NCBI RefSeq assembly: GCF_009914755.1
Contig: NC_060931.1
Source: the human T2T-CHM13v2.0 reference genome, Homo sapiens
Reading direction: 5' to 3' (one strand)
Length of the DNA stretch: 64,000 bases
In this document: one piece after another, positions 1 through 64,000 of the stretch
How positions within the stretch are numbered: the first letter of the stretch is position 1
How the letters are laid out: each line of letters starts with the position of its first letter
Made by a program: the position numbers and the translations under genes
Notes under the pieces: generated by a model
What the model was told of the DNA's origin: nothing
Seen by the model: the letters and a program-made list of their open reading frames with translations, nothing else
Database searches by the model: none

Positions 1-2384
1 CTTGATAGCTTTAACACTCCTCCACTCCTCTCCAGCCCAGTGTCTTAAATCCACACTAACATCCTCCTTCTAGATGATGCGCCCACCTCCCACCTGCTCT
101 CCCAGACTCCTGTGGTCTTGCCCTCCCTTCAATGAACTTGCCAGCTGCTGAAGGGATCATGGCCCTAAAATGCAAATCATAGAATACTTAAAAGAATTTC
201 TAAACCTCCCAGGATTCACCCAGGCTCCTGGCATGGCTTACAGGCTGTAACCCATGATGCAAACCAGGCTTGCCTGTCCTGACAGCCTCATCTCTCTATG
301 CGGGGCACTGTCCTAAGTGGTAGAATTAATTACAGCAGTGAATGAAACAAAGTTCCTTCGCCGATGGGATTTGCCATTTTGTAGGGAAGTACAGACAACA
401 AACAAACAAATATATGAGATGATGTGGTATACATGTGAAAGACAGAAAAGCAAGATAGGAGACAGGGAGTGATGTGGGATTCTGTGTCAGCTGGGATGGT
501 TAAGGAAGGCCATTCTAATGAGATCACATTTGGGCAGAAGCCTGAAGGAAGAGGCTGCTTGCCACCCCACACAGCAAGGGTGTGCCACAGTCATCTGCTC
601 TCCTGGCAGTTCCGAGAGCAGGCTGGGCTCCCCTAGGCCTCTGGGCCTGTGCACGCACACTTCCTCTCCCTGCAGCATTCCATACCATCAAGAACTGAGA
701 TCTTATCTCATGTGCAGGTAATAATCACACATGCCAAAATTTCACGGATGTTGGTAGAAGACATGAGGCTCCTGGGTCAGAGAAGAAGGACAGTTTCTTC
801 ACTTCCAGTAATAGTAACAGCCAGAGTGGCAGCATTTTTGCACTGGTTTTCTGACCCCAGGTGACCCAACACCACCATTCAGTGAGATAGATGAAGTCTA
901 AATAAGAGAGTAAACCATTGTGGAAGGCATTGAAACCATAAAAAGTAAGATGAGAACAGTTGAGAAAAAGACACTTAGAATTGACTGCAACATTTACAGA
1001 GTTTTGGTGTCAGCAGAGGCCTTAGTATTAGGTGATGGAAGCCCGCCACTGTAAGGTTCCCGCCCTTGAGAATCTGCTCAGGACCAGCTGGTGAGATGGA
1101 CGTGTCAGCAGATAAATTGCAAGGCTGTGCTCTCAAGCTCTAGTGCACAAAGGACTATGGGAGCCCATAGAATGGGTAGGAGGAGGCCATTCAAGCTAAA
1201 TCTTGACAGATGGGCAGGAATTCATCAGAAAGACTTAAATATTGGTCTTGAAAATAGCACTGCATACAAGAAAAAAACACATGCATTTATGAGGCAAGAG
1301 TCCCTGAAGTTTCACATTTACACAAAATGATGTGTGTCTTTTGGTGGGGGAAGCGGATGTGAAATTCCCTACAGATAAGCCCAGGCTAGCTGACCAGATG
1401 AGGTGAGATTTCTTTCAGGTACTGCCTAAGCAATCAATGGCCAGAGAGGGCTGCGGGGCTGGGCTGCTGGGCTGCGAGGCTGCTGGGTGCTGAGGGAGCA
1501 GGGGGAATGTTCCCTGGGGTGTGGCTGGCCATGGTGCTCGCCATCCTGGAACAAATCAACTGAGGCGCAAATCTGCAGCACCTTTGCCACAGCCAGAATC
1601 CACGGTGGTTCCTCCGTGAGCACATGCCCTGAATTCCACCTGGCCTGTGCGTCATGCTCAGTTGGCAGGATTTCAGAACCAATGCTGCCAACACCAGACT
1701 CTCCACGTGCGGAGCAATTTATGAAACCCTGGGGCCAGCAATGGCCACCTTTGCATCCTGGAGTTAGGATGACCCTGACACATCCCAGCCCCAGCATACA
1801 CCACCGCGCTGCCCTGAGGCTGGGCTCTACCTTTTGAGAGCTACTGAGCTCTGCAGAGATGTGGGTGAAGGGAGCCACAGACATATCAGTCTGGCAGGGG
1901 CTTAGAGTCACTGCTCTAACTGCCTATCTGGCAGGTGAAGAAACAGAGGCCAGGGCAGGCAAGCCCTGACCAGGGCAGTGTACCTGCTTGGTAGACGAGT
2001 TCTCTCCTTCCCCCAGTGCAGTGCCTACTGTCTCTCTTTAGCTGTGCCTAGCTGGGTTGGGGTCTTTTCTCTGGGCTTCCCTAACCACTCCTGCTGACCC
2101 CTATCTGAGCTCCAACTTCTCCCTGGAAACCACGCATTAACCTATTACCTCCTCGCTACACTGTGAGTTCCTGAGAGGGGCTTGCGTCTTTCTCATCTGG
2201 CAGTTGGCCAGAGCCCCATAAGTACACTCAAGTTGAATGAGCGATTAAATGGGTGACTGCAACAAGCCTGGGCAGGAATGGGTAGTGCTCTTTTTGGTCA
2301 TGGCTTCTTAAACACAAACAAGGTGGGCTTCATTGGGCCTTATTTCAGAAAAAAATATTCGTCTTATTATAAAAAGTAATGTTT

Positions 2385-2710
<326 letters not shown>

Positions 2711-4360
2711 TTACAAGTTAAAGAACTGATGAGTCGATTGTGCTGTTTTGATTCTGTGGCTCCTGTCATCCGTCTCACTCTACCTCCCAGCGACACAGTC
2801 CTGTCCTCCTAGATACATGTACCCTAGCTTGAGAAGTGGGACTGCGGGAAGCTGGGCCAACCAGGTGGCTTATTCACTGTCTGCTGGGGCAGGAGGCAGG
2901 GCAGGGGCAGGAGGGAGGCAACCCCAGCCTGTGCCCGGCTTCCCCGAGGCGTGTGCCTTGTGCGGCTGCTGAAGGAGTGACTCCTGAGGAAACCAGCTTT
3001 TCCAGGGAGGCAAGGGATGGGAGAAGAGGGTGGAGAAGGAAGTGGTCACACCACTTGCCTTCTGCCAATACTGTCCCTTTCTTACGCGTTAACCTTCCAC
3101 TCTGAGCTATGACACTTTCAGTACTAGTGTGGTAAGTTCTACAGGAAACAGGAAACATGGTTTAACAGACATCCCTTTAAGCTTTAAGTGTAGCCCAGGC
3201 CCTGTTCTAGCTAGAATGAAGTTTTGCATAATGAATAGATACCAGATTCCCCTGAAGGGCTCTTGCCCCAGAGACTCTCAGTGGCCCACGTTCACAGGTA
3301 CTTGCAGGCATGCATATATGCTTCTCACCTCTTAGGAAATGGCCTTTGCAGGCATGAAAAAACAAATACCTCAAGTTCCCTTCCTGAGCCTCTTAGGCAA
3401 CATGAAAAAACTACATACCAATCCCGAGAATGGAAGCTGGTTTGGAGTTTCACCTCACAAAAAGCTGGCCCCACCATGCTCACCCAAATGGCAGATTTAT
3501 GAAGGTTCTGTTTGACAAGAGCAAAGGATCCACTTTGAGCAGCTCTGGGCCTATGGAAGGCAAGGTGTTCATGTTTAAGCACAAAGGTAAACAGAGCATA
3601 GCAGCAGGTTACAGAGATCATTTATTTTCCCGCTGATGACAGACATGAGCTCTGGCCCAGGGCCCAAACTTCTTATCCTTGAAAAACACATTTTACAGAT
3701 TGCCGGCAGAGACAGCCAACCCAGATTAAGCTGCCAGACCTAACTATTTTAGATCTTCCTCCTACTCCTCTGGAAAAAAAAAATATAAGATAACGATTTT
3801 TGTCCCTGAAAAACAATGAGAGGAACTAAAGGAAAGCCCGGGCTCTATTCTTAGGGGTCTGCTGCCCTCCAGAAAGCCCAGCGTACAACTTCAGGCAGGC
3901 CCATGACACGCCAAGTGTTTGCATTTTGGAAGAATCCTAATAGAATTCCTTCAAGTGGCAGATTCCTGAGGACATTTCAGGATTTATTTACAGATCGTTA
4001 ACTTACTTGTCACAGAAACCGAAGGGCAGGGAAATTTTGAGCTGACATTTTGGAATGCCACCCTCAAAGGGTGATCAACCAGAAATAAAGATAAAGTGCC
4101 TTTGAAATGATAAATATGAAGTAATGGGGACAAGGATTTGTTTCATAGGCACCATTTCAGAAAAACATCTCTAATGTAAAGTGAAGCCCAGAAGTATATT
4201 TTACCTGCTCTTCACTGACTATGTAATTAATGTTTCAGTGACTGACAATTCTCACTTATCACCATAAATTTTTTTCTAGAAATTGCCACATAAATTGGAG
4301 CATCATAAAACAGGTTTCTGCAAACTGGTTTGTATGTTTTTTATCATAAGAATGAGGTTA

Positions 4361-4672
<312 letters not shown>

Positions 4673-4905
4673 TAATGAAGTTATAAATTTGGACTTACAT
4701 TCTGGGTTAGGGACTTGACATCAAGCACATCAGATATGATTTGATAATTTCTGTCAGGAATGCAATAATAAAATAGCTCTAAACTCCGTGGTCATTATAA
4801 ATAGTAAACTCATGCTCCAAGCACTATAAAATGGGCATGGGCGCACTGTCTGCATCCCACTGGTTTCCTGTTACCCCACCTGCTGCCTCTTGCTTGACCA
4901 TGGGC

Positions 4906-6281
4906 TGTTGATGGAAACTGAGGACTAAACTTATAAGGCCCACCAAGCTTATCTTGCCTTGCTTGCTTTTAGCCGCTTGCTTCTAGCTGATTTTAAAATC
5001 CATATAGCTAAATAATATATATCTGCCAGTAGCTTCCTTATAGTTAACAACTCTAAGGCATTGCTCACCATGGTAACAGTTGTTTTTCAGGAAGTGGGGG
5101 TCAGTCCTTGTCCACTTCAAACCAGCTGAGACCACCAGCCCTTCAACTGGACCTGTGTGAATGTCCAGTTGATATGGACAGGAGACAGGGAAATACTGGG
5201 TAGAAGAGGGTGGTTCCCTGGCAAAGGCCCCACCCTAAAGCCTGGAAACCTGCAGCCTGGAATGAGAACAAGCATTCCTGTTTTCATGCCCAAATGTTGC
5301 CTTTTGGTCTGGAACGCCCCCTATCCTGTAGTCATATAAACCCTAAGCCCCAGGCTCTACAAGCAGATGAGCAGACAAACAGAAGAGCAGAAGAGCTGCA
5401 GAACGGCGTGGCAGAGAAGGAGAGTAAAGAAGGAGCATCTGAACATCAAGAGGAGTTTGGCTGGGGCAGTCAGGGAGGAGAGGTAGGCCATTGGACAGCC
5501 AAACTCCAGGGAAAGGTCATTTTCCCACTCCATCCGCTTTCCGGCTCCCTGCTGACAGCCACCTCCACCACTCAATAAAACCCCCACATTCACCATCCTT
5601 CAAGTCTGTGTGTGATCTGATTCTCCCTGGACACTGGACAAGAATCCAGGTACCAAGACGGCACTGAGCTGTTTAACATTTAAGCCATCTGCGGATGGCA
5701 GAGCTAAAAGAGGACTGTAGCTCATCCACTGGGGCTTCAGGAGTTGCAGGCTCCTACCCCTAGACACCACTGGTGGGCCGGTGCCCAAAAGCGCTCACCC
5801 TGATTCCTGCACCTGCCTGCGTGCTCCCTCTCCCGTAAAGGGTTTGAGCACACACAGTGGCTGAACAGACGAGCCACACCCTTGTTGCATGTCCTGCAAG
5901 GAGGTTCAGGGAAACCTCCCGTTTCACAGTGGGTGACCTTTTGATGTTGGAGGGCCAAAAACTCCACCCTCAGATCACGCTAATGATCTCATTTTGTTAA
6001 CGTGCATCCTGTTAAGAGCCATGAAGCTTGACTACACTTGTGCAGGTCACTCATTGCCTTGTTTTCCCTTACTCCAGTCACCTTTCCCCATGCCTCGGAC
6101 CGCCTTGCTACTCTACCCCATAAATATCCATAAAGCCTCTTCTACGGGGAGGCAGACCTGAGAGGCATTCTCTAGCTGCTCACTTAGCTGCCTCAAGAAT
6201 AAAATCTTTTCTCCACTGCCAAACTCATCATCTCAGTGATTGGTTTACTGTGTAATGGGCAGAATGTGCCTGGCCACTAAC
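4906..6281 (+). mobile_element. Older ERV1-class LTR split by the MER50 insertion
   Basis: LTR-type sequence continues across the TSD; AATAAA at ~6198; ends ...actaaca; subfamily not assigned, left boundary approximate. Confidence 0.65.
5170..5926 (+). mobile_element. MER50-like solo LTR nested in an older ERV1 LTR
   Basis: tgatatggacaggagacagggaaatactggg...cccgtttca; perfect 4-bp TSD cagt at 5166-5169 and 5927-5930. Confidence 0.88.
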
Positions 6282-6510
6282 ATGCTCACATCTACTTTCT
6301 CAATACACTAACTCTGAGGTAAGGAAGGCATATCTTAGTTCCCGAGTTCAACAGATGGGGAAACTGAAGTTCAGGAATACTTCAGCTTTGGAAGCACGGC
6401 AGAGACTTAGCAAACAGGTTTTCTTTCAGTGCTTAAGTCCTCACTTTCCAATCTCTGTAGCCCTGCTCGTGACACAGTGGACATTGTGCATTTGCTTGTC
6501 TCACATCTAA

Positions 6511-7118
<608 letters not shown>

Positions 7119-9461
7119 TGGGATGCTACTCTAAATGCACATTCATTCTAGCTCCCAAACTACTTTTTTTTCGCTATTTCTAAATCAAAATGCTTTTCGA
7201 CATTGCTATGTGGAAACTGTGGGTTTTATAAAGTTATAAAGAATAGTTTAATAAGAAATTACACCCAAGAAAAGTATAAAACACATTACAATATAAATGT
7301 GACCTGGCACTTAGAATAAACATTTGCTTTGCAATACTCTCATTTGTTTTTTTCCTAGAATTTAAATGAGACTTTTTTGGAACCAGATTTTTAAAATAAA
7401 CAAATGAACAACTGTCCCTAAGAAACCTTAGCTGACACCTTTTTTGTTTCTGTCTTAAAGTTCCCAGCCAAGGTTTTCAAAATCTTTCCCCTGACCTCAG
7501 AACTGCTGGAAGTGGTGCAGTGCTGACTGACAGTTTGTTGACAAGAGAGGCAACACTTCACACTTCACTGGAAAGCATAAAAGCGTGCTCCAGGTCATTA
7601 ACTGAGACTTTTAAGAGGAACTGCTTGCTGCATTATGATAGTGGGATTCAGGAACATTTCTTTGCAATTCGTACAGTTTTGTTGTTTTTTCACAAAATGG
7701 AATTCAAATGCACAGAATGCAATTAATAAAAATTCTTGATTCATGGCACACTATCATCATTGGCCCGTGAATGGCCTTATTTTACTTTATATCACATTTA
7801 GTAATGAACACCTGGTAAAACCAAGGCCCAACCAAGAACTAGAATATCACCACCATTTTACCTTGACCTAAGGGAAAGGGAAGGGCACCCACTCTATCTC
7901 TGCCCTCTGGCTCTCTCACATAGGTTACTCTTCTAAATCTGTTGTTTGTCATTCCTTTGCTTTTTAAAGATGAGTTTTACCAAATATGCTTGAACATCTA
8001 AATCATATGTAATTGGGTCTTCTCAGGTGATAAAAGTAGTATCACCCTGTATATAGTCTTCTCTAGCCTGTTCTTTTCACTCAACAGTGTTTCTGAGACA
8101 TTCATGTGGTTGGTAAAGCTGTAGTTCCTTAATTTTCACCTCTGTGTTATAGTCCCTTGTGCGACTCTACTAAAATTTATATTTTTTCCTGCCAGTAGAT
8201 ATCCGAGTTGTTTCTATTTCTTTCTGTAAGACAAACTTTTTTGCTTAGAACAATCTTCTGTTTCATATTAGGTGCTAATGTTTCTCTTGGGTATATAACT
8301 AGATGAGGAGTTACTGGGTCTTCAGGCATGAACAACCTTATAAGGTAATGACAAATTATTTTCCAAAGTGGTTATATTAATTTACATTTCTACCAGGAAT
8401 GTGATCACATTGATTCACATTCCCTTCAAACTCAATATTGTCACACAAAATTTTTATCAATAGGTGTAAAATGGTATCTCTGTGGTTTTGACTTCCATTT
8501 CCCTGATAATGAGGTTCAACAGTGCTTCATGATTTTTAGCTGTATGTATTTTTTCTTCTGTGAAATGTCTGTTTGAATCTTTTGCAGTTTTGCTAGCTTT
8601 TCCCTCTTTTTGTTTGTAGGAACCCTTATCTATTCTGCATGCTAATCCTTTGTGCTATAATAACTTCAGTTGGAATTTTTCTTCTATTTCTTTAAAATAT
8701 TTTTTGATGACATGTTTTGGTGACTAATTTTAACATATCTGAATTTGTGAATATTGTTTCTTACGGTGAGCATATTTTTGTGTGTTATTTAGGAAATCCC
8801 TCCCTGTTCTAAGATGAGAACAATATTAGCTTATTTTTCTCTAAAAGTGAAAGTGTGCTTTTAACACGTAAACTCTTAATCCTTCTAGGTTTGATTTTTG
8901 TATATGGTGTGAAGTAAGATCTGATTTCATTTTTCCACATGGATAACCAATTTTTCAGCTCCATTTATTATTCAATCTTGCCTTTCTCCAGTTCTGTACT
9001 TCCAGCCTGTCTTAAAAATTCAAATATGCATGAGTCTGATTCCTGGCCCTCTATTTCTATCTATCAGTCAGTTCATTTATTCCTGCACCAAGACCACACT
9101 ATCTTAATTAGTATAACTTTATAAAAAATCATAATGTCTGCTAGAATAATTCTCCCCTTTTAATTTTTCTTCAGAAATACCTTGGCTATCCTTGACATCT
9201 GCTCCTTAATATATATTAGAATTAACTTCTCATGTTCTATGAAAAATCTTTTGGGGATTTTGACTGTAATTCATTACATCTGTAGATTAACTTGGAGAAA
9301 ATTCATGTGTTTATCATAAGAACTTATGATTCATAAAAATGGGATCTTTGTCCATTTAGGTATTCTTTAATGCTTTTTGCTAAAATTTTGTAATTTTTTT
9401 GTATAGATTTTACACATCTTTGTTAGTTTTTTTTTACCCTAGAACTTATATAGTTTGGTGA

Positions 9462-9808
<347 letters not shown>

Positions 9809-9946
9809 AATATTTGTTTTTAAAAATAAATTGTGCTTTTAGATTGTGTCTGGTATAGAGAAATGAAACTGAATTTTTATATTGATCTTATCAAAATCAT
9901 CTATTATGTCTAAGAATTTATTTTTAGATTCTTTGGGGATTTCTAC

Positions 9947-10714
9947 TGAGAACTAAGCTCTGATTTTTTTTTTATCTTGCCCCAATTCCTATCTAAGGGG
10001 TCTGTGGAGTCATGTCCTACAAACCACAAATTCTCATCAGAAGGGTTTTATTTAACCCTGTATATTGTGGCTTACTTTCCAATCTGACTCTGGCATAACA
10101 AGGAAGAAAAGCAAAATATTTTACCTCAAAACATGTTTCTCTGCCGTATCTTGAAATGGCCCTGCAAAGCTGTCCCTTGTGGGAAAAAATCCACATTCTA
10201 TAGAGAATCCCTTTCCCCTCCTTTTTTTTTCCTTCCTTCCTTTCCAGATCCAGGAGATAATCAACTAAGAGCCAGGCACCCTTTTAGGTCCTATAAGAAA
10301 CATTTTACAACCTGCTGTCTCTGAAGTCTGCTATCTAGAGCTTACTCTGCACAATAAAACTTGGTCTCCACAATCCTTTATATTAACCTGAACATTTCCC
10401 TTCTGTTGATCCCAGGTCTTCAGATAAACTCAAACTACTGTCAACCAGTAAATGTTTAAATTTACCTATTGCCTGGAAGCTCCCCCTGCTTCGAGTTGTC
10501 CTGCCTTTCTGAACCAAACCAATGTATTTCCTAAATGTATTTGACTGATGTCTCATGCCTCCCTAAAACATATAAAACAAAGCTGTGCCCCGACCACCTT
10601 GGGCACATGTTCTCAGGACCTCCTGAGGGCTGTGTCACGGTCCATGGTCACTCATATTTGGCTCAGAATAAACCTCTTCAAATATTTTACAGAGTTTGAC
10701 TCTTTTGGTCAACA
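9947..10714 (+). mobile_element. MER4D-like solo LTR
   Basis: tgagaactaagctctgatttt...gagtttgactcttttggtcaaca; near-TSD ctac/gtac. Confidence 0.85.
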
Positions 10715-12588
10715 GTACTGTAGACAATCATATCATCCACAAAAAATGATAGTTTTATTTCCTTTATTTCAATTCTTATGTGTTTATTTTCCTTATGGTG
10801 CTGCAAAACATCTCCCTAAAACGCTGACTTGAAAAATGAGGGCAGGCCTCTTTACTTTGGTCCTGATTTCCAAAGAAAAACTTTCCATGTTTTCCTACTG
10901 AGTATGATTTTTGTTGTAGGCGTTTTATTTAAGATTGGATCTAAAGAAGACTCAAAGTCCCGCACAACATTGCTTTAATTCCATTGGCCAGAACTTAGCC
11001 ACACAGCTATACAAAGCTGCAAGGGAGGCTGGGAAATGTGGTGCTTTAGCTGGGTGGGCAAATGGAGTTCTGTTAATTTGATATAGAAGGGAAGAATGGC
11101 TATTTACTTGGTAATGAGTAGGCAGACTCTACCATATCTTTTGGATGTTGCCTAGAAACCAAGGTGGGCATTTAGGCTAGTGTCATATGGATATCTTGCA
11201 AGATATAAAAATGTCTTAGGCCTTTTCATGTAATTATAAAAACAAACAATAACATTACAAAAAAAAGTTGCAAAGGAACTTTCTTAGCCAGCCAGTCCAC
11301 CCTGTCTACTTCCTGATCTCAGAACTCCGTTTGTGCCAAAACTAAGACTCCCTACTTGTCAGGGAGAGAAGAGTAGAAACCACATCATGAAGATTTTCAT
11401 GGTAAAATGAAAAATTGAAGTTTAAGCCAGTTTTAATTACCAGTGCTCTTTGTTACCTCACCACCCCTACTTCCTTGAACTTTGAAGGCATGAGGGAGGC
11501 ATGAGACAGCAATCAAATACATTTGAAGGCATTTCCTCACCCTAGGAAGCCAAGGCACCATACATGGTAGGGTTGTTTCCAGACAAATGTACAGGGAATC
11601 AAATAAGTGAATGCCCAGGTAGCGTATTTTCAAAATATACGTCTGCAGTCCTCCTCCCTTGCTATATACTTTCCCCCACACTCACTGCAATCTGGCCACA
11701 CTGGCCCCTTTTCTGTTCCTCATTGTGATTTTAAAGTGTGGTAACTTAGTTAAGCTATAACTACATTTCCCAAAATTCCCATCTCCCGCCATTGGCAGTG
11801 GGCTGCAGAGAAAAGACTTGGAAAGTAGCAGAGGGGAGGCAGCCAGTAGGCTGTGAAGGTCAGCGAGGGCTGCCAGGCATGGCTGCTGCTCCTCCAGCTG
11901 CTGTCGGATAGCCTTTGTCCTGTCTGAGTCCTGAGCCAGAAACACACAGCTCTGCAGTGAAGGGCACAGGCTGCTTCTGTGGCTTCCCTGTATGATCAAG
12001 GTAGAAAACGGTGCATTCCAGTTTGTCCTTTTGAGTTCCTATTTGTTCTCATGGGTTCCAACTTGCCCTCACAGATTCTAGTTTGTTCTCTCATTTCATG
12101 TTCAGCTTTGCTTCCTGACTCCTGGTCTTGCTGGTCTACTGTGACTTCAGATCCATCTCCAAATGCAGAGGCAACCACCTTCCATGGGCGTCCTCACCAG
12201 TTCCTGCAACTATGTGAGGCCCAATCCATGGAACCCCTTCACAACATTGTACAATAGCTTCATAGTAAGTATCACGATTTAGTAAGGCAGATCCCTCTAT
12301 CACCTTCTCTAGGAGTGCCTTGGCTATTTGGGGAGCTATTTTTGCTCTTCCATAACAATTTTAGAATCAGCTTATTAAGATTTCCCAAAAACTGTAGAAA
12401 TTTGATTGGAATTCAATTGAATCTGTAGATCAGACAAGAGAGTTTCACAGTTTTCTTAGTAATAATTTTGCACATTTTATTTTTATCTCTAGCTTCCTAA
12501 TCTTTTTTTTTTACTTCAGATGATATATATTTTTTAAGTTATATTTTATAACTGTTGTTCTTGTATAAAAACAGTTTTTATATATTGA

Positions 12589-12966
<378 letters not shown>

Positions 12967-13829
12967 TAAACTAATTCTAGTGGTTAGTGGTAGATTATTT
13001 TGGGTTTTCTATCTGGACACATAGTATGTGCTGATAACAGTTTAGTTTCTAATATTAGCTTTCTAATATTTACTTTTTTTCTTGTTCTGTTGTGTTGGCT
13101 AGGATCGTCAGTACAATGTTATTTCATTTTTACACATTCTATGAATATGGCCTCCCCTTCAATCAAATGTCTGCACTGCGTCGCTACTCATTCTTAAGTG
13201 ATGAACTTGCTTATTTCACTGAGAAAACAAGTGTAGAGAGAACTTCCTTAGTCTAATCACCATACAATCTACAAACAAATCTTCCTTTAAACTTTTGTGT
13301 TTCCCTCCCAATACAATGAATGGATTGTGTGTGCTCTCGCCAAGATCAACCTTTCCTCTTGGGCACCTTCTTAAGGAGTTGGCTCTGCAATCACCCTGCC
13401 TCTCCTTCTTGTATCAGCATTTTTTTTTTCTATTTTAAAATGAATCAATCTTCTCAGGTTAAAAACACACTGTCATAGCTTAAGTACACAAAAATGCGTC
13501 CCTCGATCTCACATCTTCTTTCAGCTATTCCAATTCTCTGCTCCCCTTTATAGCAGAACACCTCAAAAGAATCATCCATACCTGCTAGTTTTCACTCTCT
13601 CACCTACAAATTACTCTGTTGGACTACTGTAATGAAGTACTGTTGTTCCCAGAATTCCGCTGAAATAGCCCTTGTCAAGGACAATAACCTCTACAATGTC
13701 AAAGGCGATGGTTGATTCTCACTCCTTATCTTACTTAATCTCTCCGAAGTGTTTGACAGTGTGTGTAGTATAAATACATGGGGTTTGCTTACTCATTAAT
13801 TTTTTCGAAGGGGTGAAGCATTTGGCTGT

Positions 13830-14226
13830 GATAAAATAAAAACTTCAGCCGAATTAAATTTAAAGGAGTTTAATGACTAATGAACGATTTGCGAATCGGG
13901 CAGCCCCCAGAATCACAGCAGATTCACGGAGACTCGAGCGCAGCCACGTGGTGGAAGATTTATAGACAAAAAAAGGGAGGTGAGGTACAGAAAAGCTGGT
14001 TTGGTTGCAGGTTGGCATTTGCTTTATTTGAACACAGTTTGAACACTCAGCAGTATGTGAGTGGTTGAAGTATGGCCGCCGGGATTGGCCAAGACTCAGT
14101 GACTGTTACAGGCGCATACTCCTAAGTTAGGTTTCTGATCTTGTCTGCCTATTAAGCTAGGTTACAGTTCGTCCACAAGGACTCAAATATAGGAGCCTTC
14201 TCAGGCCATATTTAGTTCATTAAAAT
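13830..14226 (-). mobile_element. MER57-like solo LTR
   Basis: Matches recalled MER57 consensus (aaacttcagccgaattaaatttaaaggagtttaat...gggcagcccccagaatcacagcagattcac). Confidence 0.8.
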
Positions 14227-14340
14227 AGCTGTATGATACAGATAAACCTCTGTTTAAACCAAATTTTTCTGTTATTTGCAACCAAATGCATTCCTCACTG
14301 CTTTATAAGTTTATAGAACCTGTTTTAATAATCCCAACCA

Positions 14341-14612
<272 letters not shown>

Positions 14613-15605
14613 AACCGAACCAAAAAACATCTATTATAAGAAGCAACATGGTACAGTGAGGGGGGAAACTGAATTTAGAGTCCAGATGTACTTCTCCTTT
14701 GGGACTAGCGTGGATTTTACTCCCACTCTCAAACTTACTACACTTCAGATCCTACAGCTACTACACTTCGGATCCATTGTGCTAAGAAGGAAGAAAACAA
14801 TGGCTGAGATTGAGGTAACAGTGCATTTTCTCTACTAAGTCTTCCCTCCACCTGGCTGACTAAAAATGTAGTTTGGCAATTGAAAAAATAAAAGGGAGCT
14901 TCAACTTCAGCTTCCCAAAGGTTGGATTAGATGCACTTTCCTTATTTTTCCTATTAAGTGCAAGTAAAAACTTAATAGAAAACAAACCTAAGATGTCTCT
15001 GAAAGGCGGAGATGAAGGGAGACTGGCTAGGGACCTTGGAACCCAAGAAACAACATAGTGGTGAGTTGTCTGGATTTTCCTTTTGCCTTATAAATCCCAG
15101 ACTTGGAGCTGAAGAAACTGGCAACATGTGAACAGCAATAATGCAGACAGAAAAAAAAAAATAAAGTCCCAACAAAAGTTGGCTCTTCCTAGCTAAAGGA
15201 CAAGGAAAAAGGCAACCTAGCAAGACAGAAAACTTTTAGGAAATAACGACTCTACCCTAGCCCAGCACCACAGGAAAAAACTATGGTTCCACCCACACCC
15301 ACACCAGCAAAGGCCAAATGAACACCTCCACCCATGGAGGCTCTAATGAGGTGGCCCTCCCTCTTTCTCTCTGCTGGAGTGATGTCAGAAAAAGCCTGCA
15401 AAACAGAAGGCATAGAAAGACCCAGAGTCTCAAAATATAGTACCCGAAATGCTCAGGTTCCTATCGAAAATCACTCTTCATACCAAGAACCAGTTAGATC
15501 TCCAACAAAGGAAAAAAGACAGTGGATAACAACACTGAGATGACAGAGATATTAGAATCATCTGATAAAGCTTCTGAAGCAGTCATATAAAAGTGCTTCA
15601 ACAAT

Positions 15606-16644
<1,039 letters not shown>

Positions 16645-17572
16645 TCAAGAACTGAGCAAATCCCAAACAGGTAAACCTGTTTTGCTTAATGTATCTTTTT
16701 TTTTTTTTCATTTTCAATATACTGTTTCCTTATTTTACATGTGCTTTGGTTAACATATAAATTTAAAGGATAGAATAAGCTGATATACAAGGCAAACAGT
16801 ACATCACACTCAACAGATACATATTTTTAAGCACATGAAAAAGTTAAAACTTTTGACCATCAACTAGGTCAGAAAGCAAGTTTCAGCAAATTTCAAGGGT
16901 CTGATTATTGCAGAAACCACAATGTGATTACCTCAGTAGTCAATAAAAAAAAAAGAAAATTCCATATGTTTGGAAACATATTACTAAATAACTAGTACAT
17001 CAAAGAATTATGGGAAATTTGAATGTATTTAGAACTATGATCAAAATACTGCATATCAAAAACTTGTGGGATAAAGCTAAAGTAGTAGTTTGTAGAAAAT
17101 TTAAAATCTCACATGTGTGTATTAGAGGAAAAGAGGCTTGAAGCCAATGAAAAAACTAATGAGCTAAGTACCATCTTGAGTTAGGAAAAAAAGCAGCAAA
17201 ACAGACCCAAAGAAAGTAGAAGAAAAGAGCTAATGATGACAAGAGTAGAAATTAAGAGAAATAAAACAAACATAAAAGAGCAAGGATCAATAAAGACAGA
17301 CTTGATCATTTGAAAAGAGATCAAACTGACAAACCTCTGACAATATGGATGGAAAAAAGGAAGGCACAAAAATAATAGGAATGAAAGAAGGAACGTAAAT
17401 GCAGTTGGTGTAGACATTAGGCATATAATCAACAGGCTATGATCAACTTCATATTAATAAATTTGGAAATTCAGATGAAATGGAAAAATTCCTGGTAAAA
17501 TACAACTGAATGAAGGAGAATAAAAAACTTGAATAGTTCTATAATCAAAAGCAAGACTGAATCAGTAATTTC

Positions 17573-19376
<1,804 letters not shown>

Positions 19377-19917
19377 TGAAAATGCAAGCCAGGAACAGAG
19401 AGAAGATATTTGCAACCTCTATAAATGTCAAGAGGTTAATACCAAGAATACATAAAGAGCACGTCAATTCAGCAGGAAAAAGCACCAAACAGAAAAATTT
19501 GCAAAGGATATGAATAGGCAGTACAGGGTGGTGGAAACCAAATGGCCAATAAATACAGGAAAGGACCACCAACCTAAATAGCAATCAGAGTAACATAAAT
19601 TTTAAAGCATCAAAGACACAATTTCAAACTTATCAGATTGGCAATAGTCCAAAAACATCAAGTTATTGGCAATATGGAGCAAGAGGAAATCTTACTTATT
19701 GCTGGTGGGAGACTAACTTGTTACAGACATTTTGCTGAACAATTTGGAATACCTAGGTTACAATGGAAAACATGAACATCTCACATTCCAATAGTTCCCA
19801 TTTCTAGTGATAGGTCTTAGAGAAGCCTTCACACACTGCAGAAGAATATTTGTGTGCTATTTTTAATAGTGAAAGGTAGGAAAAATGTAACTTTACCTCA
19901 GTAAGGAAAAGGCTTTA

Positions 19918-20566
<649 letters not shown>

Positions 20567-21264
20567 ATCTGATGCAAATAAAGCATTTGTTAAATATTAT
20601 TTTGTATACTTACCTATTAATCTGAAATACTATATGAAAAAATTTTAAATGTGAAACATAAGCAATATTGCCTTTAACATTTACAGTAGGTTAAACATCT
20701 ATTCAACTGACCTCTGTTCACTAAAACATTAGTAATGCTCATCTTTTTTATAAATAATTCTCTACAACCTAACACCTAGTAAGTAAAGCTTTTATTGCTT
20801 CTCTCCTGGAAATTATCCTATAAATGGGTTAACCTTGTAATGTTGATTCAAAAGCACAAAGGGAAAAGGCAATAGAAGTCCTTTTAAGATCTACTTTAAT
20901 CTCAATACTTTTAAGTTTTAAATTTTGATCTCATTTACCTTATGAATGTCAACCAACAGAAAAATAAAACACACCAAAAGATCCAGAACTCTTTAAGGAT
21001 TGTAAAGGGACAAGCTTGAAAGCCTGACGCCAATCCTCTCTTTGTCCAAAACCACCACCCTAACGGCTCCAGCCCCATGAATTCCTAGTTTAAGAATCTC
21101 TATATCAGATGCTATCAAAAGTTAGTAATCGTAGCTAACATTTATAGAGTGCCTACTAAATGCGGAACACTGTTCCAAGGGCTTTACATTTGTTAATTCA
21201 CTTTTAAATCATAAACACACTGAGATCAGGAAAGTGGTTTAACTATTCTTAGTTTCAGTTCCCC

Positions 21265-21512
21265 GTAGTACAGTACAGTAAGATATTCTGAGAGACCATA
21301 TTCACATAACTTTTACTACAGTATGGTTTTAATTGTGCCACTTCATTATTAGTCCTTGTTAATCTCTTACTGTGCTCAATTGATAAACTTTATTATAGGT
21401 GCATGTATGGATAGGAAAAAAGACAGTTCACATAGGGCTTGGTACTACACTTGGTTTCAGGCATCCCAGGGGGTCTTGAAACATATCCCCAGTAAACAGG
21501 AGGGAACTACTT
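21265..21512 (+). mobile_element. MER44/Tigger7-like DNA transposon fragment within a MIR (~21130-21650)
   Basis: Terminal sequence ggtttcaggcatcccagggggtcttgaaacatatcccc...actac. Confidence 0.7.
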
Positions 21513-21904
21513 ACTTTATTTCCGACTTCCACATAAGCAAACTGAGGCACACAGAGGGCAATTTGCCTACAGTTAAACAGCTAGTAAGTGGTGTAGACAA
21601 GATTCAAATCTAGGCAGTTTGGTTGCAGAGCACACACTCTTAAGCAGGAATCTTTGCTAGTTAATTAGACAATTAATGAGAAAAGGTATATCAGGAAAAC
21701 AATCTAAGAGTTGCAAATAAGTATTTTCTAAATGAGGTCGGAAGAAAAAAGGATAGAACCATAGTCTCCAAAGCATTTCTGTCTGTTTTATTCCTTGCCA
21801 AACATTAAAACTGTGATTCTATTTCCTGCTTTGAAAATCAGTTCTGTTTTGCACTGCTCAATGCCTTTAAGATGAAGGTTTCTTTGTAATATTAACAATC
21901 AGTG

Positions 21905-23209
21905 CACTCTTTCTTTCAACTCCTTTATTAAATTGGTTGCAAAAAAGATATACATTCTTATATTGACAATTCTTGTCATGAATAAAAGCATCAAAAATAA
22001 GGCAACAGCAAGATGTGCTTCACATATAAACAATCATGTTGTAAGAATAAGAAACCTGAATCCCTGTACAACAAAAAGATTAGGAAGCAAAATGTGAATA
22101 AGCTTGTATTCAGAATATACCTATATGTGTGTGCAAAGACAATACACTCATCATATACCTCACTTAGGTTCCTTTATGATGCATAATTCCTTAATCATTC
22201 ATTTGTGAAACAAGAATGAATATTAAGAAACATGAAATCCAAATTGCACTTATTTTCACAATATCAATGCTAAACTCAAAATAGCAACTTCATTGACTCT
22301 CAATGGTAAATTTCAAACATGGAAAGCAATCTTAATTTTTTTAACCCTTTGACTAGGGTCTGTAAAAAACGGTGGATTATTTTACTGTACTTACAAAGAG
22401 GCTGGGTCTCAGCCTGCACTTAAACAGCATGAGCAACAAAGGACAGGAAACAAATATCACTAAGAGTAATGCCCATACATATAAAGATATCTAGTTGAGC
22501 CACGTTCTACTTACATAGCAAGCCTATTAAACCACTAGCATAACAGATCATATCTCATGAAACAGAATTACTAAATTAACTACACATCTCTCAGAAATTT
22601 CCAAATCCCTGCTCCCAACACAATTTTAGTACACCTATTAAGTACCACGGGTCATTTAGAAAAACAGAAAAAAATATACACCTAGTCTTTGCAATTAAAA
22701 AAAAATCATAACATAAACAATGTTAGATATAAATTTTGAACTCAATATGTTTTTTCCTACATATTTATGTAATCAAGGCTCTTTAAGCAAAGACAGGTGG
22801 TAGGTATATGATCTGTACAAACTTACAGTAGTGTATATTCCAAATAAAGGTTTTTCTTCCTACTATGGTATGACAATATAACTGTTTTCTGAATGAAGAT
22901 ACATGTTAAGGCTTAAGGTGTAAACACTTTGGAAGGCAAACAGCTTAGTGAAAAAAATTATGGTTCATTTAAAAATGTGTATCATTTCATAATAGACCCC
23001 TGAACTTTCAAATTTACATGTGAGAATACATTTACATCTTAACTTTCTAGGAAAGGCACAGGCTTTATGTAAAAAAGCAGCAAAGTTTTAAACCCACCAA
23101 TATATTGACAAAGCCATTACTTTTATTAGAAACAAATAATGCTTCTCAAGGTGTTGGCAACATGTCATAGTATCAACATATACTTCATACAGTGTATTTC
23201 TCCCTTTAA
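21905..23209 (-). other. SYPL1: SYPL1 3'UTR (AT-rich, no obvious repeats)
   Basis: Unique AT-rich sequence between the stop codon and an AATAAA; the 3' end position is approximate. Confidence 0.75.
21924..21929 (-). terminator. Main SYPL1 polyadenylation signal AATAAA
   Basis: tttatt on + strand, ~1.3 kb after the stop, followed on the minus strand by U/GU-containing sequence (GATTGTTAATATT). Confidence 0.7.
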
Positions 23210-23344
<135 letters not shown>

Positions 23345-23795
23345 CTATGAAAGAGAAAAAGAAATATGAAAATCAAATACCTACTTATAAAAATTCATGC
23401 CCTACTTAAAAATCTCACTTTTTCTTTAAATATTTAACATTTTTAGGAAGTACGCCATTATTTCACTTAAAGTTTAATACTACACACAATGAGAAATAAG
23501 GAAGACTACACTTCAATGTACAAAATGTGGTTATATAATGACTTATTCCCAATGAAATAAGGCTAAATCTCTAACATATAAAATCATGGCTAAGAGATTT
23601 ACTCTTCCAAATACTTTTCACTTTTCTCCTATTTAGAATGATTATCAACTGCTTGTGTAACTTTTCCCATTTACTTATCACCCCCTCCTACCATCTCTTC
23701 TACTCCAATCCAACAGTTGTAGCCACAAAAAAAGAGGAGTCACACAACTTTACTTCCCATCCCAATGAGTTAACCTCAAAGAAATTAATCTTCCT

Positions 23796-24100
<305 letters not shown>

Positions 24101-24353
24101 TTAATCTTCCCAGATATAAATCTGACTAGATGAAAGAAAGTCTCAGAGATGAATAAAATCATGATCTTGGTTACAGGTAATACTTTTTTTAGACAAACTT
24201 TTCTTCACTAAACACTATATTGTTACTAGAATTCAGGTAGCTGAGTAAAAATAAAAACCATCCAGAGATTTACTGAAAGCTATTGCTTTCCTGAATTACT
24301 AGTACTTTAAACAAATATATGAAAGAAAAAAATTATAAATAATGCATACATAC

Positions 24354-24542
24354 CACAGATACATTTAGGGATCCCATACTGGTCACAGAGCCAAAGTAAC
24401 ACAGTACTGCTTTCTTCTTACAAGGCGGAAGTTCATCAATAATATTGTGACCAGTAGCTATTTTAATATCTGTCAGAGCTTTAGCCCAGGCTGAAGTGCT
24501 CACCAACCACAAAAAAGTGGCAACAAGTGTAACAACAAAGTC
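24354..24542 (-). CDS. SYPL1: SYPL1 coding exon 5 (DFVVTLVATFLWLVSTSAWAKALTDIK...SMGSLNVSV)
   Basis: TTTAG acceptor; GTG|GTATGT donor; 189 nt, phase 0-0; SAWAKALTDIK family motif. Confidence 0.97.
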
Positions 24543-25642
24543 CTAAAGCAAAAATCAGTAAGAGTTAATAATGAACAATTAATTTTAATACTAAATTTCA
24601 AATCCATGATGAAGAAACTGAGATTACATTCAACCTTATGGTGCTGAGAAATGGCCTTCATGATATACTTTATTAAAAAAGTCAGTCAGCATAGTAAACA
24701 TTGCTGTTAGTGTTACAAGCACAGTGCCTGAGTTACAACAGTAAATAAGACTCAGTCATCCCCTCAGAAGTCTAAGATTTTCACACTAGAAACCAAAGTT
24801 TTATACAGCCTTCAACATAACCTCACCTCAGCCACTTACTCCCAGGACCATACCTTAGACCTTGTCATCACCAATAACTGTATCCTTCCATACTCTGTTT
24901 TGATCATCCCATTTTCCCATAACACCTCTTTCCAGCTCACTGTCTCTGGCACCCCAATCCTAAAACTCCTTTGACCCCACCAAGACCTACAATCTGATCC
25001 TACTGCTTTCTTACTGTATCACCACTTCACTAATGTCCTCACTTATTTTAATCAATTTCTGTTCTAAGGGCCTTCATTATCATCTCTTGCACATACTCTC
25101 AACTCACTTATCCTTCTTCTGCAAAACTCTAACTTTAGTTAAACCAAATTCTCCATGAGATGGATAATAAAATGGTGAAAAGCACACACCAGAATGGTAT
25201 CTCTTTTAAATTTCCTAACCACAAATTTTAAGAATGCTCACTATATTAAGAAAAAGGCAACAACAAAAATCTCCCAAGACACCTTATCACTATTAACTCT
25301 GTACTAAATCCTTTGCTATTTATTACAAAGAATGGGATGGTTTTAATATTTTAGAATAAATGGTTCTAATGGGTGGTTTTAATATTTTAGATCATAAGTC
25401 TAATCTTGTTTGATCTTCCTTCAAATTAATGACCAGGGTAGGAATAATATAAAATTTGTATCTTTTGGATGCTATATATGCTAAACATATGCGTACACTC
25501 AAGGATAGGAGCTCTTACATATCTGCAGCAAAAATCTTTCTAACCTCAGAATGGATTTTGGAGCTTATCACAGAAGCATTTTGTTTTTTAAATAAACCCA
25601 ATTAGTTTTTAATTATTTTGCCAGCCACCTTTTAGTCATTTA

Positions 25643-25722
25643 TTAGGTTGGTGCAAAAGTTATTATGGTTTTTGCTATTTATTTTAATGATAAAAACCAC
25701 AATTATTTTTGTACCAACCTAA
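25643..25722. mobile_element. MADE1 (Hsmar1 MITE), 80 bp
   Basis: TIRs ttaggttggtgcaaaa...tttttgtaccaacctaa flanked by TA target duplications. Confidence 0.95.
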
Positions 25723-26707
25723 TATTTAGGATAAATACCAGTGATCTCTTAGGAGATATAGAAGCTATGCTATATAGCTTGCCCACTTGGTCAAGACAAC
25801 ACTGAATGAATACTTAGGATTAGAGAACCAAAAATAATTACTAATTACATGAACACGGAAGTACATGCATTTTGTATCTGAGCTCTCTGCTGCTACTTGT
25901 CCTTTTAAAAACCGTAGCTCAAAGAGAAAAGGCTAGAAATATAGCTTATATTTTCTGCACTGTGGAAGTACTCCCCCCTTTTTACTGCTGTACATCTGCT
26001 GTACATTCTGCTGCAGGTAGACATTTTCTAAACGCTTGCTAGAAATACAGTGTTTTTTGGAAAACTGATGAGTAACATGAGGTTATATCGCATGTTAAAT
26101 AATTTCTCTTTACGGAAAAGTTCACAACTTTGATCAATATATGTCAAATCCTCCTAATTTTCAGGTATTTTCTTCCTTCCAAAGTCTTTTTTTTTCGTAG
26201 TTATACTCTTAAATCCACTTTGATGGCTTGAGGCCATTCTTATATTTCAAAAGCAGGAACTTTTCTGAAAATGATGCACAAAGTAACCTAGGTTGAAGGA
26301 ACGTGGGGGGAATTCTGGTCCCTTCAGATAGTATTTGCTCTACTCAGGACTCTAGTCACACTGCACTCTAAGCGAATGGTGCCACCTGGAGCTCTGCAAT
26401 GCACAACCTGCAGCTGCCTAGGGCAGCTCTACTCCTCCCAACAATTCACAATATGAGTCATAGATTTTTAGAATTTGGGATACCCTAATTTTGTTTGGAT
26501 TCATTTTCTGGTATTCTCAATTTTCCACATTGCCTTGAAACCTTAAACTCCTGCTACTTAACAAAAAAAAAAGTGCTATATTTACTTCAAAAGAGAATTG
26601 AAGTAGATTTAAATTTTCATAACTGAAATACTCCTAGAAACACCTTAGCACAGAATTGAGAATATTGCTAAAAGGGCTTGTCCTCATTAATAGTACCTAA
26701 AAATTAA

Positions 26708-27055
<348 letters not shown>

Positions 27056-28175
27056 CTCTCAAAGAAAATCTTTTAATATTTTTATGGTTACATTAAAAAT
27101 AGAACTGAAAATTAAATTTAGAAGCTAGACTTTTATAGACAAGAAGCACCCATTATGTAACAATAAAAACCTACTTAAGGAATTTTGGATTATCTCTTTA
27201 TATGACCACTAATTGGTCATTCTGAGGTGGAAAATTACTTTTTACGTTTCTGAATGATGCAACTAGGTCAGTTTTATAGTTTTATCAGACAAAAACCACC
27301 TACAAAAATAGATCGGAATGCTGCTTTAAGAAGGGTAGTATTTTTAAAAGTTTACTAGACAAAATATGAGAAATAAAGGGCACACTGATAGATTTAGTAA
27401 AAAAATTTGTTGGGATGACAAAATGGCAAGAAATAGCTTCTAGTTATAAAGAATTTTAACAAAATATAATTATCTATAAGATTATTCCAGTTCCCTTTTA
27501 AATAAGATTTGAAAAGTCTGCAGAAGACACAGATTCCTAACAAGTATGTTGGATAAGCACTGCAAATTAAAACAGTTGACGTCTTATCTTTTTAACAACC
27601 GAGAAGTATTTTATGAAAACCTCTAGTTTTCTTGTGTCTCCTATGACATAAGAAACAGAATTAAATATGAATGATAAAAGACTGTTGTATTACTTACCAT
27701 TTCCATTCTTATGATCCAGCAGCAAAATTAAAAATAAATATGTAAATAAAACTTGTAATGTTATTTAATAATCCTTCATATTTAAATAGCCTTCCCTTTA
27801 AAGTAACTTCACAAATAATTAGCAGATGTGTTTTCTCATACATATGAATGACCAGTATCACACATAAAAAACACCTCTGTTTTCCCTTTAAGTCACTAAT
27901 AACTGACTTTGTAGTTACTCTTTTATAGTGGAGGTGTAGCTTAAAACCATGATTTCTCTCTGGATTTGCCACCAATAATCCAGGGCAGATTCTACTAACT
28001 AAATCTCAGAGAATATTTCTAGCTCAGTAGGCTCTGAAGCCAAAAGTATAGGACTTCAAATCTAAGTCCTTTGTTGATACCTCAAAGATTCAAAATTAGT
28101 TCATGGTTGCCACTAATGCTGAGTGTAAGAATTACCTGGGTCTGATTTTAAATTAAGGAGTTTAGGGACATAGAC

Positions 28176-28680
28176 CAGGAATCAACAAACTTCTTTTGAA
28201 AAGGGCCAAATAGCAAATATTTTTTATCTCTGTTACAACTACTCAACTTTACCATTGCAGTGTGAAAGCAGCCATAGGCAATGTGTAAATGATTGTGTAT
28301 GGCTGAGTTCCAAAAAAAACCTTTATTTAAAAAAACAAGGCCAGGCTCCTGGCCACACCTATAACCCCCAGCACTTTGGGAGGCCAAGGCAGGCAGATCA
28401 CTTGAGCCCAGGAGTTTGAGACCAGCCTGGGCAACATGGTAAAACTTCGTCTTTACAAAAATACACAAAAAGTAACTGAGTATGGTGGCTTGTGACTGTA
28501 GTCCCAGCTACTCAGGAGGATCATTTGAGCCCAGGAGGTTGAGGCTGCAGCAAGCCAAGATGGTGCTACTGCCCTCCTGCCTGGGCGACAAAGCGAGACC
28601 TTGTCTCAAAAAGTAAATATATAAATAAAGAAGTAAAAATAAAAAATAAGACAGTGACCTCTGGGACATAGTTTGTGAAC
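28176..28680 (+). mobile_element. MER58-like element interrupted by an AluJ (28340-28620, +)
   Basis: aaagggccaaatagcaaatatt...acaactactcaact...; resumes after the Alu. Confidence 0.7.
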
Positions 28681-29094
28681 CCATGATATAATTAAACTCA
28701 ATAAGTTTTGTAGAAGTATAAAGTGGGCCTTTAGAGAAAGAAAAAAAGTAAGAAGCAGAAAGAGTTATGAGACTATGTTGTGATAAGTAATTCTTCAAAT
28801 TAAAAGAATTTCGACTTAATTTTTTTGCTATTTGTAACCTGATGTGCTTTATTACATATCTGAGTTTTTTCCAAGTTAAAATAGATTTAAAAAAGAAATA
28901 AACTTTCCTTATAGTGCAAATAGGCTAAAAAAAATTGAGTTAAACTTAATGGGAGAAAGCTCAACCTCGTGGCAAACACAGGCTAAAATATGCTGAACTG
29001 GCTTACACCAAGAATTTTTATTTCCAGTATAAGAAAATCTATATTTAGCTTATACAAATTATTTTTGTATTTAAAAAATAAAGTGATTACTTAC

Positions 29095-29302
29095 TATCAT
29101 AGGAAGTTTACGACTATCCAGATACAGACTCGTGTAGCCAACATAAAGCAGAAGGGCAGCAATGCAGTACAGGAACACAAAGACTGCAAAGGTAACATAG
29201 AATTGTGCAGAAGAAGAGTAATCGCCTATGAGGACGTAATCTTTCCAATTTACATCACATATGTTTACACCTGGAGGTGGCTGAAATGATGCCTCATTCA
29301 AC
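29095..29302 (-). CDS. SYPL1: SYPL1 coding exon 4 (LNEASFQPPPG...GDYSSSAQFYVTFAV...RKLPMI)
   Basis: Inside ORF 29071..29355; AATAG acceptor; ATA|GTAAGT donor; 208 nt, restores phase 0. Confidence 0.97.
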
Positions 29303-30562
29303 CTATTAAAATAAATGTATGAATTATTGGACTTTCCCAACAGAGACAGAAACATTTAAGCAAAACAATGAGTGACACTTCAAAAAATACTCCCCAAATA
29401 TATTAAAAACATTCCTTTGGGGAAAAAAGTAAAATTCAAATATTATATTTAAGTAAACTGAAATTTTCATAATAAATGTATATGTTATACCTGGTATTAG
29501 TTTATGATACATTGAATATAGACTGAATTAAATACTTTCATACCCAGATACTATCTTCCTGCAGTAAACAATTAGGTAGGAGAGATTATACCAAATGGTT
29601 TATACTTTGAGACATCATATTTCATTCTGTGTGGCAGAGTATGTGTGACTAGCCCCAAGAGAGCCAATCACAACAATGATTCACATTTTTAACCCTGGAT
29701 CAATAGTTGCTAACAATAAATATTGCCTTTCATTTTTCCCAACCATAAATTGTAAAAAACTTGTCACTAAAGATGCTGTAACAGTCCCTTATGTGAGAAG
29801 TGTCTAGGAGAAAGGATACAAGATAGAGAGGCTTTGATGATTAACCACTTATTATCTGACTTATCTTTAATATGGGGATTTTATTTAATCATCAAAACAG
29901 CCTTACAAGATAATACTTCCAATTACTGGACCAAAAAATTGAGTCTTGGGTGAAGTAAGTAAAATTAGTAAGTGAAAGAAGATTCCCACCCTGGCTTAAA
30001 CACAGGACATATTCAATAAACTTTTCAATGGATACTGATGTCAAACAAGACTTCACAGATGAAATACTCATTTTACTTTAAGAAAGTGTGGCTTTATGCT
30101 AATGAATGAAATATGGAATCTCTTTATATACATATGTCTTAAAACTATATAAAGACATTAATATTCAGCAATTACAAAAAACACTGAGAATCTGGATTTT
30201 TCTAAGTTACGTTTCCTTCTACATTAGGGCTTCTTATACTAAGGTGATAGAACAATCTCTAGTTTGCTTTATTTTTACATTTCCAATCCTCTGTTAGAAT
30301 AAAATTATCAAGGCAACATCACATTGTTATAAAAGTTTCTAAATGCTTACTCTCACTTTCTGTACTATTTTGTCACAGATCAGGAGATGTTTTTAGACAG
30401 GCATGGGTCTGTGTACCACAGTTTGGGAGGTAATGATCACTTACAAATGAGCATACAGTCTAAAATTTTCTACCCCCCACAATCAATAAATTGCTGGAAA
30501 TCTTGATGACTCACTGTGAAAGTAAAAAGAGTTGTGAAACCATTAAAATAAATATAACTCAC

Positions 30563-30687
30563 CTGAATGGATAACCAAAAGTAGCTGTAACAGTTTTATT
30601 CTCAGTAACTGCAGGAGGACAATTCACTTGAATTTCTGTTTGGCCCTTAAAACCTCCACAGGTGGCAAAAGCAAAGATAGAAGCAAT
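30563..30687 (-). CDS. SYPL1: SYPL1 coding exon 3 (IASIFAFATCGGFKGQTEIQVNCPPAVTENKTVTATFGYPF-R)
   Basis: TGTAG acceptor; CAG|GTGAGT donor; 125 nt; FAFATCG and YPFR synaptophysin motifs; not in the ORF track, translated by hand. Confidence 0.97.
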
Positions 30688-30811
30688 CTACACAAAGTAA
30701 GATGAAAAAAGACAAAAGAAAAAAAAGATAAGCAATACTACAACCAAAACAAGGGTCACTAAAACTGTAAGCACACTGATTATTAAAAATTGGCTAACAT
30801 TCTAGAAATTC

Positions 30812-31243
<432 letters not shown>

Positions 31244-31989
31244 ACATTCTAGAAATTCTTAAACACAAACTAAGATGGTGAAAGACATTAAAACATTCAT
31301 TTGCAAACCTCGACAAATGTGATTTTATTTTCCCCGGAGTATAATATAGAAATAAATGTACCAGCCCATATGACAATTCATTTGCTCATACTTTAGTGTA
31401 TCCACTAAGTATTAGTATGAAATATAGAGGGAGACTCATTTATTAGTATAAAATCAAAAGGGGTGAATTGGAGGTATTTTTATTTGGAACACAAGTTACC
31501 AGTAATTTGTAAAGCCAAGAGGTTGTCAGCAGAGAAGAGACACTATTTCATGAGCCTGTTAAACCTCCCTTGTGGGTATTTCCAGGTCTCAAAAAGTTGT
31601 TGGAAACTTATTTTCCTAATCATGTATATGCTTAAAAAAATGAATGGTGTTCTCTCAAATACCATCTAAAACACAAAAAACCTAGAAGCAACCTAAATGT
31701 TGACAGGGAATCAAACTATAATTCATCCATTCATTCATTCATGCAATGAAACATTATATAGCTGTTGGAAATTAACAACATAGAATGTTGGAGATTAACA
31801 ACATAGAAAGTGTTCATTACATACAAAGTAGATTTAAACAACAAAAACTAGAAAGGTTATGCATCAAAATTTTAACACTGGTCACCTCTCAAAGGAAGAT
31901 AAATAATTCCTTTTTATTTTTGTACTTGTGAATTTTCTACAAAACAACACAAGTAAGCAAAAAATTCCAGATGCGCTGTTAAAGTCCAG

Positions 31990-32720
31990 GAGCTCAATCT
32001 TTCAGCAAGTGGTGATGGCTCTATTTTCAAAATACATTTGCAATCTGACCACTTGTACTGCCTCCTGATCTGAACTACCATCACCTTTTGCCTGAATTTT
32101 GCACTAACAGCCTTCTAAATGATCTCTCTGCTTCTGCCCTTGCCCCAGCTTCAGTCTGTTATCAACACAACAGCCAAGACAATCTTTTAAAAATGTAAGG
32201 CAGAAAATGTTATCCTTTGCTCAAAACCCTCCAATGGCTTTTGAGCTCTCTATGAATAAAAACCAAAGTTCATATAAAGGCCTGCAAGATCCTTTCTTCC
32301 CTTATATTTCTGACCTCATGTTGCTACTTTTTCCTTTACCTAATCTGTATACACAAACTGCTTTCCATGCGATACCTTTAATGACACGGGATAAACTCTT
32401 CCTTCAGGACCTTTGCACTGGCTATTTCCTCTGCCTGGAATACATGCTTCACTCCCTCACTTCCATAGCTTCCTGTTCCAGTATGACCTTCTCAGAGAGA
32501 CCTTCCCCTCACCACACTATATCAAATAACAGCACTCCTACCCCGCACTACCTATTCCCTCTACTCTATTTCTGCTCTGTTCTAATTACCACTGCTTGAC
32601 ACAGTACTTAATTTGTCTGTCTTTCCCTAGAATAGAAACTTGAAGAGGTCAGGGGCTTCGTTTTGTTCAAGGTCACACACACTCAGCAACTGGTAGTAGA
32701 TAATATTCAATGCAGATTTG
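31990..32720 (+). mobile_element. L2 3' fragment
   Basis: cctttgctcaaaaccctccaatggc...caggacctttgcactggctatttcctctgcctggaa... Confidence 0.75.
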
Positions 32721-33305
32721 ATATCAAATATTCACTGTGGAACACTTGACATAATGCTTCCCATGGATTATTCCAGGGCCTTGAATCTTGTAGGCCATAA
32801 TCCACATTATAGTAATTGTCAAGGGTTTGTTTTTTCCCATCCGCCCCCCCCCCCCCCACAAAAAAGATACATGAAAAGAATCTGGTTACAGATAGGAAGA
32901 GTCTGAGGTAATGTCCAGCACATAGTTTGGGGTCTTAACTGTTAAGAGGTGATCCCCAGTTTTTACAGGATTTCAAAATATGTAAAAGTAACTTTCCTTG
33001 GAAAATGTGTCATGAAATCATTTTTCATTATTTGTACTAAATAATGTTTTATGTTAAAAAAGAAGGTAAAGATGGAAGAATCAATACTCTCTCAGAATAA
33101 ATATGCATGAATACACAGAGTGAAAAGGCCAGAAAATGAGTCCTGAGCATATACCCACGTTTAAATTAAAAAAAAAAAAAAAAGAAAAGAAATGAGATAC
33201 ACAAATTGAACCAATGGAGCAGAATAAAAAGGCCAGGAATAGACTAGTGTGTATAAGACAAATTGTATCTAACAGAGTTGATTTGTAGATCACGGAGGAA
33301 AGGAA

Positions 33306-34199
<894 letters not shown>

Positions 34200-34869
34200 A
34201 GGAAGAGCTGTTCAGTAAATGGTCCAGATGAGCTGCACACAAAAGTAAAAAGTCTTTAAAAAATGTGAAGACAATATAAAAGAAAACCTGTGACCACATG
34301 AAAAGGGAGAATTTAAGATTTTTTTTTGTAAAAAAGAACCATAAAAGATTGTTAAATTCAACTACAGAAAAAAAATCTTAATCAAGTCAGCTGTTGAATG
34401 TAAAACAAGCTACCAATTAGATGAACATATTTATAATAAACATAATGTCACAAAGGATTTACTAGTATATAGATCTAAGAGAAACCCTTGCTCACACGTA
34501 CTAAGAGACATATAAGAATGTTCATGAAAAATGGGGAGGGGAAAAGCAACAGGGAAATGGATAAAATACCATAGTATATTCTTACACTGGGAAGTTATAC
34601 GGCAAAAAAGATATAAGAATTACAACTGCCTACATCAACATAGATGAATCATAGAAATCCAATGCTGAGTTAAAACAAAAACAAAATAAAAACCATGTTG
34701 CATATGACTACCTAGACTATAAAACCATTTTTTAAAAAGCTCTGTTTACCTGCCTACATTACACCTGCCACTATTTTTGTTCAGGCCCTCACCATTTTTC
34801 ATTGGGACTAACCCAGCAGACTCTTTCTCACATTTCCAATTTCATTCCAATTGATACTCATCTTCTATA

Positions 34870-35197
34870 ATGTGGGCACTATAGCTGCAGTACCCAGTAA
34901 TGCTACTTGTGAGTCTTGAACACTTTACATGTCACTAATCTAAATTGATATATACTCCAACTGCAAAATACACACTAGATTTTGAAGATTTACTATGAAA
35001 AAGATGTGAAATACTTCATTAATTTTTATATTGACGACTTGTTCAAACAATAATCTGGATAGATTGGGTTAAGTAAAATATATTGTTAAAATTAATTTCA
35101 CCTGTTTCCTCTTATTTTAGTGTGGTTAATAGAACACTGAAAATTACTATGTGGTTTGCATTTTTGCTTCCCATTGTATTTTTTTGTACTGGACAGA
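34870..35197. mobile_element. MER33-like hAT element
   Basis: aaaatacacactagattttgaagatttactatgaaaa...ggacag resembles recalled consensus. Confidence 0.65.
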
Positions 35198-35653
35198 GCT
35201 AGTTTAGAATGATGCCAAACTGATCTGAAATAAAAATCTGATCATGTCCTTCCCATTTAAAGGAATTTCCTCAATTGTTTTTCAACCTAAATTAAACAAA
35301 AAATGCTCCAACTTCTTAATTTGGCATAAAAGGCATGGCTGATCGATCCTCAACTTTATCTTTCTAGATAGATTTATCTGCAGTCTATTCACTGCCAGGT
35401 ACTGTATGATTCTGTCACATTATACTGCTTACTGTTCCTGAAACATACCATGTATTTATGTCTTAAATGTATATGCTTCTTCTTCTGGGAATGCCCTGTC
35501 TCTGATTAGCTCATCTTTTAAGGCCCTACCCAATTCCCTGTGGTAGAACTCATGATTCTTCTCTTGAGCTATCATAGACATTAACTCTATTATATATGAA
35601 CTCTACTATAGGCATTTTTCTTGTGTAACTTGCTTTCTAAAAAATAAAATGGG

Positions 35654-35790
35654 GCCGGGTGCAGTGGCTTATGCCTGTAATTCCAACACTTTGGGAGGCC
35701 GTGGCAGGAGGATTGTTTGAGCCCAGAAGTTCAATACCAGCTTGGGCAACACAGTGAGACCCTGTCTTAAAAATAAAATAAAATAAAAAA
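35654..35790 (+). mobile_element. FLAM-like Alu monomer
   Basis: Left-arm-type monomer with A-tail and TSD aaaaat(a/t)aaatgg. Confidence 0.85.
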
Positions 35791-37656
35791 ATTAAATGGA
35801 AAAATGAATTTCCTAATATAACAAGTAGCAAATAAATGGCATACTGCACTACAGCTTGTTGCTTTCAAGACTATCACTTCTACTGCTCCTTTGCCAGACT
35901 GTCATGTCTTTGCACCTGGTTTTGTTTAGGATTTTCAGTGACTAGCAGAAAACCTGGCACATAGCAGATGCTCACTAAATAACTACTTAATTAAGGAAAA
36001 AATAATTTCCAATAACTTATAAATAAAACCATATTTTCAATCTTACATAATTATTATTTTAAAGCTTTTTGTTATAAGGATAGATAAATATCATGACAGC
36101 AATTCTGGTCTTTATCTTATAGAAAGAAGGGACAAAAGCACATATTTTATATTAAACAAAGTACAAAATTATGAGGGCAAAATATCCAACTATCTCACTT
36201 CTCCCTATATTCTACTGCTATTTTGATCTAGACTGGAAGTTATATACTGGCAGCCTGTTGGTAAAACCCGGCCTGCAAATATATTTGTGTGGCCTTTCCA
36301 GTATTACAAAAAAATGTGAATTTGTTGTCATTGTTTTAATATCAGGGTATTACACATAAAAATTTGGATTTCCTGCTTTTCCTGAGTGTGTATGGGAAAG
36401 CTGAAGAATGGCAACATCAGACCTACATTCTCATAAAGCAACAATCAGAGAGAACTGAGTGACAGATGTCACTTATGGCAGAGTATGTGCTTTCCAGGTT
36501 ATCCGCTTCTCCATTGTCTTAACAGCCCTCAGGATGTGTGTTAGTTGCCAGTAAGTAATCAATGACATACTATTCTTTTTCTTCCAAACATCTTGCTTCA
36601 CTCATTTACTTTAGAGGGTGGTTCCTATGACCATTTCAGTTTCCAACCCTAGTCTAAAATGAAGGAGTACTGGTGTTCTGATTTATATTTTCTGGCCACT
36701 TTTGAAACTTATTTTCCCATATACTCCTACCCCATGAAGAATGACTGAAACTACTGACATGGAATTCTATCTGCACAGTGACTAGTAAGAATCCAGGGGC
36801 GGGGTGACAGCAAGCTTCTGTTTAGTCAGAAAAGTTACATGTTCACATACAGCCCCAAGTATCCAGAGAAACAGTCCCACTTACTTCTCTGCCCACCAGA
36901 CCCATACTAGATGACCACCATGGCAGATCTTATTCAGAGAATTGTAACCTCAGGGTGAATAGTACAGCCTGGTTTTCCAGAGCACTAGTCTCCAAAGTAG
37001 ACTGGAGTACCAGAAGAAAATATGTAAACTTCTATTTAGATCTACTTTCAGACTTAAATAAGGAATTGAAGCTTTATTGCAATTAATATACCACTGAAAC
37101 CCATGCTGGGCATGCACATCAGAAGGTCACATGTCAGTACAGCATGCTGGGTATCCTGAAGGTAAGGGGAATCTCATACATGGAAGGACAGACAGTGATA
37201 ACCTCATCTATTCTTTCACTTTTAGTGTTCATGCATTACAATGTGAGTGGGCCTGGATTTATGGAATAACTTGTCTAGTTTTAACCAAATCAACCTTCAC
37301 AAAATTGACCCATGGCTTTAAAATGTCTTCAAAGAAATAGATTGGTAACACACACACTCATGTATAAAAGAGAAAATGGAAGCATTCATACTACTCTATG
37401 ATTACAATCAACAGCCATATTACAAGGTAAAAACAGACTACTTAATCAGATCACAAGACGGTGGCACAACAATAAAAAATTATCAGAATAGTATCTGAAG
37501 CAAGGATTTAAAAATATAAACAAAATTTGCACTGAGTATATAATATACCTTAAGATACTAACTGACATAGTAAAACATGCATCTTAAGTTGTAGATGCAT
37601 ATTGTGGCTCTGTCCATAAAATTTTGCACTAATAGGAGTGCAAAAAAGACTCTGGA

Positions 37657-38258
<602 letters not shown>

Positions 38259-38849
38259 TAAAAAGAGTTTGGAGCCTTAACTTCTATTGCTAGACCATGC
38301 TAATTCTGAGGATTCTACTGGAGAATACTAGTATTCACCTGGTTTATGAGTGTTGTTTACACGTTTCTAGTTGCAGGATCTTCATTGCTATTTAATTTCA
38401 TCATTAATCTGAAATCATCTATTTAAATTTCTTTCTGTCCAAGGTTTAGTTTATCAAAGTGATAACTGAAATCTTCAAAAATAGATATAAAAGTATATTA
38501 TGTATGAGTGTTTACATGCAAAAGAAATGTATGCTGGTTTTAAGTCAAATGATCATTCAGCACTTAAAATGAAATATTATAGCACGTTTGCCTTTACAAT
38601 CAAAAGATTAGATGCCTAGAGCCAAGGTATGATTTTTATGAGTCAAAGTCCGAAATGTTTACTAAAGTTATTCATTTCAAAAAAGTATTGTTTTTGATGG
38701 TGGTATTTCAGTTTATTCCCACTGGGAAATAAAGTCAGTTACAAAGTGCTTCAGTTTCACTCTATCTCCCTTTGCTTCTAATGTACAATAGTAGAAAATT
38801 CTAAATAGCCTGCCAAGATAATTCCATAATCCTTAAAAATTTGGATTAT

Positions 38850-39580
<731 letters not shown>

Positions 39581-40189
39581 ATTTTTAAAAATTTAAAATA
39601 TAATTTATATTTTTAAAAATAGAAATCATTTTCTAATTGCTCTACTATTTTCATGTCTTCTGGAGTGAATCAATATCCTGATTGTTGATCTGGCTGGCTG
39701 TCTTGAAGTAAGCCTGTCACTCTGTGGAAAACTGACAGCATTTGTTGCCACTGACATAATTTGAATTTTTAAGTAAAAATTAGTTTTCTTCATGCGTTTT
39801 AGGATATTTGATATAGGCTCAACTTGATTGTCCCCTCCTGCTTCTATCCCTGTCTAGCGGCTTTATGGTCATGGTCATTTCTGCTTGGCCTTCTGAGTCC
39901 CCTGGTCCACAAACACACCTTATGATGGGACCCCCAAACCACCAACATAAGTGAACATACACGTTATCACAAATCCAGACCTTAAGCCTGCAAGTAGATT
40001 GGTCCAGGTCTTGAGAGGCTATATATATCTCTTTATTTCTACACTTTTAAGTACTCAGCTCTATTTAAGTCGTAAATCCAGATAGTTGGTTGAGCTTTCT
40101 CCAGATTTATTAATAATTACCAAATTTGGGAATAGTCTTTCTCCCTGCCGTATTTTCTGTTCTGTTTCTGGTCCCCAGTGGTGTTTACC

Positions 40190-40650
40190 TCATCAATTCT
40201 CAATGCGTGGTCTGTGGACCCCTGAAAGCTCCCAAGGCTCTTTCAGGAGTTCATGAAGGTAAAACATTTTCCTAACGATACTAAGACATTATTTGCCTTT
40301 TACACTGTGCTGACATTTGTACTGATGAAGCAGATAAACTGGTGGGGAAAACTGCCGGGTTTAATAAGAATCAGGAAGAATACCAAACTCTATTTCACTG
40401 CCACATACTTGCAGTTAAAAACAAAAAACCAAAAACAAAAAAGAACAAAAAACCCCCACCAGTTTTACTTAAGAATGTCTGATGAAGCAGTAAAAATTTT
40501 ATTAAACCTTGACCCTTGAGTTCTCTTGTCAGTAGGATAAAATGGGAAATGCAAATAAAGACTTTTGTTGCATACCAAATACAATGGTTGTCTCCAGAGA
40601 ATGCATTTAAGCAACTGAGTTGTAAGCTGAACTAGTGGCTTTTTTTTGTA
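40190..40650 (+). mobile_element. Charlie1-like hAT fragment
   Basis: gtggtctgtggacccctg...gatactaagacattatttgcc... Confidence 0.65.
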
Positions 40651-40659
40651 ACCACCAAA

Positions 40660-41960
40660 TTTCTCCCATCTTCACAGTCAAACAGCGGTTTATGCTGTCT
40701 TCACTTTCTTACCACACATTCATTCAGCCTACTAAAATCTGGCTTTTTGATTTTACTGAAACTGCTCTTGCTAACTAGTCCTTATTTTATTAACTAGTCC
40801 TTATTTTACTTTACCATTCTATTGCACCTTACGTTTTGGGGTACTCTTTTCTTGAAATTCTAATAGTGATGCCAAGGCATTATTTCCCTCAATTTTCCTA
40901 ACCATTCCTTCTCTCCTTTGCAGGCAGATATCTGCTATATCTGCAGCCCAAACTCATATTTTAAATTCTAGATCCATATATATAGCTGTATCCTATAGGA
41001 TACCTCCAAAAGATCTAAAGAGACCACAAACTCAATACATCTGAAACCTTTGACTTCCCATAAAATCTGCTCCTCCTCCTCTTAATGACATTACCTTGAA
41101 TATGCTAATGGCAACGAAGTCAGAAAGACAGCAGTCATCTTAGGGTCCTCCCTCTTTGTTACCTTCCATATATATTCTAATTTGTAACCCCCTTTTGTAA
41201 ACCCCTTCAGTCCTACTGAAACTAATTTTAGGCCCTCATAATTCCTCAATCAACAGATTTCCCTTCCTCCAATTCTAGCCTTTCCAATTCATCCTTTTAG
41301 AAATTTTCATTTTGTCGGCAGTTAGAGGGATGGATTGGAAAGGTCAGAATTGGAGGGAGAAATCGATTGATTGAGGAATTATGAGTGCCTAAAATTAGTC
41401 GTATCATTGACTTGTTTAAAGCCTTTAAGTTCCCATCCCCTATGGCAGGGATTCTGGGCTTGAATGGAATAAACACTCCAATATTCCATACCCTGCACAT
41501 ATGCATTTTCCTAAGGAAAGGGCCCAGATTCCCAAAGATTAACCCCAGAAGCAGCCGACCTCTGAAATCTTTTCAGAACAATCTCAAACCGTACCCTCCA
41601 ACCTAGCATATATTCCAACTAACCCCCAATTACTTTTAAGTTCTCATACAGGGTTATGCTGCTTCAACATTTCCTTCCACTGAACATAAGATTCCTTCTG
41701 CCTAGAAAGCCACTCCCCAAGTGAACCAGTACCCATCCTTCAAGTGTTCTCTCAGCTATGAAGTCCTCCCTAGTTCCTCCAAGCAAATGCTCTCTCCCTC
41801 ATTTCTTCTACTATTCTTTGCATACACCTTTATCACAGTTTATTACATGGCATTTTTGTATTTTGTATGTCCTTCATCCTTAATAGATCATGAGAAAAAG
41901 ACCATGTTTTATTCATGTGGTATGCTAGTGTTTAGTACAGATCTGGTATAAAATAGTCAA
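40660..41960 (+). mobile_element. Degenerate L2 fragment hosting the inverted repeat
   Basis: actgaaactgctcttgctaa, aaactcaatacatctgaaac, ttccttctgcctagaa motifs; boundaries approximate. Confidence 0.6.
41221..41399. repeat. Long imperfect inverted repeat (arms 41221-41300 and 41322-41399, 21-nt loop)
   Basis: Hand alignment: 68 Watson-Crick pairs, 6 G-U (+ strand), 4 mismatches, one 2-nt bulge. Confidence 0.95.
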
Positions 41961-43533
41961 ATATTTACCACACCATTAACAATGTGTAGTCTTTTCATAA
42001 AAGGCTCTCCTGTGTAATAACAAGCTGTTCAAACTGAAAGTATTTCTGTAAGATGCTTAAAAAGGGATATTTTTCAAAATACATCAAAACACGAATGAAC
42101 TTATCACTAGTGCTTGAAATATTAAGGAAAAAGCTAAGTCTACAGTTGTTTAAAAACTTGACAAAAAATATAAGCACAGATATAAACAACTGCCTCTTCA
42201 TTTAAGTGGAAATCTAAATTATTAGTTATACATTTAATTATAATCCTCAATGAGACTAAATCTAGATATAAGACTTTCTTAACGTTCATATTTGATTAGC
42301 CTCGTTAATGAGATTTTCCTCTTGCAATTTTTAAATGCTTTAATCATGGTTTTCTTTATACTTAAATCTGGACTTAGGTTTAAAAAAATCAAGTATATTT
42401 ATTTATGCGTCTTTCAAGTAGTCATTTGTGTGAAGTCAGCACTACTTCAGTTTTCAGAAAACACACAAAATGTTCAGTGAATGGTGAAATTGCCTAACCC
42501 CTTGCGCGGTTACAATGGTCCAAGTAGGAAATCACATTAGGTACCCATCAGAGAAACTGAGTTTCTACGCTGCTTTTAAAAACATCCTCGGTAGGTTATT
42601 TAGAACAGGAAATTGAAAGTTCTTATTCTTCTTCACCACTCTATCACTAAGGAAAAGGGCGAAAAAGCTATGGATGTAAATGCTGCTGTCTATAAACACA
42701 ACTTGCCTGCAGAAATATGTAGTGGGCCACGAAGTTTGAAGGAAGCCCGCAGTGCCTGGTATATTCACCAACTCCTCCAAGTAACTGATCATTGCCAAGG
42801 TCGAATTAATAAGCGTTCTTTGATGTTAATGATTGTGAGTGTTCTCAGGAAAGGACTAAAAGCTGACTTTCTAAACAGGATGTTGTTTGGAAATACCCCA
42901 AACAAACTCGATGTCCATTCCTAACGTGTTATTAAGTGAACCGATCTGACTCGATGCGTTTTGTTAAAAGGACTTTCTTTAGTTTCCCTGGCCCACAGTT
43001 TATTTTTTTACTATTTTTAACTCGGAGCCCATCTTAAAAACAAATTAAGAACGGAATGCTCGCCAAATCACGTCTACAAGACAAAATCGGCTTCCCAGGG
43101 AGCTAGACCTCGAGTGGGCACCGGCAGGGACGTAACCGCTGAGCCTCTCCGCAGAGCGCGACGCCGGCCGCCGGGTTTCGGTTAGACCGCAGCAGGAAGT
43201 TTTCCCTTCCTCTGCGGGAGGCAGTGGAGCCAAGGGGAAATTTGAACTCCCACTCCACGGGGACACCCAGAGGGGAGCTCCGGTGTGGGAGGGTGGCTCC
43301 CCTGGGAGCCAGGCGGCCGAGGAGCTCGTGATTCGACGCCCGCCGCGGCGTCTCCGCCCCGCGCGGCCCAGGCCGCGGCCTCCCTGCCCTCCCTGCCGTC
43401 CACTCCCAGTCCCGGGGCGGCGGCCTCAAAGCCCGCGCGGCAGGGCTGCGTCCCGGCTCGCAGGTCCCCGTCTCCCCGCCTAGGGCGCCGCGCCGAGCGG
43501 CAGGCGGGCCTGGCCGGCGCGGGCTGCACTCAC

Positions 43534-43605
43534 CCACTCGAGGACCTTGATGAAGCCGAGTGGCTCCTTGAGCGGGTTGAGGTTGATCTGGAAGCCGGAC
43601 ATCCT
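43534..43605 (-). CDS. SYPL1: SYPL1 coding exon 2 (RMSGFQINLNPLKEPLGFIKVLEW); contains the second ATG at 43600-43602 (short 241-aa isoform)
   Basis: Polypyrimidine tract plus CAG acceptor; TGG|GTGAGT donor; KEPLGFIKVLEW is the synaptophysin/MARVEL family signature. Confidence 0.97.
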
Positions 43606-43872
43606 CTGAGGAAAGGAGGGAGAGAGAGTCAGGACGACGGGGCGGAGGAGGGGACCGACGAGACCAGAGCAGCCCGGTGGCGAGGAAGGGCAGGCGGGGC
43701 TGGCGCGCTGGCCGGGCTCGGAGGCGGGCCCGGGCGGCCGTGGGGCGGGGCGGGGCGGAGCGGCGGCGGTTGAGCTGCTGGCTGAGACTCTGGGGCGGAA
43801 ACGGAGTGGGGCGGCTGGGGAGGCGAGGGGCGGGCCGGGGCGGAGACCGGGAGGCTTCTCCTCAGGCCGCAC

Positions 43873-43923
43873 CTGGCCGAGTCGACTGATCCGCTGGCGA
43901 ACCAAGTAGATGTTGGGCGCCAT
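43873..43923 (-). CDS. SYPL1: SYPL1 coding exon 1 (long isoform, MAPNIYLVRQRISRLGQ)
   Basis: ATG (cat at 43921-43923) in strong Kozak context (A at -3, G at +4); 17 codons; donor CAG|GTGCGG at 43872; matches the recalled human SYPL1 N-terminus. Confidence 0.92.
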
Positions 43924-44968
43924 ACTGCGTGCGCCGCGCCCCCTTCCCTGCGGTTCAGCCCCTGGCACTCGGTCTTCCCCTGCGCACGCGTGTACGCGTG
44001 CGCTCGTTGGGCCCGCGCCGCGCTTCCGGACCCGCGCGACTGCGAAGAGCCCTGACCCGGGGGCGCCCACGCCCGCTCCTGCGCAGCTTGGGGGCGCTGG
44101 CCTCAGAGACACCCTCACTTGACCCCGAGCTCACCACAGCTGAGCTCACTACACCGAAGCTGACCTCTCCTTCCCTTAACAGATCTCAACTTTTTTATGA
44201 ATTTATAATGTATTGGCACAGATGAAGTTGTGTTTCAAGGCATGTGTTAGGGGCCTTTGATTAAAATTGCAAAACAACAGACTTCTGGCTACCGTGCTGT
44301 GGGGTGCCTCGAAAGTGTGAATCACCAAATATTCGTATGGAAATTAGGTTTATTTTCAAAGTTACCATCGCAGCCATGGTTGAAAAATGAAGTAAGTTTA
44401 TACCTAAAAGGAAAGGCGTGGCCGGACAGGCCCTCGGTGACCTACACTTTCACCTCTTCTACGCTGTCGGTCGACAGTCCTCTTTTTAAGGCATCGTTGG
44501 TATCTTTCTTCAAGAAGCTGACCCCTTTAAGATTCGGCTTAGGTGATACTTTCCTGTTGGCACGCAGTTACGGGAGCCCCAAGGTAGTGTGATCTCCTTC
44601 CTGGCTTCTTCAGTACCTGGAAAGTTCCTGGACAGCTGGAATGTGGTCATATTCGTGTATATGAAAAACCAGCTTCCAAGGACTTACCTGAATTTCAAGC
44701 ACGAATATGATTTGCAGGCTACTTGCCACTGAGGTTATTCCGTCAGGGTTGACAACTGTTATTGAACGTCCTTGTAGTAAGCGAACCCTTTCTCTTTCGA
44801 GACCTATCTCCTTGTTTGCTGTCCAGAGAGTGCAAAAAATACATTTCATTTTCTATGCAGACAGAGACAATCTTTATGTTTATCTTGGCTCCCGTTCCTC
44901 AGTCCCCAGCACAGTCAGTGCTCAATGAGCACCTAATGGCATATCTCATTTTGAAATAACATTAAGAA

Positions 44969-45194
44969 CTGGGCGCGGTGGCTCACGCCTGTAATCCCAG
45001 CACTTTGGGAGGCCGAGGCCGGCGGATCGTGAGGTCAGGAGTTCAAGACCAACCTGGCTAACATGGTGAAACCCCGTCTCTTATAAAGATACCAAAAAAA
45101 TTAGCCTGACGTGGTAGCACGCGCCTGTCATCCCAGCTACTCAGGAGGCTGAGGCAGGAGAATCGCTTGAACCGGGAGGTGGGGGGGTTGCAGC
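44969..45194 (+). mobile_element. 3'-truncated Alu (no A-tail), CpG-rich
   Basis: Alu consensus stops abruptly after ggttgcag. Confidence 0.88.
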
Positions 45195-45544
45195 GGGTTC
45201 CTAATGGATGGTTGCAGATTTCTCCCACTAAGCAACAAAGCATCATAGATACCCCTTAGGGCTAGGTGAGTGGAAGGTGACCATACACTGCTACCTGGTG
45301 CGTCTGAGACCACGATGAGCGGTGCTCCAGGTCTTCCAGCTTCCTCTCTCTCCTTTTTTTTCTACTTTGTTTCTGTATCTTCCTCTCAGTACTTCTCTTT
45401 TTGTTCTCTTTAGCCCGTTTTTCTAAGCTTTTACTCTCATTCTGTTGCGGTCTTCTGGGTAGGCACCTGGGGACGGAGTAGTGAATAGTAAGACTATTTA
45501 GCTTGAGCTTCATATTCACGAATATTCAAATTAGACTCTTAATG

Positions 45545-45847
45545 TTATTATTATTATTTTTTTTTTTTGAGACAGTCTTGCCCCGTCACCCAGGCTGGAG
45601 TGCAATGGCGTGATCTCAGCTCACTGCAACCTCTGCACCCCCGGGTTCAAGCGATTCTCCTGCCTCAGCCTCCCGAGTAGCTGGGATTACAGGCACGTAC
45701 CACCACGTCCGGCTAATTTTTTTGTATCTTTATTAGAGACGGGGTTTCACTATGTTGGCCAGGTTGGTCTTGAACTCCTGACCTCATGATCCGCCACCTC
45801 GGCCTCCCAAAGTGCTGGGATTACAGGCGTGAGCCACCGCGCCCAGC
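45545..45847 (-). mobile_element. AluS
   Basis: TSD ctcttaatgttatt. Confidence 0.9.
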
Positions 45848-47438
45848 TCTTAATGTTATTTCAAAATGAGATATGCCTTGACAGATTAGAGATATGTTCA
45901 CATGCAGCTTTATTAATTAAAGATCTAAAACATACCATGACTTAGTAAACCAATATTGGCATCTCTTCTTCTTTTTGTTTATTGAAGGCCTTAGAAATTG
46001 GAATTGGCCAGGCCCTTTCTCAACTTCCGCGCTAAACTTTCTGTTGCTTCTGTCTGCCTCTCCTCACTTTCTCTCCTGCTTCTTGTTCAAGCCCACCAGT
46101 GGAAGGCATGGTGGTTACATTTCCTCAGGAAACCTTCAGTGCTAGAGTAACTCCTTGAACTTTAAGAAGGTTCCTTCCTTGGCCCTGTGGCACTCGATTT
46201 TAAAGATGGAGACCACCGAGGGTGAGCAGAACCACATCTGGTCACTTATCAGAACTCATTCGCAGAATCTCTCTTGAGCAGAAGGAAACAGAAGTGAGCC
46301 GCCACTGCTCACCTTCAGTCACAGCCTAGCACTGCTTCTGCCAGTCAGCTGAGCTCAGGGGCCTACCTTCCTGAGAAGGAACTGGCCGTGACTGGCAGAG
46401 CCAGTGAGATCTGATTGGGCAACAAGATAATTGTGATTTTTTTTTAAATCCTCCTCAAACAAAAGTGTTTAAACAATAGCATCTCATTGAAGGCACAACT
46501 GTTCAAAATCTGGGAAGAATGTTCAGATGACTGTATCACATTGACTACAACACTGGTCATTTTCTGATTTGTTCCTCAAATCTGAGGAAAGAGCCAGATG
46601 CTCTGGGAACAACATGTTCCAGGTCTACTCTACCAGGGCTATTTGGAAAAGAATCCCTGTAATATAAAATGGTTCTGTCTATCTGAGGTAGTATTATTGA
46701 GCTTTATCTGTGGTGGTATAATTATGGCTAAGTTACCTAAATAATTTGTCATTGTTTTACTTTCTCTCTGTGGCTTTGAACACATGTGCCAGACTGTGAC
46801 ACTTGGGATTTAGGAATGCTCAGAAGGCCAGAAAGGAAACTATATTTAGTCAACCATATATTAACTATATTAGACATCTCATTGGCTAACTATAATATTT
46901 TTTGTTTTTCTCAATGGGAATACAAAGTTTTGGTCATCTTATTGGCAAGATGAGACTTTGTAACTCATTCCCAACCAATATTTATCTCCTTTTCTGAAAA
47001 GATATTGTTTAATACCAAATTCAAAACCTGACTTTTGCTTATAAACACAAATAGGTGTTTTGTTTTCGCTAATGAATTCAATAATCATTTTAGAAAAATT
47101 TTAAGATAACCAAATTTATTTAAATTGTACAATAGATGGATTTAATAGGCTCAGTAAATTAATCTCAAAGTAATCTGAGGCCTCTTAAACTTTTCATTTT
47201 AAAACATATTTTGATTTATGAATTGCAAAGTACAAAGAGTTCTGTATACACTTCACCCAGTTTCCCCTAATGTTAACATCTTCTATAACCATCATACATT
47301 TGTCAAAACAAAAAAAATTAGTATTGATGTGTTACTACTGACTAAACTAAAGAATTTTTCAAACTTCATCAGTTGTCCACTAATGTCTTTTTTACTCCCC
47401 CAGGATCCAATCCAGGAAACCACATTTAATGTAATGAG

Positions 47439-47890
47439 TGTCACAGGTGATCAGAAACTATCTGGGGCCAGTGGTACAGGCAGTAAGAAGAATTTACCAA
47501 GACAGTCGTAGGTAAAGAAAGGCAGATTTATTTGAGAACGTAGGAAAATGTATTGCAAGGGTGCAACAGGCAGGTCAGCGAAAGAGGAGCTGACTGCAAA
47601 GAGTCAAAAGCTTGCTAGGGATTTTATAGGATGGTGCTTGTGCTCTGCGCTTGAAGAAGACTTTGTGCAGTATTGGTAATGCCGAGGTTGCAGTGAGCTA
47701 ACTTGCATTTTTCTGTCAGCCAAGAGTCAGGTGGTAGCTCGGCACAGGAAGATTGTGAGTGATTTACACATGAGGGCTATGTGTCCTGGACCATGAAGAA
47801 AGGCAGACTTATAGCTTATCTATCTGCTTTCTCGTTTTGCTTTCCCCTGGTCCTGCCAGCCTGACTCCTTCTCCTGAATTAGGACTCTAC
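47439..47890 (-). mobile_element. ERV1-class 3' LTR (MER83/MER84-like)
   Basis: Minus-strand sequence ends in ...TGACA; AATAAA (tttatt ~47527); purine-rich PPT-like tract adjacent at ~47891-47905; lies directly downstream of the env remnant. Confidence 0.75.

Positions 47891-64000: not shown

What the first reader, a model, noticed from the sequence alone, without database searches (positions are those of the whole stretch)
41221..41399. Unexplained ~78-bp fold-back hairpin in SYPL1 intron 2 with strand-biased G-U pairing
Seen in sequence: 41221-41300 pairs with 41399-41322 around a 21-nt loop. The hand alignment gives 68 Watson-Crick pairs, 6 G-U, only 4 true mismatches and one 2-nt bulge. 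It is not an Alu pair, and no MITE TIR/TSD signature is recognisable. The left arm reads as degenerate L2, and the right arm interrupts the L2-like context and carries three CpGs (41316, 41364, 41400). Six of the ten non-Watson-Crick positions are G-U on the + strand (antisense to SYPL1); the same positions are A-C mismatches in the SYPL1 pre-mRNA. Established: A-C mismatches in long dsRNA are favoured ADAR sites, and long hairpins can feed Drosha/Dicer or MDA5/PKR. Inference: a local inverted duplication that could act as a structured RNA (pri-miRNA/endo-siRNA precursor, editing substrate, splicing modulator) or a DNA cruciform. The wobble bias could also simply reflect ordinary transition mutations, and a very recent or non-reference insertion cannot be excluded.
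Basis: partly seen in the sequence, partly recalled or inferred. Interest (0 to 1): 0.8.

Follow-up and report, generated by a model that had tools for sequence, protein, structure and literature searches.

The report
Old inverted duplication in SYPL1 intron
A real 179-base fold-back in a SYPL1 intron is most likely an old, one-off inverted copy of the neighbouring decayed repeat DNA, an ordinary by-product of DNA replication with no sign of a function so far.

Summary
The hairpin is real. Window 41221-41300 pairs with 41399-41322 around a 21-nt loop: 68 Watson-Crick pairs, 6 G-U, 4 mismatches and a 2-nt bulge on the + strand. RNA folding gives z = -16 (+ strand) and -14 (SYPL1 sense strand) against shuffles.

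It is single-locus. A BLAST and an exhaustive 28-mer scan of the whole T2T genome find only the two arms. A true palindromic MITE in the same window gives 1291 candidates with the same tool. No Rfam family reaches its threshold.

It lies inside a decayed ancient LINE-tail repeat (recalled as L2). The two flanks of that repeat are colinear and both on the + strand. The left arm shares the repeat's strong C>G skew. The right arm has the opposite skew, beyond all 672 control windows, so the right arm is the inverted copy.

The arms differ at 10 of 78 sites, so the event is tens of millions of years old. It is not a recent insertion or an assembly artefact.

The "strand-biased G-U" is 6 against 2 transitions (p = 0.29), which is not significant.

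Best reading: a neutral relic of a template-switch inverted duplication, a class already counted in tens of thousands in primate genes. It is too long (78 bp) for a canonical pri-miRNA. It is a plausible but untested ADAR substrate. Cross-species, editing and small-RNA data could not be consulted.

The parts
41221..41300 (+). Left arm. It sits in the orientation of the host repeat and is the inferred source of the duplication.
   Evidence: Pairs with 41399-41322. Its (G-C)/78 is -0.269, inside the host range of -0.295 to +0.064.
41301..41321 (.). 21-nt spacer / apical loop.
   Evidence: Unpaired in the + strand MFE. In the sense-strand MFE the loop widens to 33 nt.
41322..41399 (-). Right arm: the inferred inverted copy of the left arm.
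   Evidence: 87% identical to the reverse complement of the left arm (68 of 78). Its (G-C)/78 is +0.282, 5.6 sd from the host mean and beyond all 672 control windows.
40936..41213 (+). Left part of the decayed ancient LINE-tail repeat (recalled as L2) that hosts the hairpin.
   Evidence: nhmmer with my 74-segment profile, columns 66-342: E 0.0046 in the whole window with --max and E 2.6e-4 in a small target set.
41400..41680 (+). Inner right flank. It has host-like composition but is not assignable by homology.
   Evidence: Composition is G 0.139 and C 0.288, like the host. There is no significant profile match. It holds the motif pair 41430/41467 used to fish the repeat family.
41681..41940 (+). 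Right (3') part of the same host repeat, colinear with the left part.
   Evidence: nhmmer profile columns 760-1096: E 2e-5 in the whole window with --max. The alignment is shown.

Best explanation
The hairpin is the relic of one mutational event. A stretch of about 80 nt of a decayed ancient LINE-tail repeat in the SYPL1 intron was copied in reverse-complement orientation and laid down 21 nt downstream of itself. The most likely cause is a short-range template switch of the replicating polymerase (the four-point model, in which fragment 2->3 is copied in reverse complement). A snap-back templated repair of a break would give the same product.

The event happened tens of millions of years ago. 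Since then the two arms have drifted apart by ordinary substitutions: 8 transitions, 2 transversions and one 2-nt indel.

SYPL1 is transcribed from the - strand, so its pre-mRNA can fold a stem of about 78 bp with eight mismatches. This is inferred, not shown. Such a stem is a plausible low-level ADAR substrate and is removed with the intron. I commit to 'no selected function'.

Shown here: the structure, its uniqueness in the genome, its position inside an older repeat, the polarity of the arms, and the arm divergence.
Inferred: the template-switch mechanism, the age in years, and neutrality.
For: - Structure: z -16.0 and -14.2 against 200 shuffles each.
- Single locus, by BLAST: a BLAST of the 179 nt, and of each arm with its flank, against the 3.1-Gb genome finds only itself and the other arm.
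- Single locus, by exhaustive scan: a scan for a 28-mer of the arm with up to 3 mismatches finds 1 forward and 1 reverse site, which are the two arms, and 0 control sites.
- Positive control: a real palindromic MITE at 25636-25729 gives 1291 candidates and 78 scored matches with the same tool.
- Host repeat: 40936-41213 matches profile columns 66-342 and 41681-41940 matches columns 760-1096. Both are on the + strand and colinear, with E 0.0046 and 2e-5.
- Polarity: the host and its family profile have C>G on the + strand. The left arm fits this. The right arm is +0.282 against a control maximum of +0.064 over 672 windows.
- Sharp ends: the 15 nt outside each arm do not pair, and the nhmmer self-match stops at 41218/41400.
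- Divergence: 10 of 78 sites, JC 0.141, 95% CI 0.066-0.265. Transitions are 8 of 10, not different from 2/3 (p 0.51). G-U split is 6:2 (p 0.29).
- The class is common. PMC10710096 (Results read) infers 53,666 template-switch mutations in genic regions on the primate-to-human lineage. Of these, 31,007 made new RNA stems, and only 57 of the 6,054 miRNA-sized ones are miRBase loci.
- Length is within the reported range: fragments up to 83 nt, 90 nt in complex sequence, and 318 bp at most (bioRxiv 10.1101/2021.11.26.470150, passages).
Against: - No outgroup genome could be examined, so the state before the event was never seen.
- Neither arm matches the host-repeat profile. For the left arm plus loop, 32 of 100 shuffles score as well; for the right arm, 58 of 100. 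The power is close to nil, because the flanks themselves score only 7-15 bits over about 270 nt.
- The detectable left-flank homology ends at 41213, 8 nt before the arm. That would also fit an insertion or replacement of the whole palindrome.
- The two flank matches appear only with nhmmer's filters off (--max). With default filters they were not listed.
- 78 nt is in the long tail of reported template-switch fragments.
- No microhomology at the junctions is visible after this much decay.
- Neutrality is an inference from the base rate and from the lack of any signal. No editing, small-RNA, CLIP or conservation data were seen.
Confidence: 0.68

Rival explanations
1. The hairpin is an orphan palindromic DNA transposon (MITE) that inserted as a whole into the old repeat.
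For: The whole element is a terminal inverted repeat. Detectable host homology stops 8 nt before the left arm. A TA dinucleotide lies just inside each end (41223-41224 and 41396-41397; read), as a Tc1/mariner-type duplication would.
Against: No other copy exists in 3.1 Gb. BLAST gives 1 candidate, which is the hairpin itself. The 28-mer with up to 3 mismatches hits only the two arms. A real MITE in the same window gives 1291 candidates. The 8 nt flanking the arms do not match each other (CTACTGAA against CGTATCAT). The left arm's strand composition fits the host, although this would happen by chance in half of all insertions.
Confidence: 0.05
2. The hairpin is a functional small-RNA precursor (a young miRNA or a hairpin endo-siRNA source), processed from the SYPL1 intron or from an antisense transcript.
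For: The hairpin is very stable on both strands. It is intronic and sense to an expressed host. This is the context in which 81 of 99 intragenic template-switch-born miRNAs sit (PMC10710096). Sub-threshold Rfam matches are to long-hairpin MIR families.
Against: All 30 Rfam matches that overlap it are far below gathering (best 64 bits against 200). They occur on both strands, so they reflect generic stem structure only. The whole window has 0 matches at gathering. The 78-bp stem is outside the 30-55 range used for miRNA-like hairpins and far from the preferred 35 bp (PMC10710096). No MIR gene is in the hub's RefSeq table. The base rate is 0.9% even for well-sized hairpins.
Confidence: 0.05
3. 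The hairpin is a selected double-stranded RNA element of the SYPL1 pre-mRNA. It could be an ADAR-editing or dsRNA-binding-protein site, or a modulator of nearby alternative exons (42707-42784, 38339-38472).
For: The stem persists in 579 nt of sense context in both the MFE and the centroid structure. It has six A-C mismatches in the sense RNA, a configuration I recall as favoured by ADAR. Alternative exons lie 1.3 kb and 2.7 kb away (hub table).
Against: The longest uninterrupted sense-strand helix is 20 bp. Three of the six mismatched adenosines have a 5' G, a neighbour I recall as disfavoured. The substitution pattern between the arms is indistinguishable from neutral. The hairpin loops out no exon. 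No paper links SYPL1 with editing or inverted repeats. Low-level editing alone would not show function.
Confidence: 0.08
4. The hairpin comes from two ancient repeat copies (L2-type) that inserted head to head, as proposed for some L2-derived miRNA hairpins. Alternatively it is an ancient palindrome kept similar by gene conversion between the arms.
For: The locus is inside L2-like sequence. Conversion between close inverted repeats is known (recalled).
Against: Both flanks are in the same (+) orientation and colinear on one profile. No minus-strand profile match lies at or next to the hairpin. Independent copies of a family whose members barely align pairwise could not be 87% alike. The similarity ends sharply at both outer ends.
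Confidence: 0.04
5. The hairpin is an assembly artefact or a very recent, private insertion in the T2T genome.
For: Only one assembly could be examined.
Against: Fold-back artefacts and fresh duplications give identical arms. These arms differ at 10 of 78 sites plus an indel.
Confidence: 0.01

Closest known systems
Template-switch mutations (four-point model) that create hairpins in primate genes (Loytynoja & Goldman 2017, PMC5453318; Monttinen et al. 2023, PMC10710096)
   Same: A reverse-complement copy of adjacent sequence made in one step. It is intronic, sense to a host gene, lies in unique or old-repeat DNA, has sharp ends, and acquired point mutations afterwards.
   Different: The 78-nt arm is longer than the typical event (28 to 83 nt quoted; 90 nt is the longest in complex sequence among gnomAD MNVs). 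The ancestral state was not observed here, so membership is inferred.
Palindromic MITEs such as the mariner-derived element at window 25636-25729 (I recall this family as MADE1, the source of the mir-548 genes)
   Same: A short fold-back with near-perfect arms and a small loop, located in an intron.
   Different: That element has over a thousand relatives in the genome. The SYPL1 hairpin has none and no target-site duplication.
L2-derived miRNA hairpins (mir-28/mir-151/mir-95 type; recalled from Smalheiser & Torvik 2005, not read here)
   Same: A hairpin built out of LINE-2 tail sequence in an intron.
   Different: No Rfam match to those families at E <= 10. It lies in one host element in one orientation, not two opposed copies. 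The stem is twice miRNA size.
Inverted Alu pairs as ADAR/MDA5 substrates (recalled general knowledge)
   Same: An intramolecular dsRNA in a pre-mRNA made by two inverted copies of the same sequence.
   Different: The arms are 78 bp rather than about 300 bp. It is a unique sequence. The longest perfect sense-strand run is 20 bp. It is intronic only, so it is unlikely to reach cytoplasmic sensors.

Membership tests
Rfam miRNA precursor families (MIR7723, MIR7533, MIR7504 and others) | Covariance-model score at or above the family's gathering score | tested here: not met
   The best match is 64 bits against 200. All 30 overlapping matches are below gathering and occur on both strands. There are 0 gathering-level matches in the whole window.
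Canonical animal pri-miRNA hairpin | Stem of about 35 bp (30-55 in the screen of PMC10710096) with single-stranded basal flanks | tested here: not met
   The stem has 78 paired positions and continues as duplex about 40 bp below any 35-bp apical unit.
Canonical animal pri-miRNA hairpin | Discrete ~22-nt products; Drosha/Dicer dependence | not testable with these tools
   No small-RNA or CLIP data are available. No MIR gene is in the hub's RefSeq table.
MITE / palindromic DNA transposon | Many related copies dispersed in the genome | tested here: not met
   1 BLAST candidate, which is the hairpin itself. The 28-mer with up to 3 mismatches hits only the two arms. The control MITE gives 1291 candidates. 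Only one 28-mer, covering 41235-41262, was scanned exhaustively.
MITE / palindromic DNA transposon | Target-site duplication flanking the terminal inverted repeats | tested here: not met
   The 8 nt outside the arms differ (41213-41220 against 41400-41407). A TA/TA just inside the ends cannot be told apart from the palindrome itself.
Template-switch (four-point) inverted duplication | One fragment is the reverse complement of sequence lying close by at the same locus, with sharp ends | tested here: met
   68 of 78 positions are complementary and the spacer is 21 nt. There is no pairing in the 15 nt outside, and the self-match is limited to 41218-41400.
Template-switch (four-point) inverted duplication | The copy interrupts or replaces pre-existing sequence; the source stays in the original orientation | tested here: met
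   The flanks are colinear on one old-repeat profile. The left arm has the host's strand skew and the right arm the opposite, beyond 672 of 672 control windows. This is a compositional test, not a homology test.
Template-switch (four-point) inverted duplication | Parent sequence without the copy, seen in outgroup species or an inferred ancestor | not testable with these tools
   No primate or mammal genome other than the window's own is held.
LINE-2 (L2) host element (family name recalled, not given by any tool) | Significant colinear match to a profile of the family | tested here: met
   This holds for the flanks only: E 2e-5 (41681-41940) and 0.0046 (40936-41213) with a profile of 74 genomic segments, nhmmer --max. 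The same profile finds 31990-32669 at E 4e-110.
LINE-2 (L2) host element | The left arm itself aligns to the family | tested here: inconclusive
   32 of 100 dinucleotide shuffles score as well. Power is very low at this level of decay.
Head-to-head pair of old repeats | Two copies of the family in opposite orientation on either side of the loop | tested here: not met
   Both flank matches are on the + strand and colinear. No minus-strand match lies at 41.2-41.7 kb.
ADAR substrate / editing-enriched dsRNA | Long intramolecular duplex in a transcribed RNA | tested here: met
   The predicted sense-strand hairpin is -98 kcal/mol and is kept in a 579-nt context. Transcription is taken from the hub's SYPL1 annotation. 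This is prediction only.
ADAR substrate / editing-enriched dsRNA | Observed A-to-I sites | not testable with these tools
   No editing database is available. Searches for SYPL1 + 'A-to-I' found 0 papers. SYPL1 + ADAR found 7 papers, all gene or protein lists judging by title and abstract start.

The most novel reading that the evidence does not exclude
The hairpin could be a primate-born, template-switch-made 78-bp stem in the first intron of a broadly expressed gene that is actively used. It would then be a non-Alu ADAR or Dicer substrate giving site-selective editing or hairpin-derived small RNAs. That would be a dated example of a long dsRNA element arising in a single mutational step and being co-opted.
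Probability: 0.06. Interest if true: 0.5.

Novelty: new member of a known kind. Interest (0 to 1): 0.17.

Why it matters
As it stands it matters little. It is one more of the tens of thousands of hairpins that template switching has left in primate genes, and nothing in the sequence points to selection.

It does have some value as a clean, unusually long example. It is single-copy, sits inside a datable old repeat, and its polarity can be read from strand composition alone.

If primate alignments and editing or small-RNA data later showed use, it would illustrate one-step birth of a long dsRNA element. It also shows that a G-U 'strand bias' read from a handful of sites should be tested before it is interpreted.

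Tried and rejected
- Direct blastn and nhmmer of 40500-42300 against the 64-kb window found only the region itself and the other arm. So the old-repeat context cannot be seen by pairwise search.
- A first 27-copy profile missed the locus apart from a marginal hit: E 0.019 at 41681-41830. In-silico variants with one arm, both arms, or loop plus arm deleted gave only negative-score, non-significant matches, so they could not decide which piece is extra.
- nhmmer returned nothing on very short targets. I replaced it with my own profile Smith-Waterman with shuffles, which was not significant for either arm.
- A 25-mer of the right flank (41430-41454) with up to 3 mismatches occurs at only 2 other genome sites. 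One of them (chr1, locus L023) shares 39 of 51 positions, but no family emerged.
- The genome search does not take DNA alignments or covariance models.
- I considered transcription-associated mutation asymmetry as an explanation of the 6:2 G-U split. Passages of PMC2927911 give A->G > T->C on the non-template strand of mammalian introns, and C->T over G->A near the start site. That would favour G-U in the sense RNA, the opposite of what is seen. With 8 events neither direction means anything.
- The supplement of PMC10710096 that is held as text (1 file) has no SYPL1 or chr7 entry. Its datasets of genome-wide events were not available to me and may list this locus.
- A crude census of inverted repeats covered 273 kb (the window plus 80 fetched loci). 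Apart from Alu-sized pairs and palindromes under 75 nt, it found only this hairpin and the 84-nt MITE. The sample is too small to give a rate.

Full report
**Observation**

The sequence at 41221-41399 is a fold-back, as described. The repeat finder gives two adjoining arm pairs: 41221-41261/41359-41399 (41 nt, 93%) and 41263-41299/41323-41359 (37 nt, 84%). A global alignment of the left arm with the reverse complement of the right arm has 78 aligned columns. Of these, 68 are identical and 10 are substitutions, with one 2-nt indel (CC at 41261-41262, left arm only). The loop is 41301-41321.

On the + strand this makes 68 Watson-Crick pairs, 6 G-U and 4 mismatches. On the - strand, which is the SYPL1 sense strand, it makes 68 Watson-Crick pairs, 2 G-U and 8 mismatches.

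| Fold | MFE (kcal/mol) | z-score | Shuffles as good |
|---|---|---|---|
| RNA, + strand | -107.7 | -16.0 | 0 of 200 |
| RNA, - strand | -98.0 | -14.2 | 0 of 200 |
| DNA | -58.2 | -14.0 | 0 of 200 |

The stem is kept in both the MFE and the centroid structure when 200 nt of flank are added on each side of the sense strand.

By the hub's table, the site is intron 1 of the selected transcript. It is intron 2 only for isoforms that begin at 43873-43970.

**The 'strand bias'**

Of the 10 substitutions, 8 are transitions. Six give G-U on the + strand and two give G-U on the - strand. The two-sided binomial p is 0.29. Eight transitions out of ten is not different from a 2:1 expectation (p 0.51).

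Passages of PMC2927911 report that in mammalian introns the non-template strand has A->G above T->C, and near the start site C->T above G->A. That would favour wobble pairs in the sense RNA, the opposite of the 6:2 seen here. With eight events, nothing can be read into either direction. The hook of the finding is therefore chance-level.

**Is it a member of a repeat or RNA family?**

- Rfam at E <= 10 over 40700-41900 gives 33 matches, and 30 of them overlap the hairpin. All are far below gathering (best is MIR7723, 64 bits against 200). They are mostly plant long-hairpin MIR models and match on both strands, so they score generic stem structure.
- The whole window has 0 matches at gathering.
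- In the window's own 3.1-Gb genome, BLAST of the 179 nt, of the left flank plus arm, and of the right arm plus flank finds only the query and the opposite arm. Each search had 1 first-look candidate.
- That tool skips very common words, so I added an exhaustive scan. A 28-mer of the arm with up to 3 mismatches occurs once forward and once reverse, which are the two arms. The reversed-pattern control gives 0.
- As a positive control I used a genuine palindromic MITE that the repeat finder showed at 25641-25724 in the same window. It gives 1291 candidates and 78 scored matches at 77-89% identity.
- The 8 nt outside the arms do not match each other.

The hairpin is therefore not a recognisable MITE. 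It is a one-off.

**Context**

Pairwise searches see no repeat around the hairpin. I therefore built a profile.

1. Two short motifs of the right flank (41430 and 41467), used as a gapped pattern, hit the genome 714 times against 321 for the control. There is a clear class with a 7-nt gap.
2. I fetched 34 such copies (30 loci, of which 14 belong to the short-gap class of 3-9 nt, and 20 more). The 27 that passed a core-profile filter were aligned.
3. I refined the profile and widened it with 29 further loci, found by BLAST with the best copy.

The final profile has 74 segments and 1100 columns. I recognise it as the 3' tail of LINE-2, but that name is my recollection and no tool gave it.

| Window position | Strand | Profile columns | E-value (whole window, filters off) |
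|---|---|---|---|
| 31990-32669 | + | 311-1069 | 4e-110 |
| 304-553 | - | 825-1100 | 1.5e-33 |
| 35309-35533 | + | 598-848 | 6.5e-6 |
| 41681-41940 | + | 760-1096 | 2e-5 |
| 40936-41213 | + | 66-342 | 0.0046 |

The last two rows are the flanks of the hairpin. With default filters these two were not listed. Both lie more than 200 nt from the fishing motifs, so the choice of motif does not bias them. They are on the same strand and colinear. Between them, 417 profile columns face 467 window bases.

The hairpin therefore lies inside one decayed old element. This also excludes the 'two opposed L2 copies' origin. No minus-strand match lies at or beside the hairpin.

**Which arm is the copy?**

Homology cannot tell. 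For the left arm plus loop, 32 of 100 dinucleotide shuffles score as well against the expected profile range. For the right arm it is 58 of 100. Deletion variants gave only non-significant scores. This is expected, because the flanks themselves reach only 7-15 bits over about 270 nt.

Strand composition does tell. The host copy and the family profile both have G at about 0.11-0.15 and C at about 0.25-0.30 on the + strand. Across 672 windows of 78 nt outside the hairpin, (G-C)/78 averages -0.153 (sd 0.078, range -0.295 to +0.064). The left arm is -0.269, inside that range. The right arm is +0.282, which is 5.6 sd away and beyond every control window.

This separates 'left is the source' from 'right is the source'. 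It does not by itself exclude a foreign palindrome that happened to land in the matching orientation. The absence of any other copy is what argues against that.

**Age**

Ten differences in 78 sites give K = 0.128 (Jukes-Cantor 0.141, 95% CI 0.066-0.265), or about 0.07 per arm. I converted this with primate divergences that I recall: human-macaque about 6-7% and human-marmoset about 11-12% in total. These figures were not checked here.

The point estimate falls near the stem of anthropoid primates. The interval runs from the ape/Old-World-monkey ancestor to before the primate radiation. Gene conversion between the arms would make the event older than it looks. A fresh insertion or a fold-back assembly artefact would have identical arms and is excluded.

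**Mechanism**

The product is exactly what the four-point template-switch model yields when the fragment copied in reverse complement overlaps the sequence already replicated (PMC5453318, passages). The product is a reverse-complement copy of adjacent sequence, with a short spacer and sharp ends, inside unique or old-repeat DNA.

PMC10710096 (abstract, Results and Methods passages read) gives these figures for genic regions on the primate-to-human lineage:

- 53,666 such events were inferred.
- 31,007 created a new RNA stem.
- 6,054 were miRNA-sized (stem 30-55).
- Only 57 of those are miRBase loci.
- Fragments of 28 and up to 83 nt are quoted.

The bioRxiv paper 10.1101/2021.11.26.470150 (passages) reports events up to 318 bp, and 90 bp in complex sequence. 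A 78-nt fragment is long but within range.

A snap-back templated repair of a double-strand break would leave the same scar (recalled: polymerase-theta end joining). I cannot tell the two apart.

**Function**

Nothing in the sequence indicates one.

- The stem is more than twice the length preferred for Drosha substrates.
- No MIR gene is annotated here in the hub's table.
- In the sense RNA the longest uninterrupted helix is 20 bp. The six A-C mismatches sit at 41265, 41289, 41295, 41297, 41322 and 41344, and three of these adenosines follow a G. I recall that neighbour as disfavoured by ADAR.
- Some promiscuous editing of such a duplex in an expressed pre-mRNA is plausible, but it would not show a role.
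- Full-text searches found no description of the element:
  - SYPL1 with 'inverted repeat': 0 papers.
  - SYPL1 with 'A-to-I': 0 papers.
  - SYPL1 with ADAR: 7 papers, all gene or protein lists by title and abstract start.
  - SYPL1 with hairpin: 7 papers, unrelated by title and abstract start.
- The supplementary file of PMC10710096 that is held (1 file) does not mention SYPL1. Its genome-wide datasets were not available to me and might list the event.

**Verdict**

This is a real, statistically extreme, single-copy hairpin. Its origin is well explained as an old template-switch inverted duplication of L2-like intronic DNA. The strand-bias argument and the recent-insertion worry do not. The functional ideas remain untested and a priori unlikely. 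It is a new instance of a known and very common kind, so interest is low.

The decisive checks are a primate alignment, Dfam annotation, and editing and small-RNA tracks.

Noticed in passing
window 25636-25729: An 84-nt palindromic element with 33-nt arms (88% complementary) and an 18-nt spacer. It has 1291 first-look relatives across the genome at 77-89% identity. I recall this family as the mariner-derived MITE MADE1, the source of the mir-548 genes. No Rfam family reaches gathering here.
   Followed up: partly
window 31990-32669 (+), 304-553 (-), 35309-35533 (+): Three other copies of the same ancient LINE-tail repeat (recalled as L2) were found with my profile, at E 4e-110, 1.5e-33 and 6.5e-6. 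The first two were also used to refine the profile.
   Followed up: partly
window 41428-41478 and locus L023:1497-1541 (-) (G000 C1:70893863-70893887 region): An unexplained local similarity of 39 of 51 positions, including a 25-mer with 2 mismatches. That 25-mer with up to 3 mismatches occurs at only 3 sites in the genome. The chr1 locus does not match the LINE-tail profile.
   Followed up: partly
window 37795-37835 and 38085-38125: An inverted repeat, 71% complementary over 41 nt with 249 nt between the arms, inside a 484-nt masked stretch. It looks Alu-like. It could be a partial inverted Alu pair 200 nt from the alternative exon 38339-38472, and it would be a more conventional dsRNA/editing candidate in the same intron.
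   Followed up: no
window 43343-43369 and 43743-43769: A GC-rich inverted repeat (27 nt, 81%) that brackets the SYPL1 first exon and promoter region. A looser blast pairs 43343-43480 with 43639-43769 at 64%. It is probably CpG-island low complexity.
   Followed up: no
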